64,000 nucleotides of DNA from Patescibacteria group bacterium (lineage in GTDB: Bacteria; Patescibacteriota; Patescibacteriia; UBA9934). Where the stretch lies: contig JBAZWW010000003.1 of the NCBI GenBank assembly GCA_041660165.1, forward strand, positions 4,352 through 68,351. Direction: 5' to 3'. The translations under genes were made by a program, and so were the position numbers. The notes under the pieces were generated by a model. The model was not told the origin of the DNA. It saw only the letters and a list, made by a program, of their open reading frames with translations, and made no database searches. Of this stretch, positions 1 through 64,000 are shown piece by piece. Each line of letters begins with the position of its first letter. Within the stretch, counting starts at the first letter, position 1.

Positions 1-580
1 CTAGCTCATTCTTCTCAACCAGCCAAAGCGCGTGACCAAGAATAGTTGCGGTCAGCAAATAGAGCGCCAGCATGCTTGGTAAACCAATGGTCCCGCCGGA
101 AATACCCGTAGCCCCCTGGACAAAGGCGATCAGGACAAACACGCTCAAAAGGGCGCTTGAAACAAAAAAGACTGAAAACACCTTTCTTTGAAGATGACGG
201 TCACTGAGCAAGTGACTGCTCACAACAAGAAAGATCGCGAGCAACAAGGTTGAAAGAAAACTAATATATTCAGCCCCGCTTTCACCAAGCCAGCTGGTAT
301 AGGGCGCAATGGAAAACGAACTTGAAACCGCTGTCATGATGAGAATAAGCACCGGCAACAGGAAAAACCAGTGAGCTTTGAATGAAATCCTCCGCTCAGC
401 AATCATGCTTCCCATATATGCCAAGCTTCCAACAGTTGCCAGCACGACAAAGACAAAATTCTTATTGAAATCAAGCTGATCCGTGGTCCACGGAAAAGCC
501 ACAATCGGTATCAAGAAAACTATTGCACCCAATGATATCTGGGACACTTTTTCAAGAATTCGGCCAACGTGTATATTCAT
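1..580 (-). CDS. Polytopic membrane protein, N-terminal part; the gene runs off the left edge of the window
   Basis: ATG at 578-580 on the minus strand opens a frame with no stop before position 1. The translation MNIHVGRILEKVSQISLGAIVFLIPIVAFPWTTD... has several hydrophobic TM-like stretches. It is not in the ORF track because it is open-ended. Confidence 0.4.
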   Translation of the reverse strand, partial: MNIHVGRILEKVSQISLGAIVFLIPIVAFPWTTDQLDFNKNFVFVVLATVGSLAYMGSMIAERRISFKAHWFFLLPVLILIMTAVSSSFSIAPYTSWLGESGAEYISFLSTLLLAIFLVVSSHLLSDRHLQRKVFSVFFVSSALLSVFVLIAFVQGATGISGGTIGLPSMLALYLLTATILGHALWLVEKNEL

Positions 581-590
581 AAAACAAAAT

Positions 591-3500
591 TTACGGCGCT
601 GTAGGAGTGATGCTTGTAGCCCCCACGCCCAACGGATCAAGTATGACAGAAGCCGGATCTGTTGTCGCGGAAGCGTCAACGAGAGGAACATCGGTCGTGA
701 CGGGATCAACAGTTGATGCAATTGCTGAGGTATCGGTGGCTCCAGCAACTTCTGGTGCAGGGGCAGTCACAGAGTCAACGGGTACGTTAGTATCAGTGGG
801 GGTAGGTGTAACGGTCCCCGTGGCGGGAGTTAAAGTATCAAGGGGAGTAATCATGGGATCAGTCGCAACACTGGTTCCATTATCCGCAATGACGTCAGTT
901 GCGACGGGGCTTGTATCAAGAAGAGGGTCTGGTGCAGGTGCAGAAACAATAGGACTTATTGCTACCGGCTCAAAATCTTTTTGATAGGCAATGACAAGCC
1001 AGTCAACGGCCACGCCGTCCGTGTTAGCTGAATCATGAATCATAAAACCGCCGTTTGATTTGTCCGTGACATATATCTGGCCCGTAATACCCGCAGGCGT
1101 AACAACCACGCGATAGGAGGCGGTGTTTGAAATAACGTCGTTAAACTTTGGATCAATGGTGTCAAACACCACCTCTGACTGACCCATCATCAGCGTACTC
1201 GTTCCAGAAAGTTCGATAGTTTTCTGCCGGCTGGTAACCGCCAGCGTATCAACTAGCTCGTTCTGGTATGAAAGCACGCGCTCAGTGATTACGCCATTAG
1301 TCACAATGTCTCCATTTTGATTGATCTGCCAAGTATTGCCAATGCCCTCAAGCGAACCAACAGAGAGCATAGATCCTCCGTTCATGTTGAGCGAACCGGT
1401 GACATCAAGGTTGGACAGACTATTCATCGGAAGCTGAGAGATGGCCAGATTAGCATCGGGAGCGGAGTTTCCACCCGTGCCGGCGTAATAAGAAGCGCGA
1501 ATGAACACCACAATCTTCCCCTCGCCGGACGGCAGAGGCTCCATGGCATAGCCAAGAATCGGGCCGGCTTTCGTTGCCTTCATGGCATAGCCCGCCTTAG
1601 AGGACGTGGTTAGCGGATCGCCAATCGCCACCGCGCCATTCTCAGCCGAGACGTTCGTGGGCACTCGACCAGAGAGAGCAATCGGATAACTACCGTTAAC
1701 GTAATCGCCGGCCAGGAAGCCGGGGCGAGTTGAAACAACACCAGCCACACTCTTGTCATATGCCGTTGAGCTTGATTTTGCTACAGATTGTTCAGCTCCG
1801 CCAAACACCACCACATCGCCGGCCACGAGTGCGTCGCCGGATGGGAACATTTCTGCAAAGTCATAAGAACCAACGTTCCAACCGGCGGCGTTTGTCTTCA
1901 TGTACCCGGGGCCGGCAGTACTATCATAGAAAATGTAAGCTGTACTTTGCGCGGATCCTCGATCAGACGGGAATAGCTTGCCGGCCACAAACAAGTCGCC
2001 GGCGTTTGAAAAGGCCGCTACTTCCCCGCCAGTTCCGTCCTCAATTGAGAGACGATAATCGCCCAGGCTTGAAACCTTTGTGCGCAAACCCATGCTCACC
2101 GTCTCTGCACTTGAGCCATTCCAAGCCGAACCGTGCATCACTAAGCTGTTCGAGTTCGCAACCGGCGCGCCTGCCGTAGCCACCGCCAGAGCGGAAATAG
2201 TAATTCCGCCAGCAAACATAGGGCTTCCGTCAGGAGCGATGACATCCCCGCCGTACCAACTATTATCAACAAACACCGTAATCGTAGTCATGCCAACGCC
2301 GTTAAAGTTTGCCAGGGCACGCGCGATCACACGTCCTGGTTCCGTAGCCTTCATAGCGTATCCCGGCGTTGAAGATGCGGTCAGATAATCGCCCATCGCA
2401 ATTGGGCCGTTCTCGCTCGTAACGTGTAGTGGCACTCGGCCGTCAAGCGCAATAGGTAACGGATGCGCGCCCTGATCCTTAACGTTCGCACCGATAGTTT
2501 CATTTGGCGAAGTTGAAACAATGCCAAATAGAGTATCCGCGGAAACCGCACGGGTAAGAATTGGCAGGGTCTTCGTGACTGTGCCCGGAAGAATCTCTCC
2601 AGTGAACGCGTTACTTTCTTGAGCTTGATAGGTAAACATGGATCCCGTTAGTGCGACAATGTCGCCGTTACCTGGCGTCCCGTCGGTCTCATACCACTCA
2701 GCATAGTCAGCCGGGGCCGCAGAACAAGCCACAACATCTCGGGTGACATTTGTCGCCGCATCAACGTTCGCACCAGAATGACAAAGACCGTTTGTTGTTG
2801 CGAGGTTATCTAGACCAACAGACACAACACCCGCGGAAGTAACGCCCCACTCTATGCCACCGGTAATTGCCAGGGTACTTGTGGCATTCGCATTGCCAAT
2901 AGTAATTACGTCAGCGGTCGTACCGTTCGTGGCGATATTGATCACATCGGCGCCATCAACGGCGCCGGAGCCGCCAATATTCGTAGTGTGGCCACCGGAG
3001 ACATTGTTCAAATCCAATGAAGTATAACCAGCCACCACCACCCCGCTACCATACGTTGAAACAAATGTTACTCCGTTATTATTCCCTATGGTGATGTTGT
3101 CACCCGCAGTATTGTCAGTAGCAATGTTAATCGTATCCGCATCCGAGGAATTTGCAATATCAATCGTGTCACAGGCAACCGAACCACAAAGCGATACAGA
3201 AGTTGCATTCACATTTCCGATCGCTAGCGCCCCTGCGCCATTCGTATCCAACCCTTGGGCCGCTGCCACGGTAATCCCGCCGCTTGTCGCAACATCAAAA
3301 TTTGAAAAATCAATTGCCGCCCCGGTTCCGAGAATTACATTTGCGCCCACGTTCATTGCATTAACAATCGTGGAATCTGAGGCATCAATCGCGTCCGTAA
3401 AACCTGCAACTCCGGTCAAAATGATGCCATCATCCATCATCTCATTAGAATCTAAGTTACTGAGAGCAATCATGGCATCCGGGGTGCCGGTCAAAGCCAA

Positions 3501-5099
3501 CGGACCGCCGTCGTTAGCATTGGAAAGAGTCATCAGCGTGTTATAGGCCGTGCTTGCGGCCGCATCGTCAGTGAATGTCAGATCAATCACGTTAAGCGCG
3601 CTGTCCACGGAGTGCGTGCTGGCAATCGCTAAGTTCTCAGTTCCAGCTCCGCCTGTAACAAAGTTCATATTCACATCGGAGCCAAAAGTACCGGCATTGA
3701 ACGTGGCGGCGCCAGTCGCATCAATGCTCCAATCATTTCCGCCGGTGAGCACCAATGTGGTAGCCGCATTAGTATTTCCAATATCTACAGCATCTGGAAA
3801 AGCGGCTCCGGTACCGATATTGGTTGTTGTTCCGATTACCAAATTGTCATTAATACTAATTATTCCAGATTCTAGATTGATCGTTGACCCCGCGCTCTCG
3901 CTTCCAATGGAGACCGTATCCCCAGAAGTTCCATTCGTTGCAATGTTGATTGTATTCGCAAGATCAGTACTCACTCCGCCAATGTTAATAGTGGCCGAGC
4001 TAGCGACGGCGTCAAGAAAGTTAAACGTGGCGGATGATGATGTCAGGTCACCGCCGTTGAGCGCAAGATCACTTGCCGAGGTAATGAGTCCCGCGGTTGA
4101 AATATTCCAAGACGCTCCCCCTCCCAGCTGGAACGTCGTACCGGCGCCGGTATTTCCTATTGCTATTGCATCTGCAGTTGATCCTTCCGTAGCGATACTG
4201 ATGGTATTCCCAATATCTGCCGCGACCCCGCCAATATTGATGATCGGTGAGTTGCCAGCACCTTGCAAAAAATTGAACGTTCCCGCTGTCGAAGTGATCA
4301 CCCCACCATTAAGGGCTAGGTTGCCTGGCGTGACAAGACTATTCGAAAAAGATATTTGACCGTCCACCGTAAAAATTAAATCGCCTGTTATGTTCGTAGC
4401 AATAGTGGGGTCAGTAATAGCTCCACCCGAACTAAAAAAACGAAGAAGACCATTCGTAGTGCTATCCGTTCCGATATTCAGCTCCGCAGCGGCCGTATTG
4501 AAATACAGTGTACCTGCCGGCGGCGTGGTTCCTCCAATCACCAAGCCATCTGTGGTAGAGGTTAGGTACGTGGATGCGCCACCATCAGTCAACAAGGTAA
4601 GCGCAGTCGAGTCCAGTCCGTCGAGCGTATCAGCGTTAAGTGCGTACGGTGCCGCGACAATTTGTTTGCGTGGCGTAAGCGCCTCACCATTCACTGTCAC
4701 CTGGAGATATACCCCGGCATTGCTACCGAAAACGGTATCGGCTATTGCCGCGTAAGGAACGCCCGCGGCGGTATCGCCAAGATTTTCCGAAAAAAGCCCA
4801 TCGGTCAGGGTAACGGTTCGAGCCGTCGCGCTCGCACAAGTGGCGGATGAATTCGACCACAGACATGTGCCGGCGGAAAGAGCGTCATAAAACTCGAACA
4901 ACACGCTCGCGGTAGCCGTAGCAATAGGCACTCCGTTCGCATTCAGCAATCTGCCTTGATAACTGGTAATATTTGGGGCTGAGGCGGCCTGTACTGGCAA
5001 CACAAACAACGCGGAGAGGACCGCGTAACCAAGGAAAACAGGCACGAGGAAAATACTCGCGATTCTTTTCACGAATCGCTGAAAGACACGGTGATCCAT
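591..5099 (-). CDS. Giant secreted cell-surface repeat protein (1502 aa), beta-helix/adhesin-like, with a T/P-rich C-terminal tail
   Basis: Long ORF with N-terminal signal peptide (MDHRVFQRFVKRIASIFLVPVFLGYAVLSALFVLPVQAASA). It is extremely Thr/Gly/Ala/Asn/Ser-rich with recurring xIGNTxxxTxxxIGG / INIATxGTxxD(T/V)ITIGN repeats. There is an internal duplicated about 70-aa module (GRVPxxVSxENGxxAxGDxLTxSSxxGYAMKAT) and a C-terminal Pro/Thr/Asp linker. Confidence 0.8.
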   Translation of the reverse strand: MDHRVFQRFVKRIASIFLVPVFLGYAVLSALFVLPVQAASAPNITSYQGRLLNANGVPIATATASVLFEFYDALSAGTCLWSNSSATCASATARTVTLTDGLFSENLGDTAAGVPYAAIADTVFGSNAGVYLQVTVNGEALTPRKQIVAAPYALNADTLDGLDSTALTLLTDGGASTYLTSTTDGLVIGGTTPPAGTLYFNTAAAELNIGTDSTTNGLLRFFSSGGAITDPTIATNITGDLIFTVDGQISFSNSLVTPGNLALNGGVITSTAGTFNFLQGAGNSPIINIGGVAADIGNTISIATEGSTADAIAIGNTGAGTTFQLGGGASWNISTAGLITSASDLALNGGDLTSSSATFNFLDAVASSATINIGGVSTDLANTINIATNGTSGDTVSIGSESAGSTINLESGIISINDNLVIGTTTNIGTGAAFPDAVDIGNTNAATTLVLTGGNDWSIDATGAATFNAGTFGSDVNMNFVTGGAGTENLAIASTHSVDSALNVIDLTFTDDAAASTAYNTLMTLSNANDGGPLALTGTPDAMIALSNLDSNEMMDDGIILTGVAGFTDAIDASDSTIVNAMNVGANVILGTGAAIDFSNFDVATSGGITVAAAQGLDTNGAGALAIGNVNATSVSLCGSVACDTIDIANSSDADTINIATDNTAGDNITIGNNNGVTFVSTYGSGVVVAGYTSLDLNNVSGGHTTNIGGSGAVDGADVINIATNGTTADVITIGNANATSTLAITGGIEWGVTSAGVVSVGLDNLATTNGLCHSGANVDAATNVTRDVVACSAAPADYAEWYETDGTPGNGDIVALTGSMFTYQAQESNAFTGEILPGTVTKTLPILTRAVSADTLFGIVSTSPNETIGANVKDQGAHPLPIALDGRVPLHVTSENGPIAMGDYLTASSTPGYAMKATEPGRVIARALANFNGVGMTTITVFVDNSWYGGDVIAPDGSPMFAGGITISALAVATAGAPVANSNSLVMHGSAWNGSSAETVSMGLRTKVSSLGDYRLSIEDGTGGEVAAFSNAGDLFVAGKLFPSDRGSAQSTAYIFYDSTAGPGYMKTNAAGWNVGSYDFAEMFPSGDALVAGDVVVFGGAEQSVAKSSSTAYDKSVAGVVSTRPGFLAGDYVNGSYPIALSGRVPTNVSAENGAVAIGDPLTTSSKAGYAMKATKAGPILGYAMEPLPSGEGKIVVFIRASYYAGTGGNSAPDANLAISQLPMNSLSNLDVTGSLNMNGGSMLSVGSLEGIGNTWQINQNGDIVTNGVITERVLSYQNELVDTLAVTSRQKTIELSGTSTLMMGQSEVVFDTIDPKFNDVISNTASYRVVVTPAGITGQIYVTDKSNGGFMIHDSANTDGVAVDWLVIAYQKDFEPVAISPIVSAPAPDPLLDTSPVATDVIADNGTSVATDPMITPLDTLTPATGTVTPTPTDTNVPVDSVTAPAPEVAGATDTSAIASTVDPVTTDVPLVDASATTDPASVILDPLGVGATSITPTAP

Positions 5100-5139
5100 G
5101 TATCCTCCACTTAACTGTGATCAAGCGCGACATTCACGG

Positions 5140-7581
5140 TTAACGGCGCGGGCTCCTTCTTATCTCGGTAATCAATTGGGCGAACGATTTTCTCCGTAAA
5201 GCCAGGTTTGACGTAGCTACGTAGTACTCATTCGCGCCAAGAAGAAAAGAGTAGCGCCCTCGGCTATCCGTGAGTGTGGACTCGACAAGTTTATTATACC
5301 GCGGTTCAAAGAGCCGAACGACAACGTTCCCCAGCTGTGAGCGTGTAGCGGACTCAGTAACCAGACCCCAGCCCTTTGGCTTCTTTGGCCAGGCCAAGCG
5401 GATAGAAATAAAGAGCGAGAAAATCTGTACAATGAACATGACGACGGAGAACACGCTCGGCAACGTCAATACTACAAAAAGCGACAGCAAGACGCCGAGT
5501 GGGGACACGATCCGCTGGAAAACGCGAAAGAATCGTTTGAAGCGCAAACGGTTTTCGCCTTGAAACTGCGCTTTCGATGAAGGATCAAGAGGGATGTTCG
5601 CAGCTATCGTCGCATCCTTACTCGTCACACGGATAGCTTGCGTTGTATATACATCAAGAAAAGTGCCATCATCCTTCACGTTCGCAAGGTAAGCGCTTGG
5701 AAAGTTAAAACCGTTTTTTACCACCTTAATAATATATTCACCGGCCTCAGGAACAAACAGAAAATACTTACCTTCGGCGTTGGTAACCACGGATTTGATC
5801 AGCCGATTATCTGTCACTCGATAAAGTCTAACAATCGCCAGCTCAATGGGGATCTTGGTCATGGCGTTATAGACCACGCCAAAGTTTTTTCGTTTTCGCC
5901 TAGAGAATAAAAGCAATGGCGAGGTGATGAGATACTGAAGATACGCACCAAGGTTAAAGCTCGACGCCAGAATAATGGTAGATGAAACCGTAACGGCCGC
6001 GTTCACCGGCCCTGTAACGGTAGCCGTTGCCTGAGCCTCCGGAGACGCCAGCACGTCCGCCACGGCCTGCACAGCAACTGACGCCACCGCGCTTACGGCA
6101 GTTATTGCCTGAACCGCACCTACCGGCAGAATGGCAGAGACAACCGCCGGCACAACAGGAGCTATAGGAGGCACAATGGGAGGCGCCGGAATCTCCGCCA
6201 TTCGGCGCAACATAATTTGTCCGCCAAGAATCGTATTTCCCACAAAAATCGAGGCAGTCACTGACTCATAGCCATCGCGCTCAGCCACCAACGAATATTG
6301 CCCGTTTGGCGCATACCAACCAAAAGTGCCCCGCGCGGTTGATCGTTCGGGGTTCGCCTCTCCGTATTGCTGTGCATCAAAAAGAATCCTGGCTCCGCTG
6401 TCTATTCTATATGCGGTAACAATGACATTCTCTACCGGTACTTCCCGGCCGTCCTCCAGCGTCTCAAGCACGATTCCTGAACTTTGTGCATTGAGCGCAA
6501 TGGGTTCAATCTGCGTACCGCCGGCTTTTCTTGAAACAATAACATTGAGCACCTCATCAGCCCCGGGGGCAGTGATCATGCCGTCATACGTACCCGGACC
6601 TGATTGCGAAAGAACATACGTGGTATCCCCAACCATGACTGAAACCGCGGAGACTGCATCGGGACTTGAAACGGTCACCCGAACAATGGGCGAGGTTCCG
6701 GACAACACATTCACAGAGCCGTTAATGACCGGCAAGTTTAAACCGCCCGACGTCACGCTCACACCCACCTCAATCTGCGCGGTTGGAGTTCCGCCCCCCG
6801 GCGGAGGAGTGCTTGGACTTGGCGCCGGTGTGGGAGCAGGACCTGGCGCAGGGGCCGGAGCTGGTGCTGGTTCAGGCGCGGGGGCCGGAGGCGGTTCCGG
6901 CGGAGGAGGTTCTGGTACTGGTTCTGGAATTGGTTCTGGCGGGGGTGGGGGTGGAGGTGGAGGAGGTGGAGGCGGGAGAGAGTCGCCGGGAGGCGAAGGT
7001 GGAGACGCTACCGTCCCTGACACACCGGACGTCGATGCCGAAATAATCGGAATAGCGATTGACCCATTGTTAAGCGATGTTCCTGCAAGGTCAATGTAAT
7101 ACGTGCCAACCGTGGACGGATTTGTAATTCTATTTGCACCAGTTCCGGATGAGGATGCATTCGTACCAATTTCGATCGTAACCACATGGCCAGCCAATAC
7201 TGACCCTCCGTCTCCAGCGCAAACCGTTAGCGTAACAGTATTCGCCACCCGATCAATAGATACAGCCTCCGCGCCCGAACAATCAGGAGCCGTCGTCAGA
7301 TCCACGGCGTTATCCGCAACATCAACATCATCTTCAATGACAGAACTCACGGTGAAACCGCTTGGAAAAATAAGCGCGATGGTTTCACCGTCGTCCCATC
7401 CGGTAGCCAGCGTAAAAATAAATTTTTGATTCGAAAGCGCGCTCGTCACAAGCGTGCTCGGTTGCGAGGTTAAGGCCGAGACCGTAGCCGCACTCGCGAT
7501 CGACGAAAAAGAAAACATCCCGCTCATCAAAAAGACTGCGGAAAACAAAACAATAGCCACGCGCTTGAAATAGCCACCCAC
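5140..7581 (-). CDS. Secreted/membrane-anchored protein with poly-proline linker and three transthyretin/CarboxypepD_reg-like beta-sandwich modules
   Basis: 813-aa ORF with signal peptide (MGGYFKRVAIVLFSAVFLMSGMFSFSSIASAATV). It has a run of more than 12 Pro followed by PEPxPAP repeats, and C-terminal TM segments. Motifs such as VTAYRIDSGARILFDAQ...YSLVAERDGYE and VRLYRVTDNRLIKSVVTNAEGKYF are typical of carboxypeptidase-regulatory-like domains. Confidence 0.75.
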   Translation of the reverse strand: MGGYFKRVAIVLFSAVFLMSGMFSFSSIASAATVSALTSQPSTLVTSALSNQKFIFTLATGWDDGETIALIFPSGFTVSSVIEDDVDVADNAVDLTTAPDCSGAEAVSIDRVANTVTLTVCAGDGGSVLAGHVVTIEIGTNASSSGTGANRITNPSTVGTYYIDLAGTSLNNGSIAIPIISASTSGVSGTVASPPSPPGDSLPPPPPPPPPPPPPEPIPEPVPEPPPPEPPPAPAPEPAPAPAPAPGPAPTPAPSPSTPPPGGGTPTAQIEVGVSVTSGGLNLPVINGSVNVLSGTSPIVRVTVSSPDAVSAVSVMVGDTTYVLSQSGPGTYDGMITAPGADEVLNVIVSRKAGGTQIEPIALNAQSSGIVLETLEDGREVPVENVIVTAYRIDSGARILFDAQQYGEANPERSTARGTFGWYAPNGQYSLVAERDGYESVTASIFVGNTILGGQIMLRRMAEIPAPPIVPPIAPVVPAVVSAILPVGAVQAITAVSAVASVAVQAVADVLASPEAQATATVTGPVNAAVTVSSTIILASSFNLGAYLQYLITSPLLLFSRRKRKNFGVVYNAMTKIPIELAIVRLYRVTDNRLIKSVVTNAEGKYFLFVPEAGEYIIKVVKNGFNFPSAYLANVKDDGTFLDVYTTQAIRVTSKDATIAANIPLDPSSKAQFQGENRLRFKRFFRVFQRIVSPLGVLLSLFVVLTLPSVFSVVMFIVQIFSLFISIRLAWPKKPKGWGLVTESATRSQLGNVVVRLFEPRYNKLVESTLTDSRGRYSFLLGANEYYVATSNLALRRKSFAQLITEIRRSPRR

Positions 7582-7590
7582 AATTTTAGT

Positions 7591-8466
7591 TTACCTCCGT
7601 CTCCGCACGAAGATGATTATACCAAGCAACAAGACCGCGATGACGATGAACGCCCCGCCAAGCGACGAAACTGGAAAAAACCAAGCATTCGTTACCGCAT
7701 ATTGCGTGTTGCCATCCCAAAGCTCGAACCGATATTTGCCGAATACAAATGGCGAGAAATTCTGTACGCCATCCGGCCATTTTGCGCTCACCGAACGCGA
7801 GGTGCCGGTCGGTAGATGCTTTGGTACATTTGAAAGGAGGAATCGATCGACCTCCCTGCCAAACATATTTACCACGCGCACTTCGTTTGGAACGAAAAGC
7901 GTATCCGTTCCCGAATTTTGGGCGAGTTCTGAAAGGACAATCGGTTTGCCAAAGGAAAAACCAGGAATAGCTGAAAAATTTTGGATCTCTACTCTACTAT
8001 CATTACTCGCATCATTACTAGCAACGTGCACGAACAGAAGTGATGTCAGCGCCGTTCGCACAGAACCGGATTCATTACCGGCCGAGCCCTCAGTGACAAG
8101 TACCGCAATCGTAGGTGCCGACTCGGAAAATTCCTGCGGAATTGTCACGGAAATATTGACAGTCTTTTTCTCAGTAGCCGCAAGGGTGAATAATGACGGC
8201 GTAGCAATGACGCCCGAAGAAAGCAAAGGATTAAGCGTCCCTAATGAAAGATCCTCCGCATCCCCCCCGAATTCAGCAGACAAAAATGAAACGCGATAAC
8301 TCGCTTCTTTTGTAGAATTGTTTGTCACAACAATAGTGGCAGATGCGGATTCACCAATTTTCACCCGCAGATCGCTTGATTGAGGATTCACCGTAGTCGC
8401 AAAAGAAACACATGGCGCGCCAAGCAAACTAAGAAAGGTGAGCGCCAATAAAAATCGTGAAATCAT
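7591..8466 (-). CDS. Secreted protein with C-terminal transmembrane anchor and RRRR tail
   Basis: 291-aa ORF with N-terminal signal peptide (MISRFLLALTFLSLLGAPCVSFATT). It ends with a hydrophobic segment (GGAFIVIAVLLLGIIIFV) and then RRRR. It is tightly packed (2-nt gap) with flanking surface-protein genes on the same strand. Confidence 0.65.
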   Translation of the reverse strand: MISRFLLALTFLSLLGAPCVSFATTVNPQSSDLRVKIGESASATIVVTNNSTKEASYRVSFLSAEFGGDAEDLSLGTLNPLLSSGVIATPSLFTLAATEKKTVNISVTIPQEFSESAPTIAVLVTEGSAGNESGSVRTALTSLLFVHVASNDASNDSRVEIQNFSAIPGFSFGKPIVLSELAQNSGTDTLFVPNEVRVVNMFGREVDRFLLSNVPKHLPTGTSRSVSAKWPDGVQNFSPFVFGKYRFELWDGNTQYAVTNAWFFPVSSLGGAFIVIAVLLLGIIIFVRRRR

Positions 8467-8468
8467 AT

Positions 8469-9389
8469 TTAGTAATTACCAACAAACACGAAGGTTAGCG
8501 TTTGCGAATAGCTTCCGCCGGCCTGCGTAGCACTAACACCAACCTTCAGCGTCACAAAATCCCGCGCTTTTAGCGAGTTGTCTCCCCTGCTTGCCACCTG
8601 TTGAAGCGAAGTTGTGATAGCCGTATCCTGCGTATCAAATGTTGAGCTGGCAAGCGAGGTGTCTGAGGAGCGAGCGCCATACTCGGACGACCCCGCATCA
8701 ACTGAGCCATCTCCAACATCAGAAATCGTGTTGCCCCCATCCGATGGATTATGATTTTCGTATAAAAAAACACTATAGCCATTTGAAACATCCGCGGATG
8801 AGTCCCAACCAACGATACCAGTTGTAACTACACTACTTGAAAAGGTTCCAAGGGGAAGTGCGGTGCCAGACAGCTTATAAACGTAGTCATTCGATCCATC
8901 TATGGTCGGCGCTACACCGCCATCATGGAATTCATCCACGGTCAACGTAGAGCCTCCCACGACGGTCACTTTACCGATGGCCGAGACCTGAGAAGCACCG
9001 AGGTCCTGAACCACCGCGACGTAATCGCCTACAGAGTAGTCAACCGTGGACGTCACCGTTACCGTCGTTGAGACAAGTAGAGTGGTTGCTACCTGGGTTG
9101 AAGTATTCTCTGAGAAAACCTGGAACGCGACCGTGGGGTCATAAATACCGCCTCTATACCCCCCATCTTCGCGGTAGGAGGACGAAGAACCAATTCCCTG
9201 ATTAACTCCGATGGTGTCATGAAGCTTGTAAGAGGCGGAGGAACTCGTCTCACTTCCCCCATTTCCGACGCTATCCCACTGAATCTGATAATTGCTTGAG
9301 GACATCATTGACTCAGCCCTAAATGGAGCTAATGTTAGCAGAAAAAGAGATGCTGTAATGAAATAGTGATAACCGATATTCCTTCCCAT
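8469..9389 (-). CDS. Secreted Ser/Thr/Gly-rich protein
   Basis: 306-aa ORF with N-terminal signal peptide (MGRNIGYHYFITASLFLLTLAPFRAES). It has paired SSNYxIxWDSVGNGG...SSASYKLHDTIG motifs and is the first gene of the minus-strand surface locus. Confidence 0.6.
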   Translation of the reverse strand: MGRNIGYHYFITASLFLLTLAPFRAESMMSSSNYQIQWDSVGNGGSETSSSASYKLHDTIGVNQGIGSSSSYREDGGYRGGIYDPTVAFQVFSENTSTQVATTLLVSTTVTVTSTVDYSVGDYVAVVQDLGASQVSAIGKVTVVGGSTLTVDEFHDGGVAPTIDGSNDYVYKLSGTALPLGTFSSSVVTTGIVGWDSSADVSNGYSVFLYENHNPSDGGNTISDVGDGSVDAGSSEYGARSSDTSLASSTFDTQDTAITTSLQQVASRGDNSLKARDFVTLKVGVSATQAGGSYSQTLTFVFVGNY

Positions 9390-9422
9390 ATCGCTTATTG
9401 AGTACTATAGGTGTTCACCCCT

Positions 9423-9791
9423 TTATCCACAAGATAAAACTGTGGACAAACCTACGAACTGTAATGAAAAATCGTCATTTATACACAGATATTTTGTCTA
9501 CACCAGTGTAGCCAAATAAAGTTATCCCCAGCAATCGTTTTCATTACAGACTGTTACCAACTAATTCTATTTTTCCACCCACCAAACCATAGCAACCATC
9601 AGTTCACGTTAGGTTGCGGGTATATAAAATGGAATTCTTGGGAGGTAATCCGACCGGAATGATATTTTGTATACCTGCGACCAGCCAAGAAATTGGCGAT
9701 ACAAGTCGCTACGCATCTCATCACACATGGAACTTACAGCGTAGTTATCCTTCTCATACACATGTTATCCACAGTTTGTGGCGCTATCCAC
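9423..9791. promoter_or_regulatory. Cluster of DnaA-box-like sites in a 480-bp intergenic region upstream of the surface-protein operon
   Basis: Perfect TTATCCACA at 9423-9431 and 9764-9772. CTATCCACA at 9783-9791. TGTGGACAA at 9441-9449. A TATACACAGAT motif near 9484. Confidence 0.4.
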
Positions 9792-9837
9792 AGAGCTCAC
9801 TCAATAATACGTTCCATATGGGACATCCAAACACGAC

Positions 9838-9872
9838 AAACAAAAAACCTCCTACAAATTAGGAGATTTTCT
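9838..9872 (-). terminator. Rho-independent terminator downstream of tRNA-Ala
   Basis: Hairpin AACCTCCTacaaatTAGGAGATT; on the minus strand it is followed by TTTTTTG. Confidence 0.4.
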
Positions 9873-9873
9873 A

Positions 9874-9949
9874 TGGTGGACCAATGGGGATTCGAACCCC
9901 AGGCCTCAGCAATGCGAATGCTGCGCTCTACCAACTGAGCTATTGGCCC
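9874..9949 (-). tRNA. tRNA-Ala (anticodon CGC)
   Basis: Reverse complement is GGGCCAATAGCTCAGTTGGTAGAGCGCAGCATTCGCATTGCTGAGGCCTGGGGTTCGAATCCCCATTGGTCCACCA. It folds as a cloverleaf with a G3:U70 Ala identity pair. Anticodon loop is TTCGCAT. TTCGAAT T-loop and encoded CCA are present. Confidence 0.85.
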
Positions 9950-10104
9950 GTATATTGGCTAGTACTAGCGATTCCTTATGACAAGACTGGATAAAATTTT
10001 TCCCAGCTAGGCGCCGACGAGTGAGGACCAAAACGTATCCGTAGGATACGTAGAGGTCCGAACGACAGAGGCGACAACGCTGGGGAATATTTTAGACAGT
10101 CTTA

Positions 10105-10180
10105 TGGTGCCCCCGCCCGGAATTGAACCAGGATCTAAGGCTTAGGAAGCCCCTGTTCTATCCAATTGAACTACGGGAGC
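10105..10180 (-). tRNA. tRNA-Arg (anticodon CCT)
   Basis: Reverse complement is GCTCCCGTAGTTCAATTGGATAGAACAGGGGCTTCCTAAGCCTTAGATCCTGGTTCAATTCCGGGCGGGGGCACCA. Anticodon loop TTCCTAA, T-loop TTCAATT, encoded CCA. Confidence 0.8.
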
Positions 10181-10295
10181 ATACCCACAACCCCTCTCAC
10201 CTCAATACCGAGTGTCGTAAAACACATTTCTCACATGCTATACTGTGCATTCGTCGCGGAAAGAGTATAAACAAAGCACATAGCCTGGTCAACGT

Positions 10296-11414
10296 ATGCA
10301 ACCTGAAATTATCATCGTTATTATACTTCTCTTAGGACTTATTGGTGCAGTTATTGCGCTATATTTGAAGCTCAGCAATTCGTCCCAGTCGAAATCAGTC
10401 AGTGATCTCACCACTCGCCTCCAAGAAATGCGCGAGGAGCTCCAGCGTTCGCATTTTGAATCACGCACGGAGATGCAAATGCAATTGACTCGAGTGAATG
10501 ACAATGTTTACAAAGGACTGTCCGACTCACAGAAAACAATTCAGTCGCAATTCTCGCAGACATCGAAAATTATTGAGGACATCACCGCTAAACTGACCAC
10601 ACTTGATAACACGAACAAACAGGTGCTGGATTTTTCGTCGCAGTTGCAGAGCTTGCAAAACATTTTAAAGAATCCGAAACAGCGCGGAGTAGTTGGCGAG
10701 TATTGGCTGGAGGCATTACTCGGCAACGTTCTGCCAAAAGACTCCTATCAGATGCAGTATCACATGGGCACGGATGAAAATACCGGCAAGGAGCTCATTG
10801 CTGACGCAGTAATTTTCATTCGCGATCAAATCATTCCTATTGATGCAAAGTTTTCCTTGGAAAATTACAATCGCATCATGGAGGAACAAGATGCGGTGAA
10901 GCGCGAGCAGCTTGAAAAGGATTTGAAGACAGACATCAAGCTTCGGATTGATGAAACTGCAAAATACATCCAGCCACAGAAGGGGACCATGAATTTTTCG
11001 TTCATGTTTTTACCGGCAGAAGGCGTCTATTACAACTTGATGAATGCGGAGATAGGCAGTGGAATCAATAGCCGGAGCCTCATTGAGTATGCATTCGCAA
11101 AACACGTCATGATCGTCTCGCCTACGTCTTTCTTCGCGTATTTACAAACGGTCTTGCTTGGCATGCGTGAATTACAACTAGAAAAATCAACGCAGGATAT
11201 TTTGAAGCGCGTGGCAGATCTTGGGAAACATGTCCGTTCATATGCCGAGTGTCATGACAAAATCGGCAAACAACTCGCTACGGTAGTGGGGAACTACAAC
11301 GTCTCATCAAACGAGCTCAAAAAAGTCCACAAGGACGCGCTAAAAATTACTTCGGGCGACATGGATGATTTGATCGAGGTAGAACTCGTTGAGAAACCAC
11401 TACTTGAGGGGTAA
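10296..11414 (+). CDS. rmuC: DNA recombination protein RmuC
   Basis: 372 aa with N-terminal TM helix and coiled-coil. Conserved RmuC core: GVVGEYWLEALLGNVLP...IIPIDAKFSLENY...NFSFMFLPAEGVYY. Confidence 0.8.
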   Translation: MQPEIIIVIILLLGLIGAVIALYLKLSNSSQSKSVSDLTTRLQEMREELQRSHFESRTEMQMQLTRVNDNVYKGLSDSQKTIQSQFSQTSKIIEDITAKLTTLDNTNKQVLDFSSQLQSLQNILKNPKQRGVVGEYWLEALLGNVLPKDSYQMQYHMGTDENTGKELIADAVIFIRDQIIPIDAKFSLENYNRIMEEQDAVKREQLEKDLKTDIKLRIDETAKYIQPQKGTMNFSFMFLPAEGVYYNLMNAEIGSGINSRSLIEYAFAKHVMIVSPTSFFAYLQTVLLGMRELQLEKSTQDILKRVADLGKHVRSYAECHDKIGKQLATVVGNYNVSSNELKKVHKDALKITSGDMDDLIEVELVEKPLLEG

Positions 11415-11462
11415 TGTAGATTGACACAGATCAATGCGCGGGACAGATTTTACACAGATTAC

Positions 11463-11492
11463 AAAAGCGCAGGATCGCTCCCGCGCTTTTTG
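11463..11492. terminator. Bidirectional rho-independent terminator between convergent rmuC and rpsT
   Basis: AAAAGCGCaggatcgctcccGCGCTTTTTG hairpin flanked by A- and T-runs. It is embedded in ACACAGAT-motif inverted repeats (11419-11545). Confidence 0.5.
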
Positions 11493-11546
11493 CATCTGAT
11501 CTGTGACAATCTGTCGCACCATTCGAGATCTATGTAAATCTACTAC

Positions 11547-11813
11547 TTACTTCTTCGCTTTTGCCAGCGCTTTCATGGCTCGGCTCTTCACACGGTCAAC
11601 GGTGTTGGCTTTCATGAGGTTCTTACCGGCGGCCTTGTCCAAAACCTGGTTCAAATCGGCCATGAGCTTCTCTGCTTCTGCAAACTTTTTCTCTTCAAGC
11701 AATTTACGGAAGCTCCTTCGAATGTACTCAATCTTGGCGCGTCCATTGGCATTTCTCTCAGCACGTACCAGGGCCTGACGGAACGCTTTCTTCGCATTAT
11801 CCAAATTTGGCAT
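11547..11813 (-). CDS. rpsT: 30S ribosomal protein S20
   Basis: Internal Met of ORF 11547..11927 gives MPNLDNAKKAFRQALVRAERNANGRAK...LDKAAGKNLMKANTVDRVKSRAMKALAKAKK, a classic S20 sequence of 88 aa. Confidence 0.8.
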   Translation of the reverse strand: MPNLDNAKKAFRQALVRAERNANGRAKIEYIRRSFRKLLEEKKFAEAEKLMADLNQVLDKAAGKNLMKANTVDRVKSRAMKALAKAKK

Positions 11814-11933
11814 AGATTTTCTTACGGTCGCATTGGCGCCGTAGCAGTCGAGACGATGCTCGACCAGTGATTTAGTGAGGGGAATATAGCGGAAAAGGGC
11901 AGGTGAGTCAAGAAACCCTGGCCCCAATTCTAC

Positions 11934-11953
11934 CCCTCCTCACGTCGGGGTGG
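11934..11953. repeat. Short GC-rich intergenic repeat CCCCTCCTCACGTCGGGGTGG (type 2)
   Basis: Near-identical copies at 16348-16369 and 33686-33706. Confidence 0.5.
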
Positions 11954-11987
11954 AAAACTGAAACCCGCACATGGAACTGGTAAACAA

Positions 11988-12959
11988 CTAAATCAGCCAC
12001 TCGCTCACCAAGCGATCAACGGAAATATCTGATTTGATGCCAGATTTCATGCCAAGGTCTAGTTTTTGGGCGAGTTCGTGGGTTTTAGTGAGATCGGCCA
12101 TGGTCCAGGCTCTTACCTCGCCCAGGAGTTTTTGCGCCACAAATGGGTGAACGGATAGGGAAGTGGCGATGTCCTGTTTTTGCGCCGTAGGCTTTTCGTC
12201 TAGGACTGCTCGCGCTTGGAGCAAAAGTCGAACTTGCCGAAGTAACATGCCGAACAGTTGAAAATCCTCCGCGCCTGCTTTTCTCTCGGCAAATAACTTT
12301 TCAAGGGCTTTTCGAGGAACCGGCGAGGCGAGCGCATCCATAAAACCAAAGATATCGGCCTCATAATCCGTTCGCACCAGGAGATCAACCATCTCCATGG
12401 TCACAGATTCCTTTCCGGCATAGGCCGAGAGTTTATGAAGCTCGGCGTCTGTTCTCCAAGCATCGTCCTTCGTGCGTCGCAGGATTTCGTCGAGGATACT
12501 CGGCGCCATGACGAGTCCAAGTTTCACCACACGCTCGCGCGCCCAGGCTACAAGCTCGGCGCCCGCGAGTCTTGGCAGGGGGTAGGTGTGCACGTTCGGC
12601 AACGTCGATAATGTTTTGCCGAGTTCTTTTTTATCAAAAGCCTCTGGAGCCAAGTCGTCGAGAAAAATCACCACACTCGACTCCGGCGTCCTCGTGAATC
12701 CCTCGATCCACGGTTTTGACTCGGCCTTGGTAATGGCCTCGACCAAGTTATGAATGACGACCAGTCGTTTCTCGGACAAAAACGGCGAGGCTTGAACGGC
12801 CTGCATAATCGGCCCCGGCTCAAGATCTGCCTTGGTCCCAACTACAAATTCATCCACGTTCATACCAGTGGGATCGTATTTCTCCAGGAATTTCTGTTTG
12901 AGATCATCCGCGCGCTCCTTTACCCGCAAATGATCATCACCGTAGACAAAAAGCAACAT
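11988..12959 (-). CDS. holA: DNA polymerase III subunit delta
   Basis: ORF 11988..13001; likely start at MLLFVYGDDHLRVKERADDL. HolA-like architecture with YGDD.L motif at the N-terminus; about 323 aa. Confidence 0.65.
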   Translation of the reverse strand: MLLFVYGDDHLRVKERADDLKQKFLEKYDPTGMNVDEFVVGTKADLEPGPIMQAVQASPFLSEKRLVVIHNLVEAITKAESKPWIEGFTRTPESSVVIFLDDLAPEAFDKKELGKTLSTLPNVHTYPLPRLAGAELVAWARERVVKLGLVMAPSILDEILRRTKDDAWRTDAELHKLSAYAGKESVTMEMVDLLVRTDYEADIFGFMDALASPVPRKALEKLFAERKAGAEDFQLFGMLLRQVRLLLQARAVLDEKPTAQKQDIATSLSVHPFVAQKLLGEVRAWTMADLTKTHELAQKLDLGMKSGIKSDISVDRLVSEWLI

Positions 12960-13070
12960 ATGGCTGTAGGAGTCGACCCATGCGTCGACCCAACTGGTCA
13001 TATGAAAACACGTTTGACCGAGAAGGGGAAGACGGGATAGGGTGGTCTTCGTTCACCCCTTGGAGGTTTC

Positions 13071-13721
13071 ATGGCCCTGTCAGACGTTGAGGTTCGCCGG
13101 CTCCTTGCGGACTTAAGCGCGCGCCGGGCCACGGTCCGGGCGCTCTATGAGAACGGCATGGCGTTGATTGATATCATTGACGTCATGTGTTCTCTCGGTT
13201 CATCAGCCACCACCACGCGCCGGGATATCACACTCGCAAAGGAAACCTGCGATGCCGAGTACGATGATGCAACCTTTGCCAGACTTCTCGTGCTCCTGGC
13301 CATTCTGACGGTGAATGGGGAGTTCGATGATATGAGTGAGGATGCCGTTGCCCTGTGCCGGGAGGCGCTTGAGGAGTTTTTCCACCTCCGCAGATACCTC
13401 GGATTCATACAGGGATCCGTAAGAACTGCTGGTCTGGAGCGCGGAATAAACGCACACGCCGGAGATCCTCAAGTAATTTGGTTCAAAGCACTGTTAGGCA
13501 TCCTGAAACGCTGGGGCGAAGAAGAGACTGCCTCCAATGCGACGCATGAATTGGAATTAGAGGTCTGCAGAGTTTGCATCCTGGCCGTAGAAGAACAAAT
13601 AGCAGAAAGAGCGAAAGAGGCCTCCCTCAAGACCGCGGGAGAGAAACCATCGCAAGCCGATATTCACGATGCCATCGTCAAACTGGCTATCCTCGGGGCA
13701 GGAGAAACCGGAGAGGCGTGA
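13071..13721 (+). CDS. Hypothetical protein (GC-rich block)
   Basis: 216-aa ORF with no recognisable domain. Local GC is about 60%, well above the window average. Confidence 0.35.
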   Translation: MALSDVEVRRLLADLSARRATVRALYENGMALIDIIDVMCSLGSSATTTRRDITLAKETCDAEYDDATFARLLVLLAILTVNGEFDDMSEDAVALCREALEEFFHLRRYLGFIQGSVRTAGLERGINAHAGDPQVIWFKALLGILKRWGEEETASNATHELELEVCRVCILAVEEQIAERAKEASLKTAGEKPSQADIHDAIVKLAILGAGETGEA

Positions 13722-13807
13722 GGGACAATCGTCATGATACGCCGGGCCCGCGGGGACCGGCGTATCGTTGTTTTTATACTCGGCCAACGTGTACAATTTG
13801 GATAACT

Positions 13808-14326
13808 ATGCATCCCATCATTGCCATTGTGGCCCCAAGCGGGGCCGGGAAGACCACGCTGATTGATAGAGCAATTGCCCGGCTCCCGGACAAAATTGGC
13901 CGAATAATTTCTTTCACTACCAGGCCTCAAAGAACCGAGGCAGACACACTGTGGTATGAATTTGTTTCTCGCGAAGAAGTCGAAAAACGAAAAACTGCCG
14001 GCCTAGTGGTGCAACTTATCGAGTTCAATGGCCACATCTACGGCACCGATCGTCCGCATATAAAGCAGGTTCTCGAACATAAAATCGGCATCCTCGCCGT
14101 AGTCGAACACGGCATTCAAACCTACATTGACGCCGGCATTCCGCTCATTGTCATCAAACTAGAACCCAAAGGCTTTACCCAGCCAGCAAGCCGAATAGCA
14201 GCTGACGAACTCCGCGCCCGAATCCCAATCCACATTGATAAAACCATCAAAAACGACTTTGCCCTCGGCGGATTAGAAAAAGCAACTGAGGAACTGGTGA
14301 GCTACATCGAGTCGTTGTCATCCTGA
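13808..14326 (+). CDS. gmk: Guanylate kinase
   Basis: MHPIIAIVAPSGAGKTTLI (P-loop) ... SFTTRPQRTEADTLWYEFVSREEVE ... GHIYGT match Gmk signatures. Internal ATG of ORF 13574..14326. Confidence 0.75.
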   Translation: MHPIIAIVAPSGAGKTTLIDRAIARLPDKIGRIISFTTRPQRTEADTLWYEFVSREEVEKRKTAGLVVQLIEFNGHIYGTDRPHIKQVLEHKIGILAVVEHGIQTYIDAGIPLIVIKLEPKGFTQPASRIAADELRARIPIHIDKTIKNDFALGGLEKATEELVSYIESLSS

Positions 14327-14415
14327 GGCCGTCCGACGGCCGAAGGATCTGATTGGTCAAAATTACAAACGGCCCAGGGACGATTTCCCCGAGCCGCTAC
14401 ACGATATACGTCTGT

Positions 14416-14871
14416 TCATTTTGGGACACGAAATGTGACTGGAGGATGGTAATCTTTTGATATATTTACCCACCGCCCATCCTCGTATCCAAGCGCGTGT
14501 TTAGGGAGCTCAGAAACCTGTATCGGGCCGACAATCGCAATAGGTTCGTGTCCTGGAGGGTTGAATCCCTTCCAAGTACTACCAAGGATCGCGATGTAGC
14601 CGCATGTCGTAGGTCGATCATCATTATCCACGATAATGACCAGACGTTCATTCCACGCCACCTTGGGCAGTGAGTTGAACGCTTCAACCGGGACTCGTAC
14701 GCCATTGATGATTCGGTACATGTCGATACCGCCAAAATCCTTATTTACAACTTCAACACTGGCACGAATTGCTCCTTCCGGCATATTTCCTTCCAGCGTT
14801 TCGACGATATCGGCACGGCCATTAATCGCTACAACCTTAAATTGCGGCATGTTGCTCACCCAAGGTTTCAA
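14416..14871 (-). CDS. Hypothetical protein
   Basis: 151-aa ORF with diverse composition and no recognised domain. It lies in a GC-rich islet downstream of gmk. Confidence 0.45.
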   Translation of the reverse strand: MKPWVSNMPQFKVVAINGRADIVETLEGNMPEGAIRASVEVVNKDFGGIDMYRIINGVRVPVEAFNSLPKVAWNERLVIIVDNDDRPTTCGYIAILGSTWKGFNPPGHEPIAIVGPIQVSELPKHALGYEDGRWVNISKDYHPPVTFRVPK

Positions 14872-14944
14872 TTGACCCGCAGAACCGCCGAAACATTCAG
14901 CAGTTCTGGTGGGGGCGCAAGCCGAGCTTGCGCCAGGGGAAGAA

Positions 14945-15418
14945 TCAGCGAAGCTTCAAGGCTCCTTTCTGATACAACTCCGCGATCGCGCGTTCGATTT
15001 CGCCGCGCATCTCGGGCGGGGTCTCGAGACGGAAGGCAGTAGACTTCCAACCGGTGACCCAACCGTCGGCGCTGATCTGGCCGGCGGCAGTCACCGAGTA
15101 GTTACACCGGCCGTACTGCTCCATGGAAATGGTGTGGATCTTCGATCGCGCGTCATCGATCGACTCAGCCCGCATCTTGAACGCGGCGTAGAGCTCCGAG
15201 TGATCGTTGATCGGCCCGATCACGAGCTGACCGTCAACGACGAGAAACTTATATGCGCAGTTTCGATCGTTCCAGACGAGTCCGTCCAACGTTTCGCAAA
15301 AAGTCTTGATGACCCCAAGCGCACAGACTCTATCGATGCCCTCGAGAATGGCAATATTCACGTGTCCTCCAAGAAGTGGATGCGTCGACTGATCTGGGCG
15401 ATCGTCAACTGAGCACAA
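14945..15418 (-). CDS. Hypothetical protein
   Basis: 157-aa ORF preferred over the Arg-rich antisense ORF 14909..15412. GC-rich; no recognised domain. Confidence 0.4.
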   Translation of the reverse strand: MCSVDDRPDQSTHPLLGGHVNIAILEGIDRVCALGVIKTFCETLDGLVWNDRNCAYKFLVVDGQLVIGPINDHSELYAAFKMRAESIDDARSKIHTISMEQYGRCNYSVTAAGQISADGWVTGWKSTAFRLETPPEMRGEIERAIAELYQKGALKLR

Positions 15419-15518
15419 TACACGCGGGTTACACTATTGTCAATCACGTTTGGCTTAGACTAGCCATGATTTGACATGATGTAATGGGTATGTTTACAAT
15501 GTACTCAAATACCCCTCT

Positions 15519-16292
15519 ATGCTTAGCCAAAACGAAGTGCAGGAAATTGTGACAGATTCATTGAAGAAACTGGGGGTAGGGGAGCAAGAGGGAAGGCTGT
15601 ACATTCTTTCGCTCAAAGTTGGGCCGGCGTCCGTGGCCACGCTCGCCACACAGCTCGGCGTATCCCGCCCGCAGGCGTATAAGCTCATTGGCGAGCTGGA
15701 AAAGTTCGGTTTGGCTAATTATTCGGGGAGAAAAAAGTTTTCGCGCACATTTATTGTTGAATCGCCGTCCAAGCTTCAAGAACTCCTGCGCAAACATCAG
15801 CAACTGACCGTCCAAACAGATCAGCGTCTCACCTTTTCGATGCCTGATCTCCTTGCCATGTACCAACAGGGCGAATTGCCGACTTCGGTTCGAATAATTC
15901 AAGACAAAGAAAACTTCCTAAAGCTCTTTTTCCAAACGATTGAAGAAACGAACGAATCCTGCTGGCTTGGCTCTGCGCACGACTTTATTGGCTTCATTTC
16001 TTGGGCAGAGGAGCGAAAATGGATCGCCGAACGGATTCGACGAGCCGTGCGCGTTCGGGTGTTGCTCCTGCCGAGTGAGGAAGCCGAAGGCTTCAAGAAA
16101 ACTGACGCCGAAGAATTCCGCGAGACTCGAATCCTCGATGATGCCGAACCGTTTGAAACTCTCTATCAAGTCTTTGCCAACAAAATAATCATGTGGCAAC
16201 CAAAAACACCCGTCGCCATTCTTATTGAGGATGAATACCTCGCCAAGATGATGAAGAGTGTTTTCGAGTTATTGTGGGCGCGGGCGAAGTGA
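15519..16292 (+). CDS. TrmB-family HTH transcriptional regulator (paralog 1)
   Basis: N-terminal winged-helix region LGVGEQEGRLYILSLKVGPASVATLATQLGVSRPQAYKLIGELEKFGL is typical of TrmB regulators; 257 aa. Confidence 0.65.
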   Translation: MLSQNEVQEIVTDSLKKLGVGEQEGRLYILSLKVGPASVATLATQLGVSRPQAYKLIGELEKFGLANYSGRKKFSRTFIVESPSKLQELLRKHQQLTVQTDQRLTFSMPDLLAMYQQGELPTSVRIIQDKENFLKLFFQTIEETNESCWLGSAHDFIGFISWAEERKWIAERIRRAVRVRVLLLPSEEAEGFKKTDAEEFRETRILDDAEPFETLYQVFANKIIMWQPKTPVAILIEDEYLAKMMKSVFELLWARAK

Positions 16293-16347
16293 CGCTAGCC
16301 TCATCCCGCTCTACTTGGCAATCCCATCCCGAATGGCATCCTTGCTA

Positions 16348-16369
16348 CCCCTCCTCGCGTCGGGGTGGG
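16348..16369. repeat. GC-rich intergenic repeat (type 2 copy)
   Basis: CCCCTCCTCGCGTCGGGGTGGG. Confidence 0.5.
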
Positions 16370-16380
16370 AACCACTAGTG

Positions 16381-16430
16381 ATCGCCTCATCCTGATTACC
16401 AATCAGATCCTTCGCTCCGCTCAGGATGAC
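16381..16430. repeat. Palindromic MITE/REP-like intergenic repeat (type 1, partial left arm)
   Basis: cctCATCCTGAttaccAATCAGATCCTTCGCTCCGCTCAGGATGAC. Same family as 32302-32373, 45224-45253, 45554-45580 and 49459-49492. Confidence 0.6.
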
Positions 16431-16454
16431 AACATGCGCATGGCTCAGAATGAC

Positions 16455-19097
16455 TCATTCAATCTCCCCCCATCTCTTTCCAGTAGCCGTATCAACTACA
16501 AGCGGGATTTCCAGCCTTACTACGTCAGCCATCAGCTTTGGTACCTCGGCTTTCACGGCCTCAACGTCATCATGGTGAACTTCGAACACGAGTTCATCAT
16601 GCACCTGAAGGAGCATCTTCACGCGCAGTTTGCTTGATCTGATCCATTTATCAATTTTGATCATGGCCATTTTGATGATGTCTGCGTTTGTTCCCTGAAC
16701 CGGCATGTTCATGGCCATTCTTTCACTCGACGCAACCAGCTGGGGCATGCCCGATTGAATATCCGGCAAGTATCTCCTTCGACCGAACATCGTCTCGACA
16801 TATCCATCAACTCGCGCCTTCATCTTCGACGCATCAATAAACGCAGCGATGCCCGGATGGACCGCAAAGTATCTGTCGATGAAGTCCTTCGCTTCTTCAT
16901 AGCTCATGCCGATCCGGCGAGACAATGCTCGCGCACCTACGCCGTAAAGAATTGAAAAATTCGTGGCCTTCGCCGCCTCGCGCTGTTCCTTTGTCACCTT
17001 GTCTTCGTCGATGCCGAGAATATCGGCCGCGGTTCGGCGATGGATGTCAGCTCCTTCCTTAAAGGCTTTCAAAAATGGCTCGTCTTGGGCGAGCACAGCC
17101 GCAAGTCGAAGCTCAATCTGCGAATAATCGGCCGAGAGAAGTACATATCCTCGATCAGCAATGAAGGCGCTCCGGATCTCACGTCCAAGCTCAGACCGGA
17201 CCGGAATGTTCTGCACGTTCGGATTCATTGAGGACAAGCGTCCAGTAGCGGCAACGGTTTGGTTAAACGTCGTGTGAATTCTGCCATCCTTCGCCACAAG
17301 TTGTGGCAGGGAATCAGCGTAAGTGCTCTTGAGCTTCGCGATCTCTCGGTACTCGCCGACAAGCGGAATGATCTCATGCTCGTCCTCAAGTTTTTCAAGC
17401 TCTGGCGCCGCCGTCGAAAATCCGGTCTTCGTCTTCTTGATACCCTTCGTCGGCAAGCCGAGGTCTATGAACAAAATGTCAGCGAGTTGAGAAGGGGATT
17501 GGATGTTGAAATCCCTACCAGCGAGCTTATGAATCTTCGTTGTCAGCTTGCCGAGGGTTTTCTCAAACTCGCTTGAAAGCGAAACAAGCTTTTCCTGATC
17601 AACCGCGATGCCATCAAGCTCCATCTGGAACAACACCGGGATCAACGGCATTTCAATCTCCTCGAAAAGTTTCTGCATCCCCTCAGCCTTCACTTTCTTT
17701 TCAAGTTTTTCTTTTAAATGAATCAGGTGCGGAGCAAGCTCGTCAATCGGCGCATCCTCGGTTAGCTGTTGGCCGAGTGTCTCATTAATGACTTCGACGA
17801 ATGCAAGCTCGCGACCTCCTGGCGCCAAGAGATAGGCTGCCACCATAGTGTCGAAGATCGTTTTCGACCGAAGTTCGGCGAGCACATCAATGCCCATTTT
17901 CTGAAACACGTGATACGTAGCCTTGAGATCATGACCGATAATCATGTCCGCCCGCGAAAGCACCGCCATCACTCGCCGGGCTTCCTCCGCATTCACCTGA
18001 CTGCTCTTCCAATAGTGGTGCCCATCCGTCAGCACAATGCCGAGTGGCGATACCCCAAACAAATCCTGCTGTCCCTCCTGCAACAGAATCCCGATCTGCG
18101 AGAGATCAAGCTCGTTCAGCTCCTTCACGGCTTTTTTTCCGGCGGATCCGGGTCCGGCTTTGCCGAAAACTTTTTCAACTTTTTCAACTATCCCCGCCTC
18201 GCCCTTCTCGTCTCCCTTCTCCTCATATTTCTGAACGAGCTTCTTAAACTCAAGCCCTCGAAACAGCTCAAGCAATTTCTGCACATCCGCCGGTTTCATC
18301 TCGGATTCCTCGTACGAAAACTCAGGAATTTTCATGTCGCGCACGATCGTTACCATCTTGCGCATGAGCTCGACATTTTTCTCCTGGCCATGAAACTTCT
18401 TTTCATACCTATGTTGCAACATGCCCTCATGAAGCGCCTTCATGATCCCATCAACAGTTTTGTAGGACGACAAAAGCTCGCCGGCACCCTTCTCACCTAT
18501 CCCCTCGATCCCTGGCAAGTTATCGGATGTGTCGCCGATCAAGGTTTTCAAGTCGATCAACTGGTTCGGATTCAAGTTATATCTACTCTGCACTGCCGTT
18601 ACGTCGTATAATTTCACCTCGGACAAACCTTTGACGAAGAAAACAACCTTCGTATTCGGTGAGACGAGTTGCAACGCATCAAGGTCACCGGTCACGATCA
18701 AGGTATCAATATCGCCCCGTTCCTCATTCATCGCCGAGACGGTGCCAAGGATGTCATCGCCCTCAAATCCTTTGACTGAAAGTGAAGGAATTCCGTACGC
18801 CGTAAGAATTTCCTGAATAATCGGAATCTGTGCGTACAATTCGTCCGCTTTCTTCTCTCGATGCGCCTTGTACGGCGCATAAGCAACGTTGCGAAACGTT
18901 CCACCCGGCAAATCCCAAGCCACAGCCATGTAATCCGGCTTGTAAGCACCGAGCATTTTCTCGATAACATTGGTAAAACCGTAAACGGCATTGACCACTC
19001 GACCATCCGCGGTCGTTAGTGGGGGAATGGCGTGCCAGGCTCGATGTAAGAGTGCATTACCGTCCAGAATCAAAAATGTTTTTCGTGGGTTTGACAT
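16455..19097 (-). CDS. polA: DNA polymerase I
   Basis: 880 aa. 5'-3' exonuclease N-terminus (FLILDGNALLHRAWHAIP), a 3'-5' exonuclease-like middle region, and family A polymerase motifs (RRTAADILGI...KATNFSILYG, QVHDELVFEV). Confidence 0.9.
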   Translation of the reverse strand: MSNPRKTFLILDGNALLHRAWHAIPPLTTADGRVVNAVYGFTNVIEKMLGAYKPDYMAVAWDLPGGTFRNVAYAPYKAHREKKADELYAQIPIIQEILTAYGIPSLSVKGFEGDDILGTVSAMNEERGDIDTLIVTGDLDALQLVSPNTKVVFFVKGLSEVKLYDVTAVQSRYNLNPNQLIDLKTLIGDTSDNLPGIEGIGEKGAGELLSSYKTVDGIMKALHEGMLQHRYEKKFHGQEKNVELMRKMVTIVRDMKIPEFSYEESEMKPADVQKLLELFRGLEFKKLVQKYEEKGDEKGEAGIVEKVEKVFGKAGPGSAGKKAVKELNELDLSQIGILLQEGQQDLFGVSPLGIVLTDGHHYWKSSQVNAEEARRVMAVLSRADMIIGHDLKATYHVFQKMGIDVLAELRSKTIFDTMVAAYLLAPGGRELAFVEVINETLGQQLTEDAPIDELAPHLIHLKEKLEKKVKAEGMQKLFEEIEMPLIPVLFQMELDGIAVDQEKLVSLSSEFEKTLGKLTTKIHKLAGRDFNIQSPSQLADILFIDLGLPTKGIKKTKTGFSTAAPELEKLEDEHEIIPLVGEYREIAKLKSTYADSLPQLVAKDGRIHTTFNQTVAATGRLSSMNPNVQNIPVRSELGREIRSAFIADRGYVLLSADYSQIELRLAAVLAQDEPFLKAFKEGADIHRRTAADILGIDEDKVTKEQREAAKATNFSILYGVGARALSRRIGMSYEEAKDFIDRYFAVHPGIAAFIDASKMKARVDGYVETMFGRRRYLPDIQSGMPQLVASSERMAMNMPVQGTNADIIKMAMIKIDKWIRSSKLRVKMLLQVHDELVFEVHHDDVEAVKAEVPKLMADVVRLEIPLVVDTATGKRWGEIE

Positions 19098-19132
19098 AGG
19101 GGCTTTAGTCTAGGAACATCATACGCGACTCT

Positions 19133-20383
19133 ATGGAAAACTTCGACGTGCTGATAGTTGGGGCGAGTTTCTCTGGGCTAACCTTAGCGCATCATCTTCC
19201 TCGTCATCTGCGAGTATTGATTGTCGATGCAAAACCAGGCGCCGGCAGTACTGTCGAATCCACTGGTTTAATCACCGAAAAAACCCGCGCCGAGTTTCTC
19301 TCGTTCTTTCCGATTGACCGGTATATTACTAATCCGATCAGCTCAATTTGCGTGGTCGCTCCTAATTTTACTGACCATTTCGTTTCAACGGTGAAGGAGC
19401 CGTGGATTTATCAAACAGATACCAAGGCGCTCATCCGATCACTCGCGGATACGCTCCCCCAAAATGTAACGCTCAAAACCTCGACGATTTATCTTACGAG
19501 TAATCGGCCCCACAATCCAACCTCAGCCACTATCCGAACACTCGGCCAGGAACCAGAAGAAATCGGCCTCAAGTTCCTCGTCGGAGCCGATGGGGGACAC
19601 TCGAAAGTTGCTTCGACGAATCTCACGCTCAGCAAAAATACCCGTTTTCTTTTTGGTTACGAGCAAGTTTTCTTTGGCGAGGTGTTACTCGGCCCAAAAC
19701 CCGCAGAAACAATTTTCCACTATTGGTTTGGCGAGTTCTCCCTCGGCTACGGTGGTTGGCTCTCGCCAACGGTTGTTGAAGGACGCAAAGCCTTCCGCAT
19801 CGGCCTCGCCAAGTTAATGAAAGACAGAGGTGAAGCCAAGGGCCTCATGGAATCCTTCATGAAAAAGTTAGTCGAGCTCGGTCATATTCGAGTAGAAGGC
19901 GAAATCACTGCACCTGGATACGTTTTCGGCTCGCATATCCCTCTCGGCGGTCCTCGGTTAAAAATTGCCGACGGCAATACGCTCTTGATAGGCGATGCCG
20001 CGGGATTCTGCGGAGCCTTCGCCGCTGACGGCATCAAAGGCTCGGTCATCTCCGGCAAAGAAGCCGCGCGAGTCATTGACGACTACCTGCAAGGAAGAAC
20101 CGAAGCCGTTCACACTTTGCGCCAACGCATGAACCAGCACGGCGGAATCATGAAATATTACGTCCGCCAGCTGGCCTACCGCTTCATCTGGGACCGCATG
20201 CGGACTGATCGCTCATTCACGGCCATGTTCGGGATCATCTCCGCCGAACACGAGTCCTTCCTGGAACAATTCTGCGACAGCAAAGACAAGCACCGCTCCC
20301 TAGCCTGGACCGTCTTGAAACCAAGACATGCCGAGAAACTGGCCAGGTATGCTTGGTATTTGATTTGCGATTTGGTGAAATAA
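19133..20383 (+). CDS. FAD-dependent oxidoreductase, geranylgeranyl reductase family
   Basis: N-terminal dinucleotide-binding DVLIVGASFSGLTLA, plus LVGADGGHSKVA and GDAAGF motifs; 416 aa. Confidence 0.65.
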   Translation: MENFDVLIVGASFSGLTLAHHLPRHLRVLIVDAKPGAGSTVESTGLITEKTRAEFLSFFPIDRYITNPISSICVVAPNFTDHFVSTVKEPWIYQTDTKALIRSLADTLPQNVTLKTSTIYLTSNRPHNPTSATIRTLGQEPEEIGLKFLVGADGGHSKVASTNLTLSKNTRFLFGYEQVFFGEVLLGPKPAETIFHYWFGEFSLGYGGWLSPTVVEGRKAFRIGLAKLMKDRGEAKGLMESFMKKLVELGHIRVEGEITAPGYVFGSHIPLGGPRLKIADGNTLLIGDAAGFCGAFAADGIKGSVISGKEAARVIDDYLQGRTEAVHTLRQRMNQHGGIMKYYVRQLAYRFIWDRMRTDRSFTAMFGIISAEHESFLEQFCDSKDKHRSLAWTVLKPRHAEKLARYAWYLICDLVK

Positions 20384-20387
20384 AAAC

Positions 20388-20422
20388 GAGAGGCCTGCAC
20401 ACGGTGCAAAGCCTCTCTTCGA
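20388..20422. terminator. Bidirectional terminator hairpin between convergent genes
   Basis: GAGAGGCctgcacacggtgcaaaGCCTCTCTTCG. Confidence 0.4.
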
Positions 20423-20478
20423 GGTCCAAGGTATCTACAGGTCATCCCGCCCAGGACGATACTTCTGCAGATACACCT

Positions 20479-21442
20479 TCAGCCCGTTAGACGGCAGAAA
20501 TTTCCTGGCCGTAGCGTCACGGGCGTTGTTGTGCCATGCCATTGAACCGTCAGGCTTACGTAGGCGTACGTAGCCTTCTCCTCCGACTCGTTGCCGATAA
20601 CCAGGTCACCGAAGAGAACCTTGAGACCACTTCTGCGGTGTCGAAATTCTACCGTCCGGCCCTGGTGGTTGTGTCTGGTGGATTCTGACATGAACTCGAA
20701 TTCGCGGGAGCGCTTCAGCTCCACAAGCAACGCATCGAAGTTAATGCGGTGCTCATCAGTCCACTGCAGTATGGTCTTACTGCCTGGCGTAGTCTGCTCA
20801 TCACGAATCGGTATCGTGAAGAGGTCAGAGAAGTACGCGATCCCTGCCCCGAGATCCGCCACCCAGCGTACGAAGGCCTCGACCTTTTTCACGGAGTCCA
20901 TGTAACCAAGAGCGAGCGTGGTGCGGGTCATGACCCTGATGCCCTTACCTACCATGTGAGGAATGAGCAGGTCGAAATCAACATTCCCCATAGCTACCCC
21001 GCTCACCGCCACCCGGTCCTTCCGCGTCAGGCCGTGCAGGGACAGGTTCATGTCCTGAACCCCGAGGGCTACCAACCGATCGAGATACGTTTCCGTCGTA
21101 TCCGCCAAAATCGGTTCGAAGAGACGCACGCCGTTTGAATAGATGGTCAACAGGTCGATTTCGGCGCCATGCTGGCGCTGTTCGTTGATGAGCCGGAGTG
21201 CTCCAAAGAGCTTAGCTGGAGCATCAAGGGGCTCACCCCCCACCGGTCAGAATGATCCGACGTCCGCCGCCGCTCAGGTAGGCCTCAAGATGTTGCTCGA
21301 AGTCCCCCAGAAACGACCGCGTCTCCGCTTCCTCTACCACTGGCCGAATGAGCGGAGAGCAGAACTTGCAGCGACCACCCCGGCAGGTATTGGTGATCTC
21401 CACCTTCATCTCAACATCGGCGAATTCCTGTTCGTTGAGCAT
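20479..21442 (-). pseudogene. Radical SAM enzyme disrupted by a +1 frameshift in a G6 homopolymer
   Basis: ORF 21233..21442 encodes ...VEITNTCRGGRCKFCS...RRIILTGGG*. ORF 20479..21243 continues as GGEPLD... in the -1 frame. Removing one G from ACCGGTGGGGGGTGA restores ILTGGGEPLD, a glycine-rich SAM-binding motif. Local GC is about 58%. Confidence 0.6.
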
Positions 21443-21606
21443 TTAAGTGTCCTTTGTTGATATTGTTAAGGTGCAACCTGGATACATGATAGATGAAATC
21501 TTGGTTATTGTCAGTAAAACAGACTACCGTTTTACCCAAAACCATAAAATGCTTGCGGTTAAAGGCCACTGTGATATACTAGTGTTGTCCTAATATCGGA
21601 CAGTAT

Positions 21607-22344
21607 ATGAATACAGTCTCTTCTCTCACTAAAGTTGGGCTCAGCCAAAATGAGGCCAAGATCTATCTGTGTCTCCTTAAAATCATTGAGGGAACGGCTT
21701 TTCAGATTGCCAAACGCGCCGATATCCCTAGAACCACAGTCTATGCATCACTCGAATCGCTAAAAGCGCAGGGCCTAGTAACCTCCTTCAGGAAAAACAA
21801 CGTTTTCTATTTCACTGCTGAAAATCCAAAACAAATTCTCACCATTCTCCGCCACAAACAAGAAATAATGAATGAATTACTGCCGTCTCTGCAGGCTTTA
21901 TCAGTAGGCACGGATATCCAGCCCTCAGTAAAAATGTTTACCGGAACGCAAGGCCTGAAACTGGCCTTTGAAGACATTTTAGAAACTCTCAAAAGTACGG
22001 GTGAAAAAGTGTTGTATGCGGCCGCCTATCCGGATGTCATGGACGCCTTGCCAAAGTACTATCACGAATGGGTCAAACGAAGAGAAAAACTCGACGTGAC
22101 TACAAAAATGATCTTGCCGGAATCTGCGCGTGACAGGACAAACTTCTATGAAGGCCATAATCGCCAGGTACGGTTCATGCCAGAACCATATCTCTTCCAA
22201 TGCGCCATGGATATTTACGCCCACAAAATAGTCTACTTCGCTACCAAAGAAGGCCAAACGTATTCAATAATTCTTGAGTCCCCAATCATTGCCGATGCGT
22301 TCCTGCAATTCTTTCTCTTCGCCTTTGATCATCTCCCGCAATAA
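21607..22344 (+). CDS. TrmB-family HTH transcriptional regulator (paralog 2)
   Basis: LTKVGLSQNEAKIYLCLLKIIEGTAFQIAKRADIPRTTVYASLESLKAQGLV; 245 aa. Confidence 0.65.
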   Translation: MNTVSSLTKVGLSQNEAKIYLCLLKIIEGTAFQIAKRADIPRTTVYASLESLKAQGLVTSFRKNNVFYFTAENPKQILTILRHKQEIMNELLPSLQALSVGTDIQPSVKMFTGTQGLKLAFEDILETLKSTGEKVLYAAAYPDVMDALPKYYHEWVKRREKLDVTTKMILPESARDRTNFYEGHNRQVRFMPEPYLFQCAMDIYAHKIVYFATKEGQTYSIILESPIIADAFLQFFLFAFDHLPQ

Positions 22345-22418
22345 TGACCCCATCTCTGGAAATAACTTGATTTTTCGGCCAATATCTGCTACTCTATTCA
22401 GCGTTATGCATTTTTGCT

Positions 22419-22493
22419 GCCCTGGTAGCTCAACGGATAGAGCGGGGCTCTTCTAAGGCCATGATGTTGGTTCGATTCCAACCCGGGGCACCA
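22419..22493 (+). tRNA. tRNA-Arg (anticodon TCT)
   Basis: GCCCTGGTAGCTCAACGGATAGAGCGGGGCTCTTCTAAGGCCATGATGTTGGTTCGATTCCAACCCGGGGCACCA. Anticodon loop CTTCTAA, T-loop TTCGATT, acceptor GCCCTGG/CCGGGGC, encoded CCA. Confidence 0.75.
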
Positions 22494-22533
22494 ATAGTGC
22501 ACAAAAGTAAAAGTCTCCCAAATCGGGAGACTT

Positions 22534-22863
22534 TTATGTTAACTGGAGCATCTTCTTTAATCGAGAATCCACGCCCTGCATAAGTGTTGGCTCAATCTGC
22601 CCCAATTCCCCAAGGACAATCTTCTTCTGAAGCGTGGCTAGTTTATTAACCTTGATGACCGAATCCTTTTTGAGTCCATTCGAACGTGTTGCTTTGATCC
22701 TTAAATCAAACGCCCCCAATTTAGCCTTTTGGATAGAGGAAATGAATGACACGATACAATCGTCGCCAGTCTTCTGCTCATAAAGGACTACGCAGGGGCG
22801 AACTTTATTCCCCGAAAGATCAGTGAACGGAAACGGAACGAGGACAATGGTTCCTTTAAGCAT
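22534..22863 (-). CDS. mazF: Type II toxin, PemK/MazF family mRNA interferase
   Basis: MLKGTIVLVPFPFTDLSGNKVRPCVVL matches the MazF/PemK N-terminal signature; 109 aa. It overlaps the upstream antitoxin by 8 nt. Confidence 0.75.
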   Translation of the reverse strand: MLKGTIVLVPFPFTDLSGNKVRPCVVLYEQKTGDDCIVSFISSIQKAKLGAFDLRIKATRSNGLKKDSVIKVNKLATLQKKIVLGELGQIEPTLMQGVDSRLKKMLQLT

Positions 22864-23107
22864 ATCTCTTCTTCAAATCCGCCACCGAGTACAACTCCGG
22901 CTCTTCCTGCAAAAAATCAAAGCTCCTGGACGCAGTGTTGATATTCGTAATCTCATTAACATCCTTGTTGTAGTAGCTTGGAAATTGAATCACGAGCGCG
23001 TCAATTGAGTGACGCCTACCAATGCCGAATACTTCGCCGTGCGTTTTTACGCGGTCAATGATGTGGCTCATCTGTTTCCTGGCGTTTGTAGTCGTCACAA
23101 CGTGCAT
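22856..23107 (-). CDS. Phd/YefM-like antitoxin
   Basis: Internal start MHVVTTTNARKQMSHIIDRVKTHGEVFGIGRRHSIDALVI resembles Phd/YefM; 83 aa. It is immediately upstream of, and overlapping, mazF. Confidence 0.55.
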   Translation of the reverse strand: MHVVTTTNARKQMSHIIDRVKTHGEVFGIGRRHSIDALVIQFPSYYNKDVNEITNINTASRSFDFLQEEPELYSVADLKKRYA

Positions 23108-23222
23108 ATGTACAAATTGTACAAAATGAATGCAAATCACACAAGATGTTGGCGAATCTCGCATAAAATCAACAGCGGCCGGGAATTCGTTCCCGACCGC
23201 TGATAGTTTGTCTACCCGTTTC

Positions 23223-23768
23223 TCACTGATACTCGTGCACCATCTTCCGCAACTTCATACGGGCAGAAAACAAGCACCGTTTCACCTTTCTCCGCGGAAT
23301 ACCCAAGACGTCTGAGATCTCCCTATACGAGAGACCTTCGAGCTCGCGCAGGAGGATCACTTTCTTCTGATCAATCGGCAGTTTATCAAGCGCATCCAAA
23401 ACTTTCCTATGTAACCGCCTACGCTCCTGGGCACCTAACGATACATCATTGTCTCGATCTGCCATCTGTAGCCCTACTTCCTCCGCGTCCGAACTCCGCT
23501 TTTTCTTTCGTTTGCCGAGGAACTCCACCGCCAACTTCATGGCGATGCCGTACAACCAGAGGTGGAACTTGGACTCAAGAGAAAAGCTGTCCAGGTTGGT
23601 GTATGCCTCCACGAAGGAATTCTGCGTAATGTCGCGAGCATCCTCCCGGTTACGGAGCATGCCGAACATGAGAGAATACACTTGCACATGATATTTCTCG
23701 ACAATGAGTCGGTAGGCGGGGGCGTCACCATCCTTCACCGCCATAAGAATCTCGAGATCGTCGTACAT
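23223..23768 (-). CDS. RNA polymerase sigma-70 factor, ECF subfamily
   Basis: Region 2 (YRLIVEKYHVQVYSLMFGMLRNREDARDITQNSFVEAY) and region 4 (ILLRELEGLSYREISDVLGIPRRKVKRCLFSARMKL); 181 aa. Confidence 0.8.
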   Translation of the reverse strand: MYDDLEILMAVKDGDAPAYRLIVEKYHVQVYSLMFGMLRNREDARDITQNSFVEAYTNLDSFSLESKFHLWLYGIAMKLAVEFLGKRKKKRSSDAEEVGLQMADRDNDVSLGAQERRRLHRKVLDALDKLPIDQKKVILLRELEGLSYREISDVLGIPRRKVKRCLFSARMKLRKMVHEYQ

Positions 23769-23848
23769 GTTGCCCCCAATCTGTCAGTTCTGAGCTATCG
23801 ATGTATTCGATCGCTCGGATCTGAACGCGAGGAGAGATGATGGTCATC

Positions 23849-24088
23849 TCAATCCTCGCGCGACGGCTTTTGAGCTGCCGTCATGTCAGCAGACGGCTCT
23901 GCATGAACTGATCGTACAAGGTCGAGATCATGACGAGTGGGTTCCATAAGATCGATAATCCGCTCGTCAATCTTCAGACCCGTTCGCATGACTGCAGCGA
24001 TATACGCTTTGTGAGCCAATTGGCGTATATCCGATATGTCAGAATCAGAAATAGTTCCCCAGCAATCAATCGGATCTCCAACGTGCAA
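23849..24088 (-). CDS. Hypothetical small protein upstream of the ECF sigma gene
   Basis: 79-aa ORF on the same strand as the sigma gene, with no recognised domain. Confidence 0.3.
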   Translation of the reverse strand: MHVGDPIDCWGTISDSDISDIRQLAHKAYIAAVMRTGLKIDERIIDLMEPTRHDLDLVRSVHAEPSADMTAAQKPSRED

Positions 24089-24199
24089 AGTCCACCTCCT
24101 GGCTGTATGATTGGGTAAGAATTTGCCTTACCGCACGGTTACAGGATATCATAAATCACAGCTTTTGTCAACCTAACAGGGTGATAATAATAGAATACT

Positions 24200-24961
24200 G
24201 TGGCTAAAATAGAGCTAAAATCAGCCCTTATATCGCTGGGCGTTACGGAACAGGAGACTGAGGTCTATTTAGCGCTGGCCGAGCTTGGAGCATGTACCAG
24301 CGGGCCGATTATTGAAAAAACTGGCCTGCACAGAAATGTTGTCTACACGGCGCTAGAACACTTAATCGCTCGCAAATTCGTCCTCGAATCCCAAGTAAAA
24401 GGTAAAAAACAGTTTGTAGTGGCTGATCCGACTGTCATTTCTACAGAATTCTCGCAAAAAGCCGAGATAGCCCGTGATGTGGCACTCGGAATTCAGACCC
24501 TCGCCAAACGCCAGAGGCAGGAAATCTCCGTGCATGAGGGAAATGAGGAATACCTCGCGCTGTTAGCCAGGCTGATTCGCGAACTGCCTCGAGGTGCCAC
24601 CAAGTACGTCCTTGGCACCGGCGGGGAAGCATTCATGGCCCTAACCATGCGTCCCATTTGGCGCAAATATCACAAAGTAGCCAAAGAGCAGGGGATTAAG
24701 ATCAAAATGATTGCATATGAGTCACAAAGGGCCGCGCTTGAACAGGATGTAACAAAAGAGGGGATCTATGAGGTGCGCTATCTGCCAGACGAAATTGAGA
24801 ATCCTTCCGGCGTTCATATCTACCCAGAAGCGAACACCATGCTGAACATAATTTACTCAACTACTGAACAACCTGTAACCGCCATTCGCATAAAAAATCC
24901 CGACCTTGTCCAAGGACAGCTCAACCTGTTCAAAAATCTTTGGAAGACGGCCAAGCCCTAG
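24200..24961 (+). CDS. TrmB-family HTH transcriptional regulator (paralog 3)
   Basis: LGVTEQETEVYLALAELGACTSGPIIEKTGLHRNVVYTALEHLIARKFV; 253 aa. Its end overlaps the convergent TIM-barrel gene by 4 nt. Confidence 0.65.
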   Translation: MAKIELKSALISLGVTEQETEVYLALAELGACTSGPIIEKTGLHRNVVYTALEHLIARKFVLESQVKGKKQFVVADPTVISTEFSQKAEIARDVALGIQTLAKRQRQEISVHEGNEEYLALLARLIRELPRGATKYVLGTGGEAFMALTMRPIWRKYHKVAKEQGIKIKMIAYESQRAALEQDVTKEGIYEVRYLPDEIENPSGVHIYPEANTMLNIIYSTTEQPVTAIRIKNPDLVQGQLNLFKNLWKTAKP

Positions 24962-25659
24962 CCTGCTCTCAAGTACCCCGTTATATATTCAAACTCCGTC
25001 TTCACCTCTTCAATGGCGTCAAACGTACTTTCAATAACCATCGGCACGTCGAGCTGTTTAGCGTAATCAAGGATGATCAGCTGTTGTGTTTGATAAAGCG
25101 GTTCGTGATAGCCCGCGTATCCGCTGATGTGCAGTTGTTTGATGCGGGCGCGGAACTCGGCGATAAATTCGTCAGCAAGTTTCATTGAGGGGTCGTTAGA
25201 AAAACAATGATTGAGGTCAAGAACCATGCCCCATGAATCATTCTCCTCAAAAAACTTTTTCAAGTCATCAACATTCTTAAAAGCCTTGTTTCGACAATCC
25301 ATGTTTTCCGCCGAGAAATTCATCGGATACTGACCGAATAACTCGGTGCTATCAATGAGATCCGGGTGTACAACAACGAGCTCAGCACCAATTGCTTGAT
25401 ACAACTCAAATGCCTTATCAAGCACGGCCTTTGTAACATCATCATTCGCGTAACGAACATCAGACGGCAGATGGATGGACGTTCTTGGATACTGTTTAGC
25501 AAACGGCGCAACCTCCATAAGCCGTTCTCCTTCCGCCAAATTGTTCCAACAAATCTCCAGCAATTCGCTCCCGCTCTTGGCATAGGCCTCAAACGCCCGC
25601 GGAGAAAACTTATCCGGTAGTCTATACAACGCCCCGTGAGTAAAGCCAATTTTCGGCAT
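24958..25659 (-). CDS. Sugar phosphate isomerase/epimerase (xylose-isomerase-like TIM barrel)
   Basis: 233 aa with VVHPD, LDLNHCF and LHISGYAGYHEPL metal-site-like motifs typical of the AP-endonuclease-2/xylose-isomerase TIM fold. It is the last gene of the HD / AlaRS-like / TIM-barrel operon. Confidence 0.6.
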   Translation of the reverse strand: MPKIGFTHGALYRLPDKFSPRAFEAYAKSGSELLEICWNNLAEGERLMEVAPFAKQYPRTSIHLPSDVRYANDDVTKAVLDKAFELYQAIGAELVVVHPDLIDSTELFGQYPMNFSAENMDCRNKAFKNVDDLKKFFEENDSWGMVLDLNHCFSNDPSMKLADEFIAEFRARIKQLHISGYAGYHEPLYQTQQLIILDYAKQLDVPMVIESTFDAIEEVKTEFEYITGYLRAG

Positions 25660-25670
25660 AAGAATGTTGA

Positions 25671-26807
25671 CTATCTTGTTGAAGCAATTTTATCTGCTAA
25701 CGTTTCTTTAATATATTCACGCTTTGCTTCAAACTCAGGAAATAGTACCCCAAAAAGATCAATCGCATTATCTGTCAGATTGGCAATGGTGACCGGCGAG
25801 TTGCGGAGCGACAACCGTTCGGCGCTATTATTAAAATTACGTATATATTTGTTAAATAGATACTTGCGGCTCCGATTTTTACTGCCGTGAAGTTCGCATA
25901 CCCCGTCATGCACTAAAAATACCAGTCCGCGGATATGGTCACACATAATGATCGCTTCTCTGTGAAGTTCTGGAGGAACAACCCCAAGCTGTCCCTTGAG
26001 ATTGTCGAGTATTGAAATATCGCCGATATCGGCAACCTGTTCAAATATTCTCATCAAACGTTGAGGCCCGAAACCTGCAGCAATGGCTGATTGGCTCATA
26101 GGCGTCAAGTCAAAATGCGATTCGCCGGTTTTGGTTTTCGTCACGCTGACCTCAAGGCTGTAAAGAACGTGGGTAAAAAACTCAAGCACTCCGCCTGTCT
26201 GTTCCGCAGCCCAAAATTCTGCCGGTGTTAATGCAATGCGCGATTCCTGCAAATCATAAAAGAATTCGCACCGCGGACCGCCAACAGGTTCAACCGTATT
26301 CGCCACAAAGCATTCCATCGGCGCACTGAGAAGCGTAGGAATGATGTGATCTGCTTGAAAACCAAGCGAAAGCAAAATGTCCCGCACTTCGTTATCAGGT
26401 TCAAAGGCGATGCCCTTGATCTCACCCCCGGCAAAATATGTGGCGTAGATTCTTGAGGCATCAAGATGGAGCTGTTTCGTAAAGAATTCTAAAAAGTGCC
26501 CAAGAACTTCAGTGCGAGTGAACCCGCCAATGCTATCGGCAACAAACATATTAAAAAATGATAGATGCTTACCGTCTCCCGTCAAATCAATATCCCAATG
26601 CCGGATACATGGCTGATTAACAATGTGGTTCCCCTGCAAAGAAGTATCACCACGCCAAAATTTATAGGCCAAATCAGGACCACCGCTCATGGTAAATGTT
26701 GTGGGGAAAATAGAAGAAACCAATTTCTCCCTCTCGCGGACTGCGTACCCCTTGGCAATCATGAAATTCTGAAACTGGAGATGAAGCTGGTAAAAATCAT
26801 TTTTCAT
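25671..26807 (-). CDS. Alanyl-tRNA synthetase catalytic-domain-only paralog (class II AlaRS core without tRNA-binding, editing or C-Ala domains)
   Basis: 378 aa that align along the AlaRS N-terminal catalytic domain. FQNFMIAKGYAV matches FLDFFxSKGH. NQPCIRHWDIDLTGDGKHLSFFNMF matches TSQRCVRxxDxxxVGxTxRHHTFFEMLGNFSFGDY. RIYATYFAGGE matches RLWVTVYExDDE. GGPRCEFFYD matches GPCGPCTEIFYDH. GFGPQRLMRIF matches GMGLERL. MCDHIRGLVFLVHDGV matches ADHIRAxAFLIADGV. Confidence 0.75.
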   Translation of the reverse strand: MKNDFYQLHLQFQNFMIAKGYAVREREKLVSSIFPTTFTMSGGPDLAYKFWRGDTSLQGNHIVNQPCIRHWDIDLTGDGKHLSFFNMFVADSIGGFTRTEVLGHFLEFFTKQLHLDASRIYATYFAGGEIKGIAFEPDNEVRDILLSLGFQADHIIPTLLSAPMECFVANTVEPVGGPRCEFFYDLQESRIALTPAEFWAAEQTGGVLEFFTHVLYSLEVSVTKTKTGESHFDLTPMSQSAIAAGFGPQRLMRIFEQVADIGDISILDNLKGQLGVVPPELHREAIIMCDHIRGLVFLVHDGVCELHGSKNRSRKYLFNKYIRNFNNSAERLSLRNSPVTIANLTDNAIDLFGVLFPEFEAKREYIKETLADKIASTR

Positions 26808-26907
26808 AAGACCTTTAAACCCAGCTTAACACGCCAGCCATGGGTTGGGTAATTTTCTGCGAGTAAAACAAAATGAGCCCTTTTAAAGACCTGCTCAGGT
26901 CTGACGG

Positions 26908-28395
26908 CTAATCGTTCTTGGCGTGGATGAGGTCATTCGCCAGACGGATAGCGGATTCGCGGACGGTGCGCGTGGGCACCAGCGGGGAACGGGGGACTTC
27001 CATGTAGAGCCGGACCATGCTCGCTTCTTGATCACGGAGCGTACACATGATGGCGGACTCTTGGAACCAGGTGGATTCCGCAGTCGAACAGCTGTACTTG
27101 CTCTCCGCATCGAATCCCACCAGGTACGAACCCTTCTCAATGTCCTTCATGGCCCGAAGCGGACGCCGATCCATAATGAAATGGATCTCCGGATACTGCT
27201 TCTGTAGTCCCTCCAGGAGCGGGCCACAGAGCCAGGTCTCTCTGGCCTTGAAGGCCCATACCCGCTTCCATAGCTTTCGTTCCTGAATCAATCTGGCCAG
27301 CTCAGAGATCCGTTCATTCGCCGGAAAGCCGGGTCGAAGAGTCCCCGTCAGCAGGCCCAGAAACATTTCATCGCCCAAGAAGAGGTAACTCTCCGTGAAC
27401 GAATCCAAACTTTCCATGTTCACTGGAGTGAGGCCCTGCCGGGTTGCCTCTTCTCCAATGGTCTGGAGCATGAGCTCCGCGGCTCGGTTGGTCTTGTTAA
27501 AATAGAACCCGCGGAACATCTGGAACCTCCCCCAGATGAAGGTCTCAATGGCTGAGAGTCCGCTTTCCCGCCAGCCCAGGCGGTAGCAGTCAGCTCCATC
27601 TGCATCGCGCACACAGAGCGCGGACTTGAGAATGCGGTGCTGATCGTAGTGTCCGCAGGTCACACCCGTAGCCCGCGAGTCCCGCAACAGGTAGTCCATA
27701 CGGTCCGCGTCCACTGGCGCAGAACTCACCATGTCCCGAATGAACGGGATCCACGGCCGGAGCTCTTCCGGCACGTTGAGGGCGTCCTCTCCAAGAAGAA
27801 CGGAAGCCACCACTCGGGGCATCCATTCATCTCCGCCAACATCGTTCCAAATGCAGGCGAACATGATGACGGACACCGTCTCATGGTGGACTCGGCCGGA
27901 CTTGGAAGCGATCAGCACGTTGCGGTACGGCGCGATTGCTTTGAGTCGAGGGTCATCCAGCACGCGATCGACGTCCTTCACGCTGGGCGCAAAGGCGTCA
28001 AAATTGTGGGACAACGGCCCGTGTCCCAGGTCATGCACGAGCGCGCACAGCCTGAGTACCCGGCGGATCTGCGCGTACTCCGCGGGCGGGAGATCAGCCA
28101 GACAAACCGCCTGTCCCGGCTTTGCATCCCGGAGCGCATAGAGCTTCCCGCGGATCTTCACGGATTCCCGATTGACCGCCTTCAGGATCCTGTTCGCCAT
28201 GGCCATCGTTCCCACTGAATGTTCAAACCGCGTGTGAACCGCGGACGGGAACACCAGGTGGAGCAGGCCGGTCTGACGAATATGCTTCATGCGCTGGAAA
28301 AGGCTGTGATCAATCACCGCCATCTCTTCATCAGTGAGATTCACAATACCGTGCAGACTATCCACGATAGTCCGCGATAGAACAAACAGACCCAT
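26908..28395 (-). CDS. HD-domain dGTPase/SAMHD1-like dNTP triphosphohydrolase family protein
   Basis: 495 aa. HTRFEHSVGTMAMANRI...LCALVHDLGHGPLSHNFD (HD motif) and VDADRMDYLLRDSRATGV (dGTPase-family signature). GC is about 60%, far above the flanking genes. Confidence 0.75.
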   Translation of the reverse strand: MGLFVLSRTIVDSLHGIVNLTDEEMAVIDHSLFQRMKHIRQTGLLHLVFPSAVHTRFEHSVGTMAMANRILKAVNRESVKIRGKLYALRDAKPGQAVCLADLPPAEYAQIRRVLRLCALVHDLGHGPLSHNFDAFAPSVKDVDRVLDDPRLKAIAPYRNVLIASKSGRVHHETVSVIMFACIWNDVGGDEWMPRVVASVLLGEDALNVPEELRPWIPFIRDMVSSAPVDADRMDYLLRDSRATGVTCGHYDQHRILKSALCVRDADGADCYRLGWRESGLSAIETFIWGRFQMFRGFYFNKTNRAAELMLQTIGEEATRQGLTPVNMESLDSFTESYLFLGDEMFLGLLTGTLRPGFPANERISELARLIQERKLWKRVWAFKARETWLCGPLLEGLQKQYPEIHFIMDRRPLRAMKDIEKGSYLVGFDAESKYSCSTAESTWFQESAIMCTLRDQEASMVRLYMEVPRSPLVPTRTVRESAIRLANDLIHAKND

Positions 28396-28450
28396 AAACC
28401 ACCTCCGGCTCTAGTTGTTACAAATTTACTAGGAGATGTCAAAGCTCGCC

Positions 28451-29128
28451 CTAGTCCAAATAGTAGCCCGTCCCCCAACTCATTCCGACCCCGAGAGTTT
28501 CAGTATTTTGCGACCAAGTAGCTGGTTCTGAGTCGACGATTGTATACGTTCCCGGTTCAAGGGTTACATCTGGCGAGACGTTCCAATAAACACTCGGTGC
28601 GCCACCTTGGCCGTCCGAGGTCGTCACTGACCACGGGCCGTACGTTTTTCCACTCGCATCTTTTAGGCCGAGTGTCCCGCCGGTCGCGCCCTTCGCATCA
28701 TTCCAATGGTAGGTCGACATGGTTTTCAACTGCGCTTTCTTGGCGAGGGTAAAGGTAGCCGGGGTTCCGCCGTTAAACACCGCCATGATACTGCCGATAT
28801 TAAACAGCTCTACCGTTGGCTGGCTTGGCGTATCTTCATATTTCAACACCTCGCCCGTTCCATCAGTATCTGATGTGGTCGAAGCTGGAGCTGGCGCTGG
28901 AACCGAAGCCGGTTTGCTATCTGCATCTCGTAAATCGCTTAACGGCGTTGTCTTGCCATCTTCGGTCTCAACATATATCTGGTCAGTCGACTTATTTGGA
29001 TTCTCATTTGCGTATTGCTCCGCAGCTGCTCTGGTGCTCCTATAAACCTCATCACATCCGGCCGTTACCAGAAACGCCGACATCACCCCGACCACCATCA
29101 AACCTCGACCAAAAGAATATTTGTTCAT
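28451..29128 (-). CDS. Lipoprotein
   Basis: Internal start MNKYSFGRGLMVVGVMSAFLVTAGC gives a lipobox with Cys. The mature part is Ser/Thr/Gly/Pro-rich; about 225 aa. Confidence 0.5.
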   Translation of the reverse strand: MNKYSFGRGLMVVGVMSAFLVTAGCDEVYRSTRAAAEQYANENPNKSTDQIYVETEDGKTTPLSDLRDADSKPASVPAPAPASTTSDTDGTGEVLKYEDTPSQPTVELFNIGSIMAVFNGGTPATFTLAKKAQLKTMSTYHWNDAKGATGGTLGLKDASGKTYGPWSVTTSDGQGGAPSVYWNVSPDVTLEPGTYTIVDSEPATWSQNTETLGVGMSWGTGYYLD

Positions 29129-29195
29129 AAGTTGCCCAAAGTATAACCAACAAACAAACAAAAACAAAAAACCTCCCGTTCGGGAGATTCTTTGC

Positions 29196-29271
29196 TGGGG
29201 TGGCTAACGGGAATTGAACCCGTACTAGAGGTACCACAAACCTCTGTGATAACCATTTCACCATAGCCACC
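29196..29271 (-). tRNA. tRNA-His (anticodon GTG) with genomically encoded G-1
   Basis: Reverse complement is G-GTGGCTATGGTGAAATGGTTATCACAGAGGTTTGTGGTACCTCTAGTACGGGTTCAATTCCCGTTAGCCACCCCA. Anticodon loop TTGTGGT, extra 5' G opposite discriminator C, T-loop TTCAATT, encoded CCA. Confidence 0.85.
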
Positions 29272-29433
29272 ATGACACGAACGGAGGCATGATAGCAGGG
29301 AAAAGGGGATAAATCAAGGCTTCATCCCGATGACAATACGCAATCGGTAATTGACGAAAACGTACTTACAAGGCACTCTCTCACGTCGATCGTCCACCGA
29401 TGACCGACCGATCCCCACGTTTCGGAGGTCACC

Positions 29434-29964
29434 ATGCTCGCACTCCTTCTGCTCGGTTCCGCGTTGGCCGGCGACACCTTTGTTCAGCTCCAGGCTGATA
29501 CGGCGGTCACCCTCGCTGATGGCGCGGTTGACGAGCGCGCTAAGGTGCTCATTGACGATCCGCTCAATAAGAAATGGAGCGTGAGCGTTTTCACGCTCGT
29601 AACGCCAAACTACGGCGAGCTCATCCTTGGGCCAACGCTTCACGTCAACGACTTCGCGCTCACCGTGAGCATCGGCATCGAAACTGCAGAGATGCCCCTG
29701 CGTGGCGAGTTCTCACTCTACTGGGCGCACCGTCATCTTGAAGTGCTCATCTCCGCTGAAACCGGCGGGTCAGGGCCATGGTACGTCAGCTTCGTGAAGG
29801 AACACATTGGATGCCTCACGGTCGGTATTCTCACCCAACGATTCGACGGCATTGGCCCGCGCATCGGCCTTGCGACGGACAGATCCGAATTCTGGATCTC
29901 GCCCATGTACGACTACGAGGACGGCGCGTTCAACATCCTAGCCGGTCTCAGCTGGACGCCGTAA
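29434..29964 (+). CDS. Secreted hypothetical protein (GC-rich, beta-rich)
   Basis: Strong RBS GGAGGTcaccATG. Signal peptide MLALLLLGSALAG. 176 aa with alternating hydrophobic pattern; about 62% GC. Confidence 0.45.
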   Translation: MLALLLLGSALAGDTFVQLQADTAVTLADGAVDERAKVLIDDPLNKKWSVSVFTLVTPNYGELILGPTLHVNDFALTVSIGIETAEMPLRGEFSLYWAHRHLEVLISAETGGSGPWYVSFVKEHIGCLTVGILTQRFDGIGPRIGLATDRSEFWISPMYDYEDGAFNILAGLSWTP

Positions 29965-30060
29965 CTACCGTGCCCGCAAACAAAGCCCCGACGGCGTTCG
30001 TCGGGGCTTTAATTATTTCAGTTGAATGATACTGAAAGACGCGCTACGCTTTAAAAAAGT

Positions 30061-30456
30061 ATGCTGCACATCAAGTATAAACTTGCCCCCTCAATACATC
30101 ACGGCATCGGTCTTTTTGCCGATCAAAATATACAAAAGAATCAGCTGATTTACTCGGCCAGCCCGTTGCTCGACGTTAATATCTCTCCCGAAGAATTCAG
30201 TAAATTATCGCTCTCGGAACAAGCCGAGATTTCGTATTGGGGTTTTCTCGATAAACAATCTGGCCTTTGGCACGTTGATTTTGATGTTTCAAAATTTATC
30301 AATCACTCTTCAGCGCCAAATATCACGCAAGATCCTATCTCAACAGAAACTCGCCTCATTGCCCTAAAAGACATTTCCGCCGGCGAGGAACTGACGCAAA
30401 ACTATCTTGAATTTGAAACAAAAGAAGATCTGAAGAGAAGAGGGATCAGTACTTAA
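30061..30456 (+). CDS. SET-domain protein (putative protein-lysine methyltransferase)
   Basis: 131 aa. INHSSAPN matches the SET NHSCxPN motif and GEELTQNY matches GEELTxxY; preceded by a GIGLFA-like N-SET segment. Confidence 0.6.
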   Translation: MLHIKYKLAPSIHHGIGLFADQNIQKNQLIYSASPLLDVNISPEEFSKLSLSEQAEISYWGFLDKQSGLWHVDFDVSKFINHSSAPNITQDPISTETRLIALKDISAGEELTQNYLEFETKEDLKRRGIST

Positions 30457-31298
30457 CCTTTTAACTTTTTCTGCTTAGGCGGGAGCTGGCCGATTTTTCG
30501 GCGAACAAGGTCTTTAATGTGCTCTTGGGCTGGCCGGTCTTCAGGCATGGGGGCATTTAATTTTTGGATGGTCTCACGGACGGCCTGTCCAACCTTAAAG
30601 TGCGTGTAGCTAGCGGGATCTTCGCCTGTAATACCATCTCTTATTAGTAATTCGTTGGTCTGAGTGATGCGGAAAAGATTGGCTGCTAACTCAGCCGACC
30701 CGGCAAAATCTAAAATATCACCCTCACTAATTCCTTTCTTCTTGCGAATATCGCTTGCCGTTAGTCCGTAAAGACCAACGTAGCCAAAATTATTGAACTT
30801 CCCGAAATTTTCTACACCGGCATCTTTAGCGGTTCTAAATAACCGATTATTATGCGAAGCCACCTGACGTCTTATCTGCAACCGATTCCCATCGTCATCA
30901 ATCACCTCTAATAGCTCTTGCTTCCTGGTCTGCACAGCAAAATATGTTTGCGCAAAAGCGATCTCGGGCTTTCGAGGATCACCATTTTGAGCAATTAGAT
31001 AACAAGCAAAGCGGGAAAGCTGATAATCAATAATCTTACGCCTCGCCTCTCTCGGCGTGTTTTTGCCAATGATTATCATTTTCGGGTCGACCCGAAAATG
31101 ATCCTCAAGCGACTGACTCGTACTAGCACAAACTGCTTGGGCCCGACGAATAGTCTTATGGAAGTCCTCCCATCTCGAATAATCGAGTAATGACATCAAC
31201 TCCCTGGCCTCCCAATATTCAAAACCCTGCTCATCTACCTTCTTAATTGACTCAAAATCCTTATGTAACGAAACCGGCACAATGGCATTGTTCGGCAT
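30453..31298 (-). CDS. dinD: DNA-damage-inducible protein D family protein
   Basis: EYWEARELMSLLDYSRWEDFHKTIRRAQAVC...DHFRVDPKMIIIG...LSRFACYLIAQNGDPRKPEIAFAQTYFAVQTRKQEL closely follows the E. coli DinD N-terminal domain; 281 aa. Confidence 0.7.
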   Translation of the reverse strand: MPNNAIVPVSLHKDFESIKKVDEQGFEYWEARELMSLLDYSRWEDFHKTIRRAQAVCASTSQSLEDHFRVDPKMIIIGKNTPREARRKIIDYQLSRFACYLIAQNGDPRKPEIAFAQTYFAVQTRKQELLEVIDDDGNRLQIRRQVASHNNRLFRTAKDAGVENFGKFNNFGYVGLYGLTASDIRKKKGISEGDILDFAGSAELAANLFRITQTNELLIRDGITGEDPASYTHFKVGQAVRETIQKLNAPMPEDRPAQEHIKDLVRRKIGQLPPKQKKLKG

Positions 31299-31363
31299 AT
31301 GTTCGTATCATACGACGAACAAATTTTGTCGCAAAACGGTTTGTACACACCAAAAAAGCGCCT

Positions 31364-32290
31364 CTATTTCTTTTTTTTGTCGTGGAACTCTTTGTACACG
31401 CGCCCCAGCTCTTTATCCGTAATATGGGTATACACCTGCGTCGTCGTAATCGACTCGTGTCCAAGCAATGATTGCACCGCGCGAATATCGGCGCCGTTTC
31501 GCAGTAAGTCTGTAGCGTAAGTATGTCGCAACGTGTGCGGGGTTACGCGTTTAGTGATCCCCGCTTCTCGAGCGTAGCGATCGACGATCCGCTGAACCGA
31601 GCGGGGAGTGAGCGGTTGGGCGCTCGCCGAAGAACGTCGAGCTCGATCATGCCGTACAAAAAGATAAGGCGAGGTGTCCTTGCGATGATCGAGATACGCC
31701 TTAATCGAACGCTTGGCATCGTCCGACAAGTAGACAATGCGATGTTTCTTGCCTTTGCCGAGCACCGTGAACTCATCCCGTTTCAAATTGATATTTTCGA
31801 TCTTCAAAGTCGAAGCCTCGGACACGCGCATACCGGTCGAAAACAAAAGCTCGAGCATGGCCTTGTCGCGATAACCAACAATGGTTGGGTCGTTCAACGG
31901 GCCGGCGCGAAATCTTTCGAACTCGTCGGCTTCGAGAAAACTCACATGCCTGGTGCCTTGTTTCGCGAGTTCGATCTTCTCAGCAGCCATGCTCTTAATA
32001 TCTCTCTTCGCGAGGTACTTCAGGAACGCTCGCAAAGCGATCAGGTGATAATTTTGCGTATTCTTTTTCAAATTCGCTTCCTCTCGCCCCGCAATGTCTC
32101 GGTTCAAATGAAGCCGGTACTTCCGCACCATTTCCTGCGTAATCTCCTGCGGATTGGGATGCTTGGCCCAATCCGAAAACCTGCTCAGATAAAAATGGTA
32201 ATTTTTCACCGTCTTATCCGACCGCCCACGCTCGATCTCCAGGTACTCAAGAAATTCTTTAATGTATTTGGCAAGTATGTTCTTTGGCAT
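31364..32290 (-). CDS. Tyrosine-type site-specific recombinase/integrase (XerC/XerD-like)
   Basis: 308 aa. N-terminal SAM-like core-binding domain. Catalytic motifs GMRVSEASTL (R), HTLRHTYATDLLRNGADIRAVQSLLGHESITTTQVYTH (H-x-x-R...Y). Confidence 0.85.
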   Translation of the reverse strand: MPKNILAKYIKEFLEYLEIERGRSDKTVKNYHFYLSRFSDWAKHPNPQEITQEMVRKYRLHLNRDIAGREEANLKKNTQNYHLIALRAFLKYLAKRDIKSMAAEKIELAKQGTRHVSFLEADEFERFRAGPLNDPTIVGYRDKAMLELLFSTGMRVSEASTLKIENINLKRDEFTVLGKGKKHRIVYLSDDAKRSIKAYLDHRKDTSPYLFVRHDRARRSSASAQPLTPRSVQRIVDRYAREAGITKRVTPHTLRHTYATDLLRNGADIRAVQSLLGHESITTTQVYTHITDKELGRVYKEFHDKKKK

Positions 32291-32301
32291 ATTACGATGT
32301 T

Positions 32302-32373
32302 GTCATCCCGAGCAGAGCGAGGGATCTGAATGGCCAATCAGATCCTTCGTCGCTAAAAGCTCCTCAGGATGAC
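32302..32373. repeat. Complete palindromic MITE/REP-like element (type 1 exemplar) abutting the integrase start
   Basis: GTCATCCCGAGCAGAGCGAGGGATCTGA-atggccaa-TCAGATCCTTCGTCGCTAAAAGCTCCTCAGGATGAC forms a long imperfect hairpin. Confidence 0.65.
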
Positions 32374-32705
32374 ACTGACCGTGTGTCGCACATTGTACAC
32401 CCGCGGTACCGTATAAAGAGTTGACCTCAGCCATTTTCCGGTGTATCCTCCTGCCTCTGCGTCGCCTGACGCGGATCGAGTTCCTTTCGTTCCATGGAGA
32501 GTTCGTGCCCCTGCCTCATGAGGCTCCCAGCCTCCCGCCCGTTGATCCCTTTGGCGAGCAACCGCTCGCGACCTTTGACGAGAGGGAAGACTTTCGCCCG
32601 CGCCTGTCAATCTACAAATTGCCCGGTACAGGCAGGTTGCCCCTTGTCCCAACGTCTCACCCTAGCCCAGCCGTACCGTACGAGCTGGAAAAATCATGGA
32701 GAGCG

Positions 32706-32901
32706 AATGCCGACGGATGAAACGAGTGATGCAGATCACCCATCCTGCCACTACAACGACTACGAAGCAGATGCCCCGGTGGCAGGTAACGGAAACCCCC
32801 GCCCGCCGGAACGCTGTGACACCGTGGTCACACGGCGCGCGGACGGCACGTTCGTTTCCGAAACGAGCATCCTGAATGACGGAAAAACCTTCTGGAGGTA
32901 G
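32706..32901 (+). CDS. Putative small protein (64 aa) in GC-rich intergenic block
   Basis: GGAGAGcgaATG RBS-like context; MPTDETSDADHPSCHYNDYEADAPVAGNGNPRPPERCDTVV.... The stop overlaps the RBS of the next small ORF. Weak evidence. Confidence 0.25.
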
Positions 32902-33136
32902 ACCGATGAGCCGAGACGATCGTTTTATTGATGCATTCACCGTGTTCAATGACCCCGTGGATCCGTGCTTCGTGGTTTACGACCTGGTGGCAACAGGTCA
33001 TATCCCGCCCACGGCGAAACCGCCTGTTATGTCGCCGGCCAACGAACCGCCCAATATCGACGGCGAAAAGTCTGCCACGGCGCCAACCAGCGGATACGGC
33101 CACTTCGGCACCACCCGCGGTGGGAGCCGGCACTAG
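32897..33136 (+). CDS. Putative small protein (79 aa) in GC-rich intergenic block
   Basis: Strong RBS GGAGGTagaccgATG; MSRDDRFIDAFTVFNDPVDPCFVVYDLVATGHIPPTAKPPVM.... No homolog recognised. Confidence 0.3.
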   Translation, partial: GRPMSRDDRFIDAFTVFNDPVDPCFVVYDLVATGHIPPTAKPPVMSPANEPPNIDGEKSATAPTSGYGHFGTTRGGSRH

Positions 33137-33306
33137 CATTGAACGCCTTGAACCCCGCTCTCTTCGTGAGACGCGGGGTTCTGCATTTCTTGACCATTTC
33201 GGCATTCTCGACTATTCTTTCCCTGCATTCATTTATACAGCCGTTTACCACGGTTTTTGGCTAGAGCAAGCCTTTTACTGAGACAATCGGCACAACTCAT
33301 ACTGCT

Positions 33307-33573
33307 ATGCTCGACAAGACAAAGAAAGATAAGGTCATTAAGAAGTTCCGCACCCATGAGTCAGACACCGGCTCACCACAGGTGCAGATCGCCATTCTGA
33401 CGGAGGAAATCAAGGAGCTGACTAAGCACTTGAAGACCCACCGCAAGGATTTCAGCTCACGCCGTGGACTTGTAAAGAAGGTCTCGGAACGCCGCCGCCT
33501 CTTGAAGTACTTGGAGCGCGAGAATGAAAAGGCGTATGCAGAGATCATTGCAGAGCTTGGTTTGAAGAAATAA
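33307..33573 (+). CDS. rpsO: 30S ribosomal protein S15
   Basis: MLDKTKKDKVIKKFRTHESDTGSPQVQIAILTEEIKELTKHLKTHRKDFSSRRGLVKKVSERRRLLKYL is a canonical S15 sequence of 88 aa. Confidence 0.85.
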   Translation: MLDKTKKDKVIKKFRTHESDTGSPQVQIAILTEEIKELTKHLKTHRKDFSSRRGLVKKVSERRRLLKYLERENEKAYAEIIAELGLKK

Positions 33574-33579
33574 AGGAAC

Positions 33580-33616
33580 AGCCGACCTTGCACCTTGGTG
33601 TCCGGTCGGCTTTTTA
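33580..33616 (+). terminator. Rho-independent terminator after rpsO
   Basis: AGCCGACCttgcaccttggtgtccGGTCGGCTTTTTAT. Confidence 0.6.
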
Positions 33617-33685
33617 TCTCACCCCGAGGTAACGAGGGGTAGCATGGAGGTCATTGGTTCAAACAAGTTTCAGTAGCCAATTCTA

Positions 33686-33706
33686 TCCCTCCTCACGTCG
33701 GGATGG
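33686..33706. repeat. GC-rich intergenic repeat (type 2 copy)
   Basis: TCCCTCCTCACGTCGGGATGG. Confidence 0.45.
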
Positions 33707-33756
33707 AGATCAGTCCGGTTGTTCGACAGATATAATTCATTCACTTTTTTCTTGCT

Positions 33757-34425
33757 ATGTTAGACTTTTCGAATCGTCGGGTTGGAGTTTTCATTGACGT
33801 GCAGAACATGTATTACAGTGCCAGGAATATTTACGGAAGCAAGGTGAACTTTGGCAACATTGTGAAGGTGGCAGCGGGGGATCAGAAGCTCATCCGCGCC
33901 GTGGCCTACACCATTTCGACCAAGACGGGGGACGAACTTCCATTCTTTGAGGCTTTGCACAAGTCAGGCATCGAGGTAAACACAAAGGAGCTTCTCGAAT
34001 ACGATTCAGGACACAAAAAAGGGGACTGGGACGTAGGAATTACGGTCGATATCATCCGCATGCTTGATACCGTGGACGTGGTGGTCATCGTGTCCGGCGA
34101 CGGCGACTACATTCCGCTTGGCGAGTACATCAAAAATCGCGGACGCATCTTCCATGTGGTGTCCTTCCGCGAATCAACGTCAAGCAAACTGGTCGAAGCT
34201 GCGGACATTTACACAAACTTATCAGACAACTTGGGCGAGTTCCTAATCCGTGATCCAAAGTACCGGCCAACGCAACAGCGCAAGCCGTCAACTACAGATA
34301 CATTCGATGACGTGATTGCTGAACAGGGCGAGCATGCCTTCAAGCCGATTGGACATGAAGCCGAAACGCCAGACGCAAACGCACCGCGTCGCCGAGGCCG
34401 TCCAGCAAAGAATCCAGCGGCGTAA
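33757..34425 (+). CDS. NYN-domain (LabA/DUF88-like) putative RNase with C-terminal AT-hook-like tail
   Basis: MLDFSNRRVGVFIDVQNMYYSAR...AVAYT...VVVIVSGDGDYIPL matches the NYN/LabA fold. C-terminal RRRGRPAKNPAA; 222 aa. Confidence 0.7.
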   Translation: MLDFSNRRVGVFIDVQNMYYSARNIYGSKVNFGNIVKVAAGDQKLIRAVAYTISTKTGDELPFFEALHKSGIEVNTKELLEYDSGHKKGDWDVGITVDIIRMLDTVDVVVIVSGDGDYIPLGEYIKNRGRIFHVVSFRESTSSKLVEAADIYTNLSDNLGEFLIRDPKYRPTQQRKPSTTDTFDDVIAEQGEHAFKPIGHEAETPDANAPRRRGRPAKNPAA

Positions 34426-34450
34426 ACGATCGAGCAACCGGACGGGTTCC

Positions 34451-34532
34451 CATCCCGAGCAATGCGAGGGATCCGACTTTCCCCTGTGACAGTGGAGAGG
34501 GTCGGGCCCTTCGCTCTCGCTCAGGGTGGGAT
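34451..34532. repeat. Long palindromic intergenic repeat (type 3 copy)
   Basis: CATCCCGAGCAATGCGAGGGATCCGAC...GTCGGGCCCTTCGCTCTCGCTCAGGGTGGGAT. Related to 53121-53200 and 61379-61467. Confidence 0.6.
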
Positions 34533-34593
34533 AAGATGAGCACTTCGTGCACACCGAATAGGAACTAACGTAAAAGGGTAAAATAATAAAACT

Positions 34594-36795
34594 ATGGACT
34601 TGAAATCGTATTCGATTGATTTTGGCGGAAAGAAACTGACGATTGAGACAGGGAAGTTTGCCAAGGCAGCTAATGGAAGCTGTACCGTGCGTTACGGAGA
34701 CACCGTTGTGCTCGCCACGGCCGTGATGAGCAAAGACGTGCGACCAGGACTAAGCTTTTTCCCGCTCATGGTTGATTTTGAAGAAAAGCTTTACGCAGCG
34801 GGCCGGATCAAAGGATCTCGCTTTATCAAGCGCGAAGGACGTCCGACTGATGAGGCAGTCCTCGCCGCTCGTTTTATTGACCGAGCAATCAGACCGCTGT
34901 TCGATCAACGAATTGCTAACGACGTGCAGGTCATCATTTCGGTCATCGCGTTTGATCAAGAAAATGACGCCGACATTCCAGGTTTGATCGCCGCGTCCTG
35001 CGCGCTTCACATGAGCGATATTCCGTGGAACGGCCCAATTGCTGTGGCTCGCATCAACGCTGACGCCGAGGGCAAATTCATTCTGAACGGTACATATGCT
35101 GAACGCGAAATTGCCAAATTTGACGTAGACGTAGCCGGTAATTCAGAAAAAGTCATCATGATTGAAGCCGGTTGTGATGAAGCGCCGGAAGATGAAGTGA
35201 TTGACGCCATTGCCTACGGACGCGAGAGCCTTGGCCCGGTTATCGAGCTGATTGAAAAGGTTCGCTCTGAATGCGGAAAACCAAAAGTCGATCTCATCAC
35301 GCCCAAAACGGACAGTGCAAAACGGATTGCCGAAAAAACGGATGATCTACGCGCTCTCCTTGCCCCATTCACAAGAAAAACGATCCAGGAACTTTTCTTT
35401 GCCGTACCAAAAGCCACAAAATCCGAACGCGCTCTGGCCAAGGATCAAATGAAAAAACTCACCGTCGCCTTCTTAACTGAACAAGGCCAAGATGAAGAGG
35501 GGATTATCATTGGCAAGTCCTTGCTCGGCGAATTACTCGACGCAGAAATCACGCGCACAATTATTGAGGACGGCAAGCGCGTTGACGGACGCGGACTTTA
35601 TGACGTGCGCGAACTTTCAAGCGAAGTGGCGCTCTTCCCGTGCGTGCACGGTTCCGGTTTCTTTAACCGCGGTGAAACACAGGTGCTGTCGATCGTAACG
35701 CTTGGCGCTCCTGGCGATAAGCAGACGCTGGACGGCATGGAATTAGTCGGCGAGAGACGATTCATGCACCACTACAACTTCCCCCCATTCTCTGTGGGCG
35801 AGGCCAAACCATTACGCGGAGCCGGACGCAGAGAAATTGGCCACGGCGCACTGGCAGAAAAAGCCCTCGCTTTCATGATTCCGGACAAGGAAACGTTCCC
35901 CTACACCATTCGCGTGGTATCCGAAGTACTCGGTTCTAATGGATCGAGTTCTATGGGCTCAACCTGCGGTACCTCACTCGCACTTATGGACGCTGGCGTG
36001 CCGATCAAGGCCGCAGTTGCTGGAATCGCCATGGGACTGGCGTCGAACGGCAAGAAATATCAGGTCATTACTGATCTCCAGGATCTCGAAGATGGCGAAG
36101 GCGGAATGGACTTCAAGATTACAGGCACTCGAAAAGGTATTACGGCTATTCAGCTCGACACCAAGACGGACGGCATCCCGCATGACGTTATTGTTGAGGC
36201 CGTTACCCGCTCGCAAACTGCCCGCATGAAAATTCTCGACGTGATGGCAACGGCCATCCCCACGCCTCGAGCCGAGCTTTCACCAAACGCTCCGCGCATC
36301 ATTAACATTCAAATCAATCCAGACAAGATCCGCGAAGTTATTGGTTCGGGCGGAAAGACAATCAATGAGATTATCGAGAAGACGGGTGTTTCAGATATCG
36401 ACATCGAACAAACCGGTCTTGTTATGATCACCTCATCTGACGCGGAATCAGCCCAGAAAGCATATGATTGGATCTACAACCTGACGCGTGATCTCCAGGT
36501 AGGCGAGGTCTTCTACGGTGAAGTGGTCCGCCTCATGGACTTTGGCGCCTTCGTTCAGGTGCTCCCCGGAAAAGATGGCCTGGTCCATGTTTCCGAGATG
36601 GCCCCATGGAGGGTCGAGAAGGTAACAGACGTCGTGAACGTTGGCGATAAGGTTCATGTGAAGGTCATCGAGATAGATGAAAAAGGCCGAGTGAACCTCT
36701 CCATGAAACAGGCCGAAGGAAACGTGTACACTGATGAGATGAAAGCCAAGGCTTCCACGGGATCTTCAAAACCCGCCGGCAAGCGCTACGTGTAA
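34594..36795 (+). CDS. pnp: Polyribonucleotide nucleotidyltransferase (PNPase)
   Basis: 733 aa. Two RNase PH-like domains, KH (IREVIGSGGKTINEI) and S1 (GEVFYGEVVRLMDFGAFVQVLPGKDGLVHVSE) domains. Confidence 0.9.
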   Translation: MDLKSYSIDFGGKKLTIETGKFAKAANGSCTVRYGDTVVLATAVMSKDVRPGLSFFPLMVDFEEKLYAAGRIKGSRFIKREGRPTDEAVLAARFIDRAIRPLFDQRIANDVQVIISVIAFDQENDADIPGLIAASCALHMSDIPWNGPIAVARINADAEGKFILNGTYAEREIAKFDVDVAGNSEKVIMIEAGCDEAPEDEVIDAIAYGRESLGPVIELIEKVRSECGKPKVDLITPKTDSAKRIAEKTDDLRALLAPFTRKTIQELFFAVPKATKSERALAKDQMKKLTVAFLTEQGQDEEGIIIGKSLLGELLDAEITRTIIEDGKRVDGRGLYDVRELSSEVALFPCVHGSGFFNRGETQVLSIVTLGAPGDKQTLDGMELVGERRFMHHYNFPPFSVGEAKPLRGAGRREIGHGALAEKALAFMIPDKETFPYTIRVVSEVLGSNGSSSMGSTCGTSLALMDAGVPIKAAVAGIAMGLASNGKKYQVITDLQDLEDGEGGMDFKITGTRKGITAIQLDTKTDGIPHDVIVEAVTRSQTARMKILDVMATAIPTPRAELSPNAPRIINIQINPDKIREVIGSGGKTINEIIEKTGVSDIDIEQTGLVMITSSDAESAQKAYDWIYNLTRDLQVGEVFYGEVVRLMDFGAFVQVLPGKDGLVHVSEMAPWRVEKVTDVVNVGDKVHVKVIEIDEKGRVNLSMKQAEGNVYTDEMKAKASTGSSKPAGKRYV

Positions 36796-36796
36796 A

Positions 36797-38035
36797 ATGG
36801 AAAAATTGAATATCCCATTACAAGAAAATCCAATCCCCCAAAAATTTTGGGGGATTGTGGCGTTTGTATTACCGAGCATCCTGGTCGCAGTCACCTCGAT
36901 GATCGCTTTTCGAGCTGTCCTTGCCATGGATACGCTCAGTTCGCTTGCCCCAAAGGATACAAACTACGCCGTACGTCTGTTAAAAACACCGATGACCCGC
37001 CAAGCACTCGATGACCGTTTTCACGGCATCCTTGTCTTCAATGACGCGCCGTGGACAATAGACGGAATACTCGATCGATCCCACCGTAATGCCATTTTTT
37101 TCTTTAACGATTCAGGAATTTCGGGCGTTGCTTTTGACGGCAAGCTCGATGAAACCGATAAACAAACTGCTGAGGCCCTGCATTTCACGGTTTCAAAAAC
37201 CGATGCTGGCACCTATATTGGCCGGGAAGCTCCTTTTGATACTCAACTAAGGCCAAGATTCAGCCTGGCCTCTTTTATGCCCTGGGCCAATGGGGAAGTA
37301 AGCGTGTTCACGAATGGCCAGCGTCAATCCGCCGGACTTCGCCTGACTAAGGATTCACTGCGCATCTACGGACTTGGCAGAGGTGCTCGCCTGCGCTCAC
37401 CGCTCGATGACGCGGGCGCCAAGGTAGCAGCGGCCTTCTCAATGACCGCCGGCGAGTTCAAAACGATCCTTTCGCCTGACGTCCCGCTGGTCTACCCGGG
37501 TATCAGAGCCCTGTTCGCGGAGGCTGGCGCCAAGGGACTCTCCTTCGTACTTGGCCAAGATCAAGCCGGCACAGCCTTCTCACTTACTATCCCAGGCGGA
37601 TCGCTGGCGCGCGAGGATTTAGAAAGCGCCACAAGCGAGCTCTTCGCCCTTGATCACCTAAAGACCACCGAGTACGAGGATGTCTACACCAGACTGGACG
37701 AAATAGTGTCATCAAGCACCGAAAAACCAGTTACGACGAGCGAGCCAGGCATCACCATTACAAGTCTCCGCGAAAATGATGGCCGGGTGGTCCGGGCGAC
37801 CCAGACGAATCAGAGCCTTATCATCACCAATAGAGAAACAAAAATCCAAGGAAAATCGCCAACTGTAAAGGAGAAATCAAGCTGTCTGCGTGGGACAAAT
37901 CAGTTTATCCTGCCGGAAGTAGCTGGCGCACTCGCCCCACAACAAATTATCGTTTCACCGAGGACAATTGTGACCATGTTACTAGCCAGTAATGAGATTG
38001 CCTTCGCTGACACCTCAACGAAGGCCTGCTGGTGA
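36797..38035 (+). CDS. Hypothetical membrane-anchored protein co-transcribed with pnp
   Basis: 412 aa. The start codon is 2 nt after the pnp stop. N-terminal TM helix (FWGIVAFVLPSILVAVTSMIAF); no recognised domain. Confidence 0.5.
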   Translation: MEKLNIPLQENPIPQKFWGIVAFVLPSILVAVTSMIAFRAVLAMDTLSSLAPKDTNYAVRLLKTPMTRQALDDRFHGILVFNDAPWTIDGILDRSHRNAIFFFNDSGISGVAFDGKLDETDKQTAEALHFTVSKTDAGTYIGREAPFDTQLRPRFSLASFMPWANGEVSVFTNGQRQSAGLRLTKDSLRIYGLGRGARLRSPLDDAGAKVAAAFSMTAGEFKTILSPDVPLVYPGIRALFAEAGAKGLSFVLGQDQAGTAFSLTIPGGSLAREDLESATSELFALDHLKTTEYEDVYTRLDEIVSSSTEKPVTTSEPGITITSLRENDGRVVRATQTNQSLIITNRETKIQGKSPTVKEKSSCLRGTNQFILPEVAGALAPQQIIVSPRTIVTMLLASNEIAFADTSTKACW

Positions 38036-38125
38036 TAACTGTGGATAACTTGGGTATAAGTAGGATAACTTGCACACTTCTTGTACTCAAAGGGTGAACA
38101 CCCCCTGTACTCGATTATCCACATG
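38033..38125. promoter_or_regulatory. DnaA-box cluster (second oriC-like element) with adjacent AT-rich stretch
   Basis: TGTGGATAA at 38040-38048. Three GGATAACTTG-type repeats (38033-38070). TTATCCACA at 38115-38123. AT-rich 38150-38205 (agatatataaattgtttacaatttgtac). Confidence 0.4.
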
Positions 38126-38596
38126 ACTAACGTATTTGGCTAATCCTAGAGATATATAAATTGTTTACAATTTGTACTCAGGTTATATACTGAATCCTGT
38201 AATCGTTCTTTCTAAATTCCGTCCTGTGGGTAAAACCACGGGAGTGACTCGGGGAAATTGCCGAAGCCCCACAAGATCTTCGGGATGACCTCACTTGCGC
38301 TCCTCACTCCATGGCTCCGCGGTTGATGGCGGTAGCATTTCGGGAAACCGTCACCTCATGGTCAGGGTAGGGCAATCAGTCAGTAGGTTTGGCAGGCAAG
38401 TGCATTCTGGCGTTGTGTCTGGTGTACGAGGACCCTCGCACTCCGAACCCAATGTCAGAGTTCATGAACCCCCAATCCGCCCGGTCGGGCTATGCTCGAC
38501 CACGGGGACTCGATCGCGGGGATATCTATCAGAAATCCCTTTGCAACCGAGCCCCCTTTTCTTTTTCAGGCGAATCGTATATCGTCTATCAATCAT

Positions 38597-38980
38597 ATGG
38601 CCAAAGCTATTTCCAAAGCATTTATTGAAGAGATGAAAGCTCTTCTCGTTGCCGAGTCCGCAAAACTCGAAACCGAACTTTCGCATATTGCCCACCGTAA
38701 CCCCAAAGAAAACGGGGAATTGATTACGGATTATAAAGACGTAGGAAGCGATGAAGGCGAAAACGCTTTTGAAGTTGCCCAATTTAGCGACAATCTTTCA
38801 CTCGAACAGGAGCTGGAGTCCGCTCAAAAGGACGTAAACTCGGCCTTGAAAGCTATTGAGAAAGGATCCTACGGCACCTGCAAATACTGCAAACAGCAAA
38901 TTTCCGAAGCCCGCCTGCGCATTCGCCCAACCTCAACGTCCTGCGTGGCCTGTAAGAAAACACTCACCCAAGAGCTCTAG
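38597..38980 (+). CDS. DksA/TraR-family C4-type zinc-finger protein
   Basis: Internal start MAKAISKAFIEEMKALL.... C-terminal CKYCKQQISEARLRIRPTSTSCVACK (CxxC-x17-CxxC); about 127 aa. Confidence 0.6.
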   Translation: MAKAISKAFIEEMKALLVAESAKLETELSHIAHRNPKENGELITDYKDVGSDEGENAFEVAQFSDNLSLEQELESAQKDVNSALKAIEKGSYGTCKYCKQQISEARLRIRPTSTSCVACKKTLTQEL

Positions 38981-38981
38981 T

Positions 38982-39455
38982 ATGACCAAAGGACGCTTCC
39001 TTGCGGGGGTGGCCGTCCTCACGCTCCTTGCCGTACTCGACGCCATACTCAAGTCGCTCGCCATCAATCACGCCGGTCCCGCGAATAGTTCGAGCATTCC
39101 GCTACTTTTCGCCTTCGCTCTTCATAAAAATCCCGGCATCGCTTTTGATATTCCGCTCCCGCTTGCGATCATTCTTCCGCTCACCCTTGTCATTGGTGGT
39201 ATTTTCGGCGCGTATTTCGGCGCTTCGGCTGTTCGTTCTCACAAATACATTGAAGCCCTAGCCTGCGCCTCAATCTGTATAGGTGCCCTCGGTAATTTCA
39301 TTGACCGAGCCGTTAACGGTTTTACCACCGACTACCTCATTCTCTTCAGAACCTCGGCCATCAATCTCTCTGACCTCATGATCCTGGCCGGCATGATCGC
39401 TTTTTTGTGGTACCATAAAGGCATCCCCAGTAGTGAGGCACCGAAAACAATCTAA
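38982..39455 (+). CDS. lspA: Lipoprotein signal peptidase (signal peptidase II)
   Basis: MTKGRFLAGVAVLTLLAVLDAILK.... Four TM segments. GNFIDRAVNGFTTDYL matches the LspA GNxxDR...DF motif. The ATG follows the TraR stop directly. Confidence 0.8.
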   Translation: MTKGRFLAGVAVLTLLAVLDAILKSLAINHAGPANSSSIPLLFAFALHKNPGIAFDIPLPLAIILPLTLVIGGIFGAYFGASAVRSHKYIEALACASICIGALGNFIDRAVNGFTTDYLILFRTSAINLSDLMILAGMIAFLWYHKGIPSSEAPKTI

Positions 39456-39510
39456 ATTAAAACTCCCCATACTTTTTTGTATGGGTTTTGCTTTTGTGAG
39501 TTCCGCTACC

Positions 39511-41025
39511 ATGTTTGGTCTTGAAGCCTTGCATGTGCGAGTAGAAACAGACATTTCAGGCGGTCTGCCCAGGTTTCACCTTGTTGGCCTGCCTGATACA
39601 GCAACGACCGAGGCACGCGAACGCGTGAAGGCTGCTATCAAAAATACCGGCCTGCAGTTTCCAAGGCCAGTGATTACCGTAAATCTCGCGCCGGCCGAGG
39701 TGAAGAAGCATGGTTCGGCGTACGATCTGCCGATTGCCATCAGCATCCTGGTGGCCGACGATCAGATTCCTGACAGCGACTTTCTGCGCGGAACAATGTT
39801 CTTGGGCGAACTGGCACTCGACGGAAACGTCAGATCGACAAATGGCGTCCTGCCCTGCGTCCTCTTGGCAAAAAAACTCGGCTTCACGGCGGTGGTTGTG
39901 CCGTTTGAAAACGCGCGCGAGGCATCTCTCGTACAGGGCATTAACGTTCACGCGGTGAAAACACTCGACGAGCTGGCTGGCGCGCTGAAAGACGGACGAT
40001 CATTGCCGGTGGTCGAGTACATCGCGGACGATTCGCCGTGCGACTTCGGCATTATTGCCAGTGATTTCAAACACATTGTCGGGCAAGACAGAGCCAAGAG
40101 GGCGCTGGAAATTGCCGCGGCCGGCGGGCATAACGTCCTACTTTCCGGCAGTCCGGGAAGTGGAAAGACTTTGCTCGCCCGCTCGCTTCCAGGAATTCTC
40201 CCGCCGTTATCGTTTGATGAATCACTCGAAGTCACCGCGATCCACTCGGTTCATGGCACCTTGCCGAAAGACCGGGTATTGATTCGCAACCGGCCGTTCC
40301 GCTCGCCCCATCACTCGGCCAGCGGGGTGGCGCTCGTGGGCGGAGGCGGGAACCCAAAACCGGGCGAGATCACCCTCGCGCACCACGGCGTCTTGTTTCT
40401 GGATGAGTTCCCCGAATTCCCAAGACACGCCCTTGAACATCTGCGCCAACCGCTGGAAGAAGGCAAGGTCACGGTCTCACGAGCCTCCGGCACCGTCGTC
40501 TTTCCCGCGCGCTTCATGCTGGTGGCCGCCATGAATCCCTGCCCGTGCGGGTATGCCTTTGACAAAGAACGCCCGTGTACGTGTTCAGAAATTTCTCGAC
40601 AACGCTACAGACAAAAAATATCCGGCCCTTTGCTTGACCGCATTGACCTGGTGGTCGAAGTTCCTCGATTGCCACTAACGAGTTTCAGCGATGCCGAGCG
40701 CGAACCATCAAGCGCTGTAGCACAACGAGTCGCGAACGCTCGTGCCTACGCGCAAACGCGATACGCGGGCGAACACATAGCCACGAACGCTGAGCTGACC
40801 AGCGCGCATCTACGAACACACTGCAAGCTAGACCCCGCTGATGCGGAGTATTTCCAACGCTCGGCTGAGAGGCTCAAGTTATCCGCGCGAGCGTACTCGC
40901 GAATGCTCAAAGTAGCGCGCACGATTGCGGATTTAGAACAAACACCCGCGATCACTCGCGGGCATCTCATGGAAGCACTACAGTTCAGATCAAACCTTAC
41001 CGGAGATACTCGTATGGGTTCTTGA
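39511..41025 (+). CDS. comM: YifB/ComM family Mg-chelatase-like AAA+ ATPase
   Basis: MFGLEALHVRVETDISGGLPRFHLVGLPDTA (Lon-like N-domain) ... LLSGSPGSGKTLLARSLPGILPPL (Walker A) ... VLFLDEFPEF (Walker B). About 504 aa from the internal Met; ORF 39433 overlaps the lspA end. Confidence 0.8.
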   Translation: MFGLEALHVRVETDISGGLPRFHLVGLPDTATTEARERVKAAIKNTGLQFPRPVITVNLAPAEVKKHGSAYDLPIAISILVADDQIPDSDFLRGTMFLGELALDGNVRSTNGVLPCVLLAKKLGFTAVVVPFENAREASLVQGINVHAVKTLDELAGALKDGRSLPVVEYIADDSPCDFGIIASDFKHIVGQDRAKRALEIAAAGGHNVLLSGSPGSGKTLLARSLPGILPPLSFDESLEVTAIHSVHGTLPKDRVLIRNRPFRSPHHSASGVALVGGGGNPKPGEITLAHHGVLFLDEFPEFPRHALEHLRQPLEEGKVTVSRASGTVVFPARFMLVAAMNPCPCGYAFDKERPCTCSEISRQRYRQKISGPLLDRIDLVVEVPRLPLTSFSDAEREPSSAVAQRVANARAYAQTRYAGEHIATNAELTSAHLRTHCKLDPADAEYFQRSAERLKLSARAYSRMLKVARTIADLEQTPAITRGHLMEALQFRSNLTGDTRMGS

Positions 41026-42331
41026 ATTTACCGCCAATGATGACTTCAAAGTGCAAATGGGTGCCGGTTGAATTACCAGTTGAACCACACCGACCAAGCG
41101 GAGTACCGGCCGTCACCTGCTGGCCCACCTTCACGTAAAGCTGATGGAAATGGCCGTACCGCGTAGTAATACCGTTGCCGTGATTGATTTCAACCGCGTT
41201 TCCGTAACCGCCCTTTACGCCAGCAAACTGCACAATACCGTCCGCGGCGGCATAGTTTGTGGCCGTACTAGTACCATCTGCATGGCCATCACAATCAATA
41301 TCGAGTCCGGTGTGATACCAGCTCAATCCGCGAACCACGTAATGGCCGTCGGATGGCCACAACATCTTGCCCAAAGCTGGCTTTACATCGCCACCAGCCG
41401 GTTTAGGCGTTCCGCTTGGGGCCGTAAAAATGTTCTTGACCGCGATTGGCCGAACCGATTTCACCGGCGGAGGGGCAATAAACTCACCGCCCGGCACAAT
41501 CAGTGTGGCGCCAACCGTGAGCGCAGATCCGCTCTGCATCTTGTTAAAGGCCAGCACGTCATCAGCACTTGCGCCGTACTTCTTGGCAATCGCCAGCAAG
41601 GTATCGCCTTTTTTCACCGTGTAGGAAACACCAGAGACGGGAAGAATGCTCAAATTGTCTCCAGGCTTAATGACCGAACGCACCGTCAAATTATTCGCCC
41701 AAAGAAGCGTATCAAGCGTGATAGCGAATTTATGCGCCACCGTTGAAAGTGTATCCCCATCTAACACTTTATAGACAATCGTGGTCTCTCTTGGCGCAAC
41801 AGAATCAACTGTGGTGGTAGTTGAAACCACGGACGTGGAAATGATCCCCTCGCCCAAAACCGAACTTACCGGTACGCCCTGCTCCGTATTTGAAGCAACC
41901 GGCGCCGGTCTAAGCGTACTATCGCCAAGATAGGAAATACCGGCAGAACCTGGGCGCGAGTAATCCGCATACTCCTCAATAACCTGCACCGGCTCTTGGG
42001 TGACGATGTTATACAGCAAACTTTTTTTGCCAAAGTCATCCCACTCCGCTCTCACCTCTCCAAATTGTAAATTTACGCCAATAGCCACAAATGCGACCAG
42101 AAGAACAATGCCGTGAACGGAATACCGGTTTGAAAGAAAGAACATGAACCTGTTTTTAGCCGGCCGGTACCATACGCTCATCTGGCGCTCTACTCCATAC
42201 AAAAGTCCGTAGGCCGGAATGACAAGAAAGCTGATAAAGATACGCCCAAGCGGAGAAAATACCCGGCTGACAAGCCGTGAAACGGAGAAAAAGGCGCGCT
42301 TTGTCATGACCAAGAGGCCAACAAAGAGCAA
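40997..42331 (-). CDS. M23-family metallopeptidase with two LysM domains
   Basis: N-terminal TM. LysM repeats (YKVLDGDTLSTVAHKF..., YTVKKGDTLLAIAKKYG...). C-terminal M23 motifs HTGLDID...HGNGITTRYGHF...GSTGNSTGTHLHFEV. 444 aa; start uncertain. Confidence 0.75.
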   Translation of the reverse strand: MLFVGLLVMTKRAFFSVSRLVSRVFSPLGRIFISFLVIPAYGLLYGVERQMSVWYRPAKNRFMFFLSNRYSVHGIVLLVAFVAIGVNLQFGEVRAEWDDFGKKSLLYNIVTQEPVQVIEEYADYSRPGSAGISYLGDSTLRPAPVASNTEQGVPVSSVLGEGIISTSVVSTTTTVDSVAPRETTIVYKVLDGDTLSTVAHKFAITLDTLLWANNLTVRSVIKPGDNLSILPVSGVSYTVKKGDTLLAIAKKYGASADDVLAFNKMQSGSALTVGATLIVPGGEFIAPPPVKSVRPIAVKNIFTAPSGTPKPAGGDVKPALGKMLWPSDGHYVVRGLSWYHTGLDIDCDGHADGTSTATNYAAADGIVQFAGVKGGYGNAVEINHGNGITTRYGHFHQLYVKVGQQVTAGTPLGRCGSTGNSTGTHLHFEVIIGGKFKNPYEYLR

Positions 42332-42464
42332 CCCGATCCTGACAAAAAATGGCGAATTTAAGCGAGGAATATGTTAGCAAGGTTACCAACGTAGTATACC
42401 GCAACCGAGTTGACGTTTCAAGAAAATCAACTATAATCCCGGAATCAAAATCAATAGCTGTCCT

Positions 42465-43754
42465 ATGCCTTACGTTGTTGAAAAGTCCGAAAAGAATCGC
42501 GTCAAGCTCACTATCACTATTCCTAAAGAGGCTGTTGAAGCCGGCATGCGCCACTCGGCTGAACACTTGAGTGAAGACACCACTATTCCCGGTTTCCGTC
42601 CCGGCAAAGCGCCGTATGAGACTATAGTTCAGCGTTATGGCGAAATGAAAATCCTTGAGGCAGCAACTGAAGAACTCATTAAAGCCGCCTTTGTCGAGGC
42701 CATGCTTGACGAGGACCTGGAAACCGTTGGCCAGCCCTATTTCAACATGGTGAAGCTGGCCCCTGGAAATGAAATGGTGTTTACCGCCGAGATGTCACTG
42801 ATGCCGGAAGTAAAAAAACTCGCCGATTACAAATCGTTCTCGATCAAGGCCGAATCAACCACGCCAAGCCCAGAGACGATTGAACAAGCAAAAACTGACC
42901 TCACGCGCATGAAGATGAAGGAAACCCGGGCAGAAGCCGGCCGAGTACTTGCTCAAGGCGACAAGGCAGTCGTGAAACTGACCATGAAGAAAGACGGCGT
43001 AGAAATTGAGGGAGGAAGCTCAGAAAACCATGGCATTTACACCAACGAACCGCACTACATCCCGGGCTTTGTCGAGAAAATAATCGGCGCCAAGGAAGGC
43101 GAGGAACGATTGTTCACGCTAAAATTCCCGGCCGATCATTACCAGAAGCACTTGGCCGGAAAGGACTTGGACTTCCACGTGAAGGTGAACGAAATCTTTA
43201 CACTTGATATTCCAGCACTTGACGATGAGTTTGCCAAAGGCCTTGGTCTGCCAAGCGCTGATGAGCTCATGAAGAAGCTTCACGAAAATCTCTCAGCTGA
43301 AAAGATTGAGCAGGAAAACCGCCGTCAGGAAAAAGAATTACTCGAACTGCTGGCCGAAAAGTCTACGTTCGATGAATTCTCTGATCTTCTCGTTAACCAA
43401 GAGATAGACAAGATGGTCGAAGAATTGAAACAGTGGGTTGATAAAAACGGCATGGAATGGGACAAGTATCTTGTCTCAACCAACAAATCAATCACCGAAA
43501 TCAAGCTCGACTTCACGCCCCAGGCGATTATCCGTCTCAAGGTCGCACTCGTCTTGAACGAAGTAGCCAAGCTCGAGAAAATCACCCCCACAATTGAGGA
43601 AGTTGATCACGAACTGGACGAACTCGCCAAAACAATCGAAAACAATCCCGAAGCTAAGGAGTACGTCTACTCTCCCGCCTTCCGCGAACGAATTGAACAC
43701 CAAGTCCGCAACCGCAAAACCCTGGAGTTCCTGAAGAAGACCATGGTTAAGTAA
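42465..43754 (+). CDS. tig: Trigger factor
   Basis: 429 aa. MPYVVEKSEKNRVKLTITIPKEAVE...IPGFRPGKAPYETIVQRYG match the trigger-factor N-domain. PPIase-like middle and C-terminal arm regions follow. Confidence 0.85.
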   Translation: MPYVVEKSEKNRVKLTITIPKEAVEAGMRHSAEHLSEDTTIPGFRPGKAPYETIVQRYGEMKILEAATEELIKAAFVEAMLDEDLETVGQPYFNMVKLAPGNEMVFTAEMSLMPEVKKLADYKSFSIKAESTTPSPETIEQAKTDLTRMKMKETRAEAGRVLAQGDKAVVKLTMKKDGVEIEGGSSENHGIYTNEPHYIPGFVEKIIGAKEGEERLFTLKFPADHYQKHLAGKDLDFHVKVNEIFTLDIPALDDEFAKGLGLPSADELMKKLHENLSAEKIEQENRRQEKELLELLAEKSTFDEFSDLLVNQEIDKMVEELKQWVDKNGMEWDKYLVSTNKSITEIKLDFTPQAIIRLKVALVLNEVAKLEKITPTIEEVDHELDELAKTIENNPEAKEYVYSPAFRERIEHQVRNRKTLEFLKKTMVK

Positions 43755-43813
43755 ACAAATTGCTCTCGAGACATCTCGAGGGCTTTTGTTTTATGTGCTA
43801 ATCTATCAGTTAT

Positions 43814-44665
43814 ATGAGACTCGGTGCACACGTATCGGCAGCAGGTGGCTTGTGGAAAGCCGGGATTTATGGCGAGGAGTTGGGTTGCGAGGTGATTCAG
43901 ATATTTACTCGGCCTCCGCAGAGTTTTTCGGTCAAGCCGATCACGGATGAAGATGCCGAGAAGTTCAAAACCTCGATGAAAGAACACAAAATCCAAGACG
44001 TGTATATTCACGCCCCGTACCTGGTCAATCTCGCCTCCGGCAATAACCGCGTCTATCACGGTTCTATCAGCATGATCCGCGGAGAGCTTGAGCGTGGCAC
44101 TCAACTCGGCGCAAAAGCTGTCATGTTCCACCCCGGCTCAGCCAAGGACGTTGGTCGAGGGAAGGGAATCGAGATGGTTTCAAAGGCGCTCGACAAAATG
44201 CTCGAGGGATATGAAGGTTCGACGCAGTTGCTGATCGAAATCTCGGCCGGTGCAGGGGAAATCATGGGTGATTCATTCGAAGAAATCACGGCGTTTATAG
44301 ACGGTTCGAAATATGGCAAGGACATTGGCGTGTGTTTTGATACTCAGCATGCATTCGCGAGCGGTTACGATCTTCGCACAGCCAAAGACGTCGAAAAGAC
44401 CTTTAAGTTGTTCGACAAAACCATCGGCCTCAAAAAACTCGTCGCTTCGCATTGCAACGACTCGAAAGTAGAGTTCGAAGCGCACAAGGACAGACACGAA
44501 CATCTCGGCAAAGGTTCGATGGGCGTTGAGGCGTTCAAAGCCATCGTCCAAAGCAAACTCCTGAAACACGTCGACTTAATCCTCGAAACTCCTTACGAGG
44601 GCGGGGGAGGGAATGATCCAGAACGAGTAGAGGATATGAAATTATTAAAGGGTTTCCGCAAATAA
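43814..44665 (+). CDS. nfo: Endonuclease IV (AP endonuclease, TIM barrel)
   Basis: MRLGAHVSAAGG...VYIHAPYLVNLAS...VMFHPGS...LLIEISAG...VCFDTQHAFASGYD...ETP match Nfo metal-binding motifs; 283 aa. Confidence 0.85.
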   Translation: MRLGAHVSAAGGLWKAGIYGEELGCEVIQIFTRPPQSFSVKPITDEDAEKFKTSMKEHKIQDVYIHAPYLVNLASGNNRVYHGSISMIRGELERGTQLGAKAVMFHPGSAKDVGRGKGIEMVSKALDKMLEGYEGSTQLLIEISAGAGEIMGDSFEEITAFIDGSKYGKDIGVCFDTQHAFASGYDLRTAKDVEKTFKLFDKTIGLKKLVASHCNDSKVEFEAHKDRHEHLGKGSMGVEAFKAIVQSKLLKHVDLILETPYEGGGGNDPERVEDMKLLKGFRK

Positions 44666-44702
44666 CCTATGAAAATAACTCTCTGCGGTAGTCTCAAATT
44701 TC

Positions 44703-44984
44703 TTGATGACATGGTTTCGACAAAGAATGAACTCGAGTCTCTCGGTCATTCAGTCTACATGCCACCAACTCAGATTACGTTGCCTGACGGACGCGAGATC
44801 AGTACGGCTGAAATGTATGCGACTTACAAAACCGCCTAAGAGCGAGCCCCGTTGGTACGCACTCGGCAAAACGAACGAGGGACGCTTACTCTTCCTGGCC
44901 TTCACCATCCGCCATGAAAAAATCCGTATCATCTCAGCGCGAGACATGAGTAAACATGAACGACAAGCATATGCAAAAGCTTAA
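44703..44984 (+). pseudogene. BrnT-like toxin remnant (C-terminal half only)
   Basis: Only residues from about 44844 (EPRWYALGKTNEGRLLFLAFTIRHEKIRIISARDMSKHERQAYAK) match BrnT/DUF497. The expected N-terminal half is absent. The preceding 56-aa ORF 44669-44839 (MKITLCGSLKF...) is unrelated. Confidence 0.45.
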
Positions 44985-45225
44985 AATGATCCCGCAATTC
45001 AAAAACGAAGCCGCTGAACAGGCTTTCTGGGAGAAACACGACTCCAGTGAATATCTTGACTGGTCAAAAGCCAAACTGGCTGTTTTTCCTGAATTAAAAA
45101 CTTCAACGGAAGCAATTTCTCTGCGTTTGCCCACTTCGCTTCTCAGCCGTATAAAGTCGGCGGCCAATAAGATCGACGTCCCGTATCAGTCGTTCATCAA
45201 GATGATTATCGACAAAGCCGTCTAA
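44956..45225 (+). CDS. BrnA-like antitoxin
   Basis: 89 aa. EAAEQAFWEKHDSSEYLDW...ISLRLPTSLLSRIKSAANKIDVPYQSFIKMII matches BrnA (RHH-like) antitoxins. It overlaps the BrnT remnant. Confidence 0.6.
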   Translation: MNDKHMQKLKMIPQFKNEAAEQAFWEKHDSSEYLDWSKAKLAVFPELKTSTEAISLRLPTSLLSRIKSAANKIDVPYQSFIKMIIDKAV

Positions 45226-45253
45226 TCAGATCCCTCGCTTTGCTCGGGATGAC
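45224..45253. repeat. MITE/REP-like repeat (type 1 half-copy) immediately after the brnA stop
   Basis: AATCAGATCCCTCGCTTTGCTCGGGATGAC. Confidence 0.55.
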
Positions 45254-45259
45254 ACATAT

Positions 45260-45514
45260 ATGATCCTCTCCATCCACGTTAAACCAAAAGCCCACGAGAC
45301 AAAGTTCGTGAGCTGGCTAGACGACCACACGGCGGTTATTGCGATTCATGCGACGCCAAGTGATGGCGAGGCTAATCTCGAGCTGATCAAATTCCTTTCG
45401 GCCAAACTCAACGTCCCCAAAACGTTCATTCTTCTAAAAAGCGGGCACACCAGCCGGGTCAAAAAGGTTGAACTGCCGGAGGGGACTTCTCTTTCGGGGC
45501 TCTCTTCCCAGTAA
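45260..45514 (+). CDS. DUF167 (YggU) family protein
   Basis: MILSIHVKPKAHETKFVSWLDDHTAVIAIHATPSDGEANLELIKFLSAKLNVPKTFILLKSGHTSRVKKV fits the YggU family; 84 aa. Confidence 0.65.
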   Translation: MILSIHVKPKAHETKFVSWLDDHTAVIAIHATPSDGEANLELIKFLSAKLNVPKTFILLKSGHTSRVKKVELPEGTSLSGLSSQ

Positions 45515-45553
45515 AGCTACATTGTAGCTTTAGCAAAATGCTCTCGACCGATG

Positions 45554-45580
45554 CAGATCCCTCGCTCTGCTCGGGATAAC
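45554..45580. repeat. MITE/REP-like repeat (type 1 half-copy)
   Basis: CAGATCCCTCGCTCTGCTCGGGATAAC. Confidence 0.5.
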
Positions 45581-45598
45581 ACATCTCGGGATGGCGCG

Positions 45599-45838
45599 TC
45601 ACGGCTGATCAATACCGCCGTCAGTCCACGGATGACATCTCAAAACTCTTCCCCCTCCTTTAAAAGCTCCCCTCAGAACCCCGTATTTCAGAATGGCCTG
45701 CCGAGTGTACTCGGAACACGATGGATAGAATGGACAATACCCATACGGATACAAAATTTTCAAAGGACCGTGATCAAAGGACACGGTCTTTTGATAGGCC
45801 AGAATTGGCAAGCAAGCCAGATTTCTTAAGAACGCCTT
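45599..45838 (-). CDS. yidD: Membrane protein insertion efficiency factor YidD
   Basis: ...LAYQKTVSF...GYCPFYPSCSEYTRQAILKYGVLRGAFKGGGRVLRCHPWTDGGID matches YidD. No ATG is available, so the proposed start is a TTG preceded by AGGAA. It overlaps the 3' end of rnpA. Confidence 0.6.
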   Translation of the reverse strand, partial: KAFLRNLACLPILAYQKTVSFDHGPLKILYPYGYCPFYPSCSEYTRQAILKYGVLRGAFKGGGRVLRCHPWTDGGIDQP

Positions 45839-46145
45839 CAAGGCGCTGTTCCTTTGCTGAAAAATCAAGGTCAAGCGCTCCTTTGCCGGCCAAGAGAATA
45901 AGGTCATAGCCTGGAGTAATCCTTGGTAACATTTTTTTCATGATTTCCTGATACTGGCGCCTGACCCAGTTGCGATCAACAGCCCGCTTGCTCACCTTGA
46001 GGCCGGTCACGACGGTTACTCGAACAGTAGTTGTGCCGTTCTTGCTGTACTTCACTCCACACACGGCATCAAACACGCCCTTCTTGGCCTTAAGGACTTT
46101 GGCAATATCCGCGTCTTTCTTCAGGCGTTGGCTCTTCTTTAACAT
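45774..46145 (-). CDS. rnpA: Ribonuclease P protein component
   Basis: MLKKSQRLKKDADIAKVLKAKKGVFDAV...RAVDRNWVRRQYQEI... is a typical RnpA of 123 aa, located directly downstream of rpmH. Confidence 0.75.
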   Translation of the reverse strand: MLKKSQRLKKDADIAKVLKAKKGVFDAVCGVKYSKNGTTTVRVTVVTGLKVSKRAVDRNWVRRQYQEIMKKMLPRITPGYDLILLAGKGALDLDFSAKEQRLEGVLKKSGLLANSGLSKDRVL

Positions 46146-46162
46146 AAAAGAAAACCCCCGTT

Positions 46163-46315
46163 CTAGCGGGGGCGCTCTTTGAGCGTAAGTTTCTTGCGTC
46201 CCTTAGCGCGTCTGCGCTTCAAAACAGCTCGGCCGTCCTTGGTCTTCATCCGCTGGCGGAAGCCGTGCACCTTGGCCCGTCTGACCTTCTTTGGTTGGTA
46301 TGTTCGCTTAGGCAT
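46163..46315 (-). CDS. rpmH: 50S ribosomal protein L34
   Basis: Not in the ORF track (50 aa). Reverse-strand translation [50 protein letters not shown] is a canonical L34. Confidence 0.85.
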
Positions 46316-46383
46316 ATATAAAGTACCGAGAGGATAGGGTAGTTTGGAGAAAACGTCAACTGCTTAAGCAATAATACCCTATT

Positions 46384-46572
46384 TTACACAGATCGCAAAA
46401 ACGACGACAGATTTAACACAGATATGAGGTCCGATCCATGTCCATCTGTGTTTATCTGTGACAGAGGGCGATCTGTGTTCATCGAATGTCGAGTTACCCA
46501 CAGCCTATCCACACTTATCCACAACTTCACAGAAAGCTCAACACTTGCAATAGTTTGTGGGCTGTGGATAGA
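46384..46572. promoter_or_regulatory. oriC-like region upstream of dnaA: DnaA boxes plus ACACAGAT-type repeats
   Basis: CTATCCACA 46505-46513. TTATCCACA 46516-46524. TGTGGATAG 46564-46572. Five (T/A)ACACAGAT / ATCTGTG repeats at 46384-46485. Confidence 0.55.
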
Positions 46573-46616
46573 TTGGCTATGATACTTGATGTCGTTACTC
46601 CTAAACGCAATGCGCT

Positions 46617-48020
46617 ATGGAAATTGGTTCGCCCATGAATACTCACGAACTTTGGCAGGCTGTTCTGGCCCGCCTTGAACTCAAGCTGAGTAAAGCGCAT
46701 TTCAGTACGTGGTTCCGCCAAACCTTTGTTTGCGAATACCGAATAGGGGAGGCCATCATTGCCGTGCCGAACAACATTGCCCAGTCGTGGCTGGAAAAGA
46801 AGTATTACAAAGACATCCTTGAAGCACTCCAGGCCGTGACGGACCAGCCGATCCGTAAACTAACGGTTCGCATTGAAACAAAGCCCCTTCCGCCACAACC
46901 CATTCAGCTCACCGCGCAGAAGCCCGCCCCCGCTGATGACTACGGTTTCCTGCCAACCAATGGCGCAGAGCCAATGCAGGCGCCAACGGGCAACATTTCC
47001 GTTAATCCCATCTACACCTTTCAAACATTCGTCGTCGGCAAACAGAACGAACTCGCCCACGCCGCGTCACAGGCCGTCTCCTCTCAACCCGGCGGAACGT
47101 ATAACCCGCTCTTCATTTATGGAGGCGTCGGACTCGGCAAAACCCACCTACTGCATGCCATAGCCAACGAAATCCGCAGAAAGTGGCAAAACGCCCGTAT
47201 CATGTATGTAACGTGCGAGCATTTCACGAACGACTTCATTCACTCTATCCGCTCTGGTAAGGGCAAGGAATTCAAGGATCGCTACCGCAATGTTGATCTC
47301 CTGCTGATCGACGACATTCAGTTTATTACCGGCAAAGAGGGGACTCAGGAAGAGTTCTTCCATACCTTTAACACGCTCCACCAGGACAACAAGCAGATCG
47401 TCATCTCATCAGACCGTCCACCGAAATCGATCGCCGGCCTTGAAAAACGCCTGCAGTCCCGGCTCGAATGGGGCATGCTCGTAGACGTTGGCACGCCGGA
47501 TCTCGAAACCAGGATCGCCATTCTCGAAAAGAAGTGTCTCGAGAAAGGCTTTCCTCTAAATAAGGAGATCCTGCAGTACGTTGCCTCAACTGTTTCATCG
47601 AACGTTCGCGAACTTGAAGGCGCTTTGAACAAAATCATCGCCGTTCACCAGTTCCGCAACATGGAAGCAACCCTAGACACCATCAAACCGATTATTTCCA
47701 CGTTTGAGTCCGAAAACATCAAGAAAACTGTGACACCCAAGCAGGTCATCATGATCGTGGCGGCCTATTTCGACATTCAGATTGAGGACGTACTTGGCAA
47801 GTCTCGTGAAAAACGCCTAGCCTTCCCCCGACAGATCATCATGTTCTTACTTCGCGAGGAAATGAAGTCCTCGTACCCCACCATTGGCACAGAACTTGGC
47901 GGTAGAGATCACACCACTGCCATGCACGCACACTCAAAGATCATGAATATGCTTGATTCTGATGATAAACTTCAGAAAGACCTCGAGCTTATCAAGCAAC
48001 GCCTGTACACCGGTGTATAA
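46617..48020 (+). CDS. dnaA: Chromosomal replication initiator protein DnaA
   Basis: 467 aa. ELWQAVLARLELKLSKAHFSTWF (domain I). Walker A GGVGLGKTHLL. Walker B LLLIDDIQF. Sensor/box VII. C-terminal DNA-binding helix (HTTAMHAHSKI). The start may be the internal Met at 46635. Confidence 0.9.
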   Translation: MEIGSPMNTHELWQAVLARLELKLSKAHFSTWFRQTFVCEYRIGEAIIAVPNNIAQSWLEKKYYKDILEALQAVTDQPIRKLTVRIETKPLPPQPIQLTAQKPAPADDYGFLPTNGAEPMQAPTGNISVNPIYTFQTFVVGKQNELAHAASQAVSSQPGGTYNPLFIYGGVGLGKTHLLHAIANEIRRKWQNARIMYVTCEHFTNDFIHSIRSGKGKEFKDRYRNVDLLLIDDIQFITGKEGTQEEFFHTFNTLHQDNKQIVISSDRPPKSIAGLEKRLQSRLEWGMLVDVGTPDLETRIAILEKKCLEKGFPLNKEILQYVASTVSSNVRELEGALNKIIAVHQFRNMEATLDTIKPIISTFESENIKKTVTPKQVIMIVAAYFDIQIEDVLGKSREKRLAFPRQIIMFLLREEMKSSYPTIGTELGGRDHTTAMHAHSKIMNMLDSDDKLQKDLELIKQRLYTGV

Positions 48021-48063
48021 AAGGGGGACAACCTGTGAACTGAGGAAAACTTGTGTACAACCC

Positions 48064-48295
48064 CGTGGATAAGGGGAGGGATAACCAGTAGGATAACGCG
48101 GTGCATAAATGGGGGATAGATCGAGGAGCTTCAAACCTCGCTGACTTGCCCACCATCCGTCCAGTGCTCCGCGCAGGTTTTCTACACAACCGATAATCTC
48201 AAATAGGCCGATAGATAAAAGGCTTGCCGAGTTATCCGCCTTATCCACAGACTCTCTATTGTTACTGGTTCTTATATATAAATAATTCAGAAGCA
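48064..48295. promoter_or_regulatory. oriC between dnaA and dnaN: DnaA boxes and AT-rich DUE
   Basis: CGTGGATAA 48064-48072. GGGATAACC and AGGATAACG. TTATCCGCC 48232-48240. TTATCCACA 48241-48249. AT-rich cttatatataaataattcag 48271-48292. Confidence 0.55.
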
Positions 48296-48299
48296 ATCT

Positions 48300-49433
48300 G
48301 TGAAACTCTCCTGCACCCGTGAAAATTTACACCAAGGACTTTCCATTGTGAGTCATATAAGTGGAAAATCAGTGAACCTGCCCATTTTGAACAATGTCCT
48401 CTTTAGGGCGGATATCAGTGGACTCAAGCTAACGGCAACTAACCTGGACATGACCGTCACTTGCTCGGTCAGAAGCAAGGTAGACCAGCCCGGCGAGTAC
48501 ACCGTTCCCGCTAAGCTCATTGCCGATTACGTTTCGTTACTGCCGGACGAACGGGTTGATCTTGATCTTCTTGATACTTCGCTTTCTGTCGTCTGTGGAT
48601 CCTCGAAAACGAAAATCAACGGTTTGGCTCCAAGCGAGTTCCCACTCGTTCCTCAAGTTACAGGCGGAGTGAAATTCATCGTGCCCGTAGCCCCGTTTGA
48701 TAGCGCCCTCGGTCAGACGCTCTTCTCGGTTTCAACAAGCGAGGCCCGGCAGGTACTTACCGGTGCGTATCTTGAGTTCAACGGCGACAAGAAAATGCTC
48801 ACCATTGCGGCGACAGACTCGTACAGGCTGGGCGAGCGTCAGATTGCGCTTACGGGCGACATCATGGGCGAGCGCAAGGTTGTGGTCCCCTCAAGGACGC
48901 TGGCCGAACTGCGCCGGATTATTGGCGTTCTGCGCGACGCGGTCGAGATTCCCGAAACGCTCGAAATAGAAATTACCGATAACCAAGTTGCTTTCCGCTA
49001 CGGAAGCGTTGAGCTATCGAGCAGAACAATCGACGGCGTTTATCCCGATTATCGACAGATTATCCCCAAGACGAGCATGACAGAGATCATCGTTAATAAA
49101 ACGCTGTTCTCTCAGGCTGTACGGCGTGCGAGTCTCTTCTCGAAGGCCGGCCTGTTCGATGTAAAGCTCGAAGTGAAGGCCGGGACGAACGAAGTTGTCC
49201 TCTCGGCTACGGACGCTGGCAGAGGTGAGCACACAGTGGCAGTCGAGGGCGAGGTGACGGGCACAGACAACGCCGTCACGCTCAACTATCGCTATCTCTT
49301 GGACGGTATTAGCGCCATGAACTCGGATAAAGTAATCGTGAAGTTCATAGACGCTACAAACCCCTGCCTAGTTGTCCCGAACGAAAAGCCAGACGAGAAA
49401 TATCTGTACATTGTGATGCCGATTCGGCAATAG
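48300..49433 (+). CDS. dnaN: DNA polymerase III subunit beta (sliding clamp)
   Basis: 377 aa. MKLSCTRENLHQGLSIVSHISGKSVNLPILNNVLFRA... shows the three-domain beta-clamp pattern and follows dnaA directly. Confidence 0.9.
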   Translation: MKLSCTRENLHQGLSIVSHISGKSVNLPILNNVLFRADISGLKLTATNLDMTVTCSVRSKVDQPGEYTVPAKLIADYVSLLPDERVDLDLLDTSLSVVCGSSKTKINGLAPSEFPLVPQVTGGVKFIVPVAPFDSALGQTLFSVSTSEARQVLTGAYLEFNGDKKMLTIAATDSYRLGERQIALTGDIMGERKVVVPSRTLAELRRIIGVLRDAVEIPETLEIEITDNQVAFRYGSVELSSRTIDGVYPDYRQIIPKTSMTEIIVNKTLFSQAVRRASLFSKAGLFDVKLEVKAGTNEVVLSATDAGRGEHTVAVEGEVTGTDNAVTLNYRYLLDGISAMNSDKVIVKFIDATNPCLVVPNEKPDEKYLYIVMPIRQ

Positions 49434-49458
49434 TGATCTGAATTACCATCTCATTTTC

Positions 49459-49492
49459 GGCCAATCAGATCCCTCGCTCCGCTCGGGATGAC
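49459..49492. repeat. MITE/REP-like repeat (type 1 half-copy) after dnaN
   Basis: GGCCAATCAGATCCCTCGCTCCGCTCGGGATGAC. Confidence 0.55.
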
Positions 49493-49537
49493 AGAATGGT
49501 TGAGACGGTAGAAAGATCGAAACGACAAAACAAAAAA

Positions 49538-49570
49538 AAGACCCCCGAGGATGCTCGAGGGCCTTTTTAG
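49538..49570. terminator. Bidirectional terminator between dnaN and the 3D-domain gene
   Basis: AAAAAAGACCCCCGAGGatgcTCGAGGGCCTTTTTAG. Confidence 0.5.
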
Positions 49571-49571
49571 T

Positions 49572-50117
49572 TTACTTGCTCTTGTAGATTTCGATCTTGA
49601 CCGTCTTACGGCCAAAATGCTTGGCCACGGAGAGATCGTCCATCCAGATGTCCACATTGTTCTTGTAACGGGTATTCATGCGGTCTTCTACAATGAAGAC
49701 CTTGTCGCCGTAGAGTTCCGGCATTTTAATGCGGGTACCAAACGGCAACTGGTTTGTGGCTACCACGCCGTCACGCACGTGCGTATTTGATGCAGTGATG
49801 AACGGGGTAGAGTCACATTCCTGAACGCGGGACGTATAGGCAGAAACCTGCATATAGCGCACGGACACGCCCTTACGATCCTTAGCGGTAGGAAGGACGC
49901 CGAAATCCTTGGTTTGGTTCTGCATGGCAGAGATCTCAAGGGCCGTGGACTTGTCATTTACCGGGTTAAGGTTAGTGCTAGCGTCCACGCTAGAGGGGAG
50001 GACGAATGAACCAAGCATGAGGACCATAACGGCAATGACGCCAGTTTCCATGGGAGACTTGGTGATGGCCTTTTGGAGCTTACGAATGGTGTTCATCATA
50101 GAGATACAGTATAGCAA
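49572..50117 (-). CDS. 3D-domain (MltA/YuiC-like) cell-wall-associated protein
   Basis: N-terminal TM/signal. C-terminal AYTSRVQECDSTPFITASNTHVRDGVVATNQLPFGTRIKMPELYGDKVFIVEDRMNTRYKNNVDIW with three conserved Asp, typical of the 3D domain. 181 aa. Confidence 0.6.
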   Translation of the reverse strand: MLYCISMMNTIRKLQKAITKSPMETGVIAVMVLMLGSFVLPSSVDASTNLNPVNDKSTALEISAMQNQTKDFGVLPTAKDRKGVSVRYMQVSAYTSRVQECDSTPFITASNTHVRDGVVATNQLPFGTRIKMPELYGDKVFIVEDRMNTRYKNNVDIWMDDLSVAKHFGRKTVKIEIYKSK

Positions 50118-50236
50118 AAATTCGCCCCTTTGTCAATCAAAAAATGCCATATTTTGGCTAATATTAGAGAATGGCTAAGGCAAGCCTTTTGTGCTATTTC
50201 ATGCCCTCAAGTATCATGGCGGAAACGGTCATTTTT

Positions 50237-53119
50237 ATGCGAAAATACATCCAGGGACGGCTTAAAACAGGATTTTCGGCTTTTGGTGAAAAGATCAAAA
50301 AATACTGGAAATCGGCAAATAAGCTAACCATAGCCAAGAATATCGTTTTGGCGGGTTTTGCCTGCGTTCTCTTTTTTGTCATCGTTGTGGCTGGTACTTT
50401 TGCTTGGTATGCCAAAGACCTGCCAAATCCGAATGGCTTGGCCAACCGCAATGTTTCTCAGTCTACGAAGATTTACGACCGTACCGGTACGCATCTTCTT
50501 TATGAAATTGCGCTCGACGAAAACCGAACGCTGGTGACACTCGACAATATCCCGGACAGCTTAGAAAAGGCCACCATCACCGCTGAGGATAGGGGCTTTT
50601 ACCAGCATCAGGGGTTTAGTTTGCGCGGGTATGCCAGAAGCGCTATGCATTTTGTGCTGTCGTTTGGCCGAGTGCGGGAGGGTGCGTCAACGATCACGCA
50701 ACAGCTCGTGAAGAACGCCATTCTTTCAAACGAAAAAACACTGTCTCGCAAGGTGAAGGAACTCATGCTGTCCGTGGCGCTTGAACAAGTTTATTCGAAA
50801 GATCAAATTCTGCAGATGTACTTGAATGAGATCCCGTACGGCCAGACGAACTACGGAATTGAGTCTGCTTCGGATGCGTATTTCGGCAAGAAAGCAAAGG
50901 ATCTCACACTCGCTGAAAGCGCCACGCTGGCTGCTTTGCCCCAGTCTCCAACCACGTATCTGAATAACCCGGTTAAGCTGAAGGCCAGAAAAAACTGGAT
51001 TTTGAACGGCATGGTGGACGCTGGCTATGTTTCCAGAGCAGACGCGGACACGGCCATCGCTACGGAAACGCCGGTGACGAACCATGTTGGCGGGATTGAA
51101 GCCCCGCACTTTGTGTTTTGGGTGAAGTCATTACTCGAGGATAAGTACTCGACCAAAATTGTTGAAACCGGTGGGCTTAGGGTCATCACTACCCTCGACT
51201 ATGATAAACAGAAAATGGCCGAGCAGGCTGTGACAGACGGCGTAGCAAAAAATGGCAAGGCCTACGGTTTCACGACCGGCGGTTTATTGTCCCTCGATCC
51301 TAAGAATGGGGAAGTGCTGGCTATGGTTGGCTCGGCCGATTTCAGAAACAACGATATTGACGGCCAGGTGAACGTCACCATCCAACCGTTACAACCTGGG
51401 TCCAGCATTAAGCCCATTGTCTACGCGGCCGCTTTTGAGAAGGGCTACACGCCGAATACGCTCCTGTGGGACGTGAACACCGTTTTCCCCACTGCCACCG
51501 GTCCTTACCCGCCACAGAACTACGACGGCAAGGAGCACGGCATTGTTTCCATGCGTAAGGCGCTTCAGGGATCGCTTAACATTCCCGCGGTGAAGACGCT
51601 TTACCTGGTTGGTATTGATACTGCCGTTAAATTTGCCCACCGTTTGGGCTACACCACGCTCAATGATCCATCGAAGATTGGATTGTCTATGGTGCTCGGT
51701 GGAGCGGAAGTGAAACTCATTGACCACGCCGCCGCATACGGTGTGTTCGCGAACGGCGGAACGTATCACGCGCCAGTGGGCATTTTGAAGGTTGAGGCTC
51801 CAGACGGCTCAACAATGGAGGAATTCAAGCCCGAGGAAAACCAGGGCGAGCGGGTACTCGACGTAAACATTGCTTCTATCATGAGCAACGTCTTGTCTGA
51901 CAATGAAGCCAGGTCCTACGTTTTCACCACGAATAACTGGCTGGTCCTGCCGAACCGCCCGGTGGCGGCTAAGACGGGTACGACCAACTCGTACAAAGAC
52001 GCCTGGACTATGGGTTACACGCCGTCTCTCGTGGCCGGCGTTTGGGTGGGCAATGCCAACGGTTCGTTCATGAATAAGAAGGCCGATGGTTCGCAAGTAG
52101 CCGCTCCTATTTGGAACCAGTACATGAAGAACGCTTTGCAGGGAACACCTGTGGAAGCGTTTCCGAAGGCGAGTATTCCTCAGACCGGCAAGCCCGTTCT
52201 TGACGGCAAACTTCCCGGTACGCCCGTGGTTCTTGATACTGCGTCTGGCAAGCTCGCTACGGATTTGACGCCTGAACGTTTCCGCAAAGAGATGCTCTGT
52301 GGCGAGTATCACACCATTTTAAAATATGTGGACAAGGATCAGCCAACAGATCCCGCTCCGAACCGGCCAGAAAATGACCCCGATTACCTGGTGTGGGAAA
52401 AAGCCGTGCAAGATTACATCACGCGCCATAACGCTTCTCTCAAAGAAGGCGAGAAGCCGTATGAAACTTGCGTGGTGCCCACGGAATCTGATGACATGCA
52501 TACCCTTGAGAACAAACCAGGCATCACCATGATGCAACCGCAAAATGATTGGGCGGTTGGCCGAACGATTGACGTGCAAGTCTCCCTTGAAACTCGTCGA
52601 ATGTTTGGCCGGGTCGAGTATTCAGTAGACGGCGTATTCATCGCCTCATCATCAAGTACAGGCGGGGCGATCATCTCGCTTCCCGGCTGGGTGAGCATTG
52701 GCTCACACTCGTTTACAGCCACCGTTTATGATGACGTAGATAACTCGGCCAGCGCCACGGCACTTCTCAACGTGAATGAAGCTGGTTCCCAAGGTGCGTT
52801 TAGAATTACGAATCCGTTTACCAACCAAACCATTGAAAAGTCCGGTTCGGCCTACGCGGTGGTGGTTGAGGTTCCGCATTCTGGCGACTATGCAACGCTT
52901 TCCATCATTGCGCGTAATCTCTGGGACGGTGCCACCACTACGGTCGGAACGATCTCAAAGGTTTCAGCGATCAGCACAGTCAACTGGACACTTCCCACGG
53001 CGGGTGATTACACTTTGGGAGCTGAGGCTACCCGGATAACCGGCGAGGTTGAGGAAACCGTGCCCGTAAAGGTCTTTGTGCGAGAGCCGGTCGTTACTTC
53101 GATTACACCAATTCCATAA
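50237..53119 (+). CDS. mrcA: Class A penicillin-binding protein (PBP1A-type transglycosylase/transpeptidase) with C-terminal Ig-like extension
   Basis: N-terminal TM. GT51 motifs (EDRGFYQHQGF, RQEGASTITQQLVKN). Transpeptidase SxxK (GSSIKP), SxN and KTGT. About 270-aa C-terminal beta-rich extension. ORF begins at 50171; the Met at 50237 is an alternative start. Confidence 0.85.
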   Translation: MRKYIQGRLKTGFSAFGEKIKKYWKSANKLTIAKNIVLAGFACVLFFVIVVAGTFAWYAKDLPNPNGLANRNVSQSTKIYDRTGTHLLYEIALDENRTLVTLDNIPDSLEKATITAEDRGFYQHQGFSLRGYARSAMHFVLSFGRVREGASTITQQLVKNAILSNEKTLSRKVKELMLSVALEQVYSKDQILQMYLNEIPYGQTNYGIESASDAYFGKKAKDLTLAESATLAALPQSPTTYLNNPVKLKARKNWILNGMVDAGYVSRADADTAIATETPVTNHVGGIEAPHFVFWVKSLLEDKYSTKIVETGGLRVITTLDYDKQKMAEQAVTDGVAKNGKAYGFTTGGLLSLDPKNGEVLAMVGSADFRNNDIDGQVNVTIQPLQPGSSIKPIVYAAAFEKGYTPNTLLWDVNTVFPTATGPYPPQNYDGKEHGIVSMRKALQGSLNIPAVKTLYLVGIDTAVKFAHRLGYTTLNDPSKIGLSMVLGGAEVKLIDHAAAYGVFANGGTYHAPVGILKVEAPDGSTMEEFKPEENQGERVLDVNIASIMSNVLSDNEARSYVFTTNNWLVLPNRPVAAKTGTTNSYKDAWTMGYTPSLVAGVWVGNANGSFMNKKADGSQVAAPIWNQYMKNALQGTPVEAFPKASIPQTGKPVLDGKLPGTPVVLDTASGKLATDLTPERFRKEMLCGEYHTILKYVDKDQPTDPAPNRPENDPDYLVWEKAVQDYITRHNASLKEGEKPYETCVVPTESDDMHTLENKPGITMMQPQNDWAVGRTIDVQVSLETRRMFGRVEYSVDGVFIASSSSTGGAIISLPGWVSIGSHSFTATVYDDVDNSASATALLNVNEAGSQGAFRITNPFTNQTIEKSGSAYAVVVEVPHSGDYATLSIIARNLWDGATTTVGTISKVSAISTVNWTLPTAGDYTLGAEATRITGEVEETVPVKVFVREPVVTSITPIP

Positions 53120-53120
53120 A

Positions 53121-53200
53121 CGGTTCTCCATCCTGAGCGAGAGCGAAGGATCCGACCCTCACCGGTGAAAGTCGGACCCTTCGCATAGCTCAGGGTGGGA
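53121..53200. repeat. Long palindromic intergenic repeat (type 3)
   Basis: GGTTCTCCATCCTGAGCGAGAGCGAAGGATCCGACcctcaccggtgaaaGTCGGACCCTTCGCATAGCTCAGGGTGGGAT forms a near-perfect hairpin of about 80 bp. Confidence 0.65.
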
Positions 53201-53215
53201 TCCCAACCAATCAAT

Positions 53216-53737
53216 ATGAAAAAAATCGTTCTGGCATTCGTCGCCCTCGTTCTTGCCGGTGCTGGTTGTGTGCCGGTCGCGAACAAGCCCATTGACGGCA
53301 AGTGGCGCCTGGCCTTTGATCTGCCGTCTGGCTGGGTGATGGTTGAGCCGTATAGCGTTCCGGGAAAGACCGAGAAATTGAAACCACTCGACGAGAACGT
53401 GAAACGTGACGATTCAGAAATCTATCTCCAGAGCCTTGATAAAGCCATCTGTTGGACCGGCGGGAATTGCGCCGAGGGATCTGCAACTGAGGGCGAGCAG
53501 ATCAAGGCATCCGCGCTCGACTCTCACCGCGTACTCGATCTCAAAGAATTGAAGGACTTGGGAAACGGTTTCTACGTTCGGCTGGACAAGGCTGACACAT
53601 ATTACCTCGTGACTGATTCCGCGAAGTATCAGTTCAACGCGGTTGGCGATGCTGAGGCGCTCAAGAAAATTATTCTCTCGGCCAAGGTTGTGAATCACTA
53701 TACTGACAGAGCAACGATCGAAGTGAAGTCGAAATAA
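53216..53737 (+). CDS. Lipoprotein
   Basis: MKKIVLAFVALVLAGAGC provides a lipobox; 173 aa. Confidence 0.5.
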   Translation: MKKIVLAFVALVLAGAGCVPVANKPIDGKWRLAFDLPSGWVMVEPYSVPGKTEKLKPLDENVKRDDSEIYLQSLDKAICWTGGNCAEGSATEGEQIKASALDSHRVLDLKELKDLGNGFYVRLDKADTYYLVTDSAKYQFNAVGDAEALKKIILSAKVVNHYTDRATIEVKSK

Positions 53738-53745
53738 AAGGAAAA

Positions 53746-53776
53746 GGAGCCGCGCGAGACGAGGCTCCTTTTTTTG
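53746..53776 (+). terminator. Rho-independent terminator
   Basis: GGAGCCgcgcgagacgaGGCTCCTTTTTTTG. Confidence 0.55.
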
Positions 53777-53800
53777 ACGGGCACGCCCGAACAGCCTGGA

Positions 53801-54208
53801 CTACAGAAGGTCAGCGTGGCTGACGTGCTTCAGGATGGCCTGACGGGTTTCAGCGTACGTAGGGTTGTCCTCGTCGATCCCATCGTCCGGCACCTTGCGC
53901 CACAGCTCTGCGAGCGTCTGCTTCACGAGCTGGTCGGCGAGCTCCTGGGCGCGCTCGAGCTCTGCGGGATCGGCCCCGGCCTTCAGTTCACCCTCCACGC
54001 TGTAGAAGCATTGGAGATGAACGTCTCGGCAGGCCGAGACCACGTACCGCAGATACCGAGCGGTGATGCTGTCGCTCCGTTGGATGTTCTGGAGGAAGTG
54101 TTCCTTGAGTCCGTTCAGGACCTCTTCCGGCGTCCCCCTCAAATTCGAGGCCAAGAGGGTGTAGCCCTCACTCGCCATGATTCGCCTGACAGTCAAATAG
54201 GGTTCCAT
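53801..54208 (-). CDS. Hypothetical protein (GC-rich)
   Basis: ORF 53801..54250, likely starting at MEPYLTVRR.... It is preferred over the Arg-rich antisense ORF 53774..54403, which would run through tRNA-Cys. Confidence 0.35.
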   Translation of the reverse strand: MEPYLTVRRIMASEGYTLLASNLRGTPEEVLNGLKEHFLQNIQRSDSITARYLRYVVSACRDVHLQCFYSVEGELKAGADPAELERAQELADQLVKQTLAELWRKVPDDGIDEDNPTYAETRQAILKHVSHADLL

Positions 54209-54283
54209 GACACAGCCTCCCGTGAATGTGGCCGGGGGATGTTTTATCACAAAAACACAAAACCCCCAAATCTGGGGGTTTCA

Positions 54284-54359
54284 TGGAGGCCGCGGCCGGG
54301 GTTGAACCGGCGCATAAGAGTTTTGCAGACTCCCGCGTTAACCACTTCGCCACGCGGCC
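54284..54359 (-). tRNA. tRNA-Cys (anticodon GCA)
   Basis: Reverse complement is GGCCGCGTGGCGAAGTGGTTAACGCGGGAGTCTGCAAAACTCTTATGCGCCGGTTCAACCCCGGCCGCGGCCTCCA. Anticodon loop CTGCAAA, U73 discriminator typical of Cys, encoded CCA. Confidence 0.8.
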
Positions 54360-54408
54360 ATGCTGAGCTATTTTACGGCATTCGACTGAAAATGCAAGGC
54401 TAACCCGC

Positions 54409-54777
54409 TCACTTCATCGCTTTGATCAATGCTTTGTCGAAGGTAATCACATCGTGTTCCTTGGAGAGGAGCAGAAGGAAGACGTCGACGAACGAAAGTT
54501 TTTTGTGAGTTATCTGTCTGGACAGAGAGCAGGTTGCGGAAAAAGTGTCTTTTCCAGCATAAAGTAGTTCGACATCACCCCCCGTCACTACTTCGAGAAA
54601 ACGATCGGCAGTAATTTTTCCGGCTCGCTGTGTCAATACATTGCATACCTCAACTGCAATGTATTCTGGCAAGAGGATTGGACGTTTAGCCTTTTGTTCG
54701 ACACTTTTGGCCTTTGCATGAAGTGAATCGTTCGCATTCAAAAGCGCAACCCAAACATTTGCATCAAAGACCACCAT
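54409..54777 (-). CDS. vapC: PIN-domain toxin (VapC-like)
   Basis: MVVFDANVWVALLNANDSLHAKA... with conserved acidic residues of the PIN fold; 122 aa. Confidence 0.65.
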   Translation of the reverse strand: MVVFDANVWVALLNANDSLHAKAKSVEQKAKRPILLPEYIAVEVCNVLTQRAGKITADRFLEVVTGGDVELLYAGKDTFSATCSLSRQITHKKLSFVDVFLLLLSKEHDVITFDKALIKAMK

Positions 54778-54779
54778 AA

Positions 54780-55010
54780 TTAACTGTACAGAATTTTATC
54801 GATGTCTCTGCTCAAGTGCTTATCGCCTTTATAAATGCCTACGAGATCAGCAATTTTGTATGTTTTCGGTTCGACTGCCTCAGGCTCGGCAATACTGAAC
54901 AGCGGTCTGGCATGACGGACAACGATATATCTCTGGCCACGCTTCACTGCGGCTCCTATTGCCGGCATGTTCTGGTGAAGTTCTCGAACAGTGATAGTTT
55001 TAACGTTCAT
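54780..55010 (-). CDS. Antitoxin (Phd/YefM- or VapB-like)
   Basis: 76 aa. TITVRELHQNMPAIGAAVKRGQRYIVVRHARPLFSI resembles Phd/YefM antitoxins. It sits 2 nt upstream of vapC. Confidence 0.5.
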   Translation of the reverse strand: MNVKTITVRELHQNMPAIGAAVKRGQRYIVVRHARPLFSIAEPEAVEPKTYKIADLVGIYKGDKHLSRDIDKILYS

Positions 55011-55097
55011 AATTGTTTAACAAGTGTTTAACAATATTCTACCACTCCGATCGTTGTCGTCAAGAAATATGCGGTAGACAGAGCTCGCGGTATAATC

Positions 55098-56897
55098 ATG
55101 GAAGATATGCCGAAACAGGAGGAGAAGTTCGGCTGGCGGGGAGTGTGGGGCATGCTGGCCCCATCTTTCCGTGGAACCGGCATGTTTTATGCTGGCGTTT
55201 TGTTGTTGATCATCATCGCCGCTGCAGGCCAGGTAGCCGAGCCGTTGATCTACGGAAAAATTATTGACGGCATCGTTTCTGGCATTTCGAATCACACTCT
55301 CTCGACGCTCTCAACCGATCTCTTAGTTTTTATTATCGCTTGGGCTGGCGCTACATTGCTCGGCAGCGCGGCGAAGGAATTAAGTCAGTGGCTGAGCTAC
55401 AAAGCTGGCAATAAAATTTGGGAGCAGTTTTCTGAATCCGCCTTGAAACGTATTTTGAGCTGGGATCCTGAACGTTTTGGTCGAGTATCCCTCGGCTCGC
55501 TCGCGAAACGGTTAGACCGCGCGGGCGAGGCCTCTTGGGAGCTTGGCGCTCGTACATTAGTAGACATCGTGCCGACGATTGTCACCTTTGCCGTCTTCTT
55601 CATTGTGGGCATGGTGCTTGATTGGCGCATGACGCTGGTCTCACTCGCCACCATTCCGATCCTGTTATTACTAACTATTGTTGCCTATCAATGGGCTGAT
55701 AAACGGCAGGACGAATTGAACGAGGCCTGGGAAGACGTCTCGCGCAAACTGTACGAGATAGTAGCAAACATCGTGCCAATCAAATCCTTTGTCGCCGAGC
55801 GTCGAATGCTCCGCGAGTACACGCATCTGATTGACATCGGCCTGGCCAGACAAACTCGCCTAAACACAGTTTGGACTACGCTCGACTTTTTGAATACAGG
55901 GACGAGGTTTCTCGCGCGTCTCTTCACCCTCGGCGCTGGCGTGTATTTCATTTCTCAGGGTTCGCTGACACTTGGCACGCTGATCACCTTTCTTGGCATG
56001 ATGGCCTTCATTCTGGCGCCGTTTGATTATCTGCTGGCCGACATCCTGCGGAGAACGAGCGAAACAAAGAACGCTTTTGTCAGGCTTGCCGATGACTGGC
56101 ACGCTGAGATTAAAGTGGCCGAGGTGGAGAAGCCCAAACATTTGCGCGAACTAAAGGGCGAGTTAGTTTTTGAGAAGATTTCTTACCGCTACAAGGGCTC
56201 GCAAAATGACGTTCTCTCAAATATTACGCTTCACGTTCCTGCCGGCACGTCTCTAGCGATCGTCGGTCCGTCCGGCGGAGGCAAGAGCACGCTGGTTCGT
56301 TTGATCAATCGTTTTCTCGACCCAACCGCTGGCTCGCTTTTTCTTGATGGCATCAACGTGAAGGAGGCTGATATCGAGGAATTACGCCGATCAGTCGGCG
56401 TGGTGCATCAAGATACCGTCATGTTCAACGAAAGTATTCTCGAAAATATTAAATTCGCCAAACCTTCCGCCACCAAAGACGAAATTATCTCGGCTGCCAA
56501 AAAAGCGCAGGCGCACGAATTCATTGTCAGAATGAAGGACGATTATGAAACCCTTGTTGGCGAACGCGGAGCCAAGCTGTCCGGCGGTGAGCGCCAGCGT
56601 TTAGCGCTTGCTCGCGTCTTCCTGGCCGACCCGCCAATCCTAATCCTTGACGAATCTACAAGCGCCCTTGATTCAGAAACTGAGGCTCGCCTGCAGGTTG
56701 CTCTTCGTTCCGCCATGAAGGGCCGGACCACGATCATCATCGCCCACAGACTTTCGACTGTTTATATGGCCGAGCAAATCGCCGTCATTGAGCAAGGCAA
56801 ACTCGTCGAACTCGGCACGCATGATGAACTCCTCGCGGAAGGAGGGTTGTACGAGAAATTGTGGCGGTTACAGAGCGGGGGATACTTGCCGGGGTAA
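55098..56897 (+). CDS. ABC transporter, fused permease/ATP-binding protein (exporter type)
   Basis: 599 aa with six TM helices. Walker A GPSGGGKST. ABC signature LSGGERQR. Walker B ILILDEST. H-loop IIAHRLST. Confidence 0.85.
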   Translation: MEDMPKQEEKFGWRGVWGMLAPSFRGTGMFYAGVLLLIIIAAAGQVAEPLIYGKIIDGIVSGISNHTLSTLSTDLLVFIIAWAGATLLGSAAKELSQWLSYKAGNKIWEQFSESALKRILSWDPERFGRVSLGSLAKRLDRAGEASWELGARTLVDIVPTIVTFAVFFIVGMVLDWRMTLVSLATIPILLLLTIVAYQWADKRQDELNEAWEDVSRKLYEIVANIVPIKSFVAERRMLREYTHLIDIGLARQTRLNTVWTTLDFLNTGTRFLARLFTLGAGVYFISQGSLTLGTLITFLGMMAFILAPFDYLLADILRRTSETKNAFVRLADDWHAEIKVAEVEKPKHLRELKGELVFEKISYRYKGSQNDVLSNITLHVPAGTSLAIVGPSGGGKSTLVRLINRFLDPTAGSLFLDGINVKEADIEELRRSVGVVHQDTVMFNESILENIKFAKPSATKDEIISAAKKAQAHEFIVRMKDDYETLVGERGAKLSGGERQRLALARVFLADPPILILDESTSALDSETEARLQVALRSAMKGRTTIIIAHRLSTVYMAEQIAVIEQGKLVELGTHDELLAEGGLYEKLWRLQSGGYLPG

Positions 56898-56966
56898 CTA
56901 TCGGCTAGACTTTTTATTAGTTTTATTGTACGATCACCCGTCCGAAATCTGCAGACCGGAGGGGAA

Positions 56967-57737
56967 ATGGACAAGAAAAAGGGACGCGAGGACCGGAGTG
57001 ACTATCGCGGGTGGGTCATGGTACTGACGATTGTGCTTGGGCTCCTTGGGGTGCTGGTGCTTCCGAGTATCCCCACCGGTTCGGCCCTGGACATGAAGGC
57101 CATCCACATGGAGACGGGCAAGCCGTCAATTGCACCCGCAACACCCGGGTTCGTTCTCACCGTCGGGGCCATGAGCGACTCTCTGCGCGTCTCCGAAGAG
57201 AAACGGTACAGGGCGTTTGTGTTCCAGACGCTAATGCCACTCGCAACGGAAATCGCGGAAAGCTACCCGATCGAGGGGCTCCGCGATGAGTTCCGCCCAG
57301 TCTTCGAACAGACGCTTGTGACGGAGGTCATGAGCGGGGCCATGAATCCGAATGTCTTCGCTCAGTGCGTGGGCCCCGGAAACGGCTATGGCCAAATCGA
57401 GATCTTCCTGCCAAAGGCGGAGCTCGAATACAGCCGGCTGGACAGGGAAACATTTAAGGACATGTTCTTGACGGTTTTCCTGCACGAACACCGGCACTTC
57501 GTGACCTCTGGTTGTAGGCAGGACGCGCCGTTTAAGGAGGCGTTCATCAACGAGTCCGAAACGTGGTGGTGGATGTGCGAACACCTCCTTGTGCCGATGC
57601 GGGCCAACGGTCGCCTGGCCGGTTTGCGGTCGCCACATACGTTCCTGACCGCGCTCGTTGCTTACGACGCGTCTCATGGGGACATCACTTCTCCGAAGTG
57701 GACCGCCTTTGCAGACGAGCATCTGCAGGTTCACTAG
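56967..57737 (+). CDS. Membrane-anchored hypothetical protein with HExxH motif (putative metallopeptidase)
   Basis: N-terminal TM (WVMVLTIVLGLLGVLVL). FLHEHRHFV contains HEHRH. GC about 58%; no further family assignment. Confidence 0.4.
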   Translation: MDKKKGREDRSDYRGWVMVLTIVLGLLGVLVLPSIPTGSALDMKAIHMETGKPSIAPATPGFVLTVGAMSDSLRVSEEKRYRAFVFQTLMPLATEIAESYPIEGLRDEFRPVFEQTLVTEVMSGAMNPNVFAQCVGPGNGYGQIEIFLPKAELEYSRLDRETFKDMFLTVFLHEHRHFVTSGCRQDAPFKEAFINESETWWWMCEHLLVPMRANGRLAGLRSPHTFLTALVAYDASHGDITSPKWTAFADEHLQVH

Positions 57738-57756
57738 CTCGGGGCGGAATCGAAAA

Positions 57757-57793
57757 GGAGTCGCGAACGCCGCGGCTCCTTCTTTGTATTTTT
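57757..57793 (+). terminator. Rho-independent terminator
   Basis: GGAGTCGCGaacgCCGCGGCTCCTTCTTTGTATTTTT. Confidence 0.45.
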
Positions 57794-57828
57794 GACCCCC
57801 ACAAGTACGAATGATAGGATAAGGACAT

Positions 57829-58032
57829 ATGGTTTCACTTGCAGTAAAATTGCAGCAGAAGGAAGCGAAGACTTTACATTTGGAGATTGACCGTCCGCGG
57901 TTTGAGCGGTTGGCAGGCATTTTTGGATTTTTTGGCCAAGGATTTTTGCGGAGTATTGATCGGGCAGAGGATGATATTCGTGCTGGTCGAATTACTAAGT
58001 TGAGTTCTTTGAAGGATTTACGAAAAAGTTAG
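57829..58032 (+). CDS. Putative antitoxin of RelE/ParE pair
   Basis: 67-aa ORF immediately upstream of a RelE/ParE-family toxin gene. Confidence 0.4.
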   Translation: MVSLAVKLQQKEAKTLHLEIDRPRFERLAGIFGFFGQGFLRSIDRAEDDIRAGRITKLSSLKDLRKS

Positions 58033-58049
58033 CGCTTCCAGAGGTTTTC

Positions 58050-58313
58050 TTGACCGATGAATTCACTCGCCGTTATAGCGAATTGCCTTTAAGCATTCAA
58101 AAGAAAGCAGAACTTCGAGAAGAGATTTTTCGACAGAATCCGTTTCACCCCTCTCTCCACACCGAAAAGTTGAATCCGCGGAAAAAGGAGATTTGGAGTT
58201 TTAGAATAGACTATAGCTATCGCATTCTTTTTCGTTTCGCCGAAAACAATGCAATTTATTTTCTCTCTGTCGGTCCGCACAGCTGGATTTACCGTTACAT
58301 GAACAGAATATAA
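58050..58313 (+). CDS. RelE/ParE-family toxin
   Basis: LSIQKKAELREEIFRQNPFHPSLHTEKLNPRKKEIWSFRIDYSYRILFRF...IYFLSVGPHSWIY fits the RelE/ParE (HigB/StbE-like) pattern; 87 aa. Confidence 0.65.
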   Translation: MTDEFTRRYSELPLSIQKKAELREEIFRQNPFHPSLHTEKLNPRKKEIWSFRIDYSYRILFRFAENNAIYFLSVGPHSWIYRYMNRI

Positions 58314-58370
58314 AAGACCATCGAGACGTTTCGATGGTCTTTTTCTGATAGCTTATACGGTTTGTATGAT

Positions 58371-58781
58371 TTACCCCTCGACCAAAATGCGTACAATATT
58401 CGCCAGATCCATGCTGGCCAAGTTCTTCGGCACCGTTTCGCTGATGTGTTTGAGAACGTCAGTGTGCATGTGCGTAGCGAAGTGAGATTTGTTTACTTCA
58501 GGGACGCAGGCAATGATGGTGGCGTAACCGTCGTGATCGACGAGCTCAAGCAGGCGTTTTGAAAGCGCGCTATACAGTTCCTTGAGACGGTGAAGTTTCA
58601 TCTGATCAAGATCCGTGTACATTTCTGTCACGCGGTCAGTTTCGGCCGTTTCAGGGGTTTCAATGACCTCGAGTTCATCAACTTCACGGCCTTCGGCTAC
58701 GAACAGCCGAGCCTTTTCATTATTGGTAACCGCGATCAGGGTCTTTTTCTCAAACGGACTGTAATGGTCTGAGATGTGCAT
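58371..58781 (-). CDS. Host-attachment-protein family (PF10116-like) protein
   Basis: 136 aa. KTLIAVTNNEKARLFVAEG...HRLKELYSALSKRLLELVDHDGYATIIACVPEVNKSHFATHMHTDVLKHISETVPKNLASMDLANI resembles the 'protein required for attachment to host cells' family. Confidence 0.45.
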   Translation of the reverse strand: MHISDHYSPFEKKTLIAVTNNEKARLFVAEGREVDELEVIETPETAETDRVTEMYTDLDQMKLHRLKELYSALSKRLLELVDHDGYATIIACVPEVNKSHFATHMHTDVLKHISETVPKNLASMDLANIVRILVEG

Positions 58782-58839
58782 ATTGGTTAAAGCTTAACAC
58801 GGAAAGGCTATAGGTGGTAGGTGGGGTATACTTTTAGGC

Positions 58840-59838
58840 ATGTCCATCCTGCATCGCCTCACAAAAGTCCGGGCGCCTGAATTTCCGAAAGGAATGACGT
58901 GGCTGAACTCAAAATCGCTCAAACTCGCTGACCTGAAGGGGAAAGTGGTGCTGATTGATTTTTGGACGTTTTCTTGCGTGAACTGCCAACGCACGCTACC
59001 GCATGTCACGAGGTGGCATAGAACCTATAAGGATCTCGGCCTGGTTATCATTGGCGTTCACTCGCCGGAGTTTGCGTTTGAGAAAGATGAGGATAACGTG
59101 AAGATAGCGGTGACTGAGGCGGGGATCGAGTACCCGGTAGTGCTCGACCCTGACTTTGCCATTTGGAAGCTGTACGCGAATAAGTACTGGCCCCAAAAAT
59201 ACCTCGTGAACAGATCGGGCTACATTGTTTACGACCATGCGGGCGAGGGTGACTACGCGCAGACGGAGATGGAGATTCAAAAGGCGCTGAGCGAGCTTGG
59301 TCCCGTAGACTTGCCGGCCATTGGCCCGGATGATTCCGTGGGCGGAAGCGTTTGCTATAGGACTACGCCTGAAACGTATCTTGGCTATCTCCGCGGACGG
59401 ATTGGCAACATGGCCGAAATTTTGCCGGACGTTGAAGAGGCGTTTACGGATAAGGGCGAGCACCATGACGACGTTCCGTATCTTCATGGCCATTTCAAGG
59501 TGGGTGCAGAGTATGTCGAGCATTCCCGAGCGCTCCCCTCGGCCAACGAATATCTATCGCTCAAGTACAGCGCCTTCTCTGTGAATCTCGTGATGGGCAC
59601 TTCAGACAGTAAGACTGCCGTGCTCGAAATCGAGCTGGACGGCAAACCGCTTCCCAAGGATATGGCCGGCGCGGATGTTCGAGTGATGAAAGACGGCCGA
59701 GCTGAAATAATTATCAAAGACGCACGCATGTATCAGTTGGTGAGCGCGAAGGTGTATCACCGCGGGACGCTGAAATTGAAAACCGGGAGCGGAAATTTGC
59801 GGATGTATGCGTTTACGTTTGGCGGGTGTGTCGAGTGA
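58840..59838 (+). CDS. Thioredoxin-fold (redoxin/TlpA-like) protein with about 200-aa C-terminal extension
   Basis: GKVVLIDFWTFSCVNCQRTLPHV (CxxC) ... VIIGVHSPEF ... YWPQKYLVNRSGYIV are typical of TlpA/ResA-like oxidoreductases. 332 aa. Confidence 0.6.
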   Translation: MSILHRLTKVRAPEFPKGMTWLNSKSLKLADLKGKVVLIDFWTFSCVNCQRTLPHVTRWHRTYKDLGLVIIGVHSPEFAFEKDEDNVKIAVTEAGIEYPVVLDPDFAIWKLYANKYWPQKYLVNRSGYIVYDHAGEGDYAQTEMEIQKALSELGPVDLPAIGPDDSVGGSVCYRTTPETYLGYLRGRIGNMAEILPDVEEAFTDKGEHHDDVPYLHGHFKVGAEYVEHSRALPSANEYLSLKYSAFSVNLVMGTSDSKTAVLEIELDGKPLPKDMAGADVRVMKDGRAEIIIKDARMYQLVSAKVYHRGTLKLKTGSGNLRMYAFTFGGCVE

Positions 59839-59921
59839 CCCATTGATCGAGCGTTCATCCTGATGAGCCCCGGAGGGCGACCGGGGGGGGGTGGTCGCCG
59901 CCTTCCCAGGCGGTTCATCTT

Positions 59922-61082
59922 TTGCTAATCTTGTATCTCTCTATGTACCTCGACTACGCCTCAGCCACCCCCGTTCGCAAGGAAGCGCTCAAAGTCATGC
60001 TTCCGTACTTTTCGAAATCATTCGGGAATCCGTCGAGCATTCACAAGATGGGAATTGAGGCCAAGTGGGCGATTGAAGACGCTCGCCGTCACGTGGCCGA
60101 ACTGGTTGGTGCGCGACCGGACTCGGTCGTCTTCACGAGCGGAGCGACTGAGTCCATCAACCTCGCGCTTTTTGGCGCGCTGAAAGCGCATCGAGGGACT
60201 GGCCGTCACGTCGTCGTCTCTGCCGTTGAGCACAAGGCCACGCTCGAGGCGCTCAAGAACGAGGGCTTTGAGGTGTCGATTGTGCCCGTTGATCGTGGCG
60301 GGCTCGTCAAGGTTGAAGATGTTATGGCCGTTGTCCGGCCAGACACGGTTGTAGTTTCAATCATGGCCGTCAACAATGAGGTTGGCACGGTCAATCCGAT
60401 CAATGAGATTGGCCGAGAAATTTTGCGCTTGAAGAAACCAAGGCCCGGCCTTCCTCCGCCCAAGACCCCGCTTTTTCACGTTGACGCCGCGCAAGCTGTG
60501 CAATATCTCGATCTTTTTGTCGAGCGCAACCACATTGATCTCTTGAGTTTCGGTTCTGCAAAGATTGGTGGTCCCAAGGGCGTTGGCGCACTCGTCATAT
60601 CGCCGAACGCCAGGATCGAGCCCATGCTATTCGGGGGCAATCAGGAGCATGGACTCCGAGCTGGCACGGAAAACGTTCCCGGCATTGTGGGCTTTGGCAA
60701 GGCGTCCGAGTTGGTACTCGCCGAACGTGAGAAGGAGGCAAAAAGACTCGGCGGTCTGCGCAGAATGTTCATTCGCGAACTTCATCGAGAAATTCCTGGT
60801 GCTATCGTCAATGGTGATCCAAAACTCGTCGCTCCCCATATCGTTAACGTGCAAATCCCCGGTAAAGATTCCGAAGAAATTGTTCTCAGGCTCGACGCCA
60901 AGGACATTTTCATCTCCTCGGCCAGCGCCTGCACGAATCCGAGCGCTCGCAGTCATGTCCTTCGAGCAATGGGCTACTCTGAGGACGAAATCAGGTCGAG
61001 TGTTAGAATATCCTTTGGACATGGGACGAAACGGACAGATGTGTTTGGACTCATTACGGCATTGACCGAAGTATCCCGCTAA
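59922..61082 (+). CDS. Cysteine desulfurase (IscS/NifS family, PLP-dependent)
   Basis: YLDYASATPV...FTSGATESINLA...SFGSAKIGGPKGVGALV (PLP-Lys)...SSASACT (active-site Cys). 386 aa. Confidence 0.85.
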   Translation: MLILYLSMYLDYASATPVRKEALKVMLPYFSKSFGNPSSIHKMGIEAKWAIEDARRHVAELVGARPDSVVFTSGATESINLALFGALKAHRGTGRHVVVSAVEHKATLEALKNEGFEVSIVPVDRGGLVKVEDVMAVVRPDTVVVSIMAVNNEVGTVNPINEIGREILRLKKPRPGLPPPKTPLFHVDAAQAVQYLDLFVERNHIDLLSFGSAKIGGPKGVGALVISPNARIEPMLFGGNQEHGLRAGTENVPGIVGFGKASELVLAEREKEAKRLGGLRRMFIRELHREIPGAIVNGDPKLVAPHIVNVQIPGKDSEEIVLRLDAKDIFISSASACTNPSARSHVLRAMGYSEDEIRSSVRISFGHGTKRTDVFGLITALTEVSR

Positions 61083-61100
61083 ACGTATCCTTTCCCCCGT

Positions 61101-61367
61101 ATGAAACTTCGCATCATTGTAGACCCCGATCTTTGCATCGGCGCAGCTAGTTGTGTGACGGTAGCCCCGGATTCATTTGTGATGAACCCGGAAAATAAGG
61201 CTGAAGTGCTTGACGCTGGACGCTCGCCTGAAGGGCCGAAGTATGAGAGAACGGTTGAGGTTTCTGAGGCTGAGAAGGAGAACTTAATCGTGGCTGCCCA
61301 GTCCTGCCCAACGCTGGCGATCTCCATTTTTGATGAAGTCGGCACACAGTTGTATCCCACGAGCTAG
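61101..61367 (+). CDS. Ferredoxin (single-cluster, Fd-I-like)
   Basis: IIVDPDLCIGAASCVTVAPDSF...AAQSCP gives a Cx2..Cx..C...CP ligand pattern; 88 aa. Confidence 0.65.
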   Translation: MKLRIIVDPDLCIGAASCVTVAPDSFVMNPENKAEVLDAGRSPEGPKYERTVEVSEAEKENLIVAAQSCPTLAISIFDEVGTQLYPTS

Positions 61368-61378
61368 AGATTCATAAT

Positions 61379-61467
61379 GGTTCTCCATCCTGAGCCATGC
61401 GAAGGATCCGACTTTCCCTGCGAGACGCCGGGAGGGGCGGACCCTTCGCTCTCGCTCAGGGTGGGAT
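61379..61467. repeat. Long palindromic intergenic repeat (type 3)
   Basis: GGTTCTCCATCCTGAGCCATGCGAAGGATCCGAC...GGACCCTTCGCTCTCGCTCAGGGTGGGAT. Confidence 0.65.
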
Positions 61468-61494
61468 AGGGGGCATTGGCATAGATACATACAC

Positions 61495-62670
61495 ATGAAA
61501 AACATCATTATCATCGGCGGAGGAATAGCCGGCACCACAGCGGCCGATGAAATTCGGGCGCGCGATAAGGAATGCTCGATTACTATTTTAGATGCAGAAG
61601 TGCATCCGTGTTATTCGCGCGTTCTGTTAACGCACTACGTGAAAGGCGTGGTGGGCCGGGAGAAGGTTTTTTTGAAGCAGCCACAGTGGTATTACGATAA
61701 GAATATTGAGGTCATGCTGGGCGTGCGCGCAGAGGAAATCAATTTGAAAAATAAGTTTGTACGCACAAGTGAGGGCCGAGAATTGCCGTATGACGAATTG
61801 CTCGTCACTACCGGCACGGAAATTGATCTGCTGAATGATGACCGCCGGGGCGTCTCTTATTTGAACACGCTTGATGATGCGGACGCGCTGATTTCGCTCA
61901 TTGGTGAACTAAAAACTCGCCCAACTGCTGACCGGCGGGCGTTTATTTATGGCGGGGGATTTATTGCCCTTGAGTACGCGAACATTTTTTCCCATCACGG
62001 GATTCCATTCGGCATAGCTATGCGGGGCAAGGGTTTTTGGTCGAAGGTTCTGTCTCCGGCTAGCCAGCAGGTGCTCGCTCGTCACGCCGAAAAGAATAAT
62101 GTGCCAATGTATTTGAATGAACCGTCTATTGAGTTGCTTGGCGATGAAGAGCTGATGGGCGTGCGTTTGGCGTCAGGCAAGGATATTCCCTGCGGGATTC
62201 TTGGCGTAGGGATTGGCCACAGGGCAAATGAGAAAGTGGTCATAGATGCCGGTATCCCTACGAATCATGGCATTCTGGCGAACGAATATCTCGAAACAAG
62301 CGTGGAACATGTGTATACTGCAGGTGATGCGGCTGAGTTTGACGATACGATCATTGGCCGGCGCATTCGCTACGGCAACTGGACAAACGCCTTGATGCAG
62401 GGCCGGACAGTAGCTAAAACTATCTGTGGCGAGCGGACGGCCAGCCGTTTTGTGCCGGCCTTTTCTATCGCCTTTCTGGACATGCAGATTGTGTTCATTG
62501 GCGATACGGCGCGGGAATTTGCTGATGAAATTCGGCAGACCGTGGCAGAGACGGACAAGGCATGTGAGCTGTTTTTGCGGGGGGGCAAGCTGGTTGGCGC
62601 GGTTCTGATCGGGGACATTGCTTCGAGAGCAATCCTCACCAAGAATATTGGTCAAACCTATGGTGCTTGA
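61495..62670 (+). CDS. FAD/NAD(P)-dependent pyridine nucleotide-disulfide oxidoreductase (ferredoxin/rubredoxin reductase-like)
   Basis: MKNIIIIGGGIAGTTAA (FAD GxGxxG) ... AFIYGGGFIALEYA (NAD GxGxxA) ... YTAGDAAEF. 391 aa. Located downstream of the ferredoxin gene. Confidence 0.7.
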   Translation: MKNIIIIGGGIAGTTAADEIRARDKECSITILDAEVHPCYSRVLLTHYVKGVVGREKVFLKQPQWYYDKNIEVMLGVRAEEINLKNKFVRTSEGRELPYDELLVTTGTEIDLLNDDRRGVSYLNTLDDADALISLIGELKTRPTADRRAFIYGGGFIALEYANIFSHHGIPFGIAMRGKGFWSKVLSPASQQVLARHAEKNNVPMYLNEPSIELLGDEELMGVRLASGKDIPCGILGVGIGHRANEKVVIDAGIPTNHGILANEYLETSVEHVYTAGDAAEFDDTIIGRRIRYGNWTNALMQGRTVAKTICGERTASRFVPAFSIAFLDMQIVFIGDTAREFADEIRQTVAETDKACELFLRGGKLVGAVLIGDIASRAILTKNIGQTYGA

Positions 62671-63724
62671 TACGGACGATATTTATAAAAAGTTTGATCC
62701 CGATGATATTGCTTTCGGTGTTGAGAATTTACCCGAGCAAGTAAAAATTGCTTGGCATGACACGCGTGATTTGATTCTGCCAAGAGGATACTCGGAGGTA
62801 TCAAACATCGTGGTGGCCGGCATGGGCGGTTCCGCGCTTGGCCCGCACATGCTCAAAGCGCTTTTTGCAGATCGACTGGATGTCCCTTTTGAAATTGTTG
62901 GCGGGTACACTTTGCCGAAGTATGTGTCTAAAGACACGCTGGTCATTTTGTCGAGTTACTCCGGCACCACTGAGGAGGTGATCGCTTGTGCTGAACAGGC
63001 TAAGGATTGTCGAGCGAAAATTGCTGTCGTCGCTGCTGGTGGCGTGCTCGCCGACATGGCATCTAGTGAAGGCTGGCCCGCCTATATTTTCGAACCCGGC
63101 GATTTGGCCAAGCAACCGCGCTACGGCACCGGTTTCTCGCTCATTGGCATCCTCGGTATCCTCGAACGCGCCGGCCTCGTCAAGGTCAAGGAAGCCGAGC
63201 TTCAAGCCATGATGTCTGCCATGGGCGAGGTGATTGATACGTGCGCCGTGGACGTGCCAACTGCTGAGAATCCTGCCAAAGAAGTAGCGCTCGCTCTTGC
63301 TAATCATAACGTCATTATTGTGGGCGCTGAGCATCTGGCCGGGAACGCGCATATCATGGCTAACCAGTTGAACGAATCTGCCAAGCAGTTCGCTACATAT
63401 CAATTATTGCCCGAGCTGAACCATCACTTTCTAGAAGGCTTAAAATTCCCGTCAGGTCTCGCCGAGAATACGACTGTCGTTCTCCTTGAATCCGATCACT
63501 ATCACGAGCGCACGCAGAAGCGTTGTAAAATCACTGCCGATATTTTTGAGAAAAAGGGCATCTCTGTCATTGACTATGGTTGCCGTGGCGCTTCAAAAAT
63601 GGATGAAGTGGGCGAGGTTCTCCAATTCGGCAGTTACCTTGGCCTCTACCTGGCACTCCTGAATGGTGTGGTAACGACTGACACGGCTACAGTGTTCGAG
63701 TTTAAGAAACGGATGGATGAATAG
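62660..63724 (+). CDS. Bifunctional phosphoglucose/phosphomannose isomerase (SIS-domain, PGI/PMI family)
   Basis: Internal start MVLDTDDIYKKFDPDDI.... VVAGMGGSALG and LVILSSYSGTTEE SIS motifs. Two SIS domains; about 354 aa. Confidence 0.7.
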   Translation: MVLDTDDIYKKFDPDDIAFGVENLPEQVKIAWHDTRDLILPRGYSEVSNIVVAGMGGSALGPHMLKALFADRLDVPFEIVGGYTLPKYVSKDTLVILSSYSGTTEEVIACAEQAKDCRAKIAVVAAGGVLADMASSEGWPAYIFEPGDLAKQPRYGTGFSLIGILGILERAGLVKVKEAELQAMMSAMGEVIDTCAVDVPTAENPAKEVALALANHNVIIVGAEHLAGNAHIMANQLNESAKQFATYQLLPELNHHFLEGLKFPSGLAENTTVVLLESDHYHERTQKRCKITADIFEKKGISVIDYGCRGASKMDEVGEVLQFGSYLGLYLALLNGVVTTDTATVFEFKKRMDE

Positions 63725-63789
63725 CGAAGGATCCATTTCTTAGACCCTGACGTAAGGAAGGGTCTACAGGCGGCGCATTGGAAATCAAT

Positions 63790-63822
63790 AGCAAAATCCC
63801 CCCATTTGGGAGGATTTTTCTA
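63790..63822. terminator. Bidirectional terminator hairpin
   Basis: AAAATCCCCCCATTTGGGAGGATTTTTCT lies between convergent genes. Confidence 0.4.
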
Positions 63823-64000
63823 TACCATGTCTTGCATCTTCGCCATCATCATGGCATCCATGGAGGCCAGGTCAGCGCCAGCCATTTTGTCAGCATGTTT
63901 GGCCAGAGCGTGCTCCGTCAGCATGGTTTTCACGTCCTCTGCCGTGCTTCCTCTAGTTACGAACTCGCAATCCACTACGCCCATGTCTTTGCACGAAAGG
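63821..64000 (-). CDS. DUF1059-family small protein (start just beyond the window edge)
   Basis: Reverse-strand translation ...SCKDMGVVDCEFVTRGSTAEDVKTMLTEHALAKHADKMAGADLASMDAMMMAKMQDMV* matches the DUF1059 SCKDxGxDCxF signature. The stop is at 63821-63823. Confidence 0.55.

Follow-up and report, generated by a model that had tools for sequence, protein, structure and literature searches.

In the window, the whole 64,000-nt stretch of Patescibacteria DNA analysed here, a gene for a LabA-type NYN protein lies between rpsO and pnp, an arrangement inherited from the ancestor of much of the Parcubacteria group. With a probability of roughly 0.5, this gene encodes a catalytically competent housekeeping endoribonuclease of the LabA type, a fixed cistron of the rpsO-pnp operon, that cuts RNA for polynucleotide phosphorylase (PNPase). 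The rpsO-pnp operon is a classical model of bacterial mRNA decay and autoregulation. For LabA-type NYN proteins, no contextual clue has yet been as strong as a putative nuclease gene fixed in this operon throughout candidate phyla that account for much of the Parcubacteria. A survey of the PIN superfamily in 2017 counted ~8,750 LabA-type NYN sequences, with their function listed as unknown (PMC5499597); in a 50%-identity cluster library, 3,293 clusters of this type were found at E ≤ 0.001. Our literature search found no report linking NYN proteins to rpsO/pnp or to RNA decay in Patescibacteria.

Gene order and gene identities

The three genes follow one another on the forward strand in the order rpsO, NYN open reading frame, pnp, and the original prediction was exact in both their order and the coordinates. 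The genes referred to below are:

31364-32290, reverse strand: tyrosine recombinase gene, upstream of rpsO
33307-33573, forward strand: rpsO, ribosomal protein S15 (88 aa), the first cistron (Pfam Ribosomal_S15, E 2.8e-33)
33757-34425, stop codon included, forward strand: NYN/LabA-like open reading frame, 222 aa, ATG start (Pfam PF01936, E 6.6e-30)
34594-36795, forward strand: pnp, PNPase (733 aa), with the PNPase architecture in Pfam (two RNase_PH, RNase_PH_C, KH_1 and S1)
45774-46145, reverse strand: rnpA, protein subunit of the RNA-based RNase P (Pfam, E 1.3e-18)

The rpsO-NYN spacer measures 183 nt and the NYN-pnp spacer 168 nt. A search with the NYN protein returned 2842 homologues, one of them identical, which is entered as 'NYN domain-containing protein [Patescibacteria group bacterium]' (P0001). 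The GC-rich 0.9-kb spacer at 32291-33200 matched no Pfam and no Rfam family, and relatives showed neither nucleotide nor translated similarity to it, except for the last ~100 nt before rpsO. An Rfam scan of 32200-34700 gave no match at E ≤ 1. Further upstream, a BRO-N protein matched the PADLOC candidate PDC-S13 (E 1.8e-95).

Family, fold and selection of the NYN domain

The window protein is a member of the LabA-type NYN family by profile, fold and conserved predicted metal-binding acidic residues. The domain is located as follows:

33778-34218, forward strand: NYN (PIN-like) nuclease domain, residues 8-154, delimited by the Pfam envelope, AlphaFold, Foldseek and invariant columns

The match to the Pfam NYN profile PF01936 scored 105 bits (gathering cut-off 24.2) and covered model positions 1-143 of 145. 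The Asp-rich core on which the original prediction was based was present, with D14 and N17 in FIDVQNMYY and D115 and D117 in VSGDGDY; these four residues, together with D90, D92 and D98, were invariant in an alignment of 36 orthologues. The columns equivalent to the NYN acidic residues were invariant also in a 24-member alignment of distant relatives. In the AlphaFold model, in which strands and helices alternate, block-mean pLDDT was 86-98 over most of residues 11-160, with dips to ~80 (residues 51-60) and ~64 (residues 81-90), and 115 residues exceeded 90. Structure prediction thus bore out the expected PIN-like NYN fold: the best Foldseek match of the model was 2qip (E 3e-16), followed by the MARF1 NYN domain (E 4.5e-7), and both the model and these matches are consistent with a PIN-like alpha/beta fold, which in this family is defined as having no helical insert after strand 2. 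By sequence, a phmmer search of the PDB also retrieved 2qip (E 6.9e-25), with the motifs KGDWDVGIT and VSGDGD in common.

While synonymous sites were saturated, pN was 0.05-0.12 for the domain, as against 0.07-0.11 in rpsO and 0.10-0.18 in pnp; the NYN domain thus diverges no more quickly than PNPase, and purifying selection on it is strong. We infer that the protein is a nuclease and that its substrate is RNA; by the 2017 review of the superfamily, no LabA-type (COG1432) NYN protein had been studied for nuclease activity (PMC5499597). Two other groups were considered and rejected. In the NYN_YacP/Rae1 family (PF05991), a defining GYN follows the first catalytic Asp (PMC5499597); the window protein matched only PF01936 at E ≤ 0.01 and carries D14-V-Q-N17 in place of GYN. 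Protein-only RNase P of the PRORP type, which replaces the RNA-based enzyme, combines NYN with PPR and zinc-binding modules, and no extra domain was found in the window protein. Replacement of RNase P is also unlikely because rnpA is encoded in the window.

Conservation of the operon among Parcubacteria

Gene order was surveyed in 80 Uhrbacteria-like genomes and in 80 more distant metagenome loci of the Paceibacteria type. Among the Uhrbacteria-like loci, rpsO directly preceded the NYN gene in all 72 that could be tested and pnp directly followed it in 68 of 68; the survey of related genomes, which had been set beforehand as the test to refute the proposed connection, thus found adjacency to pnp clearly conserved. 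In the Paceibacteria-type set, rpsO stood directly before the NYN gene in 60 of 65 loci. There, pnp was adjacent in 21 of 39 loci, lay at a distance of 1.2-3.8 kb in eight and was missing from an otherwise syntenic slot in ten. Where pnp was displaced or absent, the NYN gene still lay directly behind rpsO, and downstream homologues of DksA and ComM were retained. The order rpsO-NYN-pnp recurred in a Nomurabacteria locus, with an rpsO-NYN spacer of 8 bp, and in one Magasanikbacteria-related locus; a Magasanikbacteria locus had rpsO-NYN without pnp after it. A NYN relative of only 37% identity kept the rpsO-NYN order as well. Spacers of at most 25 nt, which favour co-transcription, were counted in 12 loci between NYN and pnp and in five between rpsO and NYN, and rpsO-NYN spacers of 7-22 nt occurred in several lineages.

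This conservation of order across lineages indicates a genuine, long-standing functional association of the NYN gene with the operon. The gene had been described as 'inserted' between its neighbours, and the ancestral arrangement contradicts such a local event. The proposed link to pnp stood insofar as it concerns the operon, but the tighter partner is rpsO: rpsO-NYN is the tightest linkage, since it holds where pnp is displaced or absent. Because pnp has left the slot in 10 of 39 Paceibacteria-type loci and in one Magasanikbacteria genome, the NYN protein cannot depend strictly on an adjacent pnp. Lineages that have lost pnp from this slot offer a natural comparative test of the interdependence of NYN and PNPase.

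The same pattern would also fit a NYN nuclease that is linked to the ribosome or to S15 and not to PNPase, acting in maturation of 16S/23S precursors or as a ribosome-associated mRNA endonuclease like Rae1/YacP, with pnp a mere ancestral downstream neighbour of rpsO. Besides the retention behind rpsO and the short rpsO-NYN spacers described above, the protein has a Lys/Arg-rich disordered tail, and such tails are typical of rRNA-binding proteins. Analyses of gene neighbourhoods had earlier pointed to a part for bacterial NYN domains in the processing of tRNA and rRNA (PMC5499597). However, most loci have a terminator-like hairpin between rpsO and NYN but only 15 of 77 have one between NYN and pnp, pnp adjacency was complete among the testable Uhrbacteria-like loci, and the window protein falls outside the Rae1 family (VQN instead of GYN, no PF05991 match). 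We regard this alternative as possible but rather improbable.

Southlakia (Saccharibacteria) is the one genetically tractable Patescibacterium with data. In this organism rpsO, the NYN gene and pnp are unlinked, and its NYN protein, which may not be an orthologue of the window protein, is non-essential. RNase Y, J and III are all present, so that no endonuclease is obviously missing, which weakens a gap-filling role for the NYN protein. Close NYN relatives outside the syntenic group were seen in other settings: those of the DPANN/Nanoarchaeota type adjoin a gene for an HhH-GPD glycosylase, and members of another subfamily form the last gene of a suf Fe-S operon.

Spacer elements and expression

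Both spacers in the window contain folded elements:

33580-33616, forward strand: terminator-like hairpin and T-run directly 3' of rpsO (hairpin 33580-33611, -17.3 kcal/mol, then TTTTT)
~33616-33710, forward strand: second long imperfect hairpin, found by folding, which includes a 31-nt repeat (33677-33707)
34448-34531, forward strand: hairpin of ~84 nt in the NYN-pnp spacer, a REP/MITE-like dispersed repeat recognised by its fold and its copies
61385-61468, 53132-53201, 45230-45251, 45557-45578, 32304-32325, 49469-49490 and 16407-16428: further copies of the NYN-pnp hairpin repeat

A hairpin with T-run behind rpsO was found in 50 of 79 related loci (3.0 expected from shuffled sequences), the T-run lying ~38 nt past the rpsO stop codon; it probably attenuates transcription or terminates it in part. 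Of these 50 loci, 27 have the NYN ATG within 35 nt after the T-run, which is too close for a separate promoter.

The other two elements are peculiar to this genome. The second hairpin is a genome-specific insertion; its 31-nt repeat has a 94% identical copy at 11924-11954, and the closest relatives lack the hairpin and have rpsO-NYN spacers of 62-74 nt (L001, L002 and L067). The hairpin between NYN and pnp lies within a 175-nt stretch (34426-34600) that, folded as a whole, had an MFE of -62.9 kcal/mol (z -2.9). Its repeat family has eight core copies in the window (none in 100 shuffles) and a single core match among 174 related loci, and we therefore consider it genome-specific. The terminator, the repeats and the long hairpin repeat that the original prediction placed in the spacers were confirmed; the repeat hairpins are specific to this genome and not conserved regulatory elements, as the closest relative, L001, has spacers of just 66 and 55 nt.

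Repeats on both sides of the NYN gene, the tyrosine recombinase and PDC-S13-like BRO-N protein upstream, and a partial match to the PADLOC LabA-like NYN model PDLC01154 (E 5.5e-12) would fit the recent arrival, beside an integrase, of a mobile, toxin or defence gene. The recombinase itself, however, is syntenic in relatives at 59-92% identity, including Nomurabacteria, and behaves as a conserved chromosomal gene; the PDLC01154 match spans only 93 of 310 model positions (203-295), and the context is a conserved housekeeping operon. In each of the 148 loci that could be tested, the NYN gene was at the same position, and the purifying selection on it is strong. Conserved synteny and purifying selection effectively refute such an origin, which we consider extremely improbable.

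In most relatives, a conserved covarying hairpin lies just upstream of pnp. Our model of this leader, R1, was found in 51 of 80 Uhrbacteria-like loci, and no Rfam family corresponded to it. The window gave no match to R1 (best 4 bits, E 4.5, with filters off), and together with the dispersed nature of its NYN-pnp hairpin this led us to reject that hairpin as a conserved pnp leader. Since pnp in most relatives has a structured leader to itself 3' of NYN, and perhaps a promoter as well, its expression may be partly independent of NYN.

The NYN gene occupies the exact position of the E. coli pnp leader, in an operon described as subject to post-transcriptional control at several levels (PMC5029454). 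Its product could then be a dedicated regulator of its own operon that cleaves the rpsO-NYN-pnp transcript, for example at a structured pnp leader such as the covarying hairpin, to set the levels of S15 and PNPase, in place of the RNase III of E. coli pnp autoregulation. Such a role seems unlikely: the window, L001 and L002 have NYN without the pnp-leader hairpin, lineages without an adjacent pnp have kept the gene, RNase III occurs in at least one Patescibacterium, and conservation of the domain at the strength of PNPase over a huge clade suggests a broader role. The autoregulation suggested by the original prediction found no support in our analysis.

The C-terminal tail

The domain is followed by a tail that ends in an AT-hook-like motif:

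34252-34422, forward strand: disordered, basic C-terminal tail, residues 166-222 (57 aa), delimited by pLDDT, pN and orthologue lengths
34387-34410, forward strand: AT-hook-like RRRGRPAK, residues 211-218, read from the sequence

The protein ends in ...PRRRGRPAKNPAA, in which RGRP corresponds to residues 213-216. AlphaFold pLDDT was below 50 at residues 173-181 and 188-220, and pN rose to 0.26-0.36 in the tail vs. 0.05-0.12 in the domain. Orthologues range from 164 to 304 aa in length, with tails unrelated to each other. RRRGRPAK has the AT-hook core, R-G-R-P with basic flanks, and the Pfam AT_hook profile gave no match to the window protein at E ≤ 0.01. Many close orthologues carry RGRP(R/A/K)K at the same C-terminal position, all within one subclade, while most other subclades end in RRLSF, SPNERALN, GGKKIPV or a K-rich sequence, or have no tail. 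The AT-hook-like motif noted in the original prediction therefore exists but is a subclade trait, and its absence from most subclades ruled it out as a hallmark of the family. Tail-less NYN versions (164-173 aa) also adjoin pnp. Tail length was rejected as a correlate of pnp adjacency: median lengths were 187 aa with pnp adjacent and 174 aa with pnp absent, with overlapping ranges.

AT-hooks bind the minor groove of AT-rich DNA, and the resemblance of RGRP to them would suit a non-catalytic nucleic-acid-binding or regulatory protein, either LabA-like or an AT-hook DNA binder. LabA affects circadian gene expression in cyanobacteria and is known only by regulatory phenotypes (PMC5499597), which is in line with such a function. 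We nevertheless find it quite doubtful, because without catalysis it is difficult to see why every predicted metal-binding acidic residue should be invariant, and because RGRP occurs in a single subclade and many orthologues are tail-less.

Proposed function

If the NYN protein is the housekeeping endoribonuclease that we favour, transcription would begin at the rpsO promoter, and the hairpin and T-run after rpsO would halt most transcripts, leaving a read-through fraction to carry NYN and usually pnp. Expressed by read-through only, NYN would be scarce and its synthesis linked to that of S15. The PIN-like enzyme, presumed to be metal-dependent, would cut single-stranded RNA internally, either mRNA or rRNA/tRNA precursors, and the cuts would yield 3' ends open to PNPase, the co-encoded 3'-5' exonuclease. 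The basic disordered tail, RGRP-ended in the window lineage, may add lineage-specific binding of RNA or of a partner. That the enzyme works together with PNPase, and what its tail does, are inferences.

More tentatively, NYN and PNPase might form a Parcubacteria-specific two-enzyme module for RNA decay or processing, co-expressed with S15, in which an initial cut by NYN would give PNPase the 3' end from which it degrades the RNA. The motifs at the tail ends (RGRPRK, RRLSF, SPNERALN, GGKKIPV and others) would then be docking or targeting peptides. Were this possible arrangement true, the widespread LabA/COG1432 NYN proteins would have their first assigned cellular function, and ultra-small bacteria would have a novel type of minimal degradosome.

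Comparison with known systems

The closest structural counterpart is VPA0982 of Vibrio parahaemolyticus (PDB 2qip), the structural representative of NYN.COG1432, which belongs to the same Pfam family and has the same fold. It is 34% identical to the window protein over 165 aligned columns (Foldseek TM 0.89, target-normalised) and shares DVQN, KGDWDVGIT and VSGDGD with it. VPA0982 is a bare 165-aa domain of structural-genomics origin, without assigned function or reported rpsO/pnp context, whereas the window protein adds the 57-aa tail. The circadian output regulators LabA/LalA of Synechococcus elongatus fall, like the window protein, into COG1432 by the published grouping (PMC5499597); LabA is known from genetic effects on KaiC feedback only, with no described biochemical activity or linkage to ribosomal genes or PNPase.

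By analogy, the window protein would most plausibly work like the NYN domain of MARF1 (PDB 6fdl, 5yaa), a eukaryotic mRNA-decay endonuclease of the same fold and only 14% identity. The MARF1 domain is a Mn/Mg-dependent endonuclease on single-stranded RNA that is inactivated by the Asp426/427 double mutation (PMC6294520). MARF1 differs in belonging to the eukaryote-specific subgroup NYN.1, in its multi-domain build with RRM and LOTUS domains and in its recruitment via decapping factors.

In Bacillus subtilis, the NYN-type endoribonuclease Rae1/YacP associates with the ribosome, and its gene lies among translation genes. As a small bacterial NYN-like nuclease in such a neighbourhood, Rae1/YacP is a possible functional analogue if the window protein acts at the ribosome, although the two differ in family (NYN_YacP with GYN in Rae1, VQN in the window protein). 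In the RNase E-PNPase degradosome and the decay machines based on RNase Y or J, PNPase likewise has an endonuclease as its partner, and long disordered tails with short lineage-specific motifs recur. The window protein has no homology to RNase E, Y or J, its pairing with PNPase is suggested by gene order, and at least one Patescibacterium already has RNase Y and J beside RNase III.

The E. coli rpsO-pnp operon comprises the rpsO terminator t1, a pnp leader processed by RNase III and autoregulation by PNPase. It has in common with the window operon rpsO, a terminator-like hairpin and pnp downstream on the same strand, and most relatives, like E. coli but unlike the window, have a long conserved hairpin just before pnp. 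In E. coli, only regulatory RNA and the antisense sRNA SraG are described in the spacer (PMC5029454), whereas here it holds a putative nuclease gene. The rpsO-pnp architecture is thus not universal, and in these ultra-small bacteria the spacer has long been protein-coding.

Gene order at the locus and its surroundings

The placement of an NYN-domain gene between rpsO and pnp, as described in the original prediction, was confirmed: the order is rpsO, NYN, pnp, all on the forward strand, with each gene identified by Pfam. The domain set of the pnp product is that of a PNPase, and a database record identical to the NYN protein is named 'NYN domain-containing protein [Patescibacteria group bacterium]'. 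The genomes nearest to the window are labelled Candidatus Uhrbacteria, a taxon that NCBI assigns to the Parcubacteria group within Patescibacteria.

Genes of the locus in the window
31364-32290, reverse strand: tyrosine recombinase, upstream of rpsO
33307-33573, forward strand: rpsO, 88 aa; Pfam Ribosomal_S15, E 2.8e-33
33757-34425, forward strand: NYN ORF, 222 aa; Pfam NYN PF01936, E 6.6e-30, residues 8-154, full model
34594-36795, forward strand: pnp, 733 aa; Pfam RNase_PH (twice), RNase_PH_C, KH and S1
36797-38035, forward strand: 412-aa ORF, beginning 2 nt past the pnp stop
45774-49433: rnpA (reverse), dnaA (forward) and dnaN (forward), grouped

The window is a core chromosomal region. As rnpA, dnaA and dnaN are grouped, it probably includes the region of the replication origin, with some 12 kb separating this from the rpsO-NYN-pnp unit. 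The 412-aa ORF had no match in Pfam or PADLOC; weakly similar ORFs (20-43% identity) come after pnp in many relatives. Further genes downstream of pnp in the window encode a zinc-finger protein of the DksA/TraR type and a ComM-like ATPase.

Just past the conserved recombinase gene are a gene for a BRO-N domain protein (30453-31298, reverse), a full-length match to the PADLOC phage-defence candidate PDC-S13 (E 1.8e-95), and, adjoining it, one for a 131-aa SET-domain protein (30061-30456, forward). The recombinase gene is separated from rpsO by about 0.9 kb (32291-33200) with a G+C content of 58-60%, vs. about 50% nearby. This gap held just overlapping ORFs, none with a Pfam match, and gave no Rfam match; similarity in relatives was not found, their spacers at this place spanning about 0.2 to 1.6 kb.

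Conservation in related genomes

Within the Parcubacteria group, the NYN gene is a long-standing part of the rpsO(-pnp) operon, with a housekeeping character and under strong constraint. In the Uhrbacteria-like set (one genome per species scanned; best 80 loci of 454 genomes with a relative; NYN identity to the window 49-94%), rpsO was located at most 700 bp upstream of NYN on the same strand in all 72 loci with sufficient sequence, and pnp immediately 3' in 68 of 68. The Paceibacteria-type set comprised 80 metagenome loci retrieved with a profile of distant relatives (44-58% identity to the window); the labels on their protein relatives were Nomurabacteria, Taylorbacteria, Pacebacteria or Paceibacterota. 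Here, rpsO preceded NYN in 60/65 loci, and pnp was adjacent in 21/39, 1.2-3.8 kb away in 8 and absent within 4 kb in 10. The survey proposed in the original prediction thus found conservation beside pnp, and found it to be deep.

A Nomurabacteria locus had xth and xerC (both reverse), rpsO, NYN and pnp, followed by an ORF of 281 aa and a DksA-like gene, matching the gene order of the window, with an rpsO-NYN distance of 8 bp. A Magasanikbacteria-related locus had rpsO-NYN-pnp, one Magasanikbacteria genome (L173/L174) had rpsO-NYN with pnp not following, and a 37%-identity relative had xerC (reverse), rpsO and NYN. In 7 of the 10 pnp-less loci (metagenome loci L088, L093, L095, L098, L107, L108 and L156) a ComM homologue came right after NYN, accompanied in four of them by a DksA-like gene. 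Because these usual followers of pnp directly succeed NYN, pnp has been cleanly deleted from, or relocated out of, an otherwise intact neighbourhood in some Parcubacteria lineages, NYN being kept with rpsO.

In the Saccharibacterium Southlakia epibionticum, rpsO, pnp and an NYN protein (not necessarily orthologous to that of the window) are unlinked; this NYN gene carries the flags of a core family and of 'Patescibacteria enriched', and is non-essential by Tn-seq. The nearest relatives without rpsO context are in DPANN archaea, beside an HhH-GPD gene: among L161-L164 (P0138, P0140, P0170, P0151), one carries a Nanoarchaeota (DPANN) label and two adjoin an HhH-GPD glycosylase gene. In another subfamily (L175; P0195, P0181), NYN comes last in a suf Fe-S cluster operon.

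Fold, active site and selection

The AlphaFold model of the NYN domain was confident, with block-mean pLDDT of 86-98 across most of residues 11-160 and two lower blocks at about 80 and 64; past about residue 170 the model was disordered. Its top neighbour among solved structures was 2qip (VPA0982; E 3e-16, and E 6.9e-25 by sequence search), a LabA-like NYN protein without an assigned function, followed by MARF1 through its NYN domain (E 4.5e-7). That MARF1 domain is a proven ssRNA endonuclease whose catalytic aspartates are required for activity (PMC6294520). Residues D14, N17, D90, D92, D98, D115 and D117 were unchanged throughout 36 orthologues, and their equivalents were invariant also in 24 relatives with just 40-50% identity. 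Against four relatives, non-synonymous divergence (pN) of the domain was 0.05-0.12, not above that of PNPase (0.10-0.18) or S15 (0.07-0.11), with synonymous sites saturated; the tail diverged about five times as much as the domain. Domain family, fold and active-site conservation make an active, metal-dependent endoribonuclease the most likely identity of the protein. A 2017 review states that none of the LabA-type NYN proteins had been examined as nucleases (PMC5499597).

Transcription and functional interpretation

A hairpin with a T-run, located about 38 nt past the stop, followed rpsO in 50 of 79 loci; shuffles gave an expectation of 3.0. In 27 of these 50 loci the T-run was followed by the NYN start codon within 35 nt, and in 16 within 20 nt. 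A gap this short cannot accommodate a standard promoter; in these loci NYN must therefore, judging from the sequence, be transcribed by read-through from rpsO. The NYN-pnp spacer contained a terminator-like site in just 15/77 loci and was 25 nt or shorter in 12. The Paceibacteria-type set showed the same trend, more weakly.

In our preferred reading, to which we give a probability of roughly one half, the NYN protein would work in RNA processing or decay, in one pathway with PNPase, and its expression would be low-level and coupled to S15. Conserved operon membership favours the PNPase link suggested in the original prediction, but this link is tempered by the retention of NYN with rpsO in pnp-less loci, by the presence of RNase Y, J and III together in a Saccharibacterium and by the 2017 review's statement on LabA-type NYN proteins. 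The persistence of the rpsO-NYN link where pnp has left speaks for the main rival, rather unlikely in our estimate, in which NYN really works with the ribosome or S15, either in maturing rRNA or in cleavage associated with the ribosome. Three minor readings are, in this order, progressively less likely: that the gene is a regulator dedicated to its operon, that its product binds without catalysis, and that it is a mobile or defence gene.

The protein family itself is already known. A literature search found no report of NYN fixed within the rpsO-pnp operon, and the neighbourhoods given for the LabA-type group in a 2017 PIN-superfamily survey were SpoU, RNase T and Udg4, rpsO-pnp not being among them (PMC5499597).

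Lineage-specific spacers and tails

Spacer elements and repeats in the window
33580-33611: hairpin with T-run, after rpsO
33616-33710: second long hairpin, holding a 31-nt stretch also found at 11924-11954
34448-34531: hairpin of ~84 nt in the NYN-pnp spacer
Repeat core: 16407-16428, 32304-32325, 34451-34472, 45230-45251, 45557-45578, 49469-49490, 53176-53197, 61386-61407
Long repeat copies: 34448-34531, 61385-61468, 53132-53201

The spacers had been described as holding a terminator, repeats and a hairpin, which is accurate, but all except the rpsO hairpin are genome-specific palindromic repeats, since the spacers of the closest relative (L001, 85% NYN identity) measure just 66 and 55 nt. The core of the NYN-pnp hairpin, CATCCYGAGCnnnGCGARGGAT, occurred in 8 copies in the 64-kb window vs. 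0 in shuffles and once among 174 related loci (L075, likewise in the NYN-pnp spacer); the family is a dispersed palindromic repeat, REP/MITE-like.

The AT-hook-like C-terminus noted originally (RRRGRPAK) is present in the window, and at the same position in many close orthologues, but it is lineage-specific: other subclades end in ...RRLSF, ...SPNERALN, ...IIRGGKKIPV, ...VVGTDTDxL or ...DPAIKMSGE, bear Lys-rich runs, or are tail-less. Subclade-specific end motifs across L001-L160 were RGRP(R/A)K, E-x-R-[ST]-R-R-L-[ST]-F, LSPNERALN, IIRGGKKIPV, VVGTDTDxL, DPAIKMSGE and EIGKITGVE. These short motifs sit on hypervariable tails, a sequence pattern that looks like that of short linear docking motifs. 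The nearest relatives lacking rpsO context likewise bear long Lys-rich tails.

A conserved hairpin before pnp in related loci

The NYN-pnp spacers of relatives were unusually structured (median z-score -6.3; z < -3 in 59/61). Aligning the final ~92 nt ahead of pnp in 43 loci yielded a two-helix hairpin of 16 pairs, all with compensatory changes, about 60-70 nt long and 10-25 nt 5' of the pnp start, with an internal loop (GACA, 5' side) and an inner stem GAGAUC...GRUCUU. Paired cells amounted to 89.8% vs. 68.2% in shuffles (0/500 matched the observed value) and fell to 32-51% when partners were slid; both-sided changes occupied 145 cells vs. 43 expected. The covariance model of this hairpin (R1) matched 51 of the 80 Uhrbacteria-like loci on the forward strand between NYN and pnp, 8 of them non-seed, as well as several loci in other sets; elsewhere in those loci it found nothing beyond weak reverse-strand echoes of the same hairpins. 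Searching with R1 did not find the hairpin in the window, L001 or L002, and no Rfam family matched it.

Examples of the candidate leader hairpin (forward strand)
L015:3158-3252
L016:3479-3575
L007:1537-1628
L034:2608-2696
L155:1009-1089

Between a first hairpin, just past the NYN stop, and the leader hairpin runs a conserved linear stretch, ATCACT(C/T)ATTCATAAC (NYN-pnp spacer; for example L015:3129-3165, L020:5799-5850 and L025:5640-5700). Joined to the first hairpin's 3' arm, the sequence is TCGAyn-16 nt-CATAAY; it lies just 5' of the leader hairpin and may be a pnp promoter. In L001, a similar AATCACTTTTCATTAC lies directly 5' of NYN.

In E. coli, the pnp leader is processed by RNase III. 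The hairpin of the relatives parallels that leader in position and is put forward as a candidate leader, or autoregulatory element, of pnp; the regulation of the E. coli rpsO-pnp operon is summarised in PMC5029454.

Follow-up and report, generated by a model that had tools for sequence, protein, structure and literature searches.

A conserved structured RNA and its candidate DnaA-box control region upstream of dksA in Candidatus Uhrbacteria-type genomes

The window analyzed here, a stretch of 64,000 nucleotides from a Patescibacteria group bacterium, contains a gene-free interval (38036-38596) that is bounded by a 412-aa ORF and a dksA/traR-family gene and lies 8.0 kb from dnaA (46617-48020). 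The initial annotation had described this interval as free of credible ORFs and 8 kb from dnaA, and our analysis bears out both statements. It raises the question of what such an interval encodes: a non-coding RNA, a leader of the downstream genes or an element of a replication origin. A protein-coding reading can be rejected, since the ORFs that are called mechanically in the interval have no Pfam match and are not conserved by tblastn: the plus-strand ORFs have 0-1 matches, compared with 121 for DksA, and the four matches of a minus-strand ORF are all antisense to dksA. We propose, with a probability of roughly 0.6, that the region comprises an independent gene for a structured non-coding RNA and its control region; the RNA is found in Candidatus Uhrbacteria-type genomes and would be transcribed under DnaA control. 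The features of the locus are listed in Table 1.

Table 1. Features of the RNA locus and its downstream neighbors, in window coordinates
Feature	Position	Strand	Basis or remark
Phased DnaA-box array, four head-to-tail 10-bp units	38030..38069	.	Direct reading of sequence
GGTGAACACC, near-palindromic, core TGAACAC	38093..38102	.	Direct sequence, relatives
Promoter-proximal perfect DnaA box TTATCCACA, inverted	38115..38123	+	Exact match
Predicted sigma-70-type promoter	38164..38191	+	10/12 consensus matches; coincides with the AT-rich stretch of the initial annotation
Structured non-coding RNA, ~370 nt	38198..38566	+	Inferred start to end of terminator U-run
5' tail CGUUCUUUC, near-invariant, unpaired	38204..38212	+	Invariant columns G11, T13, C14, T16, T17 (alignment A1)
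H0, 5' hairpin CCUGUGG / CCACGGG	38223..38242	+	In alignment A1 only in the window's clade
H1, conserved helix GG..CCGAAG / CUUCGG..UC	38253..38292	+	Covariation helix 1
H2, CUCCUC (38300-05) / GGGUAG (38365-70), family consensus CUCUAC/GUAGAG	38300..38370	+	Covariation
H5, long irregular hairpin GGCGUUG.GU... / ...AC.CAAUGUC	38408..38457	+	Covariation helix 4
Intrinsic terminator	38504..38566	+	Fold; covariation helix 5
Weak -10-like TATCGT	38580..38585	+	11 nt before dksA ATG, without TG extension
dksA/traR-family zinc-finger gene, 127 aa	38597..38980	+	Pfam PF01258; neighbor of the RNA, not part of it
lspA	38982-39455	+	Pfam PF01252; directly after dksA

Distribution and fold of the RNA element

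The RNA element is widespread among close relatives. A family profile matches 38199-38566 of the window (nhmmer, E 4e-39); the transcript ends are placed solely by the promoter and terminator motifs. Iterated nhmmer searches place the element on the dksA strand in 76 of 80 species-representative genomes of Candidatus Uhrbacteria (Patescibacteria), and an independent, RNA-first pattern scan of metagenomes yields 52 further copies. So far the RNA is known only from Candidatus Uhrbacteria-type genomes, which is the range covered here, as the DksA homologs listed were all close relatives (at least 58% identity); look-ups of the exact DksA protein sequence returned no match.

At least five helices, namely H1, H2, H3, H5 and the terminator, are supported by covariation. 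The single-sequence fold of the window copy has a z-score of just -2.4; on the family alignment, RNAalifold predicts 38 pairs, of which 31 show compensatory changes. A 52-pair model is 92.5% paired; shuffles give 78.5%, and slid partners no more than 52%. Double-sided changes are seen in 41 of its pairs. The covariation score of the model, 0.486, compares with 0.22 in shuffles and at most 0.16 with slid partners, and none of 500 shuffles reaches it. Abundant G-U pairs (UG in 56/56 at columns 214/404, for example) fix the strand of the RNA as plus. The initial annotation had suspected a non-coding RNA and had named conservation in relatives and covariation with homologs as checks; on both, the suspicion is strongly borne out, the element being conserved, covarying, strand-specific and provided with a predicted promoter and terminator of its own.

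The individual helices differ in size and in the conserved elements that they present. H1 (14 pairs, 96% paired, nine with double-sided changes; at columns 76/193, for instance, UA 24, CG 16 and UG 14) carries a conserved CCCCAC in its loop (38267-38272). H2 encloses the H3 stem and a conserved AACC element; these two helices (covariation helices 2 and 3) are 92% and 88% paired, with double-sided changes in four and five pairs, respectively, and the H2 copy in the window has one mismatch. In H5, such changes are seen in 17 of 19 pairs (columns 467/515: UA 28, CG 27; columns 480/502: GC 14, CG 12, UA 12, UG 11), and this hairpin contains an invariant G-A-G-U / A-C-C-C internal segment with an A.C mismatch. 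The region had been called hairpin-rich by eye, and for the family this holds; of the stems, CCGAAG/CTTCGG is conserved pairing and the GGGG...CCCC of the initial annotation is not, CCCCAC being in the loop. The sequence CCGCCCGGTCGGGC is a hairpin within a variable linker. A further observation made by eye is that GGUAAAACC...UGGUAGAG resembles RNase P S-domain or tRNA-elbow-binding modules; the putative T-loops are poorly conserved.

Comparison with known RNA families

Four divergent members of the family (the window copy, L020, L026 and L016) have no match to any Rfam 15 family at the gathering score, or convincingly at E<=10. The candidates named in the initial annotation (RNase P RNA, tmRNA and 6S RNA) fail as identities for this element, and its remark that neither tmRNA nor RNase P could be recognized by eye agrees with the ARAGORN, Rfam and motif scans. 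ARAGORN finds five tRNAs in the window and no tmRNA, and there is no Rfam match to tmRNA, 6S RNA, SRP RNA, or the riboswitch and T-box families. In addition, the 5' and 3' ends of the RNA are unpaired and its architecture is multi-branched, unlike the 6S rod with its central bubble. A match to the Rfam S15 leader at 38562-38671 (21 bits; gathering 39.5) was treated as chance; it spans the terminator tail and the start of the dksA coding region.

Of particular concern is the possibility that the element is the Uhrbacteria RNase P RNA (rnpB), or less plausibly another housekeeping RNA, so diverged that standard models would miss it. The gene rnpA is present in the window (45777-46145, Pfam PF00825), which implies that the genome must also have an rnpB, and the RNA is of the right size. 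There is also a precedent: in Lui et al. 2021, the diverged RNase P RNAs of 10 of 35 complete CPR genomes came to light only with RF00010 scores below the threshold (PMC8172020); like the RNA described here, these are CPR RNAs of similar size that are missed at standard Rfam thresholds. However, those diverged CPR RNAs retain many conserved hallmarks of RNase P RNA and can be detected with RF00010 once the thresholds are lowered (PMC8172020), whereas the RNA here is without CR-I, CR-V, P4 and P1 and has no recurrent RNase P match. The best matches to CR-I (GAGGAAAGUCC) and CR-IV/V (ACAGAA..GGCUUA) have 3-4 mismatches and fall at inconsistent positions, and an all-against-all scan for column covariation gave no P1 end pairing and no long-range P4, but only local helices and G-run/pyrimidine artefacts. 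In L020, the P12 region of RNaseP_arch gives a single local match of 7 bits, and nothing comparable is seen in the window copy, L026 or L016. With the motifs, the topology and the non-recurrent Rfam match all pointing away from RNase P RNA, and no tmRNA, SRP RNA or 6S RNA detected, we consider it highly improbable that the element is a housekeeping RNA in disguise.

Several orphan structured RNAs of bacteria (OLE, ROOL, GOLLD and raiA), all of which are in Rfam, are restricted to certain lineages and have no obvious function. The RNA here resembles them in its length of several hundred nucleotides, its many covarying helices and its highly conserved unpaired nucleotides; it differs in matching none of them, in its CPR host, and in its fixed genomic position with a DnaA-box promoter, an arrangement that to our knowledge has not been reported for OLE, ROOL, GOLLD or raiA. 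Rfam 15 and the literature that we searched describe no large structured RNA of unassigned function for CPR/Patescibacteria, and searches on structured RNAs of Uhrbacteria/Patescibacteria, and on DnaA boxes with small RNAs and dksA, returned no description of this RNA. The best reading is that it is a previously undescribed orphan structured RNA.

DnaA boxes, predicted promoter and the replication origin

The cluster of DnaA boxes in front of the RNA, which was noticed in the initial annotation, contains exact boxes and is conserved in relatives. The phased array consists of the units TGGTGATAAC, TGTGGATAAC, TTGGGTATAA and GTAGGATAAC, in this order; the first shares bases with the TGA stop codon of the 412-aa ORF and the second contains the perfect box TGTGGATAA (38040-38048). 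Three copies of a repeat had been counted here; the repeat, GGATAACTTG, is real, but its exact copies are two (38043-52 and 38063-72). The other perfect box, TTATCCACA, has its center ~79 bp ahead of the inferred transcription start, and members of the window's clade consistently have a box at -83 to -88. A one-mismatch box at 38225-38233, inside hairpin H0, is probably incidental. In the 64-kb window as a whole, there are 27 boxes with at most one mismatch, compared with 11.2 +/- 3.4 in shuffles (none of 100 shuffles reaches 27), and the six perfect boxes all fall within four intergenic clusters (9.4-9.8 kb; 38.0-38.1 kb; upstream of dnaA; and between dnaA and dnaN).

This association of boxes and RNA is a property of the family. 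Perfect boxes are found at most 200 nt upstream of the RNA in 66 of 68 genome loci, at a density of 10.4 per kb compared with a background of 0.18 per kb (a 58-fold enrichment), and in 44 of 50 metagenome (RNA-first) loci. They form a conserved consensus cluster ~75-150 bp upstream of the inferred RNA start and keep a fixed position relative to the promoter, as is expected of a DnaA-regulated promoter. The main clade has tandem perfect boxes spaced 31 bp apart; these are located over 110 bp upstream of the inferred start, a long way for DnaA to act directly. The element GGTGAACACC occurs only twice in the 64 kb, at 38093 and 9410, each time beside DnaA boxes, and its core is present at -100 to -120 in 29 of 69 loci, compared with a background of 0.08 per kb; a second DNA-binding factor may recognize it.

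The AT-rich stretch that was noted after the boxes (38130-38219; GC 0.27-0.28) contains the predicted promoter, with a -35 element TTTACA (38164-69), a 16-nt spacer with GTACTCA, and a -10 element TATACT (38186-91). The corresponding pattern, TT[GT]AC-spacer-TAnnnT, precedes the RNA at 58/68 and 43/50 loci, as against ~3% of shuffles.

Boxes next to an AT-rich element are also what an oriC contains, and a secondary origin element had accordingly been suggested for the region. The boxes are present, and the AT-rich segment coincides with the conserved -35/-10 promoter. The cumulative GC-skew minimum lies at 47-49 kb, at dnaA/dnaN and 10 kb from the locus, where further DnaA boxes lie (46494-46571 and 48064-48249), and the skew is negative throughout 37-48 kb, with no switch at the RNA locus. 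The suggestion of a secondary origin is therefore not supported. A related alternative is that the cluster serves primarily as a DnaA-management site near oriC (titration, datA/DARS-like, or an auxiliary origin), functionally unrelated to the RNA gene. The phased array of four 10-bp units, the tandem boxes of the main clade, the distance of 10 kb from the skew-defined origin and the similar cluster at 9.4-9.8 kb are consistent with such a site, as are the stable DnaA complexes at eight intergenic regions in B. subtilis (PMC2533591). Yet the distance from the boxes to the RNA promoter is fixed across clades despite a changing box arrangement, and the boxes accompany the RNA in the RNA-first set. 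There are just 2-5 boxes, the skew does not switch, and the AT-rich segment reads as a canonical promoter rather than a free unwinding element. We regard a role confined to DnaA management as improbable.

Described DnaA-regulated promoters mostly drive protein-coding genes (dnaA, sda, nrdAB and others), whereas the candidate controlled unit here is a large structured RNA, in an arrangement that is conserved across a candidate phylum. The sites themselves are similar to known ones. B. subtilis has eight stable DnaA sites outside oriC, all intergenic (PMC2533591), and E. coli DnaA prefers closely spaced site pairs (PMC11317965); the likeness lies in intergenic clusters or pairs of consensus boxes beside promoters, often near the origin. 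CcnA of Caulobacter crescentus is likewise a non-coding RNA gene at or near the origin, with sites for a master replication/cell-cycle regulator in its promoter and DnaA boxes in its locus, and it has been proposed to couple cell-cycle state to gene expression (PMC8959179). CcnA, however, is 182 nt long, lies inside the origin, is driven by a CtrA box with only weak DnaA boxes, and base-pairs with the ctrA and gcrA 5' UTRs (PMC8959179), whereas the RNA here, ~370 nt long and built of several domains, is located 10 kb from the origin, is preceded by perfect boxes and shows no sequence relation to CcnA.

Relation to dksA and proposed role

The RNA is closely linked to dksA, which lies downstream on the same strand, 21-212 nt away, in 39 of the 42 RNA-first loci with enough sequence. 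Between the two stands the terminator, which has a GC-rich outer stem (GGGGACUCG, 38504-12, and CGAGCCCCC, 38548-56) and an inner stem-loop, with the U-run UUUUCUUUUU (38557-66) directly 3' of the stem, as in intrinsic terminators. All six pairs of the stem show double-sided changes, and a U-run (at least 6 U in 8) is present in 51 of 56 members; a simple scanner missed the terminator because its loop is long. The RNA of the window ends 30 nt before dksA, and the family median from U-run to ATG is 55 nt. An extended -10 (TGnTAnnnT) occurs between the U-run and dksA in 43 of 58 loci, compared with 16% of shuffles (40/57 and 30/35 loci in a second count); in the window, its place is taken by the weak TATCGT.

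The initial annotation had considered a riboswitch leader of dksA-lspA, and the tight linkage to dksA on which such a proposal depends is real. In this alternative the RNA would be a very long 5' leader, similar to an attenuator or riboswitch, in which a sensed signal decides whether the terminator forms. The position immediately upstream of dksA on the same strand, the conserved terminator and the weakness of the window's own dksA -10 are compatible with it. So are alternative pairings in some clades: in the L026/L073 clade an upstream GGCCCC (GAAA loop) is an alternative partner, at similar energy, for the terminator 5' strand GGGGCC, and this pairing wins the MFE in some members, while in the L020 type the corresponding strand has a possible partner in GCCUCC, the 3' end of H5. 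However, covariation for an antiterminator was sought across the family alignment and none was found, the alternative pairings being confined to those clades. A pseudoknot between the CCCCAC loop and the terminator 5' strand is also rejected as an antiterminator, as the strand varies (GGGGC, AGGGC, GAGGC, AGGAC and others) and the loop is constant, with a compensatory look in L010 and L018 only. A length of ~370 nt, an invariant 5' tail and an invariant loop would be unusual in a leader of a known kind, and no riboswitch or T-box family matches. Dependence of dksA on readthrough also fits poorly with the extended -10 of most members and with locus L097, which keeps the full RNA and terminator with a UvrA-like gene in place of dksA. 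Since a separate extended -10 promoter is predicted for dksA in most members and L097 lacks dksA, a stand-alone RNA gene is likelier than a leader, and we judge the leader interpretation rather unlikely. The near-absolute linkage to dksA, the weak -10 of the window and the alternative terminator pairings nevertheless make a cis or dual role possible.

As a stand-alone gene, the RNA would be transcribed on the plus strand from its near-consensus sigma-70 promoter and would stop at the intrinsic terminator ahead of dksA. DnaA may act here as a transcription factor that binds the upstream boxes, with cooperativity along the phased array or between the tandem boxes, and RNA synthesis would thereby be tied to the DnaA and replication-initiation status of the cell. 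The RNA would then be released as a discrete molecule that acts in trans, with the invariant unpaired elements (the 5' CGUUCUUUC, the CCCCAC loop and the GAGU/ACCC internal loop) as its putative contact surfaces. The most obvious candidate pathway would be that of its constant neighbor, a DksA-family factor that acts in the secondary channel of RNA polymerase. A search for trans targets of the 5' tail and the CCCCAC loop gave no conserved complementary site in the flanks of the locus, and GAAAGAAC is neither above chance in the window nor located at gene starts. We put forward only tentatively that the RNA is a trans-acting 'replication-status' riboregulator or RNP component in CPR bacteria, hard-wired to DnaA and possibly acting on RNA polymerase with the adjacent DksA-family factor.

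Large structured bacterial RNAs of unassigned function are rare, and earlier examples later showed unexpected biology. The present RNA is conserved in at least 76 species-level genomes, its covariation is unusually clean, and its promoter is coupled to perfect DnaA boxes. The alignment can serve directly as the seed of a new RNA family, to the benefit of annotation in Uhrbacteria-type genomes, and those looking for diverged RNase P RNAs in CPR bacteria have one candidate fewer. The coupling of boxes and promoter offers a testable handle on how replication and gene expression might be coordinated in ultra-small uncultured bacteria. If the RNA is indeed a riboregulator of the kind suggested above, reduced CPR genomes would have an RNA-based link from DNA replication to global transcription.

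A conserved structured RNA upstream of dksA

Judged by its sequence, the host of the window is a Candidatus Uhrbacteria-type genome (Patescibacteria/CPR), and the nearest relatives of its DksA-family protein belong to Uhrbacteria MAGs, at no more than 80% identity. The region of interest is a gap before the dksA gene, which is itself followed by lspA and a comM-like gene. The initial annotation saw no credible ORF there, and our analysis agrees: no gap ORF has a Pfam match, and in tblastn searches of 156 related loci the plus-strand ORFs gave 0-1 matches and the minus-strand ORF four, all antisense to dksA, as against 121 for DksA.

Positions of the RNA locus, its neighbours and the dnaA-dnaN genes (window numbering)
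Feature	Position	Strand	Remarks
412-aa ORF, no Pfam match	36797-38035	+	upstream neighbour of gap
Phased array, four 10-bp head-to-tail units	38030-38069		includes two exact GGATAACTTG copies
Gene-free gap	38036-38596		561 bp; site of finding
Perfect DnaA box	38040-48		TGTGGATAA
Perfect DnaA box	38115-23		TTATCCACA
Promoter of RNA	38164-38191		TTTACA-16-TATACT; 10/12 consensus matches
One-mismatch DnaA box	38225-33		
Terminator, two-tier hairpin	38504-12 / 38548-56 (outer GC stem)		directly followed by UUUUCUUUUU, 38557-66
dksA/traR zinc-finger gene	38597-38980	+	downstream neighbour of gap
dnaA	46617-48020		
dnaN	48300-49433		

Nearly all of 80 loci retrieved through the DksA protein, one per species-level genome, share a layout in which a 390-480-aa ORF is followed by a gene-free gap of ~550-700 bp and then by dksA. 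Similarity is only patchy in BLASTN; iterated nhmmer finds an element of ~350 positions in 76 of the 80 loci, on the same strand as dksA, with its match in the window at 38199-38566 (E 4e-39). Since this sample was picked via DksA, metagenome contigs were also scanned with a pattern from the RNA alone, which gave 52 matches confirmed by the profile; dksA (and lspA) follows on the same strand in 39 of the 42 such copies for which 450 nt or more of downstream sequence is present. The Uhrbacteria-type locus also turns up in many third-party co-assembly MAG records labelled 'uncultured Gammaproteobacteria' (L003, L005, L011, L012 and others), and these labels look wrong.

Taken singly, the window sequence folds only modestly better than shuffles (z = -2.4 on the plus strand, -2.05 on the minus strand), so that the hairpins of one sequence alone are unconvincing. 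Conservation and covariation in relatives, proposed initially as a check, are present. Aligned with MAFFT, 56 full-length copies yield an RNAalifold consensus in which 31 of the 38 pairs show compensatory changes, and a 52-pair model (helices H1, H2, H3, H5 and the terminator) has double-sided changes at 41 pairs. In this model 92.5% of cells are paired, versus 78.5% in shuffles and at most 52% with slid partners, and the covariation score is 0.486, versus 0.22 and at most 0.16, respectively; none of 500 shuffles matches it on any measure. Columns 467/515, for instance, hold UA in 28 copies and CG in 27, and columns 480/502 hold GC (14), CG (12), UA (12) and UG (11). G-U pairs are frequent (columns 214/404 are UG in 56/56), which identifies the folded strand as plus. 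Conservation is highest at unpaired nucleotides, namely the 5' tail CGUUCUUUC, the H1 loop CCCCAC, GUAAAACCA, and the G-A-G-U / A-C-C-C segment of H5, which contains an invariant A.C mismatch. A ACAAAAACAAAA linker occurs in most clades and is absent from that of the window. The conserved element is a structured RNA. The initial observation is thus confirmed and considerably extended, and its reading as an ncRNA is right; the particular identities suggested for it, and the idea of an origin, are not supported.

Promoter, terminator and relation to dksA

The AT-rich stretch noted initially is real (GC 0.27-0.28 at 38130-38219) and corresponds to the promoter, which stops ~7 nt upstream of the conserved RNA start. 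A TT[GT]AC-spacer-TAnnnT promoter is present ahead of the RNA in 58/68 loci from genomes and 43/50 from metagenomes, versus ~3% of shuffles. At the other end, the terminator stem covaries (helix 5) and a U-run is present in 51/56 members, at a median of ~370 nt from where the conserved element begins and 55 nt from the dksA ATG.

This proximity to dksA at first suggests an attenuator, and the main rival explanation is that the RNA is a cis-acting leader or attenuator of dksA, or has a dual role. The riboswitch leader suggested initially accords with the same-strand dksA, and in some clades the 5' strand of the terminator has alternative partners; these antiterminator pairings, however, lack covariation support. 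Moreover, an extended -10 (TGnTAnnnT) sits between the U-run and dksA in 43/58 loci, versus 16% of shuffles, and in 30/35 loci of the set found through the RNA, and one rearranged locus, L097, has no dksA behind a complete RNA. On these grounds, a stand-alone RNA gene is favoured over a dksA leader. In most relatives the extended -10 is only 17-44 nt from the ATG (window equivalent 38567-38596); many genes of the window genome lack a Shine-Dalgarno and place a -10-like element within a few bases of their ATG, so that a dksA mRNA with a very short leader fits the usual pattern here. In the window itself most genes have no Shine-Dalgarno and carry -10-like elements near the start codon, which implies that leaderless or short-leader mRNAs are widespread.

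Two loci are rearranged: in L097 (4732-6605) the complete RNA and terminator are followed by a UvrA-like ABC ATPase in place of dksA, and in L082 (1425-2747) the RNA is cut off at model position 274, adjoining an opposite-strand gene. Both retain the upstream 412-aa-type ORF and DnaA boxes. In L073, L022, L069 and related loci, the stretch from the DnaA boxes to the RNA promoter contains a palindrome with runs of A and of T on its flanks (AAAAATATCGC-ACCAT-GCGATATTTTT is one case); it looks like a bidirectional terminator that would insulate the upstream ORF from this promoter.

DnaA boxes and the origin

Both perfect DnaA boxes reported initially are where they were placed; the repeats described with them exist, as two exact copies rather than three. 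The window holds 27 DnaA boxes against 11.2 +/- 3.4 expected (0/100 shuffles reach 27), and all six perfect ones fall in four intergenic clusters. In 66/68 genome loci the 200 nt preceding the RNA contain perfect boxes, at a density of 10.4 per kb as compared with 0.18 per kb in the remainder of these loci; in the set found through the RNA this holds for 44/50 loci, 39 of which have two or more. The arrangement varies by clade (two boxes in the same orientation, 31 bp apart, in the main clade; in that of the window, a degenerate 10-bp array from the stop codon of the upstream ORF and an inverted box ~40 bp upstream of the -35), and the association with the RNA promoter is constant.

TGAACAC accompanies the boxes: 29/69 loci have it at -100 to -120, and 27/69 have the complement, GTGTTCA, mostly within the promoter spacer. 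The 10-mer GGTGAACACC is found in the window only at 38093-38102 and 9410-9419, each time beside DnaA boxes. These motifs suggest a second DNA-binding factor or a special promoter class. TGTGTTCA lies at 46474, directly before the dnaA-proximal boxes. A second gene-free cluster (9390-9873; two perfect and four one-mismatch boxes), flanked by tRNA-Ala and by a 306-aa ORF without a Pfam match, has the motif set of the RNA locus: read on the minus strand, a -35-like hexamer shares bases with a DnaA box, the spacer holds GGTGAACACC, and TATAGT-ACTCA stands before the ATG, with ~200 nt separating its two box groups.

The gap itself, proposed as a possible secondary origin element, is rejected as an origin: cumulative GC skew declines steadily over the first ~48 kb and then rises, with its minimum at dnaA/dnaN and no inflection at 38 kb. 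These genes have box clusters of their own (46494-46571 and 48064-48249). Six ACAGAT/ATCTGT repeats (46380-46480; three direct, then three inverted), directly upstream of the four pre-dnaA boxes, probably belong to oriC or to the control region of the dnaA promoter. An ORF for a BrnT-like ribonuclease toxin (PF04365; 44703-44984) lies ~1.6 kb upstream of dnaA.

Known RNAs and possible function

The initial annotation also considered RNase P RNA, tmRNA and 6S RNA. The Rfam scan it proposed (Rfam 15, gathering score) gave no match in the window or 18 related loci, and ARAGORN found no tmRNA. RNase P RNA was weighed seriously because rnpA, directly upstream of dnaA with rpmH on the opposite strand (45777-46314, minus), indicates an RNA-based RNase P, and because in 10/35 complete CPR genomes such RNAs were detectable only below threshold (Lui et al. 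2021, PMC8172020); rnpB was not found within the 64-kb window. The element lacks CR-I, CR-IV/V and P1- or P4-type long-range helices, and its topology differs. At E<=10, the sole relevant match among four divergent members was a non-recurrent 7-bit local one to the RNaseP_arch P12 region in L020.

Searches of the literature on Uhrbacteria/Patescibacteria structured RNAs and DnaA-box small RNAs found no description of this RNA. Its nearest documented functional analogue is CcnA of Caulobacter, an ncRNA of 182 nt that lies within the origin and is driven by CtrA, a regulator of the cell cycle (PMC8959179). At the DNA level the nearest analogues are clusters of DnaA boxes outside the origin and promoters under DnaA regulation (PMC2533591, PMC11317965).

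Comparison of these loci shows a consensus promoter, a covarying multi-helix RNA, a terminator and conserved upstream DnaA boxes of the high-affinity type. DnaA may occupy these boxes and modulate the RNA promoter, upwards or downwards, in which case RNA output would track both DnaA and the state of replication. Once released, the RNA would work in trans through its invariant unpaired elements; searches of the locus flanks and the window found no target for the 5' tail or loop. Given the DksA-family neighbour, regulation of RNA polymerase is the first candidate pathway.
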